Assembly: GCA_963765765.1 (NCBI GenBank)
Contig: CAVXYC010000028.1
Span: 96,001-160,000 of the forward strand
DNA: 64,000 nucleotides
Source of the DNA: an uncultured Chloroflexia bacterium
GTDB taxonomy: Bacteria > Chloroflexota > UBA6077 > JACCZL01
Direction: 5' to 3'
Shown: positions 1 to 64,000 of the stretch, one piece after another
How positions within the stretch are numbered: the stretch's first letter is position 1
How the letters are laid out: every line of letters starts with the position of its first letter
The notes under the pieces: model-generated
The model's input: only the letters and a program-made list of their open reading frames with translations
What the model was told of the DNA's origin: nothing
Database searches by the model: none
Position numbers and translations under genes: made by a program

Positions 1-395
1 TCCACGCTGCGGCAGCGAACAGCGCATCAGTTGCCGCCGCTGCTGAAACGAGCGCTCAGCCCGTGGCTTCATCGGTGGTCTCGCCGTTAGGGGGCTCGCC
101 CACGAGTCAGCCGGCTGGGGCACCGCCTGTCATTGTGCCCACACCGTCAGGTCCGAATGGCGCCCAGGTATCGGAGTCGTTTCCCTCTACTGTGACACGC
201 TCAACAGAAGCATCCGCCGACGACATCGTGTACACCCCCTTCGCTTTGTCAATCGGAGATGGCTTCAAGTTCGGTTGTGGCGTCGTGCTGGCCTTGTTCG
301 TCACCGTCATGACCCTGGCCTTAGTGGCAGCCGTCGGCTTTCTTATTGCCAGCCTCGCGGGGTTCTCGATACCAATCGGGGCCGTGGGTAAATAG
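1..395 (+). CDS. Hypothetical membrane protein, 5'-truncated (Pro/Ser-rich linker, C-terminal hydrophobic helix)
   Basis: The frame of ORF 63..395 stays open back to the window edge; C-terminal hydrophobic segment FGCGVVLALFVTVMTLALVAAVGFLIASL. Confidence 0.6.
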   Translation, partial: HAAAANSASVAAAAETSAQPVASSVVSPLGGSPTSQPAGAPPVIVPTPSGPNGAQVSESFPSTVTRSTEASADDIVYTPFALSIGDGFKFGCGVVLALFVTVMTLALVAAVGFLIASLAGFSIPIGAVGK

Positions 396-482
396 AGTCA
401 AGGCGAACAAAGAGCGAAGAACCGGGGGAGGCACGAACTCTTCACCTGTCTCAGAGTGAGCTCAGCGTGGAAAGTGATCCGC

Positions 483-1067
483 TCAAGCGCTCACATCGTG
501 CGCCAGGAGAATCGCTTCAGCAACTTCGCGCATGGACTTACGGCTGTTCATGCTCAACTTCTGGATCTTTCGGAAGGCCTCGGTCTCTTTCAGACCCTGC
601 GCATCCATAAGCACACCCTTGGCGCGCTCCACCAGCTTGCGCGTCTCCAGAGCTTCCCGAGTGTCCCCTAGCTCCTGCTCCAACGAGCGGAACTCCTGGA
701 ACCGAGCGAGGGCTACTTCAATCGCCGGAACTAGCTCAGCTTCGCCAAACGGCTTCACGATGTAGCCCATCACACCGGATTCACGGGCGCGATCGACAAA
801 TTCGCGATCTGAGTAAGCGGTCAACAGGAGAACTGGCGCAACTCGCTCCTCGGCGAGGATTTTGGCTGCGCCAATCCCATCCAGCTCCCCGGGCATCTGA
901 ATATCCATGAGCAGCAGATCCGGCTTCAGCTCACGGGCAAGATTGATTGCACTGCGACCGTCGGAGGCTTCACCCACTACGAGGTAACCCTGGTTCTCGA
1001 GCATCTCCTTGAGGTCGAGGCGAACCAGCGATTCATCTTCAACAATCACGATGCGATGTTGTGCCAT
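483..1067 (-). CDS. pdtaR: ANTAR-domain response regulator (PdtaR/EutV-like)
   Basis: REC domain (IVIVEDE...LLLMDIQMP...LLLTAY...YIVKP) plus ANTAR (RKLVERAKGVLM...EAFRKIQKLSMNSRKSMREVAEAI); ATG at 1067 with GGAGA RBS. Confidence 0.9.
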   Translation of the reverse strand: MAQHRIVIVEDESLVRLDLKEMLENQGYLVVGEASDGRSAINLARELKPDLLLMDIQMPGELDGIGAAKILAEERVAPVLLLTAYSDREFVDRARESGVMGYIVKPFGEAELVPAIEVALARFQEFRSLEQELGDTREALETRKLVERAKGVLMDAQGLKETEAFRKIQKLSMNSRKSMREVAEAILLAHDVSA

Positions 1068-1094
1068 ATGTCTTCTCCCGGACAGCAACAAGTG

Positions 1095-2591
1095 CTAGTC
1101 AGTTGGCAGTTGCTCGGCTCGAGGAAAGGAGATCAAGGTACGCACTCCACCGTCGTTTTCGATGCTGAGATCGCCCTTGAGATCTTCCCGGACGAGTGTT
1201 CGAACGATCTGGAGTCCCAGCCCACCCCGATTGATGTCAAATCCTTCTGGAAGTCCTCGCCCATCGTCGCGGATATCGATAAGCATGCTATCGTCGGTCT
1301 CTTCGAGGCTCACGACTATCGTTCCTTCCGAGCGATCGGCGTAAGCATGCTCCACAGAATTCTGAAGTAGCTCATTGATGATGAGCGCACATGAGGTTGC
1401 CTGTTGAGCGGGCAACATGAAGAGCTTTTGGCCTTCCAGCTTGAGTGAGATGCGCTTGGCCGGATCCAATGTGCCTCTCGTCACCTCACCGAGGATTCGA
1501 TTGCACACTTCATGAATGTTGATTGCGCTCGTCTCGTCCTTGGAGAGAAACTCGTGAACGAATGCGACACTCAGGATGCGATTGATGGACTCCTGGAGCA
1601 GCGCGGCCACGTCTTCGGAGTCTGTGCGACGAGCCTGAAGTCGGAGCAAGGCAGCGATCGTCTGGAGATTATTCTTCACTCGGTGATGAATCTCCTGGAT
1701 CATCGCAGACTTGATCTTGAGCTCCTGCTCCTTTCGGGTCTCTTCGGTGATGTCCTGAATAGCGACGATTGCACCCGGGGCGACGTCGCGCAATCCAAGG
1801 AACCGTCCAACTAGACCATCACGATGGATCGGCACGATCGGAATCACTCTCTTGATCCAGATCTGGTCTTGCTCCTCGACCTGTTGCTCCATGCAGACAT
1901 TCCGTTCCATGGCTTTGAAACAGATGTATTCATTCGTCTCAAGGTCAGAAAGCTGAGTATCCACGATGGAATCTGGATAACCTAGTCGACGGTAAAGATG
2001 CTCAGCAACCACGGTGGTGTAGCGAATCTGGCCTCCCTTGTCGATGATCAGCACTCCATCGTGAAGACCAAGGCGCCCCAGTGCTTCGCCACCCTGCAAG
2101 AGGCCCAATCGAAGCATTTCCCGCACGTGCGCGATGGCTCGGCGGAACGTGATGTCGCGCTTTCGCTGACGCTCATGCTCCAGCATGGCCATCTCGCTCA
2201 CGAGTACGGCGATAACTCCGCGGTCACCCATGATCGGCATAGCCTCATGCATGGTAGGCACCCCGGAGATGACGATCGCTCGCTCGTGATGCGCGTTTGG
2301 AGCGTCGATACAGCGAAACACGAGCGGCGACTCGGCCCGTCCAACTCGCTTGCCAACCTGACTTTGCGAATATAGAGAGGGGACCGGGTGCGGCTGCGCA
2401 TGGACTACCACTTGCATCTCATCGCGATCCATGGGCACGAGCAACATGAGGTCCGCCGAGCTCAGGTCAGCGACCAACGGCATGTTGTCTAGCGCAAGGT
2501 GAAGCCGCTCTTGATCCTGCTCGGAAAGAGCGCTCAATGATGCCAATGAAACGACGCCGGCGGTAGGGTCAGCCGACACTCGAACAGCCAT
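1095..2591 (-). CDS. pdtaS: Cytoplasmic sensor histidine kinase, PdtaS/EutW-like (HisKA_2 type)
   Basis: N-terminal LVADLSSADL motif, H-box EIHHRVKNNLQ, N-box ELLQNSVEHA, DDGRG and GLGLQIV; no TM segment; adjacent to the ANTAR regulator. Confidence 0.88.
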   Translation of the reverse strand: MAVRVSADPTAGVVSLASLSALSEQDQERLHLALDNMPLVADLSSADLMLLVPMDRDEMQVVVHAQPHPVPSLYSQSQVGKRVGRAESPLVFRCIDAPNAHHERAIVISGVPTMHEAMPIMGDRGVIAVLVSEMAMLEHERQRKRDITFRRAIAHVREMLRLGLLQGGEALGRLGLHDGVLIIDKGGQIRYTTVVAEHLYRRLGYPDSIVDTQLSDLETNEYICFKAMERNVCMEQQVEEQDQIWIKRVIPIVPIHRDGLVGRFLGLRDVAPGAIVAIQDITEETRKEQELKIKSAMIQEIHHRVKNNLQTIAALLRLQARRTDSEDVAALLQESINRILSVAFVHEFLSKDETSAINIHEVCNRILGEVTRGTLDPAKRISLKLEGQKLFMLPAQQATSCALIINELLQNSVEHAYADRSEGTIVVSLEETDDSMLIDIRDDGRGLPEGFDINRGGLGLQIVRTLVREDLKGDLSIENDGGVRTLISFPRAEQLPTD

Positions 2592-2625
2592 GGTCCGTCA
2601 GCCTAACAATCAGAAAGGCGACAGA

Positions 2626-3225
2626 CTACTCGAAGAACTTGAGCAGGCCGAGCGCCGAATTTCCTAGGAGTGCAAGAGAAGTGTACTTGATCGTATTGCC
2701 GATCAGGCAGGCCAGAAATACTCTACTGATCGGAAGAGCAAGTGAGCCGGCGATCACTCCGATTGCGTCAAAGAATGGATTCGGGAAACTAGCAAACAGT
2801 AACACGGTGATGAATCCATTTTTCTTCATCCAATCCTCAGCGCGCGTCCACCACTTGCCACGCCGAGTCTCAATTGCCTCTCGGCTACCGAGCCCGACGA
2901 TGTAACCTGTCATCTCTCCAATTGAGCTTCCCAATCCGGCAAATGGTCCAACAACCCAGGGATTGATCATGGTTCCCGCACCGAGGACGGCAGCGAAGCC
3001 TGGTGCTGGCAAAAGCACCGTCGCGCTGGAGAAGAACATGATCAGAGAGATGCCGGGATAGCCGTATTGGAGCAACATCATCGGATCCATGCCGTTGGCG
3101 AAGGCCACACCAATTCCGACCATGAACGCGATCAGAAGAACGACGGCGGCTACCCAGATCCACCGAACGGTGGTCCTATGCGATCGCTTGGAAGCGGCGG
3201 GAAAGCCGGTGGATGTCGCGGCCAT
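2626..3225 (-). CDS. VTT/DedA (TVP38/TMEM64-like) membrane protein
   Basis: Hydrophobic; motifs LLPAPG, GSSIGEMTGY and PNPFFDAIGVIAG. Confidence 0.8.
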   Translation of the reverse strand: MAATSTGFPAASKRSHRTTVRWIWVAAVVLLIAFMVGIGVAFANGMDPMMLLQYGYPGISLIMFFSSATVLLPAPGFAAVLGAGTMINPWVVGPFAGLGSSIGEMTGYIVGLGSREAIETRRGKWWTRAEDWMKKNGFITVLLFASFPNPFFDAIGVIAGSLALPISRVFLACLIGNTIKYTSLALLGNSALGLLKFFE

Positions 3226-3312
3226 TTCACCGCCCTGGTTGAACAAGCGACCCTCGTGCCAAGTGGATTCGATGGTTCATGATAGCCATGGCGCATCCGT
3301 CATGCAACTGAT

Positions 3313-3348
3313 ATTACCGACTTGACTTAGATTACCGACCTGACTTAG
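3313..3348. repeat. 18-bp tandem direct repeat, 2 copies, 1 mismatch, in a divergent intergenic region
   Basis: ATTACCGACTTGACTTAG followed immediately by ATTACCGACCTGACTTAG. Confidence 0.9.
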
Positions 3349-3510
3349 CAGCCAGCTTTACTACCGTGCACCCCGGCACTCTAATCGCGATCGAGAGATC
3401 ACTCGAACTGCGAGAAGGTCCTGCGCGGAAAGGAGTGGAGCAGAAGTAATCTGCGCGTTCAGATCTGTCAGGCAATAGGTCCCGCATGGTAGCATCGCGC
3501 AAGGTACATC

Positions 3511-3846
3511 ATGATCTTTGTTGACTTTCTAGGGTCCAAATCTGCCTTCGAATCACTCCAGGAGGGTGTGGCGGAAGAGATTGCCGCGGCCCTCCGATCG
3601 TCGCGCTCGAGCGTCGTCATTCGGCGCATTGTGGTCGATCCTGAGCCCACGGAGATCGAGCTGTGGGTTGAGCTCAGCTCCGATGAGCAGTTCGTGCGCT
3701 ATGGCCGAACCATCGCAGAACGAGTGGCCGAACGAATCCGTTCAGATGGCAGCTCGGATGTCTGGGTGATGTTTCGAATCGTCCCACTGAGCCACGCGTT
3801 CCTAAACGGCCAGCCCCGAGCGCGCGGACGAGCGACGCTCGACTGA
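3511..3846 (+). CDS. Hypothetical protein
   Basis: 111-aa ATG ORF filling the intergenic space; globular composition. Confidence 0.65.
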   Translation: MIFVDFLGSKSAFESLQEGVAEEIAAALRSSRSSVVIRRIVVDPEPTEIELWVELSSDEQFVRYGRTIAERVAERIRSDGSSDVWVMFRIVPLSHAFLNGQPRARGRATLD

Positions 3847-3863
3847 GACGACGAGTCCGAGGG

Positions 3864-5798
3864 CTACGGGATCGGCGCCTGGGTCTGGCGCGCGGGAGTC
3901 GGGGCTGGTGTTGATGCGGATCCGCCCTGGTCCATCTGTGGCAGTTTGAAATATTGCCGGATAATCCGCATTGCGATGGGCGCGGCGTTCTTACTGCCCG
4001 TGCCCTTCTCCACAAAGACCGTGACCGAGATCTCAGGATCTTCCGCGGGTGCCAAGCCAGTGAACCAGCCATGCGTTGGTAGCGCGCCATTCGTGTCGCG
4101 AGGCCCTGTGTATTCACCAGTTCCGGTCTTGCCAGCGATACGCAGCTCCGGCACGCGATAATCCTTGAGAAGCTGGCCCGCGAACCCAGCCTCCATGCCT
4201 TCCAGAATCGTGGCCCGGTGCTGAGGCGACATGTCGATATCTCGAATGACCTGAGGAGGTACCGTGCGCACTTGCTGTCGGTCCGTATCCGCGATCTCTT
4301 TCACCAGACGCGGCCGAACAAGCTTCCCTCCGTTCGCCAGCGCGTTGGTGAAATTGGCTACCTGAAGCGGTGTTGACAACACGTATCCCTGACCAATGGA
4401 CATGTTGTACGTGTCACCCTTGACCCACCGCTCTCCGCGTCGCTGAAGCTTCCAGGCTTCATCTGGAATGACTCCAGCCGCTTCATTGGGTATGTCTATA
4501 CCCGTCATGCTTCCGTAGCCGTACTGGCGCGCGTATGCCGCGAGTCGCTCGTTGCCGAGTCCTTGAAAGCGCTCGGGCTCGTAGCCGCCCCCGAGATAGA
4601 AGAAATACACATTGGACGAGTTTGCGAGGCCGCCAATCATATTGAGTCGGCCCAAGACGGACCAATCGGGGAAGATCTGCCGATAGTTCGGGTCGTACTC
4701 GCTCGGCACGAAAATCGCACCCTTGCTCTCGATCACCGTATTGCGGTTTGCAATGCCGTCCTTCAACGCCGCCGCGGCAGTCACCAATTTGAACGTGGAC
4801 CCAGGTGGGTACAGTCCAGACGCGGCTCGATGGAAGAATGGCTGAGAAGGGTCCTTGAATAGCTGTTCAAGCTCGTCTTCACGATCATCGTCAGCAAAGA
4901 TGTTGTCGTCGTAAGTCGGCAAGCTCATCATCGCGAGGATGTCGCCGGTCTTCGGATTCATAACGACAGCAACGCCAGTGGTCTCGCCGTTCAGCCCCTC
5001 CTGGAGTATGCGAGACACTTCTCGCTGCAGGTCCAGGTCTACGCTGAGAATGAGATTGCGCCCAGGATCTGGGTTTTCAATCCGAATTTCGTTCACCGGT
5101 CGTCCACTAGCCTCGACCTCATACATCCTGCGACCAGGCTGCCCGCGCATCACGCTTTCGTACTGCTCTTCGAGACCGGCCGCGCCGATGCGGTCATTGA
5201 TCGTGTAGCCTTCTCGATCGATCTTCGAGCGGTATTCTGCTGGCGACAGTAAAGTAGGTGAGATGAGACCGGTGTACCCCAGCAGGTGCGCGAGTAACGG
5301 GCCCTCGCTGTATTTTCGGGTGGACTCTACGCTGATAACCACTCCTGGCAGCTCTTCATGACGCTCTTCAATACGGAGTGCCGCGGTGCGCTCGACGTTG
5401 TACTTCACTGGAATAGGCGTGAAGAGATCGTCGTCAGATCGGCGTCGCTCGATGACCCGTCGAAGGTCGATGGGCGACATGCTGAGAAGCGCCGCGAGAC
5501 GGTCGTAAATCTCGGTTTCACGGCGAGCTGGAATATCAGCCGGAACGATGGATGCGACGAAAATCGGAGCATTGGATGCGAGAAGCTGACCGCGACGATC
5601 GTAAATGACGCCGCGGGGAGGCTTGATTGCGCTCACACGAACGCGGTTGTTGTCCGCTTTCTGGCGAAAATTCGGGCCGTCAACGATCTGGAGTCGCCAG
5701 AGCTGGGCTCCAAGGATGAGAAAAGATATGACTACCGCGGCTCGGAAGAGGTTCGCCGGCAGTCTCGGCGCGCCCGTTCGCTCAGATGCATCAAGCAT
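3864..5798 (-). CDS. mrdA: Penicillin-binding protein 2 (class B transpeptidase)
   Basis: N-terminal TM, PPRGVIYDRRG, GAAGLE, catalytic STFK, SSN and KTGT motifs. Confidence 0.92.
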   Translation of the reverse strand: MLDASERTGAPRLPANLFRAAVVISFLILGAQLWRLQIVDGPNFRQKADNNRVRVSAIKPPRGVIYDRRGQLLASNAPIFVASIVPADIPARRETEIYDRLAALLSMSPIDLRRVIERRRSDDDLFTPIPVKYNVERTAALRIEERHEELPGVVISVESTRKYSEGPLLAHLLGYTGLISPTLLSPAEYRSKIDREGYTINDRIGAAGLEEQYESVMRGQPGRRMYEVEASGRPVNEIRIENPDPGRNLILSVDLDLQREVSRILQEGLNGETTGVAVVMNPKTGDILAMMSLPTYDDNIFADDDREDELEQLFKDPSQPFFHRAASGLYPPGSTFKLVTAAAALKDGIANRNTVIESKGAIFVPSEYDPNYRQIFPDWSVLGRLNMIGGLANSSNVYFFYLGGGYEPERFQGLGNERLAAYARQYGYGSMTGIDIPNEAAGVIPDEAWKLQRRGERWVKGDTYNMSIGQGYVLSTPLQVANFTNALANGGKLVRPRLVKEIADTDRQQVRTVPPQVIRDIDMSPQHRATILEGMEAGFAGQLLKDYRVPELRIAGKTGTGEYTGPRDTNGALPTHGWFTGLAPAEDPEISVTVFVEKGTGSKNAAPIAMRIIRQYFKLPQMDQGGSASTPAPTPARQTQAPIP

Positions 5799-5946
5799 GA
5801 ATGATCCTAGAACAGGCCCAATTCTACAGGAGAGATGACTTGAGGGGACAACCAGATCATGATGTCCATCGACCACATGAAGGAGTAAGCGCTATCGGTC
5901 CTGATCCGTATAATCGGCGGTCAGATGCTTCCCGGGGAGGCCCAGT

Positions 5947-7068
5947 GTGATCCGCCGAATCGGAATTCTGAGTGGTGGCGGGGATTGTCCCGGTATCAAC
6001 GCCGTCATCCGAGCTGTCACGTATTCATCCATCGTGTCCCATGGCTGGGAGGTCGTGGGTATCGAAGATGGCTATGAAGGCTTGCTCAGGCGTGAGGGCA
6101 CTCGGCGACTTCGTGTCTCCAATGTGCGAGGAATTCTCGCTCAGGGTGGAACAATTCTCGGAACGACGAATCGTTCCAACCCATTCGCCTATGTATCTGA
6201 AAAAAATGGGGAGGTCGTCACTGATGACCGTTCAGGCGATGTTCTGAAGGCGATCAGCGACCAAGGCTTGGACGCATTGGTTGCGATCGGGGGGGACGGT
6301 TCGCTCACGATCGCTCAGCAGTTCTCCGATCTTGGCGTTCCGGTCGTGGGCGTTCCGAAGACGATCGATAACGATCTCGCATGCACGGACTACACGTTTG
6401 GATTTCATACGGCAGTGGAAGTCGCCACGCATGCTTTGGACCGATTGCACACCACCGCGGAAAGTCATCATCGAGCCATGATTCTCGAGGTGATGGGTCG
6501 GGATGCCGGCTGGATTGCACTGGAGAGTGGAATCGCCGGGGGCGCCCACGCGATTCTCATTCCTGAGATTCCCTTCGATATCGAAGTGGTCAGTGAGTTC
6601 ATCCGATATCGGGAACGCGATCTGGGGACCAAATACAGCGTCATCGTGATAGCCGAGGGTAGTGTGATTCCGGGATTAGGGCAGGTGATGGAGCCTGCCA
6701 CGGTGCCGGGAGCCGCCGCTCGGCTCTCTGGCGTCTGTGCCTGGCTTGCCGGACAAGTGGGAGCGCGAACGGGCGTTGAATTGCGCACCACGATTCTCGG
6801 CCACCTGCAACGAGGCGGCACTCCGAATGCTGTTGATCGGATTCTGGCCACCAGATTTGGTGCGGCGGCGGTTGAGCTCGTGGCGTCCGAGCAGTTCGGC
6901 CGGATGGTTGCGCTTCGAGGCCAGGAGATAGTCAACGTGCCGATTTGTGACGCCGTTGGATCAGTGCGTAAAGTGCCGCAGGATCACCAGCTTGTGAGGC
7001 AGGCCCGTGAGATTGGCGTGTGCTTCGGAGACCGTCTCCCGCCTAGAGCGAACCGCCAGAGAAAGTAG
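5947..7068 (+). CDS. pfkA: 6-phosphofructokinase
   Basis: GGDCPGINA, GGTILGT, GGDGS, PKTIDND, EVMGRDAGWIA, LGHLQRGG. Confidence 0.95.
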   Translation: MIRRIGILSGGGDCPGINAVIRAVTYSSIVSHGWEVVGIEDGYEGLLRREGTRRLRVSNVRGILAQGGTILGTTNRSNPFAYVSEKNGEVVTDDRSGDVLKAISDQGLDALVAIGGDGSLTIAQQFSDLGVPVVGVPKTIDNDLACTDYTFGFHTAVEVATHALDRLHTTAESHHRAMILEVMGRDAGWIALESGIAGGAHAILIPEIPFDIEVVSEFIRYRERDLGTKYSVIVIAEGSVIPGLGQVMEPATVPGAAARLSGVCAWLAGQVGARTGVELRTTILGHLQRGGTPNAVDRILATRFGAAAVELVASEQFGRMVALRGQEIVNVPICDAVGSVRKVPQDHQLVRQAREIGVCFGDRLPPRANRQRK

Positions 7069-7070
7069 TA

Positions 7071-7149
7071 AAGAGTGAAAAAGTTAAGCGTGAAGAACTC
7101 GGCTTTTCACAGAGCTACCGAATTCCTTCACGCTTAGCTTTTCACTCTT
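7071..7149. terminator. Long inverted repeat between convergent pfkA and ftsZ; probable bidirectional terminator
   Basis: AAGAGTGAAAAAGTTAAGCGTGAAG (7071-7095) pairs with CTTCACGCTTAGCTTTTCACTCTT (7126-7149). Confidence 0.7.
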
Positions 7150-7166
7150 CATTCGCTGGCGAGCGT

Positions 7167-8348
7167 TCAGTCGTCCTGGATTGAACCGCTCCGACGTCGA
7201 AGGAACGACGGTGCGTCAAAATCGTCATTTGACTGTTCTCGCTCCGCCCTCGTCTGCCGGGGCGACCGACTCATGGAGTCCACGGACGTTTGCTCCCGAC
7301 GCCGGTCTGCTTGCTTCTTCAGACCAGTTGCAATGACGGTGATCTTTATATCAGGCTGCGGATGGGGATTGACAACAGCGCCAAAGATGATGTTTGCTGA
7401 TTCGTCGACTGCTTCTCTGACTGCATCGGCGGCATCGGCAACCTCGCTCAGTGCCAGATCCGGACCGCCAGTGATGTTCAAAAGGACGCCACGGGCACCT
7501 TCAATTGAAACGTCGAGAAGCGGGCTATTGAGCGCGGCGCGGGCCGCCTGGACCGCTCGGTCTTCACCACGAGCCTCGCCAATGGCCATGAGCGCAGGAC
7601 CCGAGTCAGACATGATCGACTTGACGTCCGCAAAGTCCAGATTGATGAGCCCAGTCATTGTTACCAGGTCTGAAATACCCTGGATACCCTGACGAAGAAC
7701 GTCATCCGCCATCTTGAATGCGTCCACCACGGTCATGCGAACGTCACCCAGCCGGAGCAGCTTGTCGTTCGGGATAACGATGAGGGCATCGACCTCATTT
7801 CGAAGTCGCTCCACTCCCTCGGCCGCGATGCGAGCACGTTTCGCACCTTCGAACCGAAATGGCAGCGTTACGATTCCGACGGTGAGAGCGTGAGTCTGTT
7901 GGCGTGCAATCCGAGCAATCGTTGGCGCGGCGCCAGTCCCCGTTCCGCCCCCCATGCCAGCGGTAACAAAGATCATGTCAGCGCCGCTGAGCGTTCCAGC
8001 CAGCTCATCTTGTTCGATCTCGGCTGCCCGCTCGCCCGCGCTCGGGTCGCCGCCGGCACCCAGGCCGCGGGTGGATCTGGCACCGATGATGATCTTTCGA
8101 TAGGCGTTGGAGGCTGCCAACGCCTGTGCGTCGGTATTTACTGCTATGAACTCGACACCTTGCACACTGGCGTCCACCATGCGGTTCACAGCGTTCCCGC
8201 CGCCCCCGCCTACACCTACGATCTTGACCTCGGTAAAGCCCTTTGCAGGAGAGGACAGTGGCGAATCGATGATTCGCGGAACCACTGCTTCCTGTCGAGA
8301 CAGGTCAAGAACCCGCCCGGGGTCAAACCCACCGCTAAGCTTGGACAC
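7167..8348 (-). CDS. ftsZ: Cell division GTPase FtsZ
   Basis: GVGGGGGNAV, GGGTGTG tubulin signature, INLDFADV T7 loop, C-terminal DAPSFLRR peptide; GTG start at 8348 behind GGAGGAGG. Confidence 0.95.
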   Translation of the reverse strand: MSKLSGGFDPGRVLDLSRQEAVVPRIIDSPLSSPAKGFTEVKIVGVGGGGGNAVNRMVDASVQGVEFIAVNTDAQALAASNAYRKIIIGARSTRGLGAGGDPSAGERAAEIEQDELAGTLSGADMIFVTAGMGGGTGTGAAPTIARIARQQTHALTVGIVTLPFRFEGAKRARIAAEGVERLRNEVDALIVIPNDKLLRLGDVRMTVVDAFKMADDVLRQGIQGISDLVTMTGLINLDFADVKSIMSDSGPALMAIGEARGEDRAVQAARAALNSPLLDVSIEGARGVLLNITGGPDLALSEVADAADAVREAVDESANIIFGAVVNPHPQPDIKITVIATGLKKQADRRREQTSVDSMSRSPRQTRAEREQSNDDFDAPSFLRRRSGSIQDD

Positions 8349-9102
8349 GGCGAATGACCTCCTCCGCGAGCGTGGTATAGATATCGACGGCTTTATCGGC
8401 ACCGGAATATTGGAACACCGAAGTTCCGGCCGATCCTGCTTCAAGAATCTTGCTGTTTGTCCCAACTTCAACGTCGAACACCTTACCGCTCCATCGCTCA
8501 CGTAGATATTCGGACACCTGGCGCTCTTCGCGTAGTCTGCGGTCCAATTTGCTTAGCACAATGCCTAACACTTTGAGTCGGGGATTCAGATAAAGGATCT
8601 CCTGGATGCTTTCCTCGAGCATCTGAAGACCCTGTAGTGAGAAGAATCGCGCTTCTGTTGGAATAACCACCTGGGTAGCCGCCACAAGCCCGTTGATGGT
8701 TAGAAGTCCAAGAGATGGGGGAGTGTCAATCAAGATGAAGTCGTACCTGGAATCCACCTGCAGTAAATGATCTCTCAGCCGCAGCTCGCGTCCCAGCTTG
8801 TTCATCAGGGCCGCCTCTGCGCTGGCCAAAGGGACCGACGCTGGCACAACGTCCAGCTTCTTGACGCCGCCGTTCTCCACGGGCAGCACGGGCAACGGGA
8901 AATTCCTGTCAAGCAGGGAGTCAGCAACCGTATGAGTGACGCGCTTCTCAAGCCCGAATGCGCTGGTCAGATTTCCCTGCGGGTCCATGTCAACCAGCAG
9001 GACGCGCTTGTCTCGGCGAGCCAACGCGGCACCTAGATTGGCCGTCGTGGTAGTCTTGCCGACACCGCCTTTTTGATTGGCGATGGCGATCACAGTCGCC
9101 AC
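8335..9102 (-). CDS. parA: ParA/Soj family ATPase
   Basis: Deviant Walker A NQKGGVGKTT, VDMDPQGN, IDTPPSLG; stop overlaps the ftsZ start. Confidence 0.9.
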   Translation of the reverse strand: MATVIAIANQKGGVGKTTTTANLGAALARRDKRVLLVDMDPQGNLTSAFGLEKRVTHTVADSLLDRNFPLPVLPVENGGVKKLDVVPASVPLASAEAALMNKLGRELRLRDHLLQVDSRYDFILIDTPPSLGLLTINGLVAATQVVIPTEARFFSLQGLQMLEESIQEILYLNPRLKVLGIVLSKLDRRLREERQVSEYLRERWSGKVFDVEVGTNSKILEAGSAGTSVFQYSGADKAVDIYTTLAEEVIRRVQA

Positions 9103-9283
9103 ATATTTCTCCGTTCTTCTAAACAGAAGAATAACATTCGAAATGGTAGCACGGGCGTCCTCACGTCGACAGTTGGATCGAGGCTGCCCGCACTTCGATT
9201 CCGTCTCAATTGTCAGCTCACAAGATGATTCGACCCTTTTCGGCAAATGTTGAGGGGAACGTTGTGGGGGATTGTCGTTTGCG

Positions 9284-9847
9284 ATGATTCAATGCCCGGG
9301 TTGCGGTGGACGAAATCCTGAGAATGCGGTCGTCTGCGACTGGTGCGCAAGGCCGCTCCGGGGAGCCAGCTCCCCGGAGCGTTCATCCCGACGAATCGGA
9401 CTCCCAATCGTTATCGGAGTTGTGCTGATCGCGAGCGCACTCGTGGCAGTCATCGCTCTGTCCTCTCTCTCACGAAGCGGAATCATCGCGACTCCCGTCG
9501 TAGTGGTCTCCAGTCCAATTCCCGCCGCGAGTCCACGCGCCATTGCCCCAACATCGATTCCAACAATCACACCCTTGCCACCCAGTACGCCTGTAGTCCG
9601 CAGCGCCAGAATCGTGAATACCAACGGTGAAGGCGCGTTGATAAGACGTGAGCCGTCGGTCAATGCCCCCAGCGCGGGGCTGGTGCGCGAGGACGGTGTA
9701 GTAATGCTTCTGGGCCCTGAGGAGACAGTCCAGGCACAAGTTTGGCGTCAGGTGGAAGACGCGCAAGGAAATCAGGGGTGGATCCGAGCTGACTACCTGG
9801 TTCAGGTCGAAGCCGCCAGTCCAATGCCGCTTGCTCCACCACCCTGA
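9284..9847 (+). CDS. Zinc-ribbon / TM / SH3-like domain protein
   Basis: CPGC...CDWC, a TM helix, a Pro/Thr linker, then ALIRREPS...WRQV...GWIRADYL typical of bacterial SH3. Confidence 0.75.
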   Translation: MIQCPGCGGRNPENAVVCDWCARPLRGASSPERSSRRIGLPIVIGVVLIASALVAVIALSSLSRSGIIATPVVVVSSPIPAASPRAIAPTSIPTITPLPPSTPVVRSARIVNTNGEGALIRREPSVNAPSAGLVREDGVVMLLGPEETVQAQVWRQVEDAQGNQGWIRADYLVQVEAASPMPLAPPP

Positions 9848-9943
9848 TATTGTGATCCGAAGGATTACCTAGGTAACAAGCTTTACGATGCTATAATCAG
9901 CGCAATCACACTGCCGAGTGACACCCTCCGCGACTCACCTGCC

Positions 9944-10342
9944 ATGACCGACCGCATCAACCGCGAGATCGACGACCTGTTGCGACATATGGAAGATCGG
10001 GAGCGCCGTTCTGTCAAGCGGCGGTTCCAACGATGGTCGCACGCATTCTCCGAATCATGGCGCAGTATGTTCGGCGGCTTTCTCCGTCGATCACCCGTGG
10101 AGCAGTTCATGATTGCCAGCGTTCTGCTCCTGATGATCTCATTGGTGATGCAGTATTTCTCCAAGACGCTCGCCGGCTACGCCAGTATCCTTAGCATTCT
10201 GCTGTTTGTGCTGGCCCTGGTCCTCTCAGTCACTTCGCCAGGACGCGGTGGCTACCAGAAGCGGTGGCGTGGCAAAGTCATCGACTACAACCAACCCACC
10301 ATCTGGACACATATCCGTCAGTGGTTCAACCGCCGCCGCTGA
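9944..10342 (+). CDS. Hypothetical membrane protein
   Basis: Two TM helices; TATAAT at about 9892 upstream. Confidence 0.7.
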   Translation: MTDRINREIDDLLRHMEDRERRSVKRRFQRWSHAFSESWRSMFGGFLRRSPVEQFMIASVLLLMISLVMQYFSKTLAGYASILSILLFVLALVLSVTSPGRGGYQKRWRGKVIDYNQPTIWTHIRQWFNRRR

Positions 10343-10493
10343 CCTTCCCTTATATCCTCCAGCATAGGAACGCCCCAACCACAACGCTGAGGCGTGGACA
10401 CCTCAATGCATGTAGTGAGCTCTTCAAGGGCTACTGGGCCGGTCGATCGCGACCTGATCAGCTCCCGCCGCTCCCGGCTAGGATCCCGCGGAG

Positions 10494-10838
10494 CTAGCTC
10501 CGAGTCCCTCGCCATCGATGGGGGTCAAACCCGTGCGCGCGGAACCAGTAATAGATCCCATCCCAATAAGGCTCAGGATCGATAGCCAGGACATCGCCGC
10601 CATCACGGGCTCGCGACATGACCAGCTTTCCCCATTGCTCAGGATTCTGACGGGCAGCCCCCACGTCGATGCTCGCTGCGGAGCTGTCGGGACCTTCCAG
10701 ATCGTTCAGAAAATCGGTGAGTAGCGGCGTATCGGCGCGCCACGCTTTCAACACCGCCTCCGAACCCCCGGATTGTCCGACCAGGATAAGGGCGTCATCG
10801 CCCTTGTCTCTGGTGCGCCATTCAATGCGTTCGGTCAT
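10494..10838 (-). CDS. Hypothetical protein, paralog of 10888..11244
   Basis: Shares RIEWRT, GDDAL, DFLND, QWGKLV and IDPEPYWDGIYYWFRA with the neighbouring ORF. Confidence 0.85.
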   Translation of the reverse strand: MTERIEWRTRDKGDDALILVGQSGGSEAVLKAWRADTPLLTDFLNDLEGPDSSAASIDVGAARQNPEQWGKLVMSRARDGGDVLAIDPEPYWDGIYYWFRAHGFDPHRWRGTRS

Positions 10839-10887
10839 GGATGCCTATCAGTGGCCAGTTCTCGGTGCTCTCGAGAGTATGGAGATA

Positions 10888-11244
10888 TTAGGAACTCGAG
10901 CGACCACGCCATGGGTGCGGATCCACACCGCGCGCCCGGAACCAGTAATAAATACCATCCCAGTAGGGCTCGGGATCGATATCGAGCACATCGCCGCCAT
11001 CGACCGATCGGGAAATCACGAGCTTGCCCCACTGTTGCGGATTGCGATGACTCACGTCGGTCTCTAGACGCCCCTCGGCGGTCTCGAGGTCGTCCATGTC
11101 GTTGAGGAAATCGGCAATGACGCCCTGATCGGCACCCCACGATTTCATCACCGTGTCGCCGGCTTCGCCGTACTCTCGAACGAACAACAGGGCATCATCG
11201 CCCTGGCCTTTGGTTCGCCACTCTATTCGTGCAGTCATGGTCAC
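10888..11244 (-). CDS. Hypothetical protein, paralog of 10494..10838
   Basis: Same conserved blocks as the neighbour; protein-level conservation supports coding. Confidence 0.85.
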   Translation of the reverse strand: MTMTARIEWRTKGQGDDALLFVREYGEAGDTVMKSWGADQGVIADFLNDMDDLETAEGRLETDVSHRNPQQWGKLVISRSVDGGDVLDIDPEPYWDGIYYWFRARGVDPHPWRGRSSS

Positions 11245-11308
11245 CCTGCCGATAATTTAGCCCGCTAAAGCGAAGGGCAGTCCCTTAGAGATTCCTTGAA
11301 GAAGCGAT

Positions 11309-11854
11309 TTAGAAGAACGTATTGACGACTTTGGGAATCATCACGTTCATGGCGATGATGATCTTGCGTCGATACAGCTTGAACTTCGTTTCCGGATCGC
11401 GTCGCATGATGTCTTCGCGTCGTCCGACGAAGTGGTTCACCTCGTCGTGCAGCCGATTCTGGTAGCAGAAGAACTTGCTGTTGACGTGAATCTCGTCGCC
11501 TTCGACCCGCTCTACCTCAACGTTGCTGATGAAGTGCTCGAATCGCGAGACCGGCTCTTCTGGCCAGTGGATGCCCGTGTTGAGCTGGCGGATTCGGCCG
11601 GCCAGGATGTCCTTGCCTTCGTCGAACCAGTTGATCTCGGTTTCGGCGCTGGTGAACTCCATGTCCCAGTCGCCAAACTTGATGTTTCGGCGCATCGGCA
11701 TCCAGTAGTGGAGATCATCGTGCAAGAGATCCAACCACTCATTGAGCCGGCGCTCATCGAGTAGGCGCGCCTCGAGGTAGAGGAATTGCTCCACATCTTG
11801 CTGCAGAACCAGTCTCTCCAGCCGGGCCGCGTCCACTCCTACGCTCTCAATCAT
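11309..11854 (-). CDS. Aromatic ring-hydroxylating dioxygenase beta subunit
   Basis: EQFLYLEARLLD...WLDL...YWMP, WPEEPVSR, VGRREDI; GGAG RBS. Confidence 0.92.
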   Translation of the reverse strand: MIESVGVDAARLERLVLQQDVEQFLYLEARLLDERRLNEWLDLLHDDLHYWMPMRRNIKFGDWDMEFTSAETEINWFDEGKDILAGRIRQLNTGIHWPEEPVSRFEHFISNVEVERVEGDEIHVNSKFFCYQNRLHDEVNHFVGRREDIMRRDPETKFKLYRRKIIIAMNVMIPKVVNTFF

Positions 11855-11886
11855 TGTGCTGCTCCTATGAGAATCGCGGAGACGCT

Positions 11887-11936
11887 GAGGCGGGTCAGCC
11901 CGAACGAGCTTTCGCGCGCTCGAGCTGACCCGCCTC
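11887..11936. repeat. Intra-operon hairpin with a 13-bp perfect stem
   Basis: GAGGCGGGTCAGC ... GCTGACCCGCCTC. Confidence 0.75.
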
Positions 11937-11941
11937 GCTAA

Positions 11942-12175
11942 CTATCCCTCTGCTGATCGAACCTCGTTGAAGAAGACGTACTCTTCTTCGCCCACCTTCG
12001 ATGGATCCTGTGTGTGCTCTAACCAGGTGACGAGAACGAATCCACCGTCGCCCGGATTGGCAATGACTTCGCCCACAGATCCATTGATCAGCGTAATCTT
12101 CACGCCCTCGGGCAAAGTACGGAACTCTTCAGCTCCATGCTGGCCCGAGATATCGTACTTCTTGGCTTCGGTCAT
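11942..12175 (-). CDS. Small Cys-free hypothetical protein between the dioxygenase alpha and beta genes
   Basis: 77 aa, AAGG RBS, 10 bp after the alpha-subunit stop. Confidence 0.75.
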   Translation of the reverse strand: MTEAKKYDISGQHGAEEFRTLPEGVKITLINGSVGEVIANPGDGGFVLVTWLEHTQDPSKVGEEEYVFFNEVRSAEG

Positions 12176-12185
12176 CTGAGCCTTA

Positions 12186-13574
12186 CTACCAGATCCGATG
12201 ATTGGCGGTCTTGTTCACCGGATACAGGTCGTCCCAGCTCTCAGCTTCCATGAAGGCCAACCAGCGGCTGAACCGCGCCCGGTGCGCCTCTTCCGTGTAG
12301 GAGCCGTTGATCACCACGCCCGGGAACCGGTCGTCGTACCGGCCATGTCCTATGCCGTTGCGGAAGAAGTAGTCGTTCTTCCGCGCCGTGGCGCCCTGAC
12401 TGGCCGGATAGACGTAGTTCCAGTTCTCCATGTCGTCCGACTCGAAGAACCCGACTGGCCCATTGAAGCGCTCGGAGTAGTGGCGCAATGCCTGCTTCAC
12501 ATGCTCCGGGGCGTTCTTGTCGACGCCAGAGAGTGTCCAGCGCTCCGTCATGCCCACCTGGTGCGGGTGGTAGTAGCGGATACGCCAGCTATCAACCATT
12601 ACAGCCGGCCAGATCGCAAAGTGCCCGCCACCCCAGCCGTGCGGAGGCATGATCTTGCCCTTGAGCTTCTCGGCCTTCTTTGCCGTCTGCTCACGGAAGT
12701 AGTCGTCCACACCCGGCTCAAACCACTCATTGGTGTAGGGGGGAACGCCCGTCTCGTTGTACAGGGTCAGCATTCCGCCGTGTCCCAGATTGTGGTCGCC
12801 GCAGGCGTACTTCTCTTGCGGGAATTTGACCGACGCCACTTCCTTGCCCTCACCGCGGTCCTCATGGAGGCCCGCTGCCGCGGCAGAGCGGTGGGTCATG
12901 GCGGTGTGAGTGAGATCGGTCACCGAGGTGAAGCCGGGAACCTTCCAGTTGGTCGGGAGGCGATGCCGCTGGAACGGGGTGAACATTTCCAGCCCGGCAT
13001 CCTCGCCATCACTCGACTGCAGGCAGTGTCGTAGGCTCTCCGCGAATGGGCCCATATAATCCTGGAATGACGGGGCTTTGCGATCCCAGGTGGCCCAGAT
13101 GAGGCCATAGAAATTACTGAGCTGGGCGACTTCGACCAGGCCCCACTCGGTCTTGTTCAGCGTGTCCGTGTAGGCCTCAGGGGAATTCTGAAAGCCGGCG
13201 CCCACGAGCTTGCCCTTGGTGTCATAGGTCCAGGCATGGAAGGGGCAGGTGAACACCAAGCTGTTGCCCTGGTCGTATCGGCAGACTTTCTCGCCGCGAT
13301 GGCGACAGGAGTTGAGGAACGCCCGGATCTGCTTGTCCTTGCGATCCCGCACCATGATCACCTCTTCGGTGCCCATGCGCGTGACAACGAAATCGCCGGG
13401 ATTCGGAATCTGACTCTCGTGTCCCAGCAGAAGCCAGCAGCGCTGGAAGATCTGCTCCATCTCCTGATCGAAGATATCCGGGTTTACGTACGTCTCCCGA
13501 CTGATAGTGCCACGATCAGGATCGATGTACGATCGGATGGACCGGTCCCCCGGGGCTCGAATGAAGGCTACCAT
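12186..13574 (-). CDS. Rieske aromatic ring-hydroxylating dioxygenase alpha subunit
   Basis: Rieske CRHRG...CPFH; mononuclear Fe D-x2-H-x4-H (DLTHTAMTH) and DDMENW; GGAGG RBS. Confidence 0.93.
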   Translation of the reverse strand: MVAFIRAPGDRSIRSYIDPDRGTISRETYVNPDIFDQEMEQIFQRCWLLLGHESQIPNPGDFVVTRMGTEEVIMVRDRKDKQIRAFLNSCRHRGEKVCRYDQGNSLVFTCPFHAWTYDTKGKLVGAGFQNSPEAYTDTLNKTEWGLVEVAQLSNFYGLIWATWDRKAPSFQDYMGPFAESLRHCLQSSDGEDAGLEMFTPFQRHRLPTNWKVPGFTSVTDLTHTAMTHRSAAAAGLHEDRGEGKEVASVKFPQEKYACGDHNLGHGGMLTLYNETGVPPYTNEWFEPGVDDYFREQTAKKAEKLKGKIMPPHGWGGGHFAIWPAVMVDSWRIRYYHPHQVGMTERWTLSGVDKNAPEHVKQALRHYSERFNGPVGFFESDDMENWNYVYPASQGATARKNDYFFRNGIGHGRYDDRFPGVVINGSYTEEAHRARFSRWLAFMEAESWDDLYPVNKTANHRIW

Positions 13575-13709
13575 AACGACCTCCTCTGTCTGGGCGAATT
13601 CTAATCCTGACTGATCCTGTTGTCCATGCCTTAAAGTTCACAATCGCCGGGACGTATGTGGAGCCGATCTGGCATCCCATGACTCCTTGGCGTGAGCCAA
13701 CGAAAAACA

Positions 13710-13750
13710 GGTGGAGCCGGAAGGGACTCGAACCCCCTGCTTGTAAGGCA
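13710..13750 (-). mobile_element. Degenerate duplicate of the tRNA-Ala 3' half (att-like scar)
   Basis: GGTGGAGCCGGAAGGGACTCGAACCCCCTGCTTGTAAGGCA versus the tRNA GGTGGAGCCGAGGGGACTCGAACCCCTGACCCCCTGCTTGCAAAGCA. Confidence 0.75.
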
Positions 13751-13980
13751 CAACGCGCTAAGCGCTGTACTGCAAGTATAGGTCCACGTTCAAAAGCGGT
13801 GCAGTTAAGGAGTCTGGGGCGGGCTCTTAAGGGGCTTCAGGCTCGATCACCTCAAGTGTTCGACGAATGCCCAAGCGACTAGGCCAACCGAGTCTGCTTG
13901 TAGCAACGCTGTAGCAGCTGCGAGATGACTGTGTAGCCAAAGAAAAGAGCCCCACCTATATTGAGTGGAGCCCAATGTCT

Positions 13981-14056
13981 TGGTGGAGCCGAGGGGACTC
14001 GAACCCCTGACCCCCTGCTTGCAAAGCAGGTGCTCTCCCAGCTGAGCTACGGCCCC
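13981..14056 (-). tRNA. tRNA-Ala(TGC)
   Basis: GGGGCCGTAGCTCAGCTGGGAGAGCACCTGCTTTGCAAGCAGGGGGTCAGGGGTTCGAGTCCCCTCGGCTCCACCA: cloverleaf, TGC anticodon, encoded CCA. Confidence 0.98.
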
Positions 14057-14297
14057 ATCTGATGCTGCGATTCGTCTTGAACGCTCTCTGAGTATATATA
14101 AATGTGCTCGGCTTCTCGTGGCGCACCCGTAGGTCCGTCTGCGTCACGCCCGGCTATAAACAACCACGCAATCGACGATTTGGGCTGCCACCGTACTTGG
14201 TGCTCTGTCCGGAGAGCCGTAGCTAGCTCAGGCTCAGTCGATCGGCTTCCAGCCGGCGAGAAAGCGGCGAAGGCCGCCGCAGTCCAGAGAGTTCTGG

Positions 14298-15263
14298 TTA
14301 CCTCGGGCGCTCCACGGTATAGCTGGCGATCTCAAACAGCGTATCTCGAGCCTCACCTGACGGAAGAATGTCGAGCGACTGCTGCGCTTCCTCTATAAGG
14401 CGATGGGCCTCGGAGTACGCATCGTCAATCGCCCCGCTGGTGCGCACGAGCTCGATGAACTCTTCCATGTCGTCTGGATCGCGGTCGAACCACGCCTCGT
14501 ATTCCGCGGAGGCGATTCGCTCTCGAACGCAAAGTACGGGCAACGTGACGATGCCCTGCCGAAGATCCGATCCAACCTTCTTACCCAGTACGCGCTCGTC
14601 GCCAATGAAATCGAGAATGTCGTCCACCACCTGGAACGCAAGCCCGAGACGATCTCCGTAGCTCCGCATCGCCTGGATCTGGTCGTCGTTCAAGCCGGCC
14701 AGAATTGCTGATCCCTGACACGCTAATACAAATAAGGAGGCGGTCTTGCCCCAGATGGTCTGGTAGTAGCCATCTCGCGTCAGAACTCGATGCGCTTTGC
14801 CCAGCCGCGAAGCTTCTTCAATCTGGCCCTGGCACATGCTTGCCAACGTCTCGGCGAAGAGGCCAATGACCCGCATGTCACCCGTCGCAACGCAGCGCGA
14901 CGCTGATTGCGCGAAGAGATAGTCACCCACGAGCACGGCTAGTGCATTTCCGACCCGAGTAAAGAGGGTCTCGTCTCCACGACGAAGCGCCGATTCATCC
15001 ACCACGTCATCGTGCACCAGGCTGGCGGCGTGCAGGAGCTCAACGCCCACGGCCATGTTGGTCATTGCCTGCGGAGCCGCGTCACCCAGTCGAGCAGTGA
15101 GGAGCGCAAGGGCGGGACGCATCCGTTTACCACTCCCCGGAAGAACCATACTGAGCATGGGACCCATGAGCGGATGCTCGGATTGAGCGGTCTCAATAAG
15201 CGTCTCTTCCACGGCAGCGAGCTCTTGCTCAATCAGCGTAAGAGATGGGGCGGTGCTCGTCAT
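14298..15263 (-). CDS. Polyprenyl diphosphate synthase
   Basis: GKRMRP, LVHDDVVD...RRG, GDYL, KTA, FQVVDDILD. Confidence 0.93.
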   Translation of the reverse strand: MTSTAPSLTLIEQELAAVEETLIETAQSEHPLMGPMLSMVLPGSGKRMRPALALLTARLGDAAPQAMTNMAVGVELLHAASLVHDDVVDESALRRGDETLFTRVGNALAVLVGDYLFAQSASRCVATGDMRVIGLFAETLASMCQGQIEEASRLGKAHRVLTRDGYYQTIWGKTASLFVLACQGSAILAGLNDDQIQAMRSYGDRLGLAFQVVDDILDFIGDERVLGKKVGSDLRQGIVTLPVLCVRERIASAEYEAWFDRDPDDMEEFIELVRTSGAIDDAYSEAHRLIEEAQQSLDILPSGEARDTLFEIASYTVERPR

Positions 15264-16087
15264 TCAGCCACCTCACCACGAGAGAGCCATTCGCCTATTG
15301 CAGGAAACAACCGCGATGCGTTTAGAGTCGATTCTTGCGAAACCCGCTCCATTGACACCCCGCGCAGCTCGGCCAGCTTCTCCGCCACCAATCGAACGCG
15401 TGCAGGCTCATTTCGCGAACCGCGAAATGGATGCGGTGAGAGGTACGGGCAGTCCGTTTCGGTCACATACGCACTTGACGGCACCGCCGCCGCGACGTCA
15501 GGAAGTGCCCTGGCGTTCTTAAAGGTCACCGGGCCTGCGAATGAGACCATCAGATTTGCATCTACGCCACGCTGCATGAGTGCGACATCCCCGGAGAAAC
15601 AATGCAGGACCCCGACCGGTCTGCCAGGCCCCCGATTGCTGGACCAGTCACTCAATATGCTCAATGTGTCGTCGTCCGCGTCGCGATTGTGCACAATGAT
15701 CGGCAAAGACAGCTTCTGGGCTAGTGAGAGGTGCGCCTTGAACCAATCGCGCTGCTCACCGGCGTCAGAGAAATCCCTGAAGTAGTCCAACCCGCTTTCA
15801 CCAATAGCGACGACCTTTGGGTCAGCCGCAAGCTCTTCCACTGCTCTCAGATCGGTGTCCTTCGCCGCGCGCACGTAGTTTGGATGGATGCCAACGGAGG
15901 CGAAGCACATCGCCTCGCTTCGGGCCAGCTCAACAGCGGCCCGGCTGGTATCAAGGTCATATCCCACGCACACGATTGCCGCGACCCCTGCCTCACGTGC
16001 GCGCTCCAGAAGCCCCCGGAGATCTGATTCGAGCTCCGGATCCATCGGGTGCGCGTGTGTATCCACCAGCCGATAGGCGGCAGTCAT
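15260..16087 (-). CDS. tatD: TatD family deoxyribonuclease
   Basis: DTHAH, GIHP, IGESGLDY, VHNRDA, HCFSG, ETDCPY. Confidence 0.93.
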   Translation of the reverse strand: MTAAYRLVDTHAHPMDPELESDLRGLLERAREAGVAAIVCVGYDLDTSRAAVELARSEAMCFASVGIHPNYVRAAKDTDLRAVEELAADPKVVAIGESGLDYFRDFSDAGEQRDWFKAHLSLAQKLSLPIIVHNRDADDDTLSILSDWSSNRGPGRPVGVLHCFSGDVALMQRGVDANLMVSFAGPVTFKNARALPDVAAAVPSSAYVTETDCPYLSPHPFRGSRNEPARVRLVAEKLAELRGVSMERVSQESTLNASRLFPAIGEWLSRGEVAE

Positions 16088-16770
16088 TCTAGCATAGCCC
16101 CCTGCCCAGCCCCGGCCATCACCAGCGTGAACTCACCGCGAGGCTCGTGTCGCTCAAAATGCTCCTGCACCGAAGTCGTCGTTCCCCGAACGAGCTCTTC
16201 AAATTTCTTTGTCAGCTCGCGCCCAACGACCATTGGGCGGTCTCCAAACACTGCCGCGATGTCGGCGAGCGACGATCGCAGGCGGTGTGGCGATTCGAAT
16301 GCGATCAGCGCATGCTCGAGCGCGGCGTGCTCAGTGAGTAGAGAACGGCGCTGACCCGACTTGCGCGGCAGAAATCCGAGAAAAGTGAAAGCGTGCATTG
16401 GAAGTCCTGAGGCGACCAGCGCCGCGAGGACGGCCGATGGACCCGGTATTGGCACCACAGGATGGCCTGCTTCGATGGCCGCGCGAATCAGCGGATATCC
16501 CGGATCCGAGATACCGGGCATGCCGGCGTCTGAGATGATCGCTACGTCGCCCGCGCCAAGACGCTCCACGAGCCGCTCGACCTTGCCCTGTCCTGTAAAG
16601 GCGTGGAAGCTCGTGGTTGGCGTTGTCACGTCGTAATGCTTCAGCAACACACGGGAAGTGCGCGTGTCCTCGGCGGCAATGAGATCGACCTCGCGCAGAA
16701 CCCGTACGGCCCGGAAGGTCATATCCTCCAGATTCCCGATTGGCGTGCCAACGACATAAAGGGTTCCCAT
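16084..16770 (-). CDS. rsmI: 16S rRNA (cytidine1402-2'-O)-methyltransferase
   Basis: LYVVGTPIGNLEDMT, AEDTR, SDAGMPGISDPG, ESPHR, RELTKKFEE. Confidence 0.95.
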   Translation of the reverse strand: MGTLYVVGTPIGNLEDMTFRAVRVLREVDLIAAEDTRTSRVLLKHYDVTTPTTSFHAFTGQGKVERLVERLGAGDVAIISDAGMPGISDPGYPLIRAAIEAGHPVVPIPGPSAVLAALVASGLPMHAFTFLGFLPRKSGQRRSLLTEHAALEHALIAFESPHRLRSSLADIAAVFGDRPMVVGRELTKKFEELVRGTTTSVQEHFERHEPRGEFTLVMAGAGQGAMLE

Positions 16771-16851
16771 ATTGAGTCCCAGAAATTATAGGATCGGGAG
16801 CTTTCCATTGGGATCGCGTCTGGAGCTGTCAGTCGAAGCGCCGGCTTCTAC

Positions 16852-16899
16852 ATACAACATATTGCCCTGAGTCACTTGCATACATACAATATGTTGTAG
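16852..16899 (+). promoter_or_regulatory. Tandem NrdR-like boxes overlapping a sigma70-type promoter (P1) of the guaB3 operon
   Basis: Cores CAACATATTG (16855-16864) and CAATATGTTG (16887-16896), 32 bp apart; TTGCCC-N17-TACAAT (16862-16890) lies across them. Confidence 0.7.
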
Positions 16900-16941
16900 C
16901 GAGCGTTGGTTCGCGCTTCGCCAGGAAGGACTAAGAAATCG

Positions 16942-16970
16942 TTGACGGTCCGACGCTCTATTGGTATGCT
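16942..16970 (+). promoter_or_regulatory. Sigma70-type promoter (P2) of the guaB3 operon
   Basis: TTGACG-N17-TATGCT with extended -10 TG. Confidence 0.7.
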
Positions 16971-16992
16971 GATACCAAGCGATCCACGGTTG

Positions 16993-17054
16993 GCCCAGTT
17001 GCGAGGCTGCGAGCGCGTTGAAGCGCCGCTAGCCGGGCGAAACTGGGCTTTTTT
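16993..17054 (+). promoter_or_regulatory. Structured 5' leader ending in a U-tract; possible attenuator
   Basis: GCCCAGTT pairs with AACTGGGC, encloses nested GGCT/AGCC and GCGC/GCGC stems, and is followed by TTTTTT. Confidence 0.45.
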
Positions 17055-17080
17055 GTAACCTTCGCCAGGAGAGGGAGACA

Positions 17081-18271
17081 ATGCCAGGCGGACTCATCGA
17101 CACCATTGAGGCCCATCTAACACGACCGAGTACCCGTACGCGGTCAGACCGATTACGCCATGCATACGGATTCGATGACGTCGCAATTGTGCCCGGCAAT
17201 GTCACCGTGGATCCCAATGAAACAGATGTGACTTGGAGCATCGGTGCGGTCCGTCTCGGACTTCCCGTCATCGCCTCCGCCATGGATGGAGTCGTGGATG
17301 TCTCCTTTGCCATCTCCCTTGGCAAACTTGGCGGATTAGCTGTCCTGAACCTCGAGGGCGTCCAGACACGATATCAGCACCCCGAGGATGCGCTTCAACA
17401 GATCGTCGAGTCTAATCCGGACGACGTCACCGCCCTCATGCAAAGGCTCTACCAGGAGCCCGTAAAAGACGAGCTTATCGCTGAGCGGATTCACGCCATC
17501 AAAGCCGCCGGAGTTCCGGCGGCTGTTTCATCTACACCGATGACGGCCGAGCGCTTCGGCCGCATTGCCGTGGAAGCCGGCGTAGACATCTTCGTGGTGC
17601 AATCCACCGTCTCGACCGCGCGTTTCAAGACACATTCTGGTCCGGTGCTCGACTTCGCGCGCTTCTGCGCGTCGATGCCCGTGCCGGTCGTCGTTGGCAA
17701 CTGTGTTTCCTACACGGCGGCAACGGAGCTCATGGAGACAGGCATCAGCGCCCTTCTCGTGGGAGTTGGCCCTGGCGCTGCGTGCACGAGCCGCGAGGTC
17801 CTTGGCATCGGTGTGCCTCAGGTAACCGCGACTATGGACTGCGCGGAAGCGCGCGATGATTACTTTGAGCGCAGCGGCCGATACGTGCCGATCATCACCG
17901 ATGGTGGTATGCGCACCGGCGGCGATCTCTGTAAGGCCATCGCAAGCGGAGCGGACGCCGTCATGCTTGGCTCCCCATTTGCACAGTGTGCGGAAGCGCC
18001 TGGGAAGGGGCACCACTGGGGCATGGCCACGCCTCACGGAGCATTGCCACGAGGCACGCGCATCAAGGTAGGCATTCACGGCACACTGGAACAGACGCTG
18101 TTCGGTCCGACGTCTCGAACCGATGGTACGGAGAACTTGATCGGGGCCATCCGCACATGTATGGGCGTTGTGGGCGCGTCCGCGCTTCGCGACATGCATG
18201 ATGCCGAGCTGGTTATTGCACCGTCCATCAAGACCGAAGGAAAGATCTGGCAGCTTGCTGGAGCACGCTAG
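17081..18271 (+). CDS. guaB: GuaB3-family IMP dehydrogenase-related protein
   Basis: AYGFDDVAIVP, ASAMDGV, GVGPGAACTSR (catalytic Cys), DGGMRTGGD, HWGMATP. Confidence 0.92.
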   Translation: MPGGLIDTIEAHLTRPSTRTRSDRLRHAYGFDDVAIVPGNVTVDPNETDVTWSIGAVRLGLPVIASAMDGVVDVSFAISLGKLGGLAVLNLEGVQTRYQHPEDALQQIVESNPDDVTALMQRLYQEPVKDELIAERIHAIKAAGVPAAVSSTPMTAERFGRIAVEAGVDIFVVQSTVSTARFKTHSGPVLDFARFCASMPVPVVVGNCVSYTAATELMETGISALLVGVGPGAACTSREVLGIGVPQVTATMDCAEARDDYFERSGRYVPIITDGGMRTGGDLCKAIASGADAVMLGSPFAQCAEAPGKGHHWGMATPHGALPRGTRIKVGIHGTLEQTLFGPTSRTDGTENLIGAIRTCMGVVGASALRDMHDAELVIAPSIKTEGKIWQLAGAR

Positions 18272-18274
18272 AGC

Positions 18275-19987
18275 GTGACTGACGGCGGCAGCGACAATCC
18301 GACCAATCAACCGGCCTCGCCCACGGGTGAGGCCGGTTCGCATCGTGTTTCTGTTTCAGACGATCTCGAGATCTCGACCTATCTCGAGATCGGAACGTCT
18401 GGCACCACGTCCAGTCCCGCGTCATCGGGATCGCGGGACCAGGTAAGCCGCGATTGCATCGCGGTTATTCACTTCGGTTCCCAGTACAGTCAGCTCATCA
18501 CGCGCCGCGTGCGTGAGCTTCACGTCTATTCCGAGCTGCTTCCGCACGACGTCAGCGAAGAACGCGTCAAGGCGCTGAATCCGAAGGGGTTCATCCTTTC
18601 CGGCGGACCATCCAGTGTCTACGATGAAGGCGCTCCGACAATTCCGCGCTTCATCCTGGAGAGCGGAAAGCCCATACTGGGCGTCTGCTATGGCATGCAG
18701 GCGCTGGTACATCAGCTCGATGGCGTGGTGGCTCCGAGCGATAAACGCGAGTACGGGCACGCCGTCGCTCAATGTCGCCGACTGCGCACTCGCCACTCTT
18801 CGAAGGTCTCCCCAGTCAGTTCTCGGTCTGGATGAGCCACGGCGACTCCATCACCCAGCTTCCCACGGGTTTGACGACAATCGCCCAGAGCGAGAATTCG
18901 CCGGTCGCTGCGATGAGCGATGGCAAGGGAATCTACGGTCTCCAGTTCCATCCGGAGGTCGTCCATACCGCAAACGGCAAAGATCTGCTGGCCAATTTCG
19001 CGTTTCGCGTGTGCGGCTGCGAAGCATCGTGGACACCGGATATCTTCATTGAATCCAACATCGCCGAGATTCGCGAGCGCGTCGGAAACGGCCGCGTCAT
19101 CTGCGCCCTTTCTGGCGGTGTGGACTCGGCCGTGGTCGCGAGCCTGCTGCATCGAGCTATCGGCGATCAGCTCATCTGCATCTTCGTCAACAACGGCCTC
19201 CTGCGCCGTGGTGAGCCTGAGCGTGTTGTGGAAACCTTTGAGCGCAACATGCGCATGAACCTCCGCCATGTGGACGCGACGGGCTGGTTCCTGCGCCGAC
19301 TCCGAGGCGTCATCGACCCCGAAGAAAAGCGCAAAGCTATTGGCGACGAATTTATCCAGGTCTTTCGTGAGATCGCCGGCGAATACGGTGATCGCGACTT
19401 CCTGGCGCAGGGCACGCTCTACCCGGACGTGATCGAGAGCGCGGGGTCGGGTCTTGGCGCTGAGCACGTCATCAAATCGCACCACAATGTCGGCGGACTG
19501 CCCAAGGACCTGCCCTTCCAGCTTATCGAGCCGCTCCGCTACCTCTTCAAGGATGAGGTACGCGAGGTGGGGATCTGCGCTGGGACTGCCAGAAGACATG
19601 GTCTGGAGACAGCCATTCCCGGGCCCCGGGCTCGCAATTCGGATCATCGGCGAGGTCACGCCTGAGCGTCTGGAGAAGGCTCGCGGCGCCGACTTCATCG
19701 TGATGGACGAGATTCGGCAGGCCGGACTATACCGACAAGTCTGGCAGAGCTTCGCCGTCATTACGCCAGTCCGCACAGTCGGCGTGATGGGCGACAAGCG
19801 AACGTACGACGAGGTCGTAGCGGTGCGTATCGTGACCAGCGACGATGGCATGACCGCAGACTGGGCTCGTGTACCGTACGACCTACTGGCACGCATCTCC
19901 AATCGCATCGTGAACGAAGTCGCCGGCGTGAACCGCGTGGTCTACGACATCAGCTCGAAGCCACCCGGCACCATCGAGTGGGAATGA
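18275..19987 (+). CDS. guaA: GMP synthase (glutamine-hydrolysing), split by frameshifts near 18770 and 19570
   Basis: FGSQY, SGGP and GVCYG in one frame; QFHPEV, SGGVDS and IKSHHNVGG in a second; PFPGPGL...KPPGTIEWE in a third. Confidence 0.92.
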
Positions 19988-20094
19988 GCCGCTACGGCTC
20001 TCGGCGGTGCGGGTCTCCGGGCCGGCCGTTCCACCAGCTCGTCTGCGTGGCAGGTGCAGAGAGCAGCGGCACCGAAGACACCCAAGCGACGAGC

Positions 20095-21393
20095 ATGAAC
20101 GTCCTTGTCATCGGCAACGGCAGCCGCGAGCATGCCATCTGCTGGAAGCTCCGGCAGAGTCCGCGGCTTGGGTCCCTGTACTGCGCACCCGGTAATGCTG
20201 GCACAAGGCTGCAGGCTGAGAACGTCCCGCTGGATCCCGCTGACCATACAGCGGTGGCTGACTGGTGTCGCCAGAACGCAATCGACCTGGTTGTCATTGG
20301 CCCCGAGGCGCCTCTGGCCGACGGGCTGGCGGATTCGCTCATCGCGGCTGGTCTGCTTGTCTTTGGTCCAACCGCGAGTGCCGCGCGGATCGAAAGCAGC
20401 AAGATCTGGACGAAGGCGTTTGCGCATCGGCACGGAATTCCAACGGCAAACGCGTCTGCGACCTCCGATTACGAGCAGGCCATGTCGGCCATCGAACAGC
20501 TTCAGCTCCCGGTCGTCATCAAAGCCGACGGACTGGCCGCCGGCAAAGGCGTGGCCATCGCGGGCGATCACGCGGCCGCCGAGGAAGTGGTGCGTGGGTA
20601 TCTGCTCGAGGGCCAGCTCGGCGAAGCGGGCAAGAGTCTGCTTGTAGAAGAGTTCCTGGAGGGCGTCGAGGTCTCGCTTCTGGCCTTTGCCGACGGCGAG
20701 CGATATGCCGTGATGCCGCCAGCGCGCGATCACAAGCGCATCTTTGATGGCGACCGAGGACCGAACACGGGCGGCATGGGAGCCTTTGCTCCGGTTCAAG
20801 ATGTGGACGTTGCATCGCTTGCGGAACAGTTCATAGCTCCCGCTGTCCGCGGCATGGTGGCAGAAGGTTATCCGTTCCGCGGCGTACTCTACGCAGGCCT
20901 CATGCTGACAGCCCATGGGCCAAGGTTGATTGAATACAACTGCCGCTTTGGTGATCCTGAGACGCAAGTGATCCTGCCGCTGCTCGAAACGGATCTCCTC
21001 GACATCTGCGAGTCTGCCGCGCGAGGGCAGCTCCAGCCTGAAACAGTCACCTTCCGTTCCGAGACAGCCTGCGGAGTGGTGCTCGCGTCACACGGTTACC
21101 CGGGCCCAGTGACGTCGGGCGACATCATCAAGGGTTTGCATGACACACCCTCGGATGTTCTCGTATTTCAGGCAGGCACGGCCGTGAATTCGTCCGGGGA
21201 GACCGTAACGGCAGGCGGACGCGTGCTGACGGTCACGGGGATGGGCCAGGATATTCACGCCGCCCGCGCGCGAGCGTACGCAGGCATCCAGGCCATATCA
21301 TTCGAGGGCTCGCAGATGCGTACTGATATCGGACTCCCATCTGATCCAGAAGCTCGCGGGACAAGTCCCACGACAACAGGTTTGCATCCATGA
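20095..21393 (+). CDS. purD: Phosphoribosylamine-glycine ligase
   Basis: GNGSREHA, GPEAPL, KADGLAAGKGV, DHKR...GPNTGGMG, RFGDPETQ. Confidence 0.96.
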   Translation: MNVLVIGNGSREHAICWKLRQSPRLGSLYCAPGNAGTRLQAENVPLDPADHTAVADWCRQNAIDLVVIGPEAPLADGLADSLIAAGLLVFGPTASAARIESSKIWTKAFAHRHGIPTANASATSDYEQAMSAIEQLQLPVVIKADGLAAGKGVAIAGDHAAAEEVVRGYLLEGQLGEAGKSLLVEEFLEGVEVSLLAFADGERYAVMPPARDHKRIFDGDRGPNTGGMGAFAPVQDVDVASLAEQFIAPAVRGMVAEGYPFRGVLYAGLMLTAHGPRLIEYNCRFGDPETQVILPLLETDLLDICESAARGQLQPETVTFRSETACGVVLASHGYPGPVTSGDIIKGLHDTPSDVLVFQAGTAVNSSGETVTAGGRVLTVTGMGQDIHAARARAYAGIQAISFEGSQMRTDIGLPSDPEARGTSPTTTGLHP

Positions 21394-22682
21394 TTCCTCG
21401 CTATTCGAATCCCGAGATGGCCCGCATCTGGTCAGATGAGCACAAGATGGAGGTCTGGCTACGGGTGGAGATCGCCGCGTGCGAGGCCTGGGCTGCATCT
21501 GGTGTCATCCCAGCGGAGGACATGGCTCAGATTCGTGGTGCCACGTTCGACATGGCGCGATGGGACGAGCTGTACCAGGAGACTCATCACGATGTGATCG
21601 CCTTTATACGAACGGTCTCGGAGCGCATCGGTCCTGCCGGGCGCTGGATCCATTACGGCATGACGTCGCAAGACGTGTGGGATACATCGACGTCCATTCA
21701 AATGATGGAAGCCGCCGAGCTAATCGAGCGCGATCTTGATGCGCTGGAGCAAGCGGTCACGAAACAGGCGCTGCGTTACAAAGACACGCCGGCCATCGGT
21801 CGAACGCACGGCGTGCATGCGGAGCCCACGACATTCGGCCATAAGCTGGCCGTCTGGATTGATCAGCATCGGCTGAATCGCGAGCGGGTGAAGCGTGCGC
21901 GCGAGGAGATCTCCATCGGAATGTTCTCCGGCGCCGTCGGCACGCACGCCAATGTTCCGCCGGAGATTGAAGAGCGCGCCTGCGAGATACTCGGACTGAA
22001 GCCAGCGCCCGTGTCTTCACAGATTATCCAGCGGGACCGCCACGCCGCTTACATGACGGCACTCGCAGTGGTGGCGTCTACGCTGGAGCAGCAAGCGCTC
22101 GAGATTCGACTGCTACAGCGGACTGAGGTCAGCGAGGTCGCAGAGCCGTTTGGCTCGGGTCAGCAGGGCTCGTCGGCCATGCCGCATAAGCGCAATCCGG
22201 AGCTGGTAGAGCGGATCTGCGGACTCGCACGGGTCGTTAGAGCGAATGCGCTTCCGGCTCTCGAGGATGTCGCTCTGTGGCACGAGCGCGACATCAGCCA
22301 CTCGTCAGTTGAGCGCGTGATCCTGCCTGACTCGTGCATTCTCCTCGACTACATGCTCCAGATGTTTACGGGCATTGTCAGCGACATGGATGTGAACGTA
22401 GAGCAGATGAAAGCCAATTTAGAGTCCACGCGAGGTCTCGTGTACTCGGGACGCGTGTTAATCGCACTGGTCGAAGCGGGCATGCAACGCAACGACGCCT
22501 ACCAGATCATTCAGGGATACGCGAAACGGGTGTGGGCGGGCGACGGCGACCTACAGTCGCACCTTGCTCAAGACTCCAAAGTTCGCGAGCACATGAGCTC
22601 CGAGCAGCTTGCCGAGCTCTTTTCGCTGGACTACCACCTGCGAAATATCGATGTGCCGTTCAAGCGACTGGGGTTGCTCTAG
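21390..22682 (+). CDS. purB: Adenylosuccinate lyase
   Basis: HDVIAF, GRTHGVHAEP, SSAMPHKRNP, WHERDISHSS. Confidence 0.96.
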   Translation: MIPRYSNPEMARIWSDEHKMEVWLRVEIAACEAWAASGVIPAEDMAQIRGATFDMARWDELYQETHHDVIAFIRTVSERIGPAGRWIHYGMTSQDVWDTSTSIQMMEAAELIERDLDALEQAVTKQALRYKDTPAIGRTHGVHAEPTTFGHKLAVWIDQHRLNRERVKRAREEISIGMFSGAVGTHANVPPEIEERACEILGLKPAPVSSQIIQRDRHAAYMTALAVVASTLEQQALEIRLLQRTEVSEVAEPFGSGQQGSSAMPHKRNPELVERICGLARVVRANALPALEDVALWHERDISHSSVERVILPDSCILLDYMLQMFTGIVSDMDVNVEQMKANLESTRGLVYSGRVLIALVEAGMQRNDAYQIIQGYAKRVWAGDGDLQSHLAQDSKVREHMSSEQLAELFSLDYHLRNIDVPFKRLGLL

Positions 22683-22724
22683 TGCTCTGTAAAACACGGT
22701 CTGTCGTCCTGGCAGCCAGGGAGT

Positions 22725-22808
22725 GCTCTCGGTGGGGCGGGTCTCTGTACCCGACACTACCAGGCTTTGCTGTCTGGCGGGTACAGAGAGGCCCGCCCCA
22801 CCGAGAGC
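22725..22808. repeat. REP-like inverted doublet between purB and purC
   Basis: GCTCTCGGTGGGGCGGGTCTCTGTACCCG pairs with CGGGTACAGAGAGGCCCGCCCCACCGAGAGC (2-nt bulge). Confidence 0.8.
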
Positions 22809-22868
22809 GCTTCAGCTTCCCACACGCGTCAAACGCTCTCACCTTACGGGGACATTAGCCGTGCATCC

Positions 22869-23772
22869 ATGCCTTCAGCCAGGAGCGCCATTTCCGCCGA
22901 CGCTGACAGAACAAATCTTCCTGGCCTTCCGCTTTTTTCGCGCGGGAAGGTGCGCGAGATGGTAGATCTTGACGATCATCTGCTCATGGTGGCCAGCGAC
23001 CGAGTCTCAGCGTTTGATGTGGTGATGAACGAACCGATCCCGGGCAAGGGCATCGTACTGACAGCATTCTCGGAGTTCTGGTTCGGCCACACGCATCAAA
23101 TAGTTCCAAATCATCTCGTCAGCGCCGACGTCTCTGATTTCCCATCGAGCGTCCATGCCTTTCCGCGACCAGCTCGACGGGCGAGCCATGCTGGTGCGCA
23201 AAGCCGAGCGTGTGGACATCGAATGCGTGGTGCGCGGCTATCTGGCTGGGTCCGCCTGGGCTGAATATCGGCGTCATGGAACAATGGCCGGCGAGCCCCT
23301 CCCGGAGGGGATGAGTGAGGCAGAGCGTTTGCCTGAGCCGCTCTTCACACCCGCGACCAAGGCCGATAGCGGCCACGACGAGAACATCCCGATGTCGCGA
23401 ATGCGTGAGATCGTTGGTGCGTCACTGGCGGACCGCCTTCGCGAGCTGAGCATCGCGCTCTACCAATTCGCGGAAGAGCACGCTCGACAGCGCGGGATCA
23501 TCCTTGCGGACACGAAGTTCGAATTCGGACTCATCGATGGAGAGATCACCCTGATCGATGAAGCGCTTACACCCGATTCCAGCCGGTTCTGGCCGGCGGA
23601 TGGTTACGAGAAGGGGCGATCGCAGCCGAGCTTCGACAAGCAGTACTTGCGCGACTATCTGGAATCAACTGGCTGGAACAAAGAACCTCCGCCGCCACCG
23701 CTCCCCGATCAGGTGGTGAGCCGAACCGCGGAAAAGTATCGAGAGGCATATCAGCGTGTTGTGGCTGGCTAA
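22869..23772 (+). CDS. purC: SAICAR synthetase, frameshift at a T-run near 23160
   Basis: [13 protein letters not shown] and IPGKG in one frame; [15 protein letters not shown] and [12 protein letters not shown] in another. Confidence 0.93.
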
Positions 23773-24013
23773 AGTCAACATCGTTCTCAAGCCCGTGGTG
23801 AATGATCCCGAAGGCCTGGCCATCCAGGGAGGGCTGAAGTCGCTCGGTTTTGAGCAAGTTACCGACGTGCGCTCAGGCAAGCTCATCGAGATCCGTCTGG
23901 AGTCTCCGGACCGTAAGTCAGCGCGCGATCAAGTAGTCAGTATGTGCCGCAAGCTGCTGGCGAATCCGGTGATCGAAGACTATCGGTTCACGCTGTCGGA
24001 GGCGAAATCCTAA
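23756..24013 (+). CDS. purS: FGAM synthase subunit PurS
   Basis: LKPVVNDPEG...VRSGK...LLANPVIEDY. Confidence 0.93.
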   Translation: MLWLAKVNIVLKPVVNDPEGLAIQGGLKSLGFEQVTDVRSGKLIEIRLESPDRKSARDQVVSMCRKLLANPVIEDYRFTLSEAKS

Positions 24014-24117
24014 CCGCTAGAGCATGACAATGATTCCCTGGTGCGAAATAGGAGAATCACCCTTGAATCTGCTGGTTTGGCGCCGGATCTACGCGTTCGA
24101 CGGGTTACACTAAGCGC

Positions 24118-24357
24118 ATGAGCGGCTACCAGCTCTGGGACACACTTAGCGGTGACCTGCTTGATGACTTCGGAACGGAGTCGGACGCACTGGAATGCGT
24201 TCAAGGTCTCTTTGAGGCTCGTGAGCTCGACGACGACCCGAATATCGCCCTTGTCTCCGTTGAAGATAGTGGCGACACGGCCACGATCGCAGACGGTCAA
24301 GCTCTGGTCCGCCTGGCTCGAGCCCGTTCCGAACAACCAGGCCAAGCGGAAAGATAG
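24118..24357 (+). CDS. Small acidic hypothetical protein
   Basis: 79-aa ATG ORF filling the gap (YQLWDTLSGDLLDDF). Confidence 0.55.
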   Translation: MSGYQLWDTLSGDLLDDFGTESDALECVQGLFEARELDDDPNIALVSVEDSGDTATIADGQALVRLARARSEQPGQAER

Positions 24358-24369
24358 CCCGGCTTCGGG

Positions 24370-25219
24370 TCACACTGCGCTCGAATCGTCTGGCCGCGCT
24401 TTATGCCGCTTCAATATCGTCGATCGCAAGTCGTCGAAGCAGCTCCTGGGAACGGCCTGCGAGCCAATGGTGACGCCATTCGCTCGGCCATGTGAATCCG
24501 ATCCACCGGTGGCAATGGCACTCAGTTGGTCAGCGATAGCGCGGAAATGATCTCGAGTTGTGTCTAAATGCGCCACGGACCAGCATTCGAGGCCGTCCAG
24601 GCCGGAGCGCATGAGTGACTCGACCTGATGGGCCGCCAGAACTGGCCCGCCGCGAATAATCTTTCCCGGATGGGCGAGAACTGCTACACCGCCGACGCGA
24701 TGAATGAGATCGATCCCGTCCTCGATTGATGCAGTAACGGGCTGCTGCGCTGCACGCCGCAGGGTTTTCCACGGGTTCTTCAATTCGCCGAGAAGACGCT
24801 CGCGCGTCAGTGCCAGGACGACCGAGGTTCCCGTGGGATAACGACTATGAGCCCGCTGGAGAGACTCCAGAGGAACATCGTGGCCTTCGTCTCGCAACTC
24901 AGAGCGAAGCTCCGCGACGTGCATCTCCATCGCCCGCTCCGCTGCTCCAAGCCTATCGACTGAGCAAGGAGTGCGTGTGAACGATTCCGTAGCCCAGAAG
25001 ATGGACCACACGCCGGCCCCATCGCACGGTGAGCTCAATGGCTGGGATCACTTCAACACCAAGTCGGCGACCGGCGATCAGCGCTTCATCCGTCCCACCG
25101 ACCACATCGTGATCGGCGATGGCAACTGCCTCGAGTCCAATCTCTGCCGCCCGCTGCACGACCTGCGTTGGAGTAAGCCGGCCGTCGGACCAGGTGGAGT
25201 GCAGGTGCAGATCGATCAT
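24370..25219 (-). CDS. PHP-domain phosphoesterase (TrpH/YciV-like), frameshift near 24960-24990
   Basis: DLHLHSTWSDG, ADHD and VHLLGY in one frame; VLAHPG, GLE and TGGSDSHG in another. Confidence 0.85.
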
Positions 25220-25340
25220 GATGTCAACTCACCCGTGCCATCCTCACCAACAATCGACGACCCAAAGCCGCCTCCGAGCCGCACCCTTACGGGATGCGGC
25301 TCTGTTAGTGCGTTGATGATTTCGGTGGTCAATCGGAGGA

Positions 25341-25934
25341 TTAGTCCAGGACGCCTTTGGTGCTCGGGATCTCGCCCGCGATGCGCTCGTCAAAACGCGT
25401 TGCGTCGTCCAGTGCCCGCGCCATGGACTTGAACGCCGACTCCACTCGGTGGTGGTCGTTCTCCCCCATCATGGTGTGCACGTGAAGCGTGATGCGGGCT
25501 TCCTGGGCGAGGGAGAGGAAAAAGTGCGGCACCATCTCAGTGCTCAACGTTCCGATGGCTGCGCCCTTCAAGCCAAGGTCGACGACAGCCATTCCCCGTC
25601 CGCTCAAGTCCACTGACGCCATCGTCAGCGCCTCATCGAGCGGCACGATGGCGTGCCCGAAGCGCCGAATTCCGCGTCGTTCGCCAAGAGCTTCCGCGAA
25701 TGCTCGGCCGAGGCCAATGCCGATATCCTCGACGGTGTGATGATCATCGATATGCAGATCCCCGGTTGCCTTGACGGTTATGTCAAATCGACCATGGCGC
25801 GCCAGACTGTCCAGCATGTGATCCAGAAATCCAATACCCGTGGAGATGTCTGAGATCCCGGTGCCGTCGATCTCCCAGCGAATCGTGATGCTGGTCTCAC
25901 GGGTCTCTCGAGTGCTCGAACCGACGCGGCTCAC
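25341..25934 (-). CDS. hisB: Imidazoleglycerol-phosphate dehydratase (monofunctional)
   Basis: TGIGFLDHML, DDHHTVED, NDHHRVE, PSTKG. Confidence 0.96.
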   Translation of the reverse strand: MSRVGSSTRETRETSITIRWEIDGTGISDISTGIGFLDHMLDSLARHGRFDITVKATGDLHIDDHHTVEDIGIGLGRAFAEALGERRGIRRFGHAIVPLDEALTMASVDLSGRGMAVVDLGLKGAAIGTLSTEMVPHFFLSLAQEARITLHVHTMMGENDHHRVESAFKSMARALDDATRFDERIAGEIPSTKGVLD

Positions 25935-27034
25935 GTGCGCGGCGCCGATCGCAAGGCTTGGATGAGTCTGTCCGTTTGCTCCGGCTTGCCAACGCTGATG
26001 CGCACGAATTCTCGAAGTCGCGCCGAGTTGTAAAAGCGCACCAGGATGCCGTTGTCAGCCAGATACTGAGTGAGATCCGCCCCCGAGATTCCATCCGCGT
26101 GCACCAGCATGAAGTTCGCCGCCGAGGGATATGGGGTGAGGTAATCGATCTCACTTAGCAGCTTCGTCATCCGCTTCTGCTCGGCCTGAATCTTCGCGAC
26201 GTTCTCCTGGAGCCAGGTCCGATCATTGAGCGACGCTTCCATCGCGACCACGGCCGCCTGATTGATATTGAACGGCGCCTTCAACTTCCACATGTGGGGC
26301 GAGATGCTGGACGGAAGCACCGCGTAACCGAGCCGAAGACCAGCCAGCCCAGCCCACTTGCTAAAGGTCCGTAAGAGCACCAGGTTGTCGCGTTCGGCAA
26401 CCATGGGCGCCAGCGACTGGCCGTAGAACTCGGCATAGGCCTCGTCCAGGACCACTAGAACGCCCGTATCAAGAATCCGGTCCAGAAGCTCCCGAGACGC
26501 AGGGTTGCCTGTTGGATTGTTCGGCGATGCGATGAACGTGATTTTGGTCTTTGGTGTGATCGCCCGAAGCGCAGCATCTGGATCGATATCGAACCGCTCG
26601 TCACGCGGAACGTCGATCAGTGGCGCCATGTACTGCTGCGCAACGAATGCGTAGACACCAAAGGTCGGGGAGAAATCCACGACCTCATCGCCGGGATTGA
26701 GAACCGCGCGCATGAGCAAGTCGATCAGCTCGTCGGATCCGTTGCCCAGGAAAAGGTATTGCGGGTCTACACCCACGTAGCCCGAGAGCACCTCACGTGC
26801 GTGCTCCTGATCCGGATCCGGATAGATATGGTAGTTGCTGAACTCGGCCAGCGCATGGCCGACCTTTGGAGACGCGCCGTACGGATTCTCGTTCGCGTCC
26901 AGCTTGATGACCTGGCTGACCGGTATGCCGAGGCGCTTTGCGAGTCGATCTGGATCTTCTGGCGGCGAGTATGGCGTCATGGACGCGACGGCGTCGCGAA
27001 TGAGCGAGCGTGGGCGCTGAGTCGACGTCCTCAT
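25931..27034 (-). CDS. hisC: Histidinol-phosphate aminotransferase
   Basis: LDANENP, GNGSDELI, SPNNPTG, DEAY, RTFSKWAGLAGLRLG. Confidence 0.95.
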   Translation of the reverse strand: MRTSTQRPRSLIRDAVASMTPYSPPEDPDRLAKRLGIPVSQVIKLDANENPYGASPKVGHALAEFSNYHIYPDPDQEHAREVLSGYVGVDPQYLFLGNGSDELIDLLMRAVLNPGDEVVDFSPTFGVYAFVAQQYMAPLIDVPRDERFDIDPDAALRAITPKTKITFIASPNNPTGNPASRELLDRILDTGVLVVLDEAYAEFYGQSLAPMVAERDNLVLLRTFSKWAGLAGLRLGYAVLPSSISPHMWKLKAPFNINQAAVVAMEASLNDRTWLQENVAKIQAEQKRMTKLLSEIDYLTPYPSAANFMLVHADGISGADLTQYLADNGILVRFYNSARLREFVRISVGKPEQTDRLIQALRSAPRT

Positions 27035-28371
27035 GTCAGGTCCTTTAGTCGCAGCTCGATCGCGTAAGCGTGTCCGTGGAGCCCCTCCGCGCGTGCCAAA
27101 TCCATGGCCGGCGGTCCCAAGCGCTTGACATCAGACTCGCCCATGGCGAACACCGAAGTGATCTTCACAAAGTCATCCAGGTTCACTGGCGAGGCGAATC
27201 GAGCCGTGCCACCGGTGGGCATGATGTGGCTGGGTCCGGCGGTGTAATCACCAATGCTCTCCGCGGCGAGCTCACCCACAAACACGCCTCCCGTGTTTCG
27301 GACGGCCGGCAGGAGCTTCCAGGGATCCCGTGTGCAGATGGCCATATGCTCGGGAGCGTAGAGATTGGCCAGTTCCATAGCCTCTTCGACTGAGTCGGCC
27401 ACAACGGTCATGCCTCGAGCGGCAATGGAATCTCGCATGATCTGCGCGCGCGGTGCGCTTTCTAGCTGTCGCTCGGCAGCCGCCAGAACATCCTCAACGA
27501 TCGTTGGCGAGGTTGCGATGAGCACTGGCTGTGCCATCGGATCGTGCTCGGCTTGAGCTAACAGATCAGATGCGAGGTACTCCACATTTGATGACTCGTC
27601 GGCAATGAGCACGCACTCCGTTGGTCCGGGAAGCCCGTCGATACCAACGAATCCGTTTACCAGCCTCTTGGCGGCGACAACGAAGAGATTTCCGGGGCCA
27701 ACGATCTTGTCCACGCGCTCGACGGATTCAGTCCCGAGGGCCAGCGCCGCGATGGCCTGTGCACCACCGAGTCGGTACACGCGATCTGCGCCGGCCAGAT
27801 GCGCGGCCGCCATGAGGACATCCGCGATCTCGCCGCTGGGCCCCGGCGGTGATGCGATCACAATCTCACCGACCCCGGCTACCCTTGCTGGAATCGCCGC
27901 CATAAGCACGGAGCTGGGATACGGCGCGCGCCCGCCTGGCGCGTATATCCCGACTCGATCCAGCGGTCGAATAATCTGCCCGAGGGCGCCGTCGCCGCGA
28001 TAATCGAGCCACGAGTTGCGGCGTGCGCGCTCATGGAAGTCGCGTAAACGATCCGCGGCAACTTCCAGGGCGTTCCGAAGCTCTGGAGTGATGGACTCGA
28101 ACGCCGCTTTGAGGCGCTCCCGGGGCACAACGAGCTCTGGCAGCTCCACTCCGTCGATCGCTCGACTGTAATGCTTTAGCGCCTCGTCGCCACGCGCGGC
28201 GACATCGGCGATGATGCGGCGAGCCACCTCTTCCACGCCAATTCGTTCACCGAACACATCGGCAATACGCGCCTGCACCGATTCAGGCAGCGGGACGTCG
28301 TCGATCATGCGCTGCTTCACCATCGCGGAACGCGCCGCCCGCGCACTTTCGAACTGTCGAATCTCGATCAT
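27031..28371 (-). CDS. hisD: Histidinol dehydrogenase
   Basis: GIYAPGG, GGAQAIAA, GPGN, QAEHD, APEH, GDYTAGPSH. Confidence 0.96.
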   Translation of the reverse strand: MIEIRQFESARAARSAMVKQRMIDDVPLPESVQARIADVFGERIGVEEVARRIIADVAARGDEALKHYSRAIDGVELPELVVPRERLKAAFESITPELRNALEVAADRLRDFHERARRNSWLDYRGDGALGQIIRPLDRVGIYAPGGRAPYPSSVLMAAIPARVAGVGEIVIASPPGPSGEIADVLMAAAHLAGADRVYRLGGAQAIAALALGTESVERVDKIVGPGNLFVVAAKRLVNGFVGIDGLPGPTECVLIADESSNVEYLASDLLAQAEHDPMAQPVLIATSPTIVEDVLAAAERQLESAPRAQIMRDSIAARGMTVVADSVEEAMELANLYAPEHMAICTRDPWKLLPAVRNTGGVFVGELAAESIGDYTAGPSHIMPTGGTARFASPVNLDDFVKITSVFAMGESDVKRLGPPAMDLARAEGLHGHAYAIELRLKDLT

Positions 28372-29396
28372 GCTTCCTCATCCTCGGCCTCGCCGAAGAG
28401 CTGGCGCCGAAGCGCTTCAAACGTCCAGGCTTTGTGCTGAAACACGTAGCGCAATGGAATCGCTGTCACATCGGCAGCGCCGGCCTTGCGCAGCGCATCC
28501 ACAGCTTTTTGAAGCACCTTGTCTTCCACCACGATCGTGGCGGCGTACCAGCCGCTCTGCCCATCGAGCCTGTAAACGGGCGCCACCGTGGGCCCTTGCA
28601 ACCCAGCGACCTCGCCATGACTCGTGACGACGTGCGCAATTGCTTCAGGACTATCACCATGAATATTCGCCGTGAGCGAGTAGAAGCTTCGGGCGCGTAA
28701 ATGCGCTTCAATCAGCTCGAGAATCTGTCTGGTGAGCTGCAGCTTGTCGTCAACAGATCGGAGTGCGATCTTGTTGGCGATGAGGCATGCCTGCGATTCC
28801 AGAATCGCCCCACCGTTCACTGGCTTCAATCGATTCTCGCGCAGTGTCACCCCGCTCGATGTGAGGTCGCAGATCATATCCGCGTATCCCATGGCCGGTG
28901 CGGCTTCCAGCGCTCCACTGCTCTCCACGATGGAGAAGTAGTTGATCCCTCGATCGAAGAGGAATTGGCGAGTCAGATTCACGTACTTCGTGGCGATGCG
29001 AAGCTCGCGTCCGCGCGCTCGCAGGTCCGCCGAGATCTCTGCCAGATCAGTCACGCCACTGACGTCGATCCATCCCTCTGGCACGGCCAGTACCAGTGAG
29101 CAGTGGCCAAAGCCGAGTTTCGGATGCAGCATGATGACGCTGTCATCCTCGCGTTCATGCTCGCGGACGAGATCGTAACCAGTAATCCCTACGTCGACAC
29201 TGCCCTCGCTTACTTTTTCAACGATGTCAGGCGCCCGCTGAAAGAGCACTTCGACACCCTTTAGCGAGCGCACGGTCGCGCGATATTGCCGTGGGTTACT
29301 GCGATTGACCGAGATACCGCACGACGATAGAAACGAGAGCGCCGCGTCTTCCATCCCTTTCGATGGGATCGCGATTCGAAGGCGTGTGTCGCTCAT
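28368..29396 (-). CDS. hisG: ATP phosphoribosyltransferase, long form
   Basis: IAIPSKG, DVGITGYD, IATKY, GALEAAP, DLTSSGVTLREN; C-terminal regulatory domain (GLQGPTVAP). Confidence 0.94.
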   Translation of the reverse strand: MSDTRLRIAIPSKGMEDAALSFLSSCGISVNRSNPRQYRATVRSLKGVEVLFQRAPDIVEKVSEGSVDVGITGYDLVREHEREDDSVIMLHPKLGFGHCSLVLAVPEGWIDVSGVTDLAEISADLRARGRELRIATKYVNLTRQFLFDRGINYFSIVESSGALEAAPAMGYADMICDLTSSGVTLRENRLKPVNGGAILESQACLIANKIALRSVDDKLQLTRQILELIEAHLRARSFYSLTANIHGDSPEAIAHVVTSHGEVAGLQGPTVAPVYRLDGQSGWYAATIVVEDKVLQKAVDALRKAGAADVTAIPLRYVFQHKAWTFEALRRQLFGEAEDEEA

Positions 29397-30919
29397 ACGA
29401 CCGTCTGCTCTGTGGACGTGAGCGCTCTAGACAGCTCGGCCACGGGCACGAGCCGTTCTTCCCGCTGCTCCATGTCTCGCAGTAGCACCATCGCATCAGC
29501 GCGCTCCCGAGCGCCTATCAAGACGAGGTGACGCACACCCGCGCGGTCGGCGTGTCGCAAATTGCCACGCACGCCTCGATACCGCAGATCCAGCTCAACG
29601 CGGTGCCCCTGTTCTCTGAGTGTCTGCGAGATCCTGATTGCATCTGGAGTGTCCTCCTGCTCGATCGGGGCCACCAGGATGGTTTCGACATTCGCGCTCG
29701 ATGGAGCGCCGCGCTCCTGTTCCAGCGCCAGCTCAACTCGTTCCAGGCCGAAGGAAAAGCCACATGCTGGCACCTGCGCTCTCCCGCCCAGCGCGCGCAC
29801 CAGACCGTCATAGCGCCCACCCCCGCAGAGTTGAACGGGTCCGCGCGGTCCATCGTGATACATCTCGAAGACGAGCCCGGTGTAGTAGCGCAATCCACGG
29901 GCGAGGCTGAGGTCCACAACGATGTTATGGCCGCTGTAACCATACGCATCGAACACGTCCAGCACACGCTCCACCTCGTCAAGCGGCGTCGAATGAAGGC
30001 CGTGTTCCTTAAAGATGGCGCGCGTCGCGGGAAGCGCGGACTCCAACGGACCCGCGGCGCGATGCAGCGCCAGTACACACTCCATGGCGCGATCCACCTG
30101 GTCTATCAACTTCCGACGCTCACCCTTACGCAGGAGCCGCTGCACGATCTCTTCCGGGGTGCGAGTGCTTCCCTCGAGACCGAAACTGGCACGCTCCAGC
30201 AGGTCAATGGTCATCCGGGTGGCGTCGCCCGGCCCCAGCTCATCCAACAAGGTGCTCGGGCTGGCGCCGTCCGGTTCACCAGAAGGCGCTCCCAGTAGAT
30301 CGAGCATGCGCTCTCGAACAGCACCGCGGTCGGCGGACCGATGGATAAGCATCTCCATATGACCCAGAATCACCGACTGGGCATGCTCTTCCAACCCAAG
30401 CTGTTGAAGTGATTCCAGCACCGCGCCAAGGTGACCAACCACTATACGATGCCCGGTGAGACCGATGCGCTCTAACGCGCCGCAAGCAATCGCCAGCACC
30501 TCAGCATCTGCATCGGGGGCGGGTCCACCGACACATTCCAAACCCACTTCGGTGAACTGGCGGTATCGCCCCCGCTGAGGCTTCTCGTATCGAAATGTCG
30601 GCCCAGCGTAGTACAGCCGCGTTGGTAACGGCTGGTCCTGGAGGTGGTTGACGTAGGCACGCATCACGGATGCGGTGAACTCGGGACGCAAGCACAACCG
30701 CCGGTTCCAGTGGGTGAACGTGTACATCCGAGCGGCTATCTCTTCGCCCGACTTACGAAGGAAGAGATCGAGATTCTCGAGTACCGGTGTGCTGATGGGT
30801 CGATACCCGTATGACTCGAAGTGTTGGAGGAGCTCCGACTGGAGCGAATCGAGCCGCGCGGCGCGGTCCGGCAGCAGGTCTAACGTGCCGCGCACGCGCT
30901 GAATCTCAGATATCTCCAT
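29393..30919 (-). CDS. Histidyl-tRNA synthetase-like protein (HisS or HisZ)
   Basis: LRPEFTAS, FRYEKPQRGRYRQF, RGLRYYTG, GGRYDGL, C-terminal anticodon-binding-like domain; first gene of the his operon. Confidence 0.85.
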   Translation of the reverse strand: MEISEIQRVRGTLDLLPDRAARLDSLQSELLQHFESYGYRPISTPVLENLDLFLRKSGEEIAARMYTFTHWNRRLCLRPEFTASVMRAYVNHLQDQPLPTRLYYAGPTFRYEKPQRGRYRQFTEVGLECVGGPAPDADAEVLAIACGALERIGLTGHRIVVGHLGAVLESLQQLGLEEHAQSVILGHMEMLIHRSADRGAVRERMLDLLGAPSGEPDGASPSTLLDELGPGDATRMTIDLLERASFGLEGSTRTPEEIVQRLLRKGERRKLIDQVDRAMECVLALHRAAGPLESALPATRAIFKEHGLHSTPLDEVERVLDVFDAYGYSGHNIVVDLSLARGLRYYTGLVFEMYHDGPRGPVQLCGGGRYDGLVRALGGRAQVPACGFSFGLERVELALEQERGAPSSANVETILVAPIEQEDTPDAIRISQTLREQGHRVELDLRYRGVRGNLRHADRAGVRHLVLIGARERADAMVLLRDMEQREERLVPVAELSRALTSTEQTVV

Positions 30920-31135
30920 CCGTCCGGCGGCCACCCTCTCACGAAAAACGCTTTCGGATTCTAACATGGCCCGATTGACGCTCTGAGAGGCGCAAGCGTC
31001 CTCGTCCCCTAACAGAGAGCTGGGGCGCGGGTGGAGCGGATGGGGTCTACTGGCAACCCGCACCTCAACCATCTGCCGGGGCGAGGGAGCTAATTCCGGG
31101 GCGCCAGCGACGATAACCTTGAGCACAATTCAGAT

Positions 31136-31981
31136 TTGCTGCACACTCCGCGCATGAGAATCGATGAGTCTTCGCCGCGGATCTATCTGATCATCATGCT
31201 GCTCGCCGTGCTTCTCATCGGCGCGTCCCTCAGCTATGTACTGGTCGGAGCTTGCAGGACTCGTACGCGCACTGGCCTCACCGTAGTGCAGGCGCTGCGG
31301 AGCGTCTGGGCCGCGGGGCTTACAACGCTCTTCCCATCGCGCTGCGTAGGCTGCGGGAGAAGGGATAGCGATCTCTGTTCCGAATGTCGATCTGGACTGG
31401 AGCGGCTACCAGAACGTCGATGCCCACACTGCGCGGCGCCTCCCGGTCGATTAGGAGTCTGCGAGCGATGCCGTACACACCGCATCCACCTGGACTCAGT
31501 ACGAGTGGATCTCGTGTTCGATGGTCCGTTGCGGAACGCGATTCACACGCTGAAATACAAACAGGGCACTTACCTCGTACCCGTGCTGCGGGATCTATGT
31601 CTTCAGACGGTTCAGGCTAGACCGCTCAAACCGGATGCGCTCGTTCCGGTACCCATTGGCCCACGGCGGCTTAGGGAGCGGGGTTACAACCAAGCAGAGC
31701 TCCTGGCCGAAGCTATCGGAAAAGTCATGAATGTGCCGATAATGCCGGTGCTGGAGCGCATTAAAGAAGGCCCATCACAGACTCAGCTCAATGTCGCCCA
31801 GCGACGCGCAAACGTGCGTGACGCGTTCCGGGTGCGCGCAGATCTGAACCCAGATGGCCTTCGATTGCTTGTAATCGATGACGTCATGACGACTGGCGCT
31901 ACACTCGATGCGTGTGCTCGCATGCTCAAGAGCTCCGGCGCTGCGAAGGTCTTTGGGATGACTATTGCCCGGGAGGTCTGA
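31136..31981 (+). CDS. comF: ComF family protein (double Zn ribbon plus PRTase); true start may be near 31286
   Basis: FPSRCVGC...CSEC...CPHC...CERC, RGYNQA, VIDDVMTTGATL. Confidence 0.88.
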   Translation: MLHTPRMRIDESSPRIYLIIMLLAVLLIGASLSYVLVGACRTRTRTGLTVVQALRSVWAAGLTTLFPSRCVGCGRRDSDLCSECRSGLERLPERRCPHCAAPPGRLGVCERCRTHRIHLDSVRVDLVFDGPLRNAIHTLKYKQGTYLVPVLRDLCLQTVQARPLKPDALVPVPIGPRRLRERGYNQAELLAEAIGKVMNVPIMPVLERIKEGPSQTQLNVAQRRANVRDAFRVRADLNPDGLRLLVIDDVMTTGATLDACARMLKSSGAAKVFGMTIAREV

Positions 31982-32026
31982 TACGCCGCCCCTCTGTTTG
32001 CCACATCGATTTAGGACTCGACCCTG

Positions 32027-32665
32027 ATGAGCATCTCCACGGTGATGGTGGACGCAGTCGATGCGCGTCGCGCACGGTTGTTCGAGCTTGTCGGCGATCA
32101 TCCCGACTTCCGTGTTGTCGGTGAAGCGCGGACCGTGCGCGAAGCCGTCGTGGTTCTGTCGCGCCTCCAGCCAGACTTGATAATCGCCGTCAGCGACACG
32201 CTTGAAGTGGATAGCTGCCCAGGTCCAATGAGCCTCCTGCAAGCCACGGAACATTCCACTTTTATATTCATCGGCGACTGTCCGGTGCCGACCTTCAAGT
32301 ATCTGACCACCAACGTCTTCCTGTTGGACCTTGCCGAATTGAATTCTGCTGTCCCGGGACTGCTCCAACACATCCGTCTGCGCAGTGGAAGCTCGGGCCA
32401 GATTGCGGCCAGGGTTCTGGCCCGAGCGCGATCGTATCGCGCCGCGGGTAGATCAATGCCTTCGCCACGGCAGATGGACGTTCTTCGGTATCTCGCGGAC
32501 GGGCACTCACATCGAGCGATCGCCGATGCCCTCGGTATCTCTCAAGCCACGGTAGATCGGCACGTCGCGGATCTCTACGTGAAGCTGGACGTAGCGTCCC
32601 GCGAACAGGCCATAGCCCGAGCTGCAGAGCTAGCCTGGCTACCGCCGAGGGGGCAGCTAGGCTAG
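32027..32665 (+). CDS. NarL/LuxR-type regulator with a degenerate receiver domain
   Basis: VVGEA...PDLII; HTH SPRQMDVLRYLADG...IADALGISQATVDRHV...KL. Confidence 0.8.
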   Translation: MSISTVMVDAVDARRARLFELVGDHPDFRVVGEARTVREAVVVLSRLQPDLIIAVSDTLEVDSCPGPMSLLQATEHSTFIFIGDCPVPTFKYLTTNVFLLDLAELNSAVPGLLQHIRLRSGSSGQIAARVLARARSYRAAGRSMPSPRQMDVLRYLADGHSHRAIADALGISQATVDRHVADLYVKLDVASREQAIARAAELAWLPPRGQLG

Positions 32666-33002
32666 TTCTAGTCCTTGGCATGGCGCTCGATGGCCGGATC
32701 TGGCGCATATCCGAGACTTCCCCAGAACTCGGGCGCTCCCGGCTCAACTTTGGAGGCCACAATCGTGATGTGCTCTGCCCCGAGGTGGCGCAAGGCAATC
32801 TGCACCGATTGCACCAGCGCGCGAGGTCAGGATCACCGCCTTCCACATTCGCATACCAGCCCGCGCGCGACACACATGTCGCGCGTCCCGGGACAACGGT
32901 AATCCCCGACTGCAGAGGTGCGTCGCCGAGATTCGTACCGCCGGCGAGCTGAAACGCCTCGCCGGGTTGCGGACAATGCGGTCGGGCAGAGGGGAGTTCA
33001 GA

Positions 33003-34055
33003 GTGACGACAGTGATGCGAGTGAGCGATGTTGGCGATCTGGTCCAGGAATGGGTCAACGAGCACGGCCAGCATCTTCCCGGATTCCGCGGAGCGTATCT
33101 TTTCGGTAGCCTCGCGACGATGCCGGACGAGGCCATGTTCGCTACGTATCGCGACGTCGATCTCATTGTGGTGCTCGACTCGGGGACCAAGCAGACTGAC
33201 GACAACCTCGAAATGCCCTACAAAGGCCTCATGCTCGAGGTCGGCTTCATCGGCCTCGACGAGCACCGGGATGCAGAGGCCATTCTCGCTCGGCCGGATC
33301 GCGCCGGGAATCTGGCGCGTACCCGGATTCTCGCCGATCCGATCGGATTCCTCGCGCCGCTCCAACGGGAGGTTGCCCGGCGATATGCCGAGCGGCGGTG
33401 GGTGGAGGCACGCTGCGAAGCCGAGAAGCGAGATGCCCGGAAAGCCCTGGAATCCATGGGCGAGGCGCCCGCCCCGTATCCGCGTTTGTTCGCGCTCGTC
33501 GGCACGATCTTGGGACTGGCCGGGTTGCTGGCCGTGGCCCGCCTCGAGATGCCCACAAGCCGACGCGCGCTCAGCGGGATGCAAAGCGCGCTAGAGTCGG
33601 AAGGACGGCCTGACCTGTACGCCGGGATGCTGGACGTCTGCGGCGTCGCCGACCTCACGTTGCGGGAGGTCCAGGGCTACCACGCCGAGATGCTGCGGGC
33701 GTTCGATCGTGCCGTCGAAGTCAGGCGCACATTTGTCCCGTATAGCTTCAAGGTGCAACCGCATCTTCGCCCGTATGTCGATGAGGCGATCGCCGAGCTG
33801 ATCACCGAGGGACACCATCGTGAGGCCGCGTTCTACCTCACGCTCCCGTACAGCACGGTTAACGCGATTCTCCAGAACGACGCTTCAGAGCAGGAGAAGC
33901 TGGCCTACCAGGTCGGCTTCGACGGCCTCCTAGACGCACTGGACTTGAACCGCCCACGCGACTGGGACGGTCGGCTGCGGCAAGCCCGCACGCTCTTCGC
34001 CGAGTTGACGCGGCTGGCAGATGCCTGCGCGTCCCGGACCAGCGAAAGTCTGTGA
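33003..34055 (+). CDS. Hypothetical protein with an N-terminal pol-beta-type nucleotidyltransferase motif
   Basis: GAYLFGS...DVDLIVV; long ORF with GC3 bias; GGGGAG RBS before the GTG. Confidence 0.7.
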   Translation: MTTVMRVSDVGDLVQEWVNEHGQHLPGFRGAYLFGSLATMPDEAMFATYRDVDLIVVLDSGTKQTDDNLEMPYKGLMLEVGFIGLDEHRDAEAILARPDRAGNLARTRILADPIGFLAPLQREVARRYAERRWVEARCEAEKRDARKALESMGEAPAPYPRLFALVGTILGLAGLLAVARLEMPTSRRALSGMQSALESEGRPDLYAGMLDVCGVADLTLREVQGYHAEMLRAFDRAVEVRRTFVPYSFKVQPHLRPYVDEAIAELITEGHHREAAFYLTLPYSTVNAILQNDASEQEKLAYQVGFDGLLDALDLNRPRDWDGRLRQARTLFAELTRLADACASRTSESL

Positions 34056-34136
34056 GACGATCGGTTCACCCGAGAAAGTATTCCTCTACATCCGATAAGC
34101 GTCACCGATGAGTGGAGGTGTCGAATGTCCGAGTGC

Positions 34137-35099
34137 TCACGCTACTGAGCGAGCCGCCTGCTTTAACAGTCTCGCTTCACGCTTGACTCGCTCCCCCTCC
34201 TGGAGCGTAAACCAGAGGTAGAACGCGAAGTAGCTGCGCCAGCCGGCCCACGAGTCAGCAATCGTGCGGACTTCGGCTTCGCTGGCCAATCGGCCCATGC
34301 CGTACCGCTGACCCACAATGCGGCGAAGACCGCCATCACCAGCGGGAATGACGTCAGGATGACCGATCCCACGCATGAGCACGTATTCGGCCGTCCACCG
34401 GCCGATTCCGGTGAGCAGCTCCAATCGGTCTAGCGCCGCCTGGGCTGGGATGGTGAAAAGCGCGTCGAGATCGAGTCGCCCTTCGACGATCTCATATGCC
34501 AGATTGAGAATGTAGCGCGATTTCTGTCGGCTGAACTGAATCTCAGAAAGCTCGGCTTCAGTGATATCGATCACGCGCTCCGGTGTCGGGAAAAGCATCC
34601 ATGACTCTCCGTCGATCTTGAACGATGTTCCGAAGCGCTCAACGAAGGCCCGCTTGCACTTGGCGGCGAAGATGACGTTGATCTGCTGGCCGATGATGGC
34701 CCAGGTGATCGTCTCAAAGATGTCGGGCAATAGCACTGGACGAACACCGCGGAAGCGCGTCAGCAGCTCCTGTCCAAACTCGTCCTTACGAGGTAGTGAG
34801 TCGAGCAGTGGACTGACGTCAACCGCAGTGGCGAAGACTCGCTGCACGATTGGTCGCATCATGCCTTCCGCGTCCCTTGGAAGCGACTCGCCCTGCAACG
34901 TTACGTACAGATCGGTTGGATTTGCCTCTGTGGATTCCACGCTCATGAGCGCTGGCTTCCCCTCGAGTGCAATGGGACGATGGTACGAGCGCTCGCCGAG
35001 TCGCTCGACGATTCGAGCAGGGGATCCGCGAAGATACCTCAGAGCAAGGTCAAATGAGAATGGTTGAGTTGTCGGGACGGTGAATGAAACAGAGGGCAT
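34137..35099 (-). CDS. alkA: DNA-3-methyladenine glycosylase II (AlkA family)
   Basis: AIIGQQI, FPTPE, HhH LTGIGRWTAEYVLMRG, DVIPAGDGG, WRSY. Confidence 0.92.
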   Translation of the reverse strand: MPSVSFTVPTTQPFSFDLALRYLRGSPARIVERLGERSYHRPIALEGKPALMSVESTEANPTDLYVTLQGESLPRDAEGMMRPIVQRVFATAVDVSPLLDSLPRKDEFGQELLTRFRGVRPVLLPDIFETITWAIIGQQINVIFAAKCKRAFVERFGTSFKIDGESWMLFPTPERVIDITEAELSEIQFSRQKSRYILNLAYEIVEGRLDLDALFTIPAQAALDRLELLTGIGRWTAEYVLMRGIGHPDVIPAGDGGLRRIVGQRYGMGRLASEAEVRTIADSWAGWRSYFAFYLWFTLQEGERVKREARLLKQAARSVA

Positions 35100-35100
35100 A

Positions 35101-35820
35101 TCAGGCAGGACGACAGAGTTTACACGCGCGGTATCCCGCGGCCACAGCCGCGGCAGGCGTCGGAAAGGTCACCTCATTCCCACGCTTGACGCGCTTCCCG
35201 GCGTAGCAGAACGGCAGACAGAAGATACGCGTTGAGATACAGGCGTTGAAGCGCATTCCCTGCCTTGCGTTTCGAGCAAGCTGGTCCACGTCTACACCCT
35301 CGTGGGCCAGTATTTCTCGCTTCTTCTCCACTCCGCCCGCACCGTAGTTCACCAACGTGTAGTCAGTACGGACGGCACGATGGCATGGCACCAGCACCGG
35401 AATCGGATTGGTTGCCATGGCATCGCCCACTGCCCGCGCGGCGAGAGGGGCGCCGATTGCTCTGGCAATCCAGGAGTAGGAGCGAATCTCCCCACGGCGC
35501 ACTGCCATGACTTCGCGGAGCGCCTTTTGCTGGAGAGGCGAGACTGTGCTGAGATCGACCGCGCCTCTGAACCGTCCTTTGCCATTCAAGAAGTCTTTGA
35601 CGGATCGAGAAAGCGGAGCTGGCACGTCGTCCGATTGGGTCGGCCGTTGTCCCAGGAAACCTTCACATTTCTCTTCGAAGACTTCGTACTCGACGTCGAG
35701 GTCCGAAAATCGGACCGTTCGCCCTGAATACGCGACCCAGAGACGTCCATAAGTCGAATCAAAGGGTGTGTAATTGAGGCAATCGTAGGATCGCGAGGCG
35801 CGTTTACTTCGAGCTGTCAT
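35101..35820 (-). CDS. Methylated-DNA-protein-cysteine methyltransferase with a C-terminal Ada Zn-binding domain
   Basis: SYSWIA...ARAVG...NPIPVLVPCHR; C-terminal IFCLPFC...GYRACKLCRP. Confidence 0.9.
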   Translation of the reverse strand: MTARSKRASRSYDCLNYTPFDSTYGRLWVAYSGRTVRFSDLDVEYEVFEEKCEGFLGQRPTQSDDVPAPLSRSVKDFLNGKGRFRGAVDLSTVSPLQQKALREVMAVRRGEIRSYSWIARAIGAPLAARAVGDAMATNPIPVLVPCHRAVRTDYTLVNYGAGGVEKKREILAHEGVDVDQLARNARQGMRFNACISTRIFCLPFCYAGKRVKRGNEVTFPTPAAAVAAGYRACKLCRPA

Positions 35821-35884
35821 CGGAATCCCCCAAAGCAACTTGTATCGCCCTCCGCCGGCCATCCGTAGAGCTCCGGCACTCTCC

Positions 35885-36784
35885 CTACACCGCCACCGCC
35901 AGAGGTCGGCAGTGTTTACACGGCCGATATCCGGCGGCGCTCGCGGCGCGCTCGTTTTCAAACGGAACTTGATGATTGGCCTGGATTCGACGCGCATCTC
36001 GGCAGGTTGGATAGCAATAGATATGCGTCGTATCGCTTCCAAGGTATCTGACGCGACGATGCGCCAGCTCGTCAATGGCATCGGGGGAGGCACCTTCTCG
36101 CTGGAGCAGTGCGCGCTTGACGCCGCTGCCATAGGCGTAGTTTCCGACCCCGCCAGTAGAGGGGACAACACGATGGCAGGGCAGGATCAGCGGTACGGGA
36201 TTGCGATTCATGATATTTCCCACGGCCCGCACCGCGCGCGGACTGCCTGCTTCAGCGGCTAGCCACGCGTACGGCCTGACTTCTCCCACAGGAATCGTCC
36301 TCATTTTCTCTAACACCGATCGCTCAAACATTGGCAAGCCATCGAGGTCCACGGGCACGTCCTTTGACCAGCGTCCCTCAGCGGCTTCCTTCACGGCATG
36401 GCCGAGCCTGGGCGGCACATCGGCCAGCGTGGCTTCGCGTCCGAGCCGGCGTCGGTATGCTGCCTGCGCATCCATTGGCTGGGCCGGCAGGAGCGAGACA
36501 AATGTCAAACCTCGCTCGTTGAAACCTACCCACACCTGGCCCAACACAGTTTCAACGGCACCGATCCGATCGCCCAGCGCGGTGATCACCGCACGACAGA
36601 TTGAGGCCGGAGCTGACGAAACATGCTTCAAGAGCGAGCCCGACATGCGCTTCAGCTCATCAAGCTCCGCACGACAGCTCTGGCAGCTAGCGATGTGATG
36701 CTCGATTGCGTGCTGCTCACTGGTAGTCAGCTCAGATGTCCGGAAAGCATCGAGCAATACGGCGATCTGTTCACACTTCAACAC
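35885..36784 (-). CDS. zf-HC2 anti-sigma domain + O6-alkylguanine methyltransferase + Ada Zn-binding domain fusion
   Basis: N-terminal CEQIAVLL...HIASCQSC; middle RAVG...NPVPLILPCHRVV; C-terminal IYCYPTC...GYRPCKHCRP; start overlaps the sigma stop. Confidence 0.9.
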   Translation of the reverse strand: MLKCEQIAVLLDAFRTSELTTSEQHAIEHHIASCQSCRAELDELKRMSGSLLKHVSSAPASICRAVITALGDRIGAVETVLGQVWVGFNERGLTFVSLLPAQPMDAQAAYRRRLGREATLADVPPRLGHAVKEAAEGRWSKDVPVDLDGLPMFERSVLEKMRTIPVGEVRPYAWLAAEAGSPRAVRAVGNIMNRNPVPLILPCHRVVPSTGGVGNYAYGSGVKRALLQREGASPDAIDELAHRRVRYLGSDTTHIYCYPTCRDARRIQANHQVPFENERAASAAGYRPCKHCRPLAVAV

Positions 36785-37334
36785 TCTCGTCCTCCGAACA
36801 AAGCTGTCTCAAACTGGCGAGCGCTCGAAACACCTTCCCGCGGGCAGCCGCCTCGGTTCCACCCTTCACCGCGGCGATCTCCGCATAAGTGAGATCGTGA
36901 ACAAAGCGCAGCTCTAGCCACTCACGAACGGACCAATCCAACCGTTCAAGTCCACGATGCAACTTCTCATCCCCCGCATCCAGCTCTGGTCCTCCATATG
37001 TCGACGGGTCAGCGATTTGATGGCCATCATCGAGAAGATCAGTGATTGGTCGGCTCTTACGGGCCCGCAGGCGGTTGAGCGCGAGGTTTCGGGCGATTCT
37101 CAGAAGCCACGGGCGAACCTGCAACGTCTCAACTTGCTCATCTGTGTACTGCGTACGAACCGCTCGAACGGCTCGAATGAAGGTGTCTTGAGCCACCTCC
37201 TCGGCATCGCGGGAGTCACGAACCATCGAGAGCGCATAGGAATAGATCCCGTTCTGATGGGACACCACCAGTTCTTCGATAGCCCGTTCATCTCCGCGAT
37301 GAACGCCGATGAGCAGGTCTTCTACTACTGTCAT
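36771..37334 (-). CDS. ECF sigma-70 factor
   Basis: Region 2 DAEEVAQDTFI...WLLRIARNLALN; region 4 LTYAEIA...GKVFRALASLR. Confidence 0.92.
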   Translation of the reverse strand: MTVVEDLLIGVHRGDERAIEELVVSHQNGIYSYALSMVRDSRDAEEVAQDTFIRAVRAVRTQYTDEQVETLQVRPWLLRIARNLALNRLRARKSRPITDLLDDGHQIADPSTYGGPELDAGDEKLHRGLERLDWSVREWLELRFVHDLTYAEIAAVKGGTEAAARGKVFRALASLRQLCSEDESVEV

Positions 37335-37438
37335 CGTCGCCAAGCTCACTCCCGTTGCGCGGTCTGCTACGCTCAATAAACACTTAGACATGGCCCCGCG
37401 TTCGTGGCACCAGTCATGGGCGAGCGGCGGAGCACATT

Positions 37439-38023
37439 GTGAGCGATGAAATAGCCGGCGTGCCTATTCTCAATATCATCGGCGCGTCCGTGGCACTGGG
37501 TCCGCTGCGCAGGGATTTACTACCGCACTACGAGCGATGGATGAACGACTTTGAGGTCACCAAGACCCTCAGCGTCGGCTGGCTGGCGATGACTTCCGAG
37601 AGTGAGTCCGCCTGGTATGAGCACGCTTCCCGGGCGTCCGACCAGGTCAGCTTCACGGTCTACGAGCGGCCATCGCTTCGCCCCATCGGCAATGCCGGAC
37701 TTACCGAGATCGACTTCCGCCACGGCACGGCCGAATTCGGAATCATGATTGGTGAGAAGGACTCCTGGGGAAAGGGCTACGGGACGGAAGTGACGCGACT
37801 CGTTGTGGACTACGCGTTCTCGGGGCTGGGCTTACACAACGTCATGCTCCGCTGCTACGCGACAAATGAGGCTGGTATCCGAGCCTATACCAAGGCGGGC
37901 TTCAAGCTAATCGGACGGCGGCGCGAGTCTCGCCGCCGTGGCGGTGGCTACGTCGACACCATCCTCATGGATTGCCTGGCATCAGATATTGAGCCAACGC
38001 TACTCAGGAACATGCTCGATTAA
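37439..38023 (+). CDS. GNAT N-acetyltransferase (RimJ/RimL/SpeG-like)
   Basis: AEFGIMIGEK...WGKGYG, N..GIRAYTKAGF. Confidence 0.88.
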   Translation: MSDEIAGVPILNIIGASVALGPLRRDLLPHYERWMNDFEVTKTLSVGWLAMTSESESAWYEHASRASDQVSFTVYERPSLRPIGNAGLTEIDFRHGTAEFGIMIGEKDSWGKGYGTEVTRLVVDYAFSGLGLHNVMLRCYATNEAGIRAYTKAGFKLIGRRRESRRRGGGYVDTILMDCLASDIEPTLLRNMLD

Positions 38024-38707
38024 CGGCACATAGGCCGGCATTTGAGAGCCAGTCGCTTCCTGAATGCTGGCCTCGTATCCCTTGGCCACAACCGCGAGGT
38101 CAGGGAGTCTGGTTAGCGCTCGCACGCCAGCTCGAGCCCACAGCGCGTGCCTGGACGAGCGCCCAGCTCCGGTCGATAGCATGAGCCCGATGTCCCGTCA
38201 GGATTGCGATGCGAAGTCAGTCCTCAAAAAAGATCGGGCGACTAGATTTAACACGCGGACTCTCGGCCGACCACACGCCGATCGCGCTGACACTCAGTAC
38301 ACGAGAACGCAGCTGGATTTGCGGAGCTCGACGCATGTTAAGGATGAGCGACTGTCCGTTGGTGAAGTTTGTCGTAGCCACATTGAGCTGCACCGAAGCA
38401 GCCTGAGTAGACACGGGTGCATCCAGGCGGGTGGCTCGTGCCTCCTCGGCACGGCCAGCTTGTGAGTCCATGGATAATAGAGATGCAGTATGGCGCTCAC
38501 GACCAGAGCTGTTTGGATGAGAGTGCGGCCATATGCCGAAGTCCAGTGCCCTTTTGAAGTGGTTGAACCGGGCTTTCACGTCGCGCTCCGATAACCACGA
38601 TCGGCTCGCGGTCAGACGAGACAACGAGCGCTCAGAGCGGCGCGGGATGGGATTGTCTACTTCGCATCCGGATAGACAAGCCAGCACGCACCATCACAAC
38701 AGGAGCA

Positions 38708-39661
38708 ATGATGCAGACCCACATATCCCCAGACCCAGAGCTCGTGCCCCTTGGGCTCACGGGCATCAACGTCCCGCCGTTGGGCCTTGGCACGTGGCAA
38801 TGGGGGGATCGCGTGTGGTGGCAGTATGGAGACCGATACAACGACGATGACATCCGGGCCGCTTACAACACCGCGGTGGCACGTGGAATTCGGCTCTTCG
38901 ACTCGGCCGAGATCTATGGGATGGGCAAGTCCGAAAAGCTGCTTGGCGAGCTCAGCAACGGAGATCCGTCGATCGTCGTTGCCACGAAGTTTTTCCCGTT
39001 CCCATGGAGATTGCGAGTAACAGATGTTGAGCGAGCCTTACGCGGAAGCCTTCGGCGATTAATAGATCGCCCAGTGGATCTCTATCAGGTTCACTGGCCA
39101 CTGCCACCGATTCCATTGGAGAGGTGGATGGACGGCCTGGCACGAACGGTTGAGAAGGGCCTCGCCCGGAGCGTGGGCGTCTCCAATTTCAACCAGCGCC
39201 AGATGGCTCGGGCGGTTCAGGCGCTCCACGCGCGAGGTATCCCGTTAGCCTCCAATCAGGTCGCGTTCAGCCTGCTGAATCGATCGCCGGAGCGAGACGG
39301 CGTTCTGGCATCCTGCCTGGCGCTAAACGTTTCCCTGATCGCCTACAGTCCGCTTGCCATGGGCATGCTCAGCGGCAAGTACACGGAAAAGAATCCGCCT
39401 CCAGGGATTCGCGGCCGAAGATACCCGCCTAGCCGACTTCGAGCGATGGGGCCGCTCATCACCACGCTGCGTCGCATCGGCGAGCATCGCGAGCGCACGC
39501 CGTCTCAGGTAGCACTAAATTGGGTGATCTGCAAAGGAGCCATTCCGATACCTGGAGCGAAGAACGCACTACAGGCCGAAGAAAACGCCGGTGCGCTGGG
39601 TTGGAGGCTCACGGCCGATGAAGTCGCTGAACTAGATGAGGTGAGCTTCAGGGTCTCGTAG
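38708..39661 (+). CDS. Aldo/keto reductase
   Basis: LGLGTWQWG, FDSAEIYG, ATK, DLYQVHWP, GVSNF, AYSPL, IPGAK. Confidence 0.93.
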   Translation: MMQTHISPDPELVPLGLTGINVPPLGLGTWQWGDRVWWQYGDRYNDDDIRAAYNTAVARGIRLFDSAEIYGMGKSEKLLGELSNGDPSIVVATKFFPFPWRLRVTDVERALRGSLRRLIDRPVDLYQVHWPLPPIPLERWMDGLARTVEKGLARSVGVSNFNQRQMARAVQALHARGIPLASNQVAFSLLNRSPERDGVLASCLALNVSLIAYSPLAMGMLSGKYTEKNPPPGIRGRRYPPSRLRAMGPLITTLRRIGEHRERTPSQVALNWVICKGAIPIPGAKNALQAEENAGALGWRLTADEVAELDEVSFRVS

Positions 39662-39710
39662 TGGGACACGCGACTCACTCACCGCTCATGTACTGAGCGG
39701 TTCAGCGCTA

Positions 39711-39769
39711 AGGCCTGGGAGAGGGTTGGGTGAGGAAAGTGCGAACGCCCCTCACCCTTCCCGAGGCCT
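39711..39769. terminator. Imperfect hairpin between convergent genes
   Basis: AGGCCTGGGAGAGGGTTGGGTGAGG pairs with CCTCACCCTTCCCGAGGCCT. Confidence 0.5.
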
Positions 39770-39773
39770 CTAC

Positions 39774-40724
39774 CTACTGTGGGTTTCCGGCCTTTAGCCA
39801 CTCCGCGTAATCTTTCACGGCGTCGTTCAAACTCCATGCGGGCTTGTAGCCCGTGTCAGCCGTGGTGTTGTCCAGTGCGAGGTAAGGATTTTCTTTGTGT
39901 CCGGGACCTTTGCCGGGATTGAGTTGAACATTGAAGCCCGGGACTGCGGCTTGCACGGCGCTCAGCAGCTCACCCCAGGTCGTGGCGCGACCACCGCCGA
40001 CGTTGTAGATACGGCGCGGCAGCGAGCCGGATAAATGAACCTTCTGAATGCCTTGCGCGCAATCTTTGACGTAGCACAGATCACCCGCGTCCTCGGCATA
40101 CGGCACACCGCCGCGGCCGCCGGCGAGATTGGGATCGGTGCCCTTTACCGCGGCATGTGTGAGGCGGCTCGGAAGGTTGGCCATGCTGTGATACAGCGGG
40201 CCCCAGATCCCGGCGATCCGCATCATCACCACGTCCATGCCCGCTCGATCCGCGTAGTGCAAGCCGAGAATCTCGAAGGATTTCTTGAACGCTTCCGTGG
40301 GATTACCCGACTGCATGGGGAGGCGATCATCCTCGGTGTAGGGGCCTTTCTCCAATCCTGAGTAAACAGCCGTGGAGCTCGCAACAGAGAGGCGCTTTAC
40401 TTTCAGATCCTCCGCGACCTGGAGGATGTTGAGGAGGCCATCCATGTTCGTCTTGAAGTCTTCCGCCGGCGTCAGCGCACCGAGGCCGGGCACGGCTAGA
40501 TGGACGATGCCATCGACGTTGTGCTTCTTACCCACTTCGACGAGCGCATTGCGATCCACGACGTCGACGACCTCTACCTTGGCACGATTCCCAAGGTATG
40601 GCTTGATGAAGTCCGGCTCTCGTCGCGTGTGCCACATGGTGAGCACTACATCTTCGCCCGCATCGAGAATGGCCTTGGCAGTGTGCAGGCCAATGAACCC
40701 CATGCCACCTGTAATAAGCTGCAT
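39774..40724 (-). CDS. NAD-dependent epimerase/dehydratase family protein
   Basis: LITGGMGFIG, VHLA, ASSTAVY, YVKD, YNVG; the YxxxK position reads TEAFK. Confidence 0.88.
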   Translation of the reverse strand: MQLITGGMGFIGLHTAKAILDAGEDVVLTMWHTRREPDFIKPYLGNRAKVEVVDVVDRNALVEVGKKHNVDGIVHLAVPGLGALTPAEDFKTNMDGLLNILQVAEDLKVKRLSVASSTAVYSGLEKGPYTEDDRLPMQSGNPTEAFKKSFEILGLHYADRAGMDVVMMRIAGIWGPLYHSMANLPSRLTHAAVKGTDPNLAGGRGGVPYAEDAGDLCYVKDCAQGIQKVHLSGSLPRRIYNVGGGRATTWGELLSAVQAAVPGFNVQLNPGKGPGHKENPYLALDNTTADTGYKPAWSLNDAVKDYAEWLKAGNPQ

Positions 40725-40930
40725 CCTTCTCCCTCCCAATGATCCGTCCCGAGAGCATTACACGATATGGGCGCTCTCGGGACAGAGCCCTAGACTACGG
40801 GCTATTGTGGGCAAGTGGTCCGCGAAGCGCAAGCATCAGTTTGACCGCCCAGACGAGCCGCAAAAGCTCGGATCGGCCCAACGTCAGACGCTAGAATATG
40901 CAAAGTGGTGTCTCAATCAGGTGACGCGTA

Positions 40931-41929
40931 ATGGCTGTTGAGTTTCGCGATTACTACGACGTCCTTGGGGTTCCACGCTCTGCGGACGAGAAGGCCATCC
41001 GAACCGCTTACCGAAAGCTAGCGCGACAGTTTCACCCAGATGTGAACCCGGGTGACAAAAACGCCGAACGGCGATTCAAAGAGGTTAACGAGGCCTACGA
41101 AGTTCTTTCTGACCCGGAAAAGCGCTCGAAATACGATGAGCTTGGAGCTCGCTGGAAGGACTACGACTCCTGGCAACGCGCCCAGCAGGCCGCCGGCCAG
41201 ACAGGCGCTACACCGGGCGAATGGTCTGACATGTTCCGCAACCGGGAGCAGGCAGGCCGCTCCCAGTATTACACGACAAATGCGGAAGACCTGGAAGACC
41301 TATTCGGGACGGATCGGCCGTACTCGGACTTTTTCGAGACGTTCTTCGCAGGCGGACGCCGCTCCAATCGACCGTTGCGAGGTCGAGACATCGAAGCCCT
41401 GGTTGAAGTCGATTTCCCCGAGGTGATCACTGGCTCGACGAGGTTGATAGAGGTTCCCCGAGCCGGCGGTAGCACGCGGCGAATCGAGGCGACCATTCCC
41501 GCGGGGGTAGACGACGGTACGCGCATTCGCCTGGCGGGACAGGGCGAGCCAGGGGAGAATGGCGGGCCGGCCGGGGATCTCTTTCTTGTCACTCGAGTGC
41601 GATCGGATGGCCGCTTTGAACGCGACGGCGCGAATTTGAAGAGCGTTGCACACGCTCCGTTCACCCGCATGCTGCTCGGTGGGGAGATCGAGGTGGTCAC
41701 TCCCACTGGGCGAGTCGCTTTGAAAATCCCGCCTGGCACTACAGATGGCCAATCGTTTCGGCTTCGTGGACAGGGCATCCCGCGCATGGGAGCCAGTCAG
41801 GGACGCGGAGACCTTCACGTGGAAGTGCACGCGACGCTCCCAACCAAGCTCACTGCTGAGCAACGCGAGCTCGTAGAGTCATTGGCGTCTCTGGACGACG
41901 CGGCCTCATCAGCGGAGAGCGCCGCATGA
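40931..41929 (+). CDS. cbpA: CbpA-like J-domain protein (class B, no Zn finger)
   Basis: [22 protein letters not shown]...IRLAGQG...GDL. Confidence 0.9.
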
Positions 41930-42204
41930 CATCAGTGGAGCAGCAGGTCACACTTCGGCTGAGCCGAGAGGATGCGGCTCAAACGGTTGGCATTACCATC
42001 ACCAGACTCGTCAGATACGAACGACTTGGCCTCATATCCCCACCCATTGAAAATCGTCGGCCACGTTACGGGCCGGGGGAGCTCGCTCGCTTACGCAAGA
42101 TCCGTAGGCTTACTGAGGACCTCGGTGTCAACCTCGCTGGCGTCGAGATCATCATGCGACTACTCGATCAGATGTCGGATTCGGAGCGACCTTTCAGACG
42201 CTGA
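41926..42204 (+). CDS. MerR-like CbpM/HspR family protein
   Basis: YERLGLI...[22 protein letters not shown]; ATGA-coupled to cbpA. Confidence 0.85.
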
Positions 42205-42276
42205 CGCCGTCAGGCAATTCAAAGTAATAATCGGGCAGCAACTCAACCCGATTTGACCCCTAAGTGTGGAGCGCAA

Positions 42277-43002
42277 ATGAATACCCCAGTGTGGCTCATC
42301 GATCTCAGTGGTGAAGCAGAGCTTCCCAAGGGAACGTCCAATCTGGATGGCGTGATCGTCCGACCCGCCGATAGAGCGGTACTTGGCATTGGTATACGAA
42401 CGGGATTCATCAGCAAGCGAACGGTTTGGGCGGACATTAGCGACCTCATCAGGGCCAATGGCTCACGCGCCTGGCTCACCGTAAACATCGATGAGCTGGA
42501 TCAGCGGCCGACCGGACGGCGTGTGGCTGCGAACTGACCTCGCCATTCGACACGGGACGGAAACGCTGGGGATGATCGGATGGGCTGGCGTCACCGATGG
42601 CACCGTGGTGGAGCTGGGGATCGTGCCAATGGACCCCCGCATGCTGCCACGTCGCATCAGCGCCGATACGATTGTGGCGCTCAATGACCGAAGCGTTCAG
42701 ATAAACCTTGCGGACTTCGATGAGGCACCGTTGCTCAAAACGGATTCCGATCTCGAAGAGGAGATCCGTCGAAGACTTTGGGAAACCCGGGCTCGCTTCC
42801 CCCTGAAGCTCTGGTGCGCATCCGCGTTGAAGTCAATGGCGGCATCGTGACGCTGGGCGGAATGGTTCCGAAGGACGTCCATCGAGATCTCGCCATCAAT
42901 ATCGCGCACGAGCCTCTGGAAGTACGCGGCATCGTTAACCGAATAGAAACCGCTGAAAGCCTCGCGGCCTCCGCTCAGCAGTTCCGCGAACGGGTCGGGT
43001 AG
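42277..43002 (+). CDS. Probable PRC-barrel/BON domain protein split by two frameshifts
   Basis: Three overlapping ORFs; TDSDLEEEIRRRL followed by IRVEVNGGIVTLGG...VRGIVNRI (BON pattern). Confidence 0.6.
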
Positions 43003-43023
43003 GCTTTAGACGCTTCGGTAGCG

Positions 43024-43731
43024 TTAGACGTCTATTGTCACGAACGGCTGCTCAGGCGATAGACGCCGCATGAGCGGAAGCGCACAGTTGTATACGAGTC
43101 TGCCACCTGGCGTTGAGCCTCGTGGCATCCCGTAGTGTGAGTGCCCGTGAAAAACGGCATCCACGGGAAAGCGGTCGATTGGCTCAGCGAGTCGTGACGA
43201 GCCGAGATATGGAATGATCTCGAGTGGCTCCCCCTCCACTGTCTCGTGAATCGGGGAATAGTGAAGGAGCACGAGGGTTCGGTCCGCATGCACTTGAGCA
43301 AGCTGCCGCTCTAATTTCATCGATTCTTCAACGGCTGCATAGACGAACTGCTTGATTGCTGGCTCGCCCCAGGGCTGTAGCATGCATTGTCCGAAGCCAC
43401 CGCAAAAGCCTTTGACTCCAACTATGCCGACGCCATCGATATGGCAGCTATCCGTGTCAAGGAAGCACACGCCGGCCTCCTCGAGCATCCGCATCACCAG
43501 CTCTTCTTGCCCCGCCTCGTAATCGTGGTTTCCGAGCACAGCGAACGCGGGAATCCGTGCGCCCACGATCTGCTCGGCAAGCACCTCGGCCTCGGTCTCA
43601 AGGCCATGATCGGTTAGGTCGCCGCAAAGTAGCAGGACATCAGCGGATGCCGCGATGACCAGCAGGAGCTCTCTCAGGGATCGCTCATGTGCCTCACGCA
43701 CATGGAGATCTCCGACTGCCGCCACGCGCAC
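43024..43731 (-). CDS. Calcineurin-like metallophosphoesterase
   Basis: GDLH, GDLTD, GNHD, LLHYSP, HGHSH. Confidence 0.92.
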   Translation of the reverse strand: MRVAAVGDLHVREAHERSLRELLLVIAASADVLLLCGDLTDHGLETEAEVLAEQIVGARIPAFAVLGNHDYEAGQEELVMRMLEEAGVCFLDTDSCHIDGVGIVGVKGFCGGFGQCMLQPWGEPAIKQFVYAAVEESMKLERQLAQVHADRTLVLLHYSPIHETVEGEPLEIIPYLGSSRLAEPIDRFPVDAVFHGHSHYGMPRGSTPGGRLVYNCALPLMRRLSPEQPFVTIDV

Positions 43732-43734
43732 GAG

Positions 43735-44556
43735 TCAGGAGACCCTGGCCGAGGACTTCGCATCGCCGATCTCGTCGTATCCCCACTCCGCGAAATCAAC
43801 ACGATATTGCTTGTCTGAGAGAAGGTCACCTCGGCACGTCATGCCGAATCTAGAAGAAGGCTCGGTCAATCGACTCGCACGGCTCAGCAGCTCATCCATG
43901 ACTTCATTCGGGATAGCCCAAGTGTCCGAGGGATAGACGAACCGATAGTTCAATAGATGAGCCAGCAACACTTCCCAATGCGGATCAAACCGATCCAGCA
44001 ATCGCTGCCAATCGAGTCGGTCACCCTGGCAATGGATCAGGTGGTGCACGTCGGCGCCATCGAAACGCTCACGTTCTTGAATAAACGCTTTTGACCAGAT
44101 CATCTCTTCAGCCGGCATCAGGGGGACGAGCCTCCCAAGAACCGTCCCCAAAGGGGAGAAGGTAAACCACGATTCGTCAACGTCACATATCCCATTGCCT
44201 GAGGAAAAGATCAGGTCGATGTATCGGTCCCCATCGAAAATCTTCGCAATCCAGTTAGGGTTCGTGACCTCAGTTCTGAAACCTGCCTCACCTAGCACCT
44301 TCAAGATGCGAGGATATTCGGACTTGAGACAGAACACATCAAGGTCCTTCGTTGGCCGATGAATCCCCGTGTACCGGCGCAGCGCGTACGTTCCGCCTAC
44401 GAGAAAACGGCAACCCGATTCCTGAAGTAGGTCAATTGCTTGACCGTAAAATGCCGCCGCGGCGCAGCAGTCCGAATGCGCGTTGCAGTCTGGTCCGGAG
44501 CATGCAGTGGGCGGCAATTCAGATGAACAAGGTAGAGGAGGTGTCATGAGTGTCAT
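43735..44556 (-). CDS. Nucleotidyltransferase family protein
   Basis: FLVGGTYAL...RPTKDLDVF, IDLIF, KAFIQERERFDGAD. Confidence 0.82.
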   Translation of the reverse strand: MTLMTPPLPCSSELPPTACSGPDCNAHSDCCAAAAFYGQAIDLLQESGCRFLVGGTYALRRYTGIHRPTKDLDVFCLKSEYPRILKVLGEAGFRTEVTNPNWIAKIFDGDRYIDLIFSSGNGICDVDESWFTFSPLGTVLGRLVPLMPAEEMIWSKAFIQERERFDGADVHHLIHCQGDRLDWQRLLDRFDPHWEVLLAHLLNYRFVYPSDTWAIPNEVMDELLSRASRLTEPSSRFGMTCRGDLLSDKQYRVDFAEWGYDEIGDAKSSARVS

Positions 44557-44733
44557 AATTCCACTCGGCGTATGCGTTTTTTGCCGAATGCCGTTGCTCA
44601 AAGTGCAGACGCCGTGCCAATCGTCGAATCTCGCACAGGACCATCTCGGAGTCCGCGGGCTGGCGAGCACATTGATGAGTGAACGAAGAACGTTGCGGGA
44701 CGGCCCCGGCGTAGTGCTTAAGGAGTTAAATCG

Positions 44734-47700
44734 ATGCGCGTGGCGATAGGCTCAGACCACGCCGGGCTCCCGCTCAAGGAACCACTCAAGGCACTCCTCA
44801 CTGAGTCCGGTCACGAGGTCATCGACCTTGGAACGTTCACCTCTGAGCCGTGTGACTATCCCGATATCGCTCGCGCCGTCGGTGAAGCTGTAATCCTCGA
44901 ACGCGTGGAGCGTGGCATCGTGCTCTGTGGCTCCGCGCAAGGTGCGTGCATCGCTGCCAACAAACTGCCCGGAATCCGAGCCGCGTTCGGCGCAGATACT
45001 TACTCAGCCCATCAGAGCGTTGAGCACGATGACGCGAACGTACTCTGCATCGGCGCTCGAGTCGTTGGGCCGGCCCTTGCCAACGACATCGTTACCACCT
45101 GGATGCGTGCACAGTTCACCGCCGAAGAACGACATCTTCGACGCGTACAAAAAGTACGCGCGCTCGAGCGTCGTTCGCCTCTTGTGGAGTTGAATCTCGC
45201 CGGCCAGAGCCCCTGGATGGACAATATCTCGCTTGATCTCCTGGGGGGTGATTTTCGGCAGCTCATCGCTCGTGGCATTACCGGCGTGACGTCAAACCCG
45301 ACAATTATGGAGAAGTCCATCTCCTCCAGTGCGTCGTACGATCCGGTCATTCGGCAGCTCGTCAGGAAGGGAACATCAGCACGGGACATCGCGATTTCAA
45401 TCTGGGTGGATGACATCCGCGGGGCATGCGATCAGCTCCGTCCAGTCTTCGATCTGACTCAGGGTGCCGATGGATTCGCTTCAATTGAGGTCGATGCTGA
45501 GCTGGCCAACGACACAAAGGGGACGATTGAAGAGGGTCGTCGGCTCTGGAAAGAGGTTGACCGTCCGAATGTCATGATCAAAGTTCCCGCGACGCCAGCC
45601 GGCCTACCCGCGATTGAAGAGCTCACATCGGAAGGCATCAACGTCAACATCACGCTGCTCTTCTCGCAAGCCGTGTACGACAAAGTGATGGATGCGTACA
45701 TATCAGGCCTGGAGCGATTTTGCGACTTCAGCACGGGATCTGAACGCTTGCCTGCGAGCGTTGCCAGTTTCTTTGTCAGTCGAGTGGATACCAAGGTCGA
45801 TGCCGCCTTGAAAGCTAAACTTGCCGAACCGTTGACCGACGAGGAGCACGCTGAGGTGGACTCACTGCGAGGCACCGCGGCCATTGCGAACGCCAAACTC
45901 GCATATCAGCGCTACCTGGAACGATTCTCGGGACCTCGTTGGAATCGTCTTGCCGCTCGCGGCGCTAAGGTCCAGCGACCATTGTGGGCAAGTACCAGTA
46001 CCAAGGATCCCTCCTACAGAGACGTGCTCTACGTCGAGGAGCTCATCGGGCCAGACACCGTCGATACGATGCCCCCTGCGACGATTGAAGCTTTTGACGA
46101 TCACGGCTACGTCCGACAGAGCGTCACCGAGGGAGTGGACATCGCCAGGAAACAGCTCGGCGCACTTTCTAGGTACGGGATAGATTTAGACACCATTACC
46201 GAGCAGCTTCAGCATGAGGGCGTGGAGTCATTCGCGTCCTCGTTCGACACACTCTTGCAAGCCATCGACCGCAAGCGGGAAATGATTCTCCAAGAGGATG
46301 AAGATCGCCTCACCATGGATCCAGGCTCTCTCGCTCAAATTTCGCCTACCGGGCCTGACTCTGGAGATGAGTCTCTGGCAGAGCGCATTTGGAAGCGCGA
46401 CACGTCCGTCTGGACGACGGATCCTGAGGTGGCCGAATCGATCAGCAATCGACTAGGTTGGCTGGATGTTCCCCAGCAGATGAAGCAAGCGATCCGCCGA
46501 CTTCGGGCATTTGCTGATCAGGCGCATGACGATGGCTACCAGCACGTAGTGTTAATGGGTATGGGCGGGAGCTCGCTAGCGCCTGAGGTCTTCAAACGCA
46601 CTTTTGGCAATGCGCCGGGCTTTCCGGGGCTGACAGTGCTGGATACCACAGTTCCAGCAACCATACTCGCCACCGAGCGGGCCATCGACCTTCAGAAAAC
46701 GCTCTTCATCGCGGCCAGTAAGTCAGGGACGACAGTTGAGACGCTCACACACCTGGCCTATTTCTGGGAACGAGCTGGGAAGCGGGGCGAGCAGTTTGTC
46801 GCCATCACAGACGCCGGTTCGCATCTCGAATCGCTAGCTCGGGAGCGCGGATTTCGTGACTGCTTCATCAACCCAACCGATATCGGCGGACGCTACTCCG
46901 CATTGTCATACTTTGGACTCGTGCCCGCGGCATTGCTCGGTATGGACTTGAACGGCATTATCGAACATGCGCTGAATCATCGCACCCTGTGTCAGACTTT
47001 CGATGGTCACTCAGCGAACGTAGGGCTGCGGTTGGGTAGTTTTCTTGGCAACGCGGCACAAGCGGGTCGTGACAAGCTGACCCTTGTCACTCCGCACTCC
47101 GCATCGGCCTTCGGACTCTGGGTGGAGCAGCTCATCGCTGAAAGCACCGGGAAGAACGGAAAGGGCATCGTGCCAATTGTCGGCGAGAAGCTCGGAAGTC
47201 CTGATGTTTACGGCAGCGACCGAGTGTTCGTGAACCTGCCGTCAGATGACGACGAGCATCGCGAGCTGCTCAAATCAATTGCCGCCGCTGGACATCCGGT
47301 GGCTCACTTCAAGCTTGAATCCGCATACGACCTCGCGGGTCACAGTTTTAGCTGGGAATTCGCCACGGCGGTGGCGGGCGCCGTGCTGAAGATCAACCCT
47401 TTCGACGAGCCAAACGTGCAGGAAGCAAAGGATCGCACCAAGCTGGCATTAGACGCCTTCGAGCAATCTGGGGAGCTTCCAAACGTGGCATCCAGCACAC
47501 TCAATGAGGTGGCTGCATTTATCCGATCCGCGGGTGAAGGGGATTACCTGGCCTTCCTGGCTTTCCTGCCGTACGAGGAGGACATCAAGGATTCGCTTCA
47601 AAAGCTGCGTATGGCGTCCCGCGACGCCTGTCGCTCAGCGACCTCGGTGGGCTACGGCCCGCGATATCTTCACTCCACAGGGCAGCTTCACAAAGGAGGC

Positions 47701-47922
47701 CCAAATTCGGGAATGTTTGTGCAAATGGTTGGCGACGTTGCCGAGGACGTGCCGATCCCCGGATCGCCCTACAGTTTCGGAATCCTGAACGGCGCCCAGG
47801 CAGTAGGCGACTTCCAGGCGCTGGAAGCGCACGGTCGCCGAGTGATTCGCCTGAATGTGGGACAAGATCCAGTCACGAGCCTGACTCAGCTCACGCGACT
47901 CATCACGAGCGAGGGCAAGTAG
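44734..47922 (+). CDS. Triple fusion of ribose-5-phosphate isomerase B, transaldolase and glucose-6-phosphate isomerase
   Basis: RpiB GSDHAG, DYPD, LCGS, EHDDANVL; Tal GVTSNPTI, IKVPAT, NVNITLLFS, SFFVSRVD; Pgi GMGGSSL, SKSGTT, GGRYS, EQLIAESTGK, PFDEPNVQEAK; AAGGAG RBS. Confidence 0.92.
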   Translation: MRVAIGSDHAGLPLKEPLKALLTESGHEVIDLGTFTSEPCDYPDIARAVGEAVILERVERGIVLCGSAQGACIAANKLPGIRAAFGADTYSAHQSVEHDDANVLCIGARVVGPALANDIVTTWMRAQFTAEERHLRRVQKVRALERRSPLVELNLAGQSPWMDNISLDLLGGDFRQLIARGITGVTSNPTIMEKSISSSASYDPVIRQLVRKGTSARDIAISIWVDDIRGACDQLRPVFDLTQGADGFASIEVDAELANDTKGTIEEGRRLWKEVDRPNVMIKVPATPAGLPAIEELTSEGINVNITLLFSQAVYDKVMDAYISGLERFCDFSTGSERLPASVASFFVSRVDTKVDAALKAKLAEPLTDEEHAEVDSLRGTAAIANAKLAYQRYLERFSGPRWNRLAARGAKVQRPLWASTSTKDPSYRDVLYVEELIGPDTVDTMPPATIEAFDDHGYVRQSVTEGVDIARKQLGALSRYGIDLDTITEQLQHEGVESFASSFDTLLQAIDRKREMILQEDEDRLTMDPGSLAQISPTGPDSGDESLAERIWKRDTSVWTTDPEVAESISNRLGWLDVPQQMKQAIRRLRAFADQAHDDGYQHVVLMGMGGSSLAPEVFKRTFGNAPGFPGLTVLDTTVPATILATERAIDLQKTLFIAASKSGTTVETLTHLAYFWERAGKRGEQFVAITDAGSHLESLARERGFRDCFINPTDIGGRYSALSYFGLVPAALLGMDLNGIIEHALNHRTLCQTFDGHSANVGLRLGSFLGNAAQAGRDKLTLVTPHSASAFGLWVEQLIAESTGKNGKGIVPIVGEKLGSPDVYGSDRVFVNLPSDDDEHRELLKSIAAAGHPVAHFKLESAYDLAGHSFSWEFATAVAGAVLKINPFDEPNVQEAKDRTKLALDAFEQSGELPNVASSTLNEVAAFIRSAGEGDYLAFLAFLPYEEDIKDSLQKLRMASRDACRSATSVGYGPRYLHSTGQLHKGGPNSGMFVQMVGDVAEDVPIPGSPYSFGILNGAQAVGDFQALEAHGRRVIRLNVGQDPVTSLTQLTRLITSEGK

Positions 47923-47925
47923 CGC

Positions 47926-48423
47926 GTGGGCACGGAGCGGGCACAGCGAGCCGTGGCTAGTCTGCTCGCCAGGTGGCGCGGGCTATGTTTCCTTGTATGC
48001 CTGATGCTCGGCGTTGCCCTCATCCTTGCGTGTCAATCAGCCGGTGGAAGAACCTCGTCGACGGGGGGAATTGCCGTTGCCACGAACATCGAGAATGCAT
48101 CCACCGAAGCCGAACGTCAGCCTTTGGCCCAGAACGCGACCTGGGCCCCAGGACAGCTTCAAGAGCACTTCTCGAAGCACGGGCAGGAAGGCCCCTATTC
48201 GAATGTCGCGGACTATGATCGCGCGGCTCGTGACACAGTAGTTGTGGGAACTGCGTTTACCTACGTGGATCGGGAATCGCGAGTGCAACGACAAGGTTAT
48301 TATCACAGCCCAACGAATCGATTTACTTCACTCACTTCGGACGGACAACGGATCACGACATTTTTTCATCCGGACCGTCGCGAAAGCTACATCCGCGGCC
48401 TGGAGAGATCGACGTATAAATGA
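47926..48423 (+). CDS. Putative lipoprotein with a toxin-RNase-like C-terminal domain
   Basis: Lipobox LILAC; HFSKHG...Y...A...YYHSPTNRF...G..ITTFFHP. Confidence 0.6.
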   Translation: MGTERAQRAVASLLARWRGLCFLVCLMLGVALILACQSAGGRTSSTGGIAVATNIENASTEAERQPLAQNATWAPGQLQEHFSKHGQEGPYSNVADYDRAARDTVVVGTAFTYVDRESRVQRQGYYHSPTNRFTSLTSDGQRITTFFHPDRRESYIRGLERSTYK

Positions 48424-48734
48424 CGCAGGAAACAAGCACGTTCTCGATCATTCGGCGACTTCTTGAAGAACGCGGAGTTCGCCGATATACACTGTTCCTT
48501 CTACAGCAGGAGGGAACGATGCTTTCCGGCAACATCGAGGCGCTGTCCGGTTTTGCGCTCGATGAAAACGGAGAAGTTCACGGCTTCTGGCTTGGTTATG
48601 ATGAATCGGTGCAAGACTTTATTCTGGATTCCTTCTACAAGGTGGAGGAGCCAGAGGCGCGCTTTGGATCGGATACAGAATTCAAACGGGCTCAGCTACG
48701 ACTGAAACCGAGGAGTCGCGGTAAACGCGACTGA
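48420..48734 (+). CDS. Hypothetical protein translationally coupled to the upstream lipoprotein
   Basis: ATGA overlap, 104 aa. Confidence 0.6.
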   Translation: MTQETSTFSIIRRLLEERGVRRYTLFLLQQEGTMLSGNIEALSGFALDENGEVHGFWLGYDESVQDFILDSFYKVEEPEARFGSDTEFKRAQLRLKPRSRGKRD

Positions 48735-48757
48735 ACCCGAAGGCTTGAGTTTTGACC

Positions 48758-48876
48758 GGGAGCGCCGACATCCTGTCGGCTCGGCCCACTGGAGGGTCGC
48801 CAGGAAGCCACAACACTGGATCAGGGGCGTTCGATGGCGACCCTTGAGGCCGAGCCGACAGGATGTCGGCGCTCCC
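48758..48876. repeat. REP/REPIN-like element with a perfect 29-bp inverted repeat
   Basis: GGGAGCGCCGACATCCTGTCGGCTCGGCC (48758-48786) and its reverse complement (48848-48876); inner AGGGTCGCCA/TGGCGACCCT. Confidence 0.9.
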
Positions 48877-49035
48877 CAGCTCGAAGCTTGCCTGGGTCTA
48901 TTTGGGCTAGCAGTACGGTGACCGAAAATATGCGCTCTGCGCACCGTACGCATATCATGTGCTTGGGGAAATCGGCTTTGGCTACTACACGGGCCAGGTG
49001 GGGCTGACGCCCCGCACCGATTGGAGCCACGCAAC

Positions 49036-50834
49036 GTGCCGGGTTACCAGAAGCTCTCTGCATTCACAGTCGCCGCGACGTTCACACTGATCGTCATCGG
49101 CGGAATCGTGCGTGTCACCGGCTCAGGACTCGGCTGTCCAGATTGGCCGACCTGTCACGGTCAGATCGTCCCTCCGCTTGAGCGTACCGCGCTCATCGAG
49201 TACACGCATCGACTCGTCGGAGCGATAGTCTCACCGCTCATTTTGGCCACGACTATTGGGGCCTGGCTATGGCGACGCTCCGATCGCGCAATCCGTCTGC
49301 CGGCCACGGCGTTGCCGATTCTCCTGGCTGTCCAAATCGCCCTCGGCGCAATCGTCGTCTGGCTCGAGCTTAACAGCTTGGCAGTGCTCGTACATCTGGG
49401 CTTCGCCATTCTCATCCTGGGAGGCCTCACCTGGATCAGCGTGTTGTCCGGCGGCCCCTCGGCTTCGTCGGCCGCCGATCCAGTCGCGCTTCGAAAGTTT
49501 TATCGGTTGGCGCGCGCGGGAGCAGTTGGTGTTTTCCTGCTCATTCTCCTTGGCGCCTTTGTCCGGGCGCAGGGCGCGAGCTGGGCTTGTACCGGATTTC
49601 CGGGATGCAATGGTCAGGTGTTACCGTTTGGCGCCAATCGATTCATTGATATTCATCTCTCCCACCGAATGCTCGCGTACTTTGTTACGGCGCATCTCAT
49701 CGTGATCGCGGTGAAGGCCGTGAAGCTAAAAGTGCTCGATCTATCGGTTCGCCAGATTGCGATTGGAGCAGTAGCCTTGGCGCTGCTCCAGATCACCATA
49801 GGAGCCGTGGCCGTATCCACAGGTGTCGGCGTCGTGACTCAGGCACTCCATCTCGCAGGCGCGTCAGCGGTCTGGGTGGCCATCGTGGCGCTCGTCGCTC
49901 AAACCTACGTGCGGGTTCGAGCGCTTCCTGAGGCAACCTCTGAAGAAGCCGTGAGTGATCCAAAGTCTAGTCCGAACATTGTGATGGCCTACGTGAGCCT
50001 CACTAAGCCACGCGTGATGTCACTTCTTCTCATCACCACGCTCGCTGCCATGATGATCGCTCAGGGCGGCATGCCGCCTCTGTCATTGGTGTTCTGGACG
50101 CTGCTCGGTGGGGCGCTGGCCTCCGGCGGCGCGGCGGCAATCAACTGCTATTTCGATCGCGATATCGATCTCCTGATGGACCGAACGACGACCCGCGTGA
50201 TTCCCCCGGGGTGATCCGCCCGATTGATGCGCTGATCTTTGGCGTCACGCTCGGCGTACTTTCGTTCGTGATCCTGACAACCTTTGCGAATCTGCTCGCG
50301 GCCAGCCTCGCATTGGGAGCACTGCTCTTCTACGTGATCGTGTACACGAAGTGGCTGAAACGCTCCACGCCTAATAACATCGTCATTGGCGGCGCTGCCG
50401 GCGCTGTCCCGCCACTCGTAGGATACGCTGCCGTTGCGGGTCGTTTGGATCTGCTAGCGATCTATCTATTCGCCATTATCTTTTTCTGGACGCCGCCACA
50501 CTTCTGGGCATTGGCGCTGCTGATGCAGCCGCAATATAAACGTGCTGGTGTCCCGATGCTGCCGGTAGTATTAGGTGAGTCGGAAACTCGACGACAGATC
50601 GTGCTCTATAGTCTGCTCGTCGTAGCGCTCACGCTCGTCATCTTCTCGGTCCAGCTTCTCGGTCCGGTGTACCTGGTTGGCGCTGCAATTCTCGGGGCGT
50701 TGCTGCTCTACTATGCCTACAGGCTCTGGCGAGACGAGACATCCGATTCCGCCAGACGCATGTTCAAGTTCTCGATGCTTTACCTGACGCTCTTATTCAC
50801 AGCCATGGTGATCGACCGTCAGGTCATTCTCTGA
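49036..50834 (+). CDS. ctaB: Heme A synthase - heme O synthase fusion (CtaA-CtaB), frameshift at CCCCCGGGG near 50205
   Basis: CtaA GSGLGCPDWPTCHG, EYTHR; CtaB LTKPR and DRDID in the same frame, then YTKWLKR, IGGAAGA and FFWTPPHFWAL after the shift. Confidence 0.88.
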
Positions 50835-50861
50835 CGCGACGCGTCCCGAAGGGTTGAAACG

Positions 50862-51185
50862 ATGGTGCTAAACGCCAAGGCCATGGAGTGGGCGGGTGGA
50901 TTTGGAATCGACTCGGCGAAGCTAAAGAGCGCCAAGGTCAAGATCTTTGGGAAGTGGTATTTTCCTGATATCCCAGCAAATCAGCCTCTGATCAACCTCC
51001 AGACTGGTGACGTGGAAACGTTCCCCAGTGGACTGCGAGCAGGGACGGTCCTATACGTGCTGGAGGATGAGCTCAAGCGGGCCAAGCTCGGTCCGTACGC
51101 TGAGCCGGCACCCGCAACCGCTGTTGAGACCGTTCCCGCAAAGGCCGACGTGCCGAAGGAAGCCGCGCCCAAGGAAGCCGAATAG
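50862..51185 (+). CDS. Hypothetical protein
   Basis: 107-aa ATG ORF within the operon. Confidence 0.65.
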   Translation: MVLNAKAMEWAGGFGIDSAKLKSAKVKIFGKWYFPDIPANQPLINLQTGDVETFPSGLRAGTVLYVLEDELKRAKLGPYAEPAPATAVETVPAKADVPKEAAPKEAE

Positions 51186-51217
51186 CGCGTCCTGCGCCCG
51201 CCATTCAGGCCAACCAG

Positions 51218-51847
51218 ATGTCCATGCTCACCTCGTATCGCCCTGCCCGGCTTCGGGCTAGACAACTCATTGCGGCGCTTGCGATCCTCGTGTCGCTTTG
51301 TCTCGCCTGTAAGCCAGAACCCGAGATCCCGAACTACTGGCCCGCTCCAAACTTTAGCTTGACTGACCAGAACGGCGCACCGTTCACTCGAGCTGATATC
51401 GCCGGGCGTGTTGCCCTAGTGAACTTTATCTACACGAACTGCGCAGACACCTGCCCGATTCTTACGTCAACCATGCGAGCGATTCAGGAGCGGCTCACCA
51501 GCGACAACTTGCTCCCAGCGAAAGTCTTGCTGCTCTCTATGACCGTGGACCCCGAACGTGATTCGCCGGCCGTGCTAAGGCAGTACGGCGAAAATGTAGG
51601 GGCACATCGCGAAGGATGGAAGTTCCTCACAGGCGAGCGTGCGGTCCTCGAAGAGACCCTGATCCAGGGATTCAAACTCCCGTTCCGAGGACCAACACCG
51701 GCCGGACCACTCAAGCCAGGCTTCGAGATCACTCACACCAACCGAGTGATTGCAATAGATCGCGATGGAAATGTGCGAGGTCTCCTCAACGGTGAGGAGA
51801 TGGACGTGGACCAGACAATCCGTCTGCTCAAGCGCCTGGTGGCGTAG
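51218..51847 (+). CDS. SCO family copper chaperone lipoprotein
   Basis: LTDQNG, FIYTNCADTCP (CxxxC), VDPERD, conserved His in ITHT. Confidence 0.92.
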   Translation: MSMLTSYRPARLRARQLIAALAILVSLCLACKPEPEIPNYWPAPNFSLTDQNGAPFTRADIAGRVALVNFIYTNCADTCPILTSTMRAIQERLTSDNLLPAKVLLLSMTVDPERDSPAVLRQYGENVGAHREGWKFLTGERAVLEETLIQGFKLPFRGPTPAGPLKPGFEITHTNRVIAIDRDGNVRGLLNGEEMDVDQTIRLLKRLVA

Positions 51848-52037
51848 GCGGAGCGATCTCCACGATGTTCGACGACAATAGGTTGTAGCGCTCGTCGCCG
51901 GTGCCTGCCTTAACCCTGCGGACTCATCCGCTGAAGAGGCGCTCAGACATTCGAACAGGGCATAAACCTAGCGGCTGGTGCCAACTCCTTGAGGGGATGC
52001 TGCCAGCCGCCTACATTTTTCACTTCCGGAGTGTCCT

Positions 52038-54060
52038 CTACCGAACGCCCTGCACTCCCACCACCACCGTGGAGTCCGGGGCAATACCGGTAGGTCTTGC
52101 GACCAGAGTCGCCCAGCCCAGTCGACTCGCAAAGAGGAGAAGCACGTAGAGCGCTCCTATGACGCTCAGCGCCACAGCGCGGACGTTAAAGTCCGGAATG
52201 ATCAGGACAATGCTGCAAACGATGAGCACCACCTGGATGAGCCGTGCGGGGATTGTCTCACTGAGGGTTCCTACGCGCAGCATATAGCCTTGCATTGAGT
52301 AGGCAATGATGGTGATTCCAATGGTCACAATCACGAATTCCACCACGACCTGCATGAATGTGGACTCCTGTAAGACAAGCGCGGGGCTCAAAATCATGAA
52401 GAACGGCAGCAGATACTTGATGGAAGCTAATCGCATAGCCTCCGCCATCGTCCTCATCGACCGGGCTTCCGGCAACCCCAGCGGCAGCGACGACGGAGAT
52501 CGCCGTTGGCGGAGTCACGTCCGCGAGGTTCGCCCAGTAAAGCAGGAAAATGTGCACCGCCAGCGGATTCAGCCCCTGCCTGACGAGTGCCGGAGCAAGC
52601 ATGATTCCGAGGAAGATGTATGCGGCGGATCCTGGTAACCCCGTGCCGAGTACAAACGAGATCAGAGCGCCCATGATGAGCATGATCGCCAGATTGCCCT
52701 CGGAGAGGTGCACGAGATCACTTGTGATTGAGGCAGCGGTGCCAGTTACGAAGAGGGAGCCGACAAGCATGCCGACCGCGGCGAGCAGTGGCACAAGGCC
52801 GGCGAGTAGCCTGCCTGCCGCCGCGAAGAAGGCGCCAGCTTTCTGCCAGTTCCAGCGTGTCTGCTTACGGAATTGCGTGATGACAATGAGAATAGCGGCA
52901 GTGAACCAGGGGGCCTGCGCTTCACGCTTCATGCCGATCAAGAGGACCACAAGTAACGTGAGCGCAAAGATGTAGGGAATGCCGAAGCGTAGCGTAGGAC
53001 CGATGCTGGGCAATTCGCTCCGGTCAAGCCCCCTCATTCCTCGCTTCGCTGAATAGCTATCAATTTGAACGAACATGCTGTAGTAGAAAAGCACAGCAGG
53101 AATTGCAGCCCCTACCGCAACAGTTGAGTACGGTATCCCCAGGAAGATCGCCATCAGAAAGGCTGTCGCGCCCATCACCGGCGGAGTCATGGCCCCATGC
53201 GAGGCGGCGTTTGCTTCGACGGCCGCCGCCACTTCTGGTGTAAACCCCGTCCTCTTCATGGCCGGGATAGTGATCGTGCCAGTAGAAAGCACATTGCTCA
53301 CGCCGCTGCCGCTGAGCATGCCATAGAGTCCGCTGGCGCAGATCGCCACCTTAGCTGAACCGCCGCGAACGTGCCCCAGTAGACCCATACAGATATCAGT
53401 GAAGAAGGTGCCCGCGCCCGTCATGAAGAGCGCGAGGCCAAACACCGTGAAACCAATAAGCAGGCCACCCACAACCTGTGTTGTCTGCCCCATGATGGAC
53501 TGCGGACTGAATGCGTGATAGCGAATGGTGTTCTCAAAGGAGACGCCCAGACCTCGTATCGGTCCCGGCAGCACCCCTGCAACGAGCGGATACGCGGCAC
53601 ATGCGCCCACGATTAGCGCGAACGAGATCCCGTTTGTTCGCCGCACCGACTCCAGAATGAGCAATACGAGAATGCCCCCAGCAATCGTGGCCGGGGCGGG
53701 CGAACGGAACTCCCAGCCGTTCTGATTCATGAATGGCGCGTTGTAGCCAAAGTAGAAAGTGATGCCGAGCGTTAAGAGCGCCAACACCACGTCGTACCAC
53801 TGCACCCTATCCGCGTGCCTGGCGGTTGCGGGAAACATCAAGAATCCCATGGCCGTGAAGATGCCAACCAGCACGTAGAGGTAAGTGAACTCCCATACCA
53901 GGGCAGTCAACGGGATTGTCAACCCACCGATTGAGACCTCGACGGGCTGGAAGATGTTGTTGAGGGCGAGCAGTAGTCCGATCACGGTGCCGATGATGAC
54001 CATGACGTACCAAACGCCCGTGAGCGGTCGATGGAGCTCAGATTCTTCGTTGGCGATCAT
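52038..54060 (-). CDS. TRAP transporter fused 4TM/12TM permease, frameshift near 52460
   Basis: GGSAKVA, SGSGVSNVLSTG, MTPPVMGATAFLMA, LGTGLP, ADVTPP. Confidence 0.88.
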
Positions 54061-54181
54061 GAGCGCGAAGCCTCGATCTGGATTGACTGCTGCGAGAAGC
54101 CGGCAACTCCGCGCATGTGACGCACGGTGTTGCCGGCGAATACTCGTTGACGCCGCCTTGGGGAGAAGACGGGATTGACCA

Positions 54182-55557
54182 TTACTTCAGTCGCAACCAG
54201 AAGGGGTCTTCCCAGTATGGGTCCAAACCCGCGCTCTTGAGTGCGTCCACCCGCACCTTCATCCAAAAGCGCTCCCATTCGTCACCCTGAAGATCCTTGC
54301 CCTCTGGATCCTGACTGGCCTTGTCCCAGGCAGCCTTTAGCACAGGCTCCCGCTTGAGCAGATCCTGCTGTCGCTTCTCGGCCGCCTCACTCCACCAGCC
54401 CTTCTCCTTGAGGTACTTGATGGCGCCGTCATGAACGGGAGAATAAATGGCATCGAAACGAATTCGGTCCGGCCCAAATCCTTCCACGCCTGGGTAGGTG
54501 CCATTGAACTCGGGGAACGCTTCGTAGATCGCCTTGCTCATCGCGTACACGTATTCCGTGTCCTTACTTGCAAGTGTTGCGATCGTGGCGAAGTGTGGAC
54601 CATTGCCAATGTGAGGGTTCTCTTCCGACACTGGTGGCGCGCCAATTGTGGCTTTGTTGACGTTGGCGGCCAGGGTTGACCTTCTTGAATCGCTCCCACA
54701 TACCAGGGTCTTCTTCAGGCGTCTTCATGTAGACAGGGGTGTAGCCGCGCGGCGAGTTGGCCATCTCATAGACGAAGCCAGTGTTGGTGGCTGTCCACAC
54801 ACAATCGGCCTTGTCTTCCATGATTGCGCGTCCCGGCCCCGCCATAGCTCGGGATGTCCACACGCCTGACGTCGTCCCATGTGAGGTTGCCCGCCGCGAG
54901 CGTGGCCTCCATGTTGAGATTGAATCCGAATGAATTGCTTACGTAGATCATGCGCTTGCCCTTGAGGTCTTGAGGCTCCTTGATCCCAAGATCGCCAGCG
55001 CAGCCCACGATCTGATTTGTCTTTGGCCAGTTCAGGGCCACGAGCCGAACAGGGACCGGCCCAGCCTCCTTGGCTGAGTAAAACGTGACTCCTTCGGTTG
55101 CGTAGATGCCGGGGTCGTTGCCGAAGTCCGCACGGCCGTCTCGATAGATCTGAAGGCGTCCCAGGTCCGTACCTGTGGGAATCAATCGGATGGTGTTCTT
55201 CTCCACACCGGAGACACCGTGGGCCACGGCCTGATGCTGGTTGTAGGTCGCTGAGCCGACATCCAGCGTGACCCAGTTTATGACGTCAGGAAGCTTGTAA
55301 TTCTTGGCTGCTGCCGGAGCGGCCGCACTAGCTCCGCCCGCCGGCGCGGCTGCCGTGGTCTTACTGGCGTCGTTGCCCGCGCCGGGCGCGACTTTAGGTG
55401 CGGCCGCTGTGGGAGCACCCGAGCTCGCGCCTGACTTCGCGCCGGGCGCTTCTTTCTCACCACACGCCGCGACAAGCAACATCGCCGCAGTTGCAATGGA
55501 GGCCAATATCGCTGGGAATCGTACCGATGGTTCGAGCCGTAAGAAACGCCGTGTCAC
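54182..55557 (-). CDS. TAXI-family TRAP substrate-binding lipoprotein, frameshifts near 54840 and 54650
   Basis: Lipobox VAAC, DLKGKR, C-terminal PVHDGAIKYLKEKG; upstream of the fused permease. Confidence 0.82.
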
Positions 55558-55661
55558 ACGATCCTCCCGCTTACGTTGCCAACCCGGGCCCTGCCCGTAT
55601 CTACATGGTCATGACTAGAAAGAGCTGACTGAGTTTCTCCTGGGTGCACTGGAATTAAGTG

Positions 55662-55690
55662 ATGCTAGCCGCGTCAAAAAGGAGCGTCAA
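55662..55690 (-). promoter_or_regulatory. Sigma70-type promoter of the TAXI-TRAP operon
   Basis: Minus strand TTGACG-N17-TAGCAT; TTGACGC occurs twice, 13 bp apart. Confidence 0.5.
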
Positions 55691-55741
55691 CTAATTCCGA
55701 CCCCTGATCTAGGTGGCGCAACGGATCGGGTACCGGGCGCC

Positions 55742-55795
55742 GCGGCAGCATATAAGAAGGGCCTCCAATTGGAGGCCCCTCTTATGTGCTGCCGC
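55742..55795. terminator. 54-bp near-perfect palindrome after the Rieske gene
   Basis: GCGGCAGCATATAAGAAGGGCCTCCAATTGGAGGCCCCTCTTATGTGCTGCCGC. Confidence 0.7.
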
Positions 55796-55811
55796 AGTGT
55801 CTAGTGTTGGC

Positions 55812-57111
55812 TTATGCCGTGACTCCAACCGATTCGCGCTGATTGGCAAACGCTCGCGCTCGGATCTCGGTAAGCGCGTCATCCACAGTGGTCTCCGGCG
55901 GAAATGATAGTCGCGCACTCCGAATCCGGTATGCGCCCGGTTTCCACGGAGCTTCCGGTTCAACCCCGTCCATCAATGCCTTGGCCGCTTCAATGAGGCG
56001 GCGCCGAACTCGAATAATTCCCTCGTCGGAGCTTACGAGCTTTTCGAGTTGACGGTTCATCCGAGGGCCGCGCTGATCCTCGACCATCGCCAGGTCCTGG
56101 ATTGGGAAGGGCCCAATGCCCGGTGTAGGAGATGTTCTTCTGCGCGATGCGGTCCACGAGGTAATCGTTGGACTTATTGGCCTTGGGTGTCCAGGTACCG
56201 GGAATGATCTCAGGATAGGTGTAGCCACCGTACTTGATCTCGTAGAGCTCTGAGTCCGGCAACGGCTTATCGCTCCAACGTAGACGGAAGTGGATTTCGT
56301 TCTCGTCATCGATTGGGATGCGCATGTTGCTGGAGAACACTCCGGGCGAAGCAATGCCGGCCGTGCTGTACGTCGGCATCATGAAATGCGTGCAGCCGAT
56401 GAATTGATTGCCGTCCGCCAGAACCGCTCTGGAGTATGTGATCAGGCCATATTCCGTGTCTTCCACCCCAACGTACCGTGGCATCTTGTCAAAGAATGAA
56501 TCGCGCTGGAAGACCTGCGTTGCTTTGTTGGAGCGATTGCCATCCAAAGTGGAGTGGAGGAAAGAGGCGTGACTTGGATCGAAGTCACCTTCCACAGCCT
56601 GGAAGTAATTGCAGTTGACTACGAACTTGCTGACATACCGATGGGTCTCGGGTAGGTCCAACCACTCGTACTCGACGAATGGAGGTCGCTTGTCTCCCGG
56701 CCCCATGTATGCCCAGATGAGCCCTGCTTTGTCGACACACGGATACGCCTGGATGGTTACCCGATCACGGAACTCATCGCCTTCGGGCACATTTGGAAGC
56801 TCGACACACTGACCGGAAACGTCAAACTTCCAGCCATGATAGACGCAGCGGATTCCGCCATCCTCATTGCGACCAAAGAACATGGGCGCACCACGATGGG
56901 GACAATACGCTTCGATAAGGCCAGGAGCTCCGCTTGAATCCCGGAACGCGACCAGATCTTCGCCCAGGATTCGTACGCGTATGGGAGGACAATCCGGCGC
57001 AGGTATCTCGTGCGAGAGCAATACTGGTATCCAGAATCGGCGAAACAGCTCGCCCATGGGAGATCCAGGCCCAACGTGCGTCAGTATCTCGTTGTCTTCG
57101 TGGCTGAGCAT
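55812..57111 (-). CDS. Rieske oxygenase, phthalate 4,5-dioxygenase/LigX-like, frameshift near 56120
   Basis: GPGSPMGELFRRFW, CPHRG...CVYHGW, EGDFDPSHASFLH, and QDLAMVE in the shifted frame. Confidence 0.9.
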
Positions 57112-57185
57112 CGAAGCATCCTCCAGGTGATGCTTCGATGCTAGCCGCGCGTCGTTGGGATATCAAGCATTGCAAATGTGGCCGT

Positions 57186-57596
57186 TCAGGCGAGATGGAG
57201 CATCAAAAAGATGATCCAGCCGGTGACCACCACGTAACCCCAGATCGGGGCCGCGATGCGCGCCAGTGGGCGGTGGCGGTCGAATCGTCCACGAAACGCG
57301 TAATACAGTACGACCAGCACAAATGGTCCCAGAATGGTAGCGAGGATCGTGTGGCTCACGAGGATGATTAAATAGATCACCCGAACCGCGCCCTCACCCG
57401 CGAAGATCTTCGGCTCAAAGAGAATGTAGCGGATGACATAGACTATGAGGAAGAGCGCCGCGAACACCGTTGCGGTAAGCATGCTGCGATGGTGCCGCTG
57501 TATCTCACGGCGCCTGATAAACATTAGGCCGCGAACCAGAAATACGCCGCTCAGAGCAATGAGAATTGCGTCAGCAAGCGGCATCCATTGAGCCAT
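57186..57596 (-). CDS. DUF420 family membrane protein
   Basis: Four TM helices; HHRSML, FLIVY, ILVSHTILA, HRPLAR...WGYVVVTG. Confidence 0.85.
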   Translation of the reverse strand: MAQWMPLADAILIALSGVFLVRGLMFIRRREIQRHHRSMLTATVFAALFLIVYVIRYILFEPKIFAGEGAVRVIYLIILVSHTILATILGPFVLVVLYYAFRGRFDRHRPLARIAAPIWGYVVVTGWIIFLMLHLA

Positions 57597-57606
57597 TAGC
57601 TCACGC

Positions 57607-58605
57607 ATGCAGAGTAGTTCCTCAAACAGCTTGACTGCGACCACTGCGTTCGAACGCGGCGGGCACGGTCACATTCTATCCACCGAATCGCCGATTGCGA
57701 TTCATGTCGAGCACATCAACAAGGCATACGGCCAGCGCGTCGCCGTTGACGACATTTCGTTTGACGTGCGCTCGGGGAGCATATTCGCATTGCTGGGCCC
57801 GAATGGCGCGGGCAAGACCACGACCGTGGAGATCCTTGTGGGCTATCGCAAGCGGGATCGCGGCGAGGTGCGCATTCTGGGGCTGGATCCAGTTGATAAC
57901 TCAGCAGAGCTGCGCCATCGCGTGGGGGTGATGCCCCAACAGGGCGGCGTCTACCCACAGCTGCGGCCAATGGAAGCATTGCGTCTTTTCGCAAGCTTCT
58001 ACCGAAATCCCCGCGATCCAGTTGAGCTCATCCACGAGGTGGGACTGGATGACTCATTGAGCCAGCGCTATCGTTATCTCTCAGGGGGCCAGCAACAACG
58101 ACTCTCACTTGCACTCGCGCTTATAGGTCGTCCGGAGCTCGTCTTTCTCGATGAGCCAACCACGGGAATGGATCCACTGGCACGACGGGCCACCTGGGCA
58201 ACGATCCGGGGGCTCCGCGATGCAGGAGTGACCGTGGTCATCACCACGCACCTGATGGACGAGGCTGAGCAGCTCGCGGACGATGTACTGATCGTCAATC
58301 GCGGTCGCGTCGTCGTTCGCGGAACACCGGACTCGCTCATGGCCGCGACCGGCGGAGCAGTACTGCGCTTTCGCACCAACGCCAAGTTGGACCTGTCGCG
58401 TCTCGGTGCCCGCGTGGGTCAGACGGTTCGCGCTTCAGAGCGGAATGGGTACGTGATCGAGACAGAACCCACTCCTGCCCTCGTCGCGGTGCTCACCAGT
58501 GCGCTTGAAGAGCAGCATGCACTCATCTCAGAGCTTCGAGTCGGAAACCCCTCACTCGAAGAAGCCTTTCTGGAACTCACAAGGGTAGAGACAGCGGTCG
58601 AGTGA
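57607..58605 (+). CDS. ABC transporter ATP-binding protein (start uncertain)
   Basis: GPNGAGKTT, LSGGQQQ, FLDEPT, TTH. Confidence 0.93.
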   Translation: MQSSSSNSLTATTAFERGGHGHILSTESPIAIHVEHINKAYGQRVAVDDISFDVRSGSIFALLGPNGAGKTTTVEILVGYRKRDRGEVRILGLDPVDNSAELRHRVGVMPQQGGVYPQLRPMEALRLFASFYRNPRDPVELIHEVGLDDSLSQRYRYLSGGQQQRLSLALALIGRPELVFLDEPTTGMDPLARRATWATIRGLRDAGVTVVITTHLMDEAEQLADDVLIVNRGRVVVRGTPDSLMAATGGAVLRFRTNAKLDLSRLGARVGQTVRASERNGYVIETEPTPALVAVLTSALEEQHALISELRVGNPSLEEAFLELTRVETAVE

Positions 58606-59342
58606 CAGCGCGATCGACCCTATTTCAGGCAGTGCGCGCGCAGACGAGCATGGAGTTACGCCTCGCGCTACGGCGGGGCGAGAGTGTCCTCTTGACGCTC
58701 ATTGTGCCACCGGTACTTCTCGCGTTTCTGGGCAGCGCAGGCACGCTCGGCGGCATCACCGAACGATCGTTGGACGCCCTGGTGCCGGGAATAACAACGC
58801 TCGCTGTCATCTCCAGCGCCATGGTAAGTCTTGGCATTGCCACGGCATTCGAACGCTACTACGGCGTTCTTAAACGACTCGGAAGCACACCGCTGCCTCG
58901 ATCAGGGCTCATTGCGGCCAAGATCACCGCCGTACTGATTCTTGAAGGACTGCAAATCAGCATTATCGCGGCGATCGCGGCGTTCTTCTTGCACTGGTAT
59001 CCGCCTTACTCGTGGTGGGCAGCTATTCCGGCGGTCGTACTTGGCACGTGCTGCTTCGCCTCTCTTGGATTGCTAATGGCAGGGACGCTGCGAGCGGAAA
59101 CGACCTTGGCGCTGGCCAATGGCCTGTATCTCTTGTTTCTATTAGCCGGAGGGCTGGTAGTGCCACTGGACGCACTTCCGGGATGGCTCCAACCGTTGGC
59201 CCCCTGGCTTCCCGCGTTTGCGATGGACGATCTGCTCGCCGATGCGCTGATCCATGGAACGATCAGCGACTCATTGCTTCCGCTGTTTGCCTGGTCCGCC
59301 GCTGCACTTGCCGCAACTGTGCGTTACTTTCGCTGGGACTGA
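58602..59342 (+). CDS. ABC-2 type permease
   Basis: Six TM helices; FERYYGVLKRLGSTPL; ends FRWD. Confidence 0.9.
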   Translation: MTARSTLFQAVRAQTSMELRLALRRGESVLLTLIVPPVLLAFLGSAGTLGGITERSLDALVPGITTLAVISSAMVSLGIATAFERYYGVLKRLGSTPLPRSGLIAAKITAVLILEGLQISIIAAIAAFFLHWYPPYSWWAAIPAVVLGTCCFASLGLLMAGTLRAETTLALANGLYLLFLLAGGLVVPLDALPGWLQPLAPWLPAFAMDDLLADALIHGTISDSLLPLFAWSAAALAATVRYFRWD

Positions 59343-59457
59343 AGCCATTTATTCATACGGACCGATACCATTCATCTCATTGCTGGAGCCACTGGCCGGT
59401 CCCGATAATAGCCCGGGCTCCAGATCGAATCTATCGAGCTCTTAGGCTCATTACAAA

Positions 59458-60153
59458 ATGAATCTTGTCCGCAATTCGAAACTCATCCAGAACCGCGTTC
59501 GCATTGCCAGCGCGGCTCACTTCGCGGCGCTGCTCTGCTTCGCCGGTGGTCTCTTTATCTCGCGTGATGAGGAGTACCTCTGGGTTGTCTACGCAACGAT
59601 GCTCATTGGTCTCAGCCTGTATGCGGTTGGACAGCATCTCCTTCGCAGATGGGGTCCGCGCTACCGATTCGATGGTCTGCTCGTTCAGGCGCTGAAGGGT
59701 CTGGATAAACGTTACACACTTGGCGCATTCCTTCATCCGAACCTGCCTGATTACGTCGTGATTGGACCACAGGGTATCGTGCCTCTCATCGCCCGTCCAC
59801 AGACTGGTTTGATCACGTGTCGCTCAGACCAATGGTCAAGGGAGCCTGGGCGCTGGGGTTTCATAGGAAGTTTTTTTACGCCCGCGCTCAAGAATCCTAC
59901 CCTTGATGCCCGACGAGCAGCGGCACAAGTTCAGGCCTTCATGACCAAGCAGTTTGGAACCGAGGTCATGCAGGACGTACCAATTCTGCCTTCGATCGTC
60001 TTCGTCAATCCGAGGGCGCGCCTTCGAATCGATGGAAGCAGCGTCCCGGTTACATCGGCAAAGGAGCTCCGCACGCACCTGCGCAAGGGAAAGCCCGCGC
60101 TTTCTTCGCAGCAGACTCAAGCTATCGCGGACCTGTGGCAGTCGCTCGTATAG
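59458..60153 (+). CDS. Membrane protein with a NERD-like domain
   Basis: Two TM helices, then PDYVVIGPQGI...NP...IVF. Confidence 0.6.
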   Translation: MNLVRNSKLIQNRVRIASAAHFAALLCFAGGLFISRDEEYLWVVYATMLIGLSLYAVGQHLLRRWGPRYRFDGLLVQALKGLDKRYTLGAFLHPNLPDYVVIGPQGIVPLIARPQTGLITCRSDQWSREPGRWGFIGSFFTPALKNPTLDARRAAAQVQAFMTKQFGTEVMQDVPILPSIVFVNPRARLRIDGSSVPVTSAKELRTHLRKGKPALSSQQTQAIADLWQSLV

Positions 60154-62675
60154 GCTTGAGCCGCTTCGGGGTCATCACCGCCGTATTCCTCATATTGGCG
60201 GCGTGCTCGCCATTCCGTCAGCCGACACTTGACATAGCCCTGCAGTTAGAACACTTCACCATCAAAGTCTCCAGCGAGGAGGCAATCGCCGGCGTTCTCG
60301 CCTCAATCCGAGAGAACGATTTGGGGGTTGCGAGCGTCCTGACGCCCTTGCCCATCATTGACCTCGCGGTCCGCGCCAGCGTGTCGCACTCGGCAATCAG
60401 CCGCCTCACTCAACATCCGGACGTTCGAGAGATCGGCCCAAGCGTCCAGCTCAAAGCCCAAGTGGCGCCAAACGACCCTCTGTATCGAGACTATCAGTGG
60501 GATCTCCGTAAACTCGAGATGGAGGCCGTATGGGAGCTCTCGCAAGGAGATCCAAGCGTCATCGTTGCCGTGCTCGATACGGGCGTCGATCGGGGGCACC
60601 CCGACCTTGGGCCAAATCTGCTTAGCGGCTTCGACTTCGTCAATGACGATTCTGATCCCTCGGACGATGGCACACACGGTACCCACGTCGCAGGCATCAT
60701 CGCGGCAGTAGCGAACAATGGCGAAGGGGTGAGCGGCATGGCGCCACGGAGTCGCGTACTACCTGTGAAGGTGCTGGACTCCCAGGGGCTTGGTCCCGAT
60801 GTGGCCGTTGCCAAAGGCATCATCTACGCGGTGGAACAGGGCGCACGAATCATTAATGTCAGCTCTGGCACGCCGTTCCCCTCACTGGCGCTCAAGGAAG
60901 CGGTGGAGTTCGCGGATAGGCGTGGTGCCCTCGTTGTCGGAGCCGCTGGAAACACGGCCGAACGGGACAATGCAATTGTATTCCCCGCCGCGTACCCTCA
61001 GGTGCTCGCCGTTGGCGCACTTGACGATCGCGACGTTCCGGCGCCCTTCTCACAGCGCCAACAATACGTGTCCATCTCAGCACCAGGTGTGAACATCGCC
61101 AGTACAATCTGGCGGGCGGGTAATGCCGGCGCCGCCTACGGTTCGGGCACCGGAACTTCTGCCGCGGCGCCTCATGTCTCAGCGCTAGCGGCGCTGCTCT
61201 GGTCCGCGGATCCGAGGCTCTCGAAGACCGACGTTCGAAAGATCATTATGGATACCGCCGACGATCTAGGCCCGGCTGGTCGAGACGAAGCCACAGGCGT
61301 CGGACGGTTGAATCCTGGGCGCGCGCTCCGGAGCATCGACGCATCGGTACCGAAGCCGGTAACAGAACCACAAAACGCCGTGGAAACGGCATCGGCGCCT
61401 TCAGGGTCAGCACCAGCCGCGCCGCTACAGCCCGTTACTCCACCGGCGATTGGGTCACCCGCCGTCAGTGGCCCACGGCAATGGTACTTTGCCGATGGAC
61501 GAACTCGAAACAACGCGGAGACTCGGATCGTGCTCTTCAATCCCAGCGAGTCATCGGTCTCCGGACGGATCAACTTCACTACGAGCGACGGTCGCACAAG
61601 TCAGCAGCCGTTGCGCGTGGACCCGTTTGGACGTCTCACAATCTGGGCCAACGACTTCGTTCCAGACAGTGACTTCTCAATCAAAGTAGATGCCGATGAC
61701 ACGTTGTATGTTGAGCGAACGGTCCTGTTTGGTCACGATGCTTCGACTCTAGCGGCAGTGCGGAGCCCCTCTACCACCTGGTATTTCGCGGAAGGCCTGG
61801 CAGATGAGGTATACGAGACGATTCTCGTGATCTCTAATCTGGAGAAGCGCCCGGCTCAGATCTCGATTCGCACCTTCGGAGAGAACGGCCCTGAACCGGA
61901 ATTCCCCATCACGCTTCCTGAAAACTCGCGTGTGTCAATTCAACCGGCCCAGGTTGATGATGGAGGCGCGTTCTCCACCATTGTGACTGCGGACGTGCCG
62001 GTACTCGTAGAGCGCGGTGTCTACTTCGACGGAGGCCGGGGCGGTGATGCGAATGCTGGCACCAAGGCTCCCTCGAGGGTCTGGTACTTCGCCGAGGGCG
62101 ACACGCGTGATGAGTTCGACGCTACGGTCGCGCTCTTCAATCCAAACGCGGAGCCAGCGAACGTCAAGTTTCAGATTATTCGTACGGACGGACGCCCGTC
62201 CGAGCACATCATCCCAGTGCCGGGTTTCACGCGACGTACACTCAAGCTCAACGATCTAATCCCGGATGCGCAATTCTCCATCCGGCTCGAGTCAGACGTG
62301 CCCATCGCCGCTGAACGATCGATCTACGTCGGTGGGGGAAGTCATATCGCGAGCGGTGTCACGCAGCCGGCCACCGAATGGTACCTGGCGGAGGGTGACA
62401 CCATACCGCCTTTCGCGCAATCCATCGCATTGCTTAATCCTACGGATCAGAACGTCAACGTGGAGCTCACCTTCTATCCTGAAACTGGTGGCCCGCCCAA
62501 GATTGAGGCAGTGAAGCTCCGCCCGTTGAGCAGAGGTACGGTGGAGGTGGGCCGCGTGGCCCCCAACAGCCGATCTGCCGCGCGCATACTCGCGGACAAG
62601 GCGATTGTCGTTGAGCGCACGCTGTACTACGAGGATCTGCGCGGCGGCACCAGCGGGCCGGCCATTATGAAGTAA
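60135..62675 (+). CDS. S8 subtilisin-like protease with four C-terminal WY(F/L)A(E/D)G repeats
   Basis: VAVLDTG, HGTHVAG, AAGN, GTSAAAPHVS; possible lipobox LAAC. Confidence 0.92.
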   Translation: MAVARIGLSRFGVITAVFLILAACSPFRQPTLDIALQLEHFTIKVSSEEAIAGVLASIRENDLGVASVLTPLPIIDLAVRASVSHSAISRLTQHPDVREIGPSVQLKAQVAPNDPLYRDYQWDLRKLEMEAVWELSQGDPSVIVAVLDTGVDRGHPDLGPNLLSGFDFVNDDSDPSDDGTHGTHVAGIIAAVANNGEGVSGMAPRSRVLPVKVLDSQGLGPDVAVAKGIIYAVEQGARIINVSSGTPFPSLALKEAVEFADRRGALVVGAAGNTAERDNAIVFPAAYPQVLAVGALDDRDVPAPFSQRQQYVSISAPGVNIASTIWRAGNAGAAYGSGTGTSAAAPHVSALAALLWSADPRLSKTDVRKIIMDTADDLGPAGRDEATGVGRLNPGRALRSIDASVPKPVTEPQNAVETASAPSGSAPAAPLQPVTPPAIGSPAVSGPRQWYFADGRTRNNAETRIVLFNPSESSVSGRINFTTSDGRTSQQPLRVDPFGRLTIWANDFVPDSDFSIKVDADDTLYVERTVLFGHDASTLAAVRSPSTTWYFAEGLADEVYETILVISNLEKRPAQISIRTFGENGPEPEFPITLPENSRVSIQPAQVDDGGAFSTIVTADVPVLVERGVYFDGGRGGDANAGTKAPSRVWYFAEGDTRDEFDATVALFNPNAEPANVKFQIIRTDGRPSEHIIPVPGFTRRTLKLNDLIPDAQFSIRLESDVPIAAERSIYVGGGSHIASGVTQPATEWYLAEGDTIPPFAQSIALLNPTDQNVNVELTFYPETGGPPKIEAVKLRPLSRGTVEVGRVAPNSRSAARILADKAIVVERTLYYEDLRGGTSGPAIMK

Positions 62676-62747
62676 GTTTCACGAGCAGGCACGATTCCTG
62701 CCCAGGGGGTGCTCCAGGACATCTGACAAGACTCAGGGAGTGACTCA

Positions 62748-62972
62748 ATGGATCAGATCTACGATATTGTCTGTATGCTCTGTGGGCGCGCTGTCGGCCA
62801 GCTTCACCGGCACAAGCTTTATCGAGATCCCTCAGCGCATTCGATGCGCAAAGAGGGCAAACGTGCCATCTGTGGTTTCTGCGGCGGCAGCCTCTTCGTT
62901 CAGCCGGACGACACGGGCATGCTTCGATTCCGGGAGCATTCGTCAGAAGAGCGTCACCTCAAAGCGTCGTAA
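62748..62972 (+). CDS. Small Zn-ribbon protein
   Basis: CMLC...CGFC; GGGAG RBS. Confidence 0.65.
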   Translation: MDQIYDIVCMLCGRAVGQLHRHKLYRDPSAHSMRKEGKRAICGFCGGSLFVQPDDTGMLRFREHSSEERHLKAS

Positions 62973-63029
62973 CATGTCTGCGTAAGCTCCGAAGACGGAT
63001 TTCGGGCCCACGGCAGATGGAGGCCAGAT

Positions 63030-63311
63030 GTGCTTGCACGCGACGATCTTGAAGCCCGAGCGACTAACATCGCGGGTGAGCTTGTGGAACGCCTGGTCGG
63101 ATCAGCGGAGGATGTGGATTATCGGAGCGGCACGTATCTTCTGGCCTCCATCGCCGCGGAGCTAGGGCAGCATATTCATCGCCGATGTATCGAGTTGGCA
63201 CGCAATGAGAACGGTTCCTGGGAGCTCGCAGCCGCCGATGCGGACTCTCTTGTGACGGGCGCATGGCGATGTGGGGAAACCGTTTCGCAGCTCACTGAAC
63301 GGGGCCTGTGA
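63030..63311 (+). CDS. Hypothetical protein
   Basis: GGAGG RBS before the GTG; helical composition. Confidence 0.5.
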   Translation: MLARDDLEARATNIAGELVERLVGSAEDVDYRSGTYLLASIAAELGQHIHRRCIELARNENGSWELAAADADSLVTGAWRCGETVSQLTERGL

Positions 63312-63365
63312 ATCGGGATTATCGAACAGTCGCGCCTCTTTACAGGGTCCGGAGCCGCTGGTATC

Positions 63366-63743
63366 ATGACCCACATGAGCGAGGAACTGAACCGTCGGAT
63401 TCGCGCAGAGCTGAAACGCCGGGGACTCTCCGAGCGACGCGCCGGACAGATGATGGGCCTGAGTCCGGGCACAATTTCAGCGATTCTGACACATCCTGAG
63501 CAAAATCCGAGTCCGGCCACGTGTCTCAGGCTCGCGGAGTTTCTGGGATGGGACCAAGACATGGTCCTCGAGCTCTCAGGGCACCGCAAGCCGCCCTCTA
63601 ATCGTCCTGATGCGGAATCAGCGCTGGTTGAGTTCGAACGAGCCGTACATCAGTTGCCAATCGACGAGGCGACCCGCGAGTACATCGTGGACTGGACCCG
63701 TCGGTCCATCGAATTCAAGCACTCACAAGATTCGCGTAACTAA
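63366..63743 (+). CDS. XRE-family helix-turn-helix regulator
   Basis: RRGLSERRAGQMMGLSPGTISAI...PSPATCLRLAEFLG. Confidence 0.8.
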   Translation: MTHMSEELNRRIRAELKRRGLSERRAGQMMGLSPGTISAILTHPEQNPSPATCLRLAEFLGWDQDMVLELSGHRKPPSNRPDAESALVEFERAVHQLPIDEATREYIVDWTRRSIEFKHSQDSRN

Positions 63744-64000
63744 CCACTATATACCGAGGATGCTAATGGGCGACTTTCAAGTCGCCCATATTTGTTGACC
63801 ATTCAGGTTGTGGCCCTCTGCCCCTGGCTCTCCCGAGCCGCCTTTTGCTCACCCGGCCGCGAAGCCACGCAGGGTTCAAAACCCGCGAATCCAGCTCATG
63901 ACGCGGGTCCATGGCGGCACCGGCCGCAGGCGGCGGGTCGGTCTGTCAAGGCGTTGCTGCGGCTCGTAAGGTGGCACCGACGCCGGGGTTTGCGGTGCGA

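Follow-up and report, generated by a model that had tools for sequence, protein, structure and literature searches.

The question raised by this locus is whether a suicide DNA repair enzyme could also hold an ECF sigma factor and set it free upon alkylation. The locus lies in a 64,000-nucleotide stretch of DNA (the window) from an uncultured Chloroflexia bacterium, a soil organism, and comprises four open reading frames on the minus strand, which according to the ORF list and Pfam encode, in this order, an ECF sigma factor, a fusion protein, a second MGMT+Ada-Zn protein and AlkA (Table 1). The initial annotation had read them as an operon of sigma, zf-HC2+MGMT+Ada-Zn, MGMT+Ada-Zn and AlkA in which the start of the fusion gene overlaps the sigma stop, and Pfam and NCBIfam agree with this. 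The overlap is indeed seen and measures 14 nt, between the GTG start of the fusion gene at 36784 and the end of the sigma gene at 36771, and the Pfam scan that the annotation had proposed matched zf-HC2, DNA_binding_1 and Ada_Zn_binding all in the 299-residue fusion. As read from the sequence, the sigma and fusion genes are thus overlapping and made together.

Table 1. Predicted features of the sigma/fusion operon, in order of transcription (positions in the window).
Feature	Position	Strand	Basis
Predicted ECF-type operon promoter	37376..37404	-	Conserved motif CGAAC-N16-GTGTT
ECF sigma factor, 187 aa from ATG 37334	36771..37334	-	Pfam, NCBIfam, PDB matches
Putative anti-sigma/alkyltransferase fusion, 299 aa, GTG start	35885..36784	-	Pfam, NCBIfam, AlphaFold2
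Predicted class I (zinc-type) anti-sigma domain, residues 1-70	36575..36784	-	zf-HC2, profile, fold
MGMT N-terminal (ribonuclease-like) domain, residues ~72-135	36380..36571	-	Model secondary structure
MGMT catalytic/DNA-binding domain, P202-C203-H204-R205	36089..36328	-	PF01035
Ada-type Cys4 zinc domain, C257, C261, C289, C292	35903..36046	-	PF02805
Second MGMT+Ada-Zn protein, 239 aa, PCHR and Cys4 present	35101..35819	-	Pfam
AlkA-like 3-methyladenine DNA glycosylase, 320 aa	34137..35099	-	HhH-GPD 1e-16

The first gene product has the hallmarks of an ECF sigma factor, with Pfam matches to Sigma70_r2 (E 3.5e-14) and Sigma70_r4_2 (E 2.2e-8), a score of 68.1 bits (cut-off 42.9) for the sigma70-ECF superfamily of NCBIfam, where no equivalog was reached, and AlgU (2.7e-15) and E. 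coli RpoE (1.7e-10) as its closest solved structures. Its start is placed at ATG 37334, as had been done earlier, or alternatively at GTG 37349, since ATG 37391, which would give a 206-residue frame, falls within the spacer of the predicted promoter and was rejected.

The fusion protein (AlphaFold2 model with pLDDT 92.7 and pTM 0.74) has 1349 homologues at E<=1e-3, and the best 120 of these are 214-316 residues long, most of them having around 295 residues and covering 96-100% of the query, and all contain both PF01035 and PF02805. At its N-terminus, residues 4-38 match zf-HC2 (PF13490) with 24.3 bits (cut-off 22.2; E 3.4e-5), and the model has four helices in this region (4-15, 21-33, 35-52 and 60 to 70 or 74; pLDDT 92). 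The zinc motif C-x25-H-x3-C-x2-C is formed by C4, H30, C34 and C37, of which, across 73 sequences, the latter three do not vary and C4 is conserved to 90% or more. A profile of 52 N-termini found RsiW (4.3e-5), RslA (0.0038) and DdvA (0.011) among PDB sequences, and a structure search with the N-terminal domain through 48,161 chains returned RsiW (Z 7.4), MucA (6.2), RslA (6.2) and RskA (6.1) as its top four, all of them anti-sigma domains solved bound to ECF sigmas, these being moderate scores (Z 6-7.4) of a kind that small helical bundles often reach. Foldseek, queried with the same domain, lists nothing but anti-sigma chains (RslA, RskA, MucA and ChrR) in its best 10 rows, with weak E-values and no match at E<=1e-3. 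We can conclude that the N-terminus of the fusion is, by sequence and predicted fold, a class I anti-sigma domain, and the earlier notion of a zf-HC2 anti-sigma module encoded right after an ECF gene is borne out by a Pfam score above cut-off with which profile and fold agree. That this domain binds and holds the sigma factor, and that it can release it, we infer.

The remainder of the fusion carries what is, judging by its residues, a complete O6-alkylguanine alkyltransferase (PCHR) with an intact predicted acceptor site. Matches to NCBIfam Ada/Ogt models begin at residue 79 or 114, DNA_binding_1 (PF01035) covers residues 153-232 (E 1.1e-27), and the MGMT domain can be aligned to human AGT (1eh6) with E 2.1e-19. 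Y172, R186, N195, C203, H204, R205 and E230 do not vary among 73 sequences, and in the alignment the human counterparts include a Tyr, the Arg finger, the Asn hinge and a Glu with catalytic or DNA-binding roles. An alkyltransferase-like variant with PAHR is encoded elsewhere in this genome. Ada_Zn_binding (PF02805) is matched by residues 247-294 (E 3.8e-10, 40.1 bits, cut-off 23), and the four cysteines of this domain, C257, C261, C289 and C292, are also invariant in 73 sequences; profile positions 1-17 are absent from what is predicted to be a methylphosphotriester-acceptor domain. Residues 251-294 align with 32-74 of E. coli N-Ada (1adn, E 1.6e-5), which puts C257 in register with Cys38, the methyl-acceptor of N-Ada. 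The absence of an AraC HTH and the reversed Ada domain order, both noted initially, hold, as Pfam finds no AraC/HTH domain in either Ada-Zn protein of the operon and orders the fusion as anti-sigma domain, MGMT and then Zn domain. Furthermore, this operon contains the only two Ada_Zn domains of the whole genome, which therefore has no AraC-type Ada.

The second MGMT protein matches DNA_binding_1 (2.5e-25) and Ada_Zn_binding (1.2e-9), has no zf-HC2 match in Pfam and resembles the short-form partners described below more closely than it does the fusion (phmmer E-values down to 5.6e-54). ATG 35819 is the most likely start of its gene, judging by the GGGGGA located 7 nt upstream, and replaces the start at 36171 given in the mechanical ORF list. 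A single nucleotide separates its stop from the start of the AlkA gene, whose product has DNA-3-methyladenine glycosylase 2 (PRK10308, 2.8e-27, residues 6-299) as its best NCBIfam match, at a score below the equivalog cut-off.

The neighbourhood search suggested by the initial annotation covered 80 related loci of about eight phyla and found a sigma ORF directly upstream of the partner in 78 of them, the two remaining loci being cut by contig ends that leave at most ~220 nt of upstream DNA. The arrangement is thus far beyond chance and the sigma/fusion pair is, from its recurrence, a conserved two-gene module; the 14-nt overlap geometry is moreover repeated in most long-form loci. The closest relative is a Chloroflexota MAG, and the window sigma belongs to a clade apart from the short-form, partly actinobacterial sigmas. 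In the short-form partners helices 1-3 of the anti-sigma domain are missing and yet the pairing with sigma is retained, which suggests that their binding mode may differ from the canonical one. There is no conserved third gene beside the pair across the related loci, and only here and in a single relative does the operon extend to a second MGMT gene and AlkA. Since most relatives keep only sigma and fusion, the general circuit would seem to be one by which a suicide enzyme replenishes itself, rather than the induction of a repair operon that had originally been proposed.

The predicted -35 element of the promoter, CGAAC, is located at 37404-37400 and is separated by a 16-nt spacer from the predicted -10 element, GTGTT, at 37383-37379, extended as GTGTTTAT to 37376. 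The pattern CGAAC-N16-GTGTT precedes the sigma gene across phyla, in 41/45 loci as opposed to 0/45 control stretches, flanking positions outside the required pattern are also conserved, and the short-form loci have GCAAC-N15-18-G[TG]GTT in 17/19 cases versus 1/19 controls. In its own genome the CGAAC/GTGTT motif also precedes a lone ogt, encoding a 177-residue Ogt (PF01035, 1.2e-27), and a PF09859 'Oxygenase-NA' DNA-repair oxygenase (7.8e-77), and in a relative with a 68% identical fusion it occurs before the orthologous oxygenase (4.3e-112) as well as before the sigma gene. The genome-wide number of matches, 29 with spacers of 15-17, is about what base composition is estimated to give (~29), and the case for a regulon is therefore made by the genes behind the sites and not by enrichment. 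In three other genomes the motif is present before the sigma gene, but before no ogt or alkA, and the other genes linked to it there encode DUF4440, DUF1203, SAM methyltransferase and MOSC proteins, so that induction of a repair regulon does not appear to be general.

Taken as a whole, we find it fairly probable that the fusion is an alkylation switch, in which a suicide alkyl acceptor would hold the ECF sigma factor and alkylation would free it. The initial interpretation is supported in part, since those elements of the design that lend themselves to computation all agree with it, and its key step would be the release of sigma by self-alkylation. The anti-sigma domain would keep sigma off RNA polymerase until an alkyl group is transferred from O6-alkylguanine to Cys203 and/or from a methylphosphotriester to Cys257, and this irreversible alkylation would alter or destabilise the fusion such that sigma is freed. 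The cysteines of MGMT and N-Ada are irreversible alkyl acceptors, methylation of Cys38 in N-Ada is a regulatory switch in E. coli, and alkylated human AGT is destabilised and degraded. Free sigma would then transcribe its own operon, giving sigma, new anti-sigma, the second acceptor protein and AlkA, and also distant repair genes, and fresh unalkylated anti-sigma, made 1:1 with sigma, would end the response once the lesions are gone. In most relatives the core of the regulon would be the pair alone, a single-use enzyme sensing its own consumption. The chances are slightly better than even that the fusion furthermore acts as a stoichiometric damage counter, in which one repaired lesion would consume one anti-sigma and free one sigma.

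It could also be envisaged that the anti-sigma is released without alkyl transfer, by titration through non-covalent contact with damaged DNA or by regulated proteolysis upon some other cue, the repair domains being fused merely for co-expression with sigma. Pairing and a self-promoter are compatible with any anti-sigma mechanism, and the motif-linked genes of the three other genomes are not those of alkylation repair, but acceptor cysteines and MGMT catalytic residues that are invariant across phyla would be needless in a DNA-binding or cargo domain, and the PAHR variant mentioned above indicates that loss of the Cys is tolerated where catalysis is not needed; we consider such a release unlikely. 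It seems more doubtful still that the anti-sigma domain senses thiol/redox state or electrophiles in the manner of RsrA, losing zinc and releasing sigma when its own Zn-Cys site comes under attack, with MGMT and Ada-Zn as fused cargo. The window protein does have the full zinc motif and weak NCBIfam matches to RsrA (0.0042) and ChrR (0.0021), and soluble zinc anti-sigma factors are often redox sensors (PMC7406223). The zinc motif is however complete in only 47 of the 80 partners, as 13 long forms that branch from inside the zinc-bearing clade have lost its ligands and 19 short forms lack them, whereas PCHR is present in 80/80 loci and the Ada Cys4 in 79/80, the single miss falling at a contig end, and it is thus the alkyl acceptors and not the zinc site that constitute the constant feature. 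Moreover, the regulon genes found here are those of alkylation repair and not of thiol homeostasis. That the partner does not regulate sigma at all, sigma being controlled elsewhere, for instance transcriptionally, with the MGMT-Ada fusion as its main target, would agree with the short forms that lack most of the anti-sigma domain and with the listing of the ECF122 and ECF203 groups without an anti-sigma (Casas-Pastor et al. 2021, supplement, PMC7826278; PMC8999054), but is made equally doubtful by the class I domain that Pfam, profile and fold find in the window protein, by the conserved translational overlap with the sigma gene and by the consideration that an autoregulated sigma lacking an inhibitor would stay locked on.

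The alkylation switch would, if true, add a new class of ECF input, irreversible alkyl transfer from DNA via a suicide repair enzyme, and be the first whose signal consists of a covalent group passed on to the anti-sigma by damaged DNA. Among bacterial signalling devices, ECF sigma/anti-sigma pairs rank third in frequency, with envelope stress, redox, light, metals and proteolysis as the known inputs. The switch would likewise mean that a non-Ada adaptive response to alkylation exists across at least eight bacterial phyla, and that Chloroflexota, Acidobacteriota, Gemmatimonadota, Latescibacterota and others mount one without AraC-type Ada. For the 'orphan' ECF122 and ECF203 sigmas the MGMT neighbour would be the missing regulator, which would provide a mechanism for both groups, and the compact module of one promoter and two proteins could become a specific alkylation biosensor.

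These two groups are the closest counterparts in print, where, going by the catalogue supplement, only the sigma-MGMT adjacency is recorded, for actinobacterial ECF122 and ECF203. Both are described there as 100% Actinobacteria with MGMT at +1 of the sigma gene, as in the window, with no anti-sigma and with the mechanism listed as unknown (PMC7826278 supplement; PMC8999054). The initial annotation knew of no experimental description of the design, and these entries qualify it as regards the adjacency. By the catalogue description the window system differs in belonging to Chloroflexota and in having a full anti-sigma domain, and also in its promoter, CGAAC/GTGTT as opposed to the CTCAC (-35) / CGTCTAC (-10) predicted for ECF122 (Casas-Pastor et al. 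2021, PMC7826278 supplement). With RsiW/SigW, RslA/SigL, RsrA/SigR and ChrR/SigE the fusion shares the four-helix domain with H-x3-C-x2-C and an upstream Cys, and the genes of zinc-type class I anti-sigmas directly follow and overlap the sigma gene as seen here. Like RsrA and ChrR the fusion is soluble, but whereas RsiW and RslA sense by a membrane or extracytoplasmic domain, ChrR by a cupin and RsrA by its zinc site, the fusion has two DNA-alkyl acceptor domains, and in contrast to known zinc-type anti-sigmas the zinc ligands are dispensable in its relatives. The E. coli adaptive response (Ada, AlkA, AlkB and AidB) has both the Cys4 methylphosphotriester-acceptor and the PCHR alkyltransferase in common with the window system, as well as an alkA encoded alongside, and the proposed logic is alike in that irreversible self-alkylation would turn on repair genes, including its own. 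E. coli Ada is however ordered as Zn domain, HTH and MGMT, whereas the window fusion has MGMT before Ada-Zn and no AraC/HTH, and scores 95.8 bits against the cut-off of 345 for the Ada equivalog NF011964 (NCBIfam); the output differs likewise, since methylated Ada binds a promoter where the window system would release an ECF sigma. Human MGMT/AGT, finally, becomes unstable once its active-site Cys is alkylated, with degradation as the only consequence and no transcription factor freed, but this turnover makes it physically plausible that alkyl transfer could lead to anti-sigma loss.

The order of genes given in the initial annotation, that is an ECF sigma factor, a zf-HC2, MGMT and Ada-Zn fusion, a second MGMT and Ada-Zn protein and AlkA, is confirmed by the open reading frames and by Pfam and NCBIfam (see table), as are the architecture of the fusion and the overlap of its start with the sigma stop by 14 nt; indeed that description was right on every point that can be checked. 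The NCBIfam search of the sigma factor reached superfamily level and no equivalog, and ATG 37334 is supported as its start since ATG 37391 falls within the spacer of the predicted promoter. The second MGMT protein most likely starts at ATG 35819, which is preceded by GGGGGA.

Features of the operon and its surroundings, and sites elsewhere; bare coordinates refer to the window, C-numbers are contigs of its own genome (G000) and L-numbers are loci
Feature	Coordinates	Strand	Basis or remark
Four-gene operon, tightly packed	34137-37404	minus	ORF list
Predicted sigma promoter	37404-37376	minus	Motif match
Gene 1, ECF sigma factor	36771-37334	minus	Pfam Sigma70_r2 and r4_2; NCBIfam sigma70-ECF superfamily
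Gene 2, fusion (299 aa)	35885-36784	minus	GTG start 36784, inside sigma gene
zf-HC2	fusion residues 4-38		Pfam; score just above cut-off
DNA_binding_1 (MGMT domain)	fusion residues 153-232		Pfam
Ada_Zn_binding	fusion residues 247-294		Pfam
Gene 3, second MGMT+Ada_Zn protein	35101-35819	minus	65-nt gap after fusion gene; without anti-sigma domain
Gene 4, AlkA-like glycosylase	34137-35099	minus	Begins one base past second MGMT stop
GNAT acetyltransferase	37439-38023	plus	Acetyltransf_3, E 7.3e-24
362-aa ORF	32967-34055	plus
GerE/LuxR-type HTH protein (212 aa)	32027-32665	plus
Fourth MGMT-domain gene	C27:131776-132015 (L086 ~1423-1740)	minus
299-aa ORF next to it	L086:531-1430	minus
Motif before ogt	C21:38676-38714
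Motif before oxygenase	C15:116245-116206		PF09859, E 7.8e-77
SAM methyltransferase and motif before it	C18:30217-30255 (L090:767-1582)
SAM methyltransferase, Thermoanaerobaculia	L092:666-1493
Motif before DinB_2-superfamily gene	C1:367121-367159 (L091:1303-1692)
MOSC_N+MOSC protein, Gemmatimonadota	L093:1538-2392

Pfam detects no AraC-type domain in the operon proteins, as claimed, and in the window's own genome (6.49 Mb searched) no AraC-type Ada is found, the only two Ada_Zn domains both lying within this operon. MGMT domains number four in the same genome. The fourth of these genes lies elsewhere, reads PAHR, not PCHR, and is accordingly alkyltransferase-like with the acceptor cysteine gone; it is directly upstream of an ORF that, from the MPELPDV start and C-terminal Cys-rich stretch of its translation, looks like an Fpg/Nei-type glycosylase. 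Around the operon itself, the GNAT gene is divergent from the sigma gene, with just 35 nt between its start and the -35 element of the sigma promoter, and since the closest relative has similar-looking DNA upstream, this synteny may be conserved. The 362-aa ORF is convergent with alkA and resembles the 'NTase-conflict' nucleotidyltransferase family only weakly and below threshold (E 0.0088, 16 bits against a cut-off of 24), and the HTH protein is found farther along.

The fusion has 1349 homologues at E<=1e-3, and the best 120 of these are mostly of about 295 aa, nearly all with 96-100% query coverage apart from three shorter forms (72-77%), and contain MGMT and Ada_Zn in 120 of 120 cases. A scan of one genome per species yielded 266 relatives, and the 80 loci kept from these span Chloroflexota, Acidobacteriota (mostly Thermoanaerobaculia), Gemmatimonadota, Latescibacterota, Zixibacteria, Dormibacterota, Methylomirabilota and Actinomycetota. 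The neighbourhood search proposed at the outset thus shows the pairing to recur, an ECF sigma ORF being found immediately upstream in 78 of the 80 loci while the remaining two end at a contig edge. No third conserved neighbour gene exists among the 80 loci; larger neighbour clusters were rejected as conserved partners since they represent either synteny at clade level or shadow ORFs antisense to the fusion gene, and AlkA and a second MGMT follow downstream only in the window and in one Chloroflexota relative.

The anti-sigma domain claimed for the fusion is borne out by zf-HC2 and furthermore by profile and structure searches. The AlphaFold2 model of the whole protein (73 sequences) is confident (pLDDT 92.7, pTM 0.74) and has N-terminal helices at residues 4-15, 21-33, 35-52 and 60-70, followed by two MGMT subdomains and a small zinc domain, and the zinc motif of the N-terminus consists of C4, H30, C34 and C37 (C-x25-H-x3-C-x2-C). 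A profile of 52 N-terminal domains against all PDB sequences finds RsiW (E 4.3e-5), RslA (0.0038) and DdvA (0.011), and when residues 1-75, modelled on their own (pLDDT 92), are compared with 48,161 chains, the best four are the anti-sigma domains of RsiW, MucA, RslA and RskA, with moderate Z-scores of 7.4-6.1, and each of these structures was determined in complex with the cognate ECF sigma. Foldseek with the N-terminal model returns nothing from the PDB at E<=1e-3, and the same anti-sigma families at weak E-values. On account of the profile and structure matches we regard the N-terminal part as an anti-sigma domain of class I, with sigma binding as its predicted function.

Both acceptor sites of the fusion are intact. 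P202-C203-H204-R205 is invariant among the aligned homologues, as are the residues that match the Tyr, Arg, Asn and Glu serving catalysis and DNA binding in human AGT, and the Ada-type cysteines C257, C261, C289 and C292. Alignment with E. coli N-Ada (1adn) places fusion residues 251-294 against 32-74, with C257 in register with Cys38, the methyl acceptor.

All 80 loci have PCHR and 79 of them the Ada Cys4, the missing one being a contig-end truncation, but the complete anti-sigma zinc motif is present in only 47 of 80. Since it is the acceptor cysteines and not the zinc site that stay constant, a thiol sensor of the RsrA kind is disfavoured as the general mechanism. The partner proteins come in three forms: long with the zinc motif, which is the window's type; long with the helices kept and the zinc ligands lost (13 loci); and short, of about 265 aa, with the anti-sigma domain reduced to its last helix (19 loci, with cultured Pseudonocardia strains, L062 and L069, among them). 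In a quick maximum-likelihood tree the long-form sigmas group together with support 97, those of the zinc-less partners falling inside this clade, and the short-form sigmas form a separate clade (support 97), which may or may not be its sister. Within one close clade of Latescibacterota/Gemmatimonadota-type genomes (loci L014-L030, L038 and L071) the ligands are lost piecemeal, and the neighbours L020, L021 and L039 retain all four, which constitutes a natural experiment on the importance of zinc.

The sigma genes are preceded by a conserved predicted ECF-type promoter, CGAACG-N15-GTGTT. The exact CGAAC-N16-GTGTT is found in 41 of 45 loci and in none of 45 control stretches, and positions outside the search pattern are also nearly invariant; short-form loci have GCAAC-N15-18-G[TG]GTT (17/19 against 1/19 controls). 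The 29 matches to CGAAC-N15-17-GTGTT in the window's own genome (6.49 Mb) are about what base composition predicts, and forward and backward-control counts are alike in the genomes of relatives, so support for a regulon comes not from enrichment but solely from what the downstream genes encode. One site is found just past a terminator-like hairpin and 17 nt ahead of the ATG of an isolated ogt gene (177 aa), and another ahead of an 'Oxygenase-NA' protein, whose family acts on damaged DNA according to its Pfam description; by a rough estimate, 29 sites placed at random would hit the 120 nt in front of one of ten such genes about 0.003 times. A relative with 68% fusion identity likewise has the motif, its spacer diverged, in front of both the sigma gene and the oxygenase orthologue (E 4.3e-112).

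Three genomes of greater distance have the motif ahead of the sigma gene but ahead of neither ogt nor alkA, and other downstream genes there encode a DUF4440, a DUF1203 and a MOSC protein as well as a SAM methyltransferase. Good motif copies precede the MOSC protein and, in a Thermoanaerobaculia genome (L098 and L107), the DUF4440/SnoaL-like and DUF1203 proteins. Since MOSC proteins detoxify N-hydroxylated base analogues, the regulon may reach beyond alkylation. Class I SAM methyltransferases of about 270 aa follow CGAAC-N16-GTGTT in two distant genomes, and this could reflect regulon membership or chance; they were left out of the regulon because they share only 29% identity (230 aa, E 6e-18). 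A DinB_2-superfamily gene was likewise left out owing to its long distance from the motif (142 nt).

As the most likely mechanism we infer a circuit in which the partner sequesters the sigma factor until an alkyl group passes from DNA onto C203 and/or C257 and alters or destabilises the partner, whereupon the freed sigma would transcribe ogt, the oxygenase gene and the operon to which it belongs. Removal of the lesions would then fall to AlkA, Ogt and the second acceptor protein, and fresh unalkylated partner, made 1:1 with sigma, would reset the system. The parts for this are in place, namely a sigma and partner predicted to be co-translated, the predicted anti-sigma domain, a putative own-operon promoter that recurs before repair genes, two suicide acceptor sites that are both intact, and the absence of an AraC-type Ada. 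Within the limits of sequence analysis they support the proposed switch, of which release by alkylation is the predicted step. As only the sigma/fusion pair is conserved, the general circuit would be that of a single-use enzyme reporting its own consumption, extended in the window's lineage by a second acceptor, by AlkA and by genes at a distance.

The initial annotation knew of no experimental description of this design, and none is found here among open-licence PMC papers and bioRxiv. The closest known groups are ECF122 and ECF203, which according to Casas-Pastor et al. 2021 (PMC7826278, available text of the supplement) are 100% actinobacterial, encode an O6-methylguanine methyltransferase in position +1 and have 'no putative anti-sigma factor'; the ECF203 neighbour also has Ada_Zn_binding, and ECF122 partners are reported without it, which hints that the MGMT site alone may suffice as trigger. 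A 2022 review (PMC8999054) places ECF122 under unknown mechanism, and the available portions of both sources contain neither an anti-sigma/MGMT fusion, nor a non-actinobacterial spread, nor the CGAAC/GTGTT promoter. Unlike ECF122 and ECF203 as described there, the window's partner has an anti-sigma domain and the loci occur also outside Actinobacteria, and the system would be a variant on two known kinds, the ECF/anti-sigma switch and the Ada-type suicide sensor.
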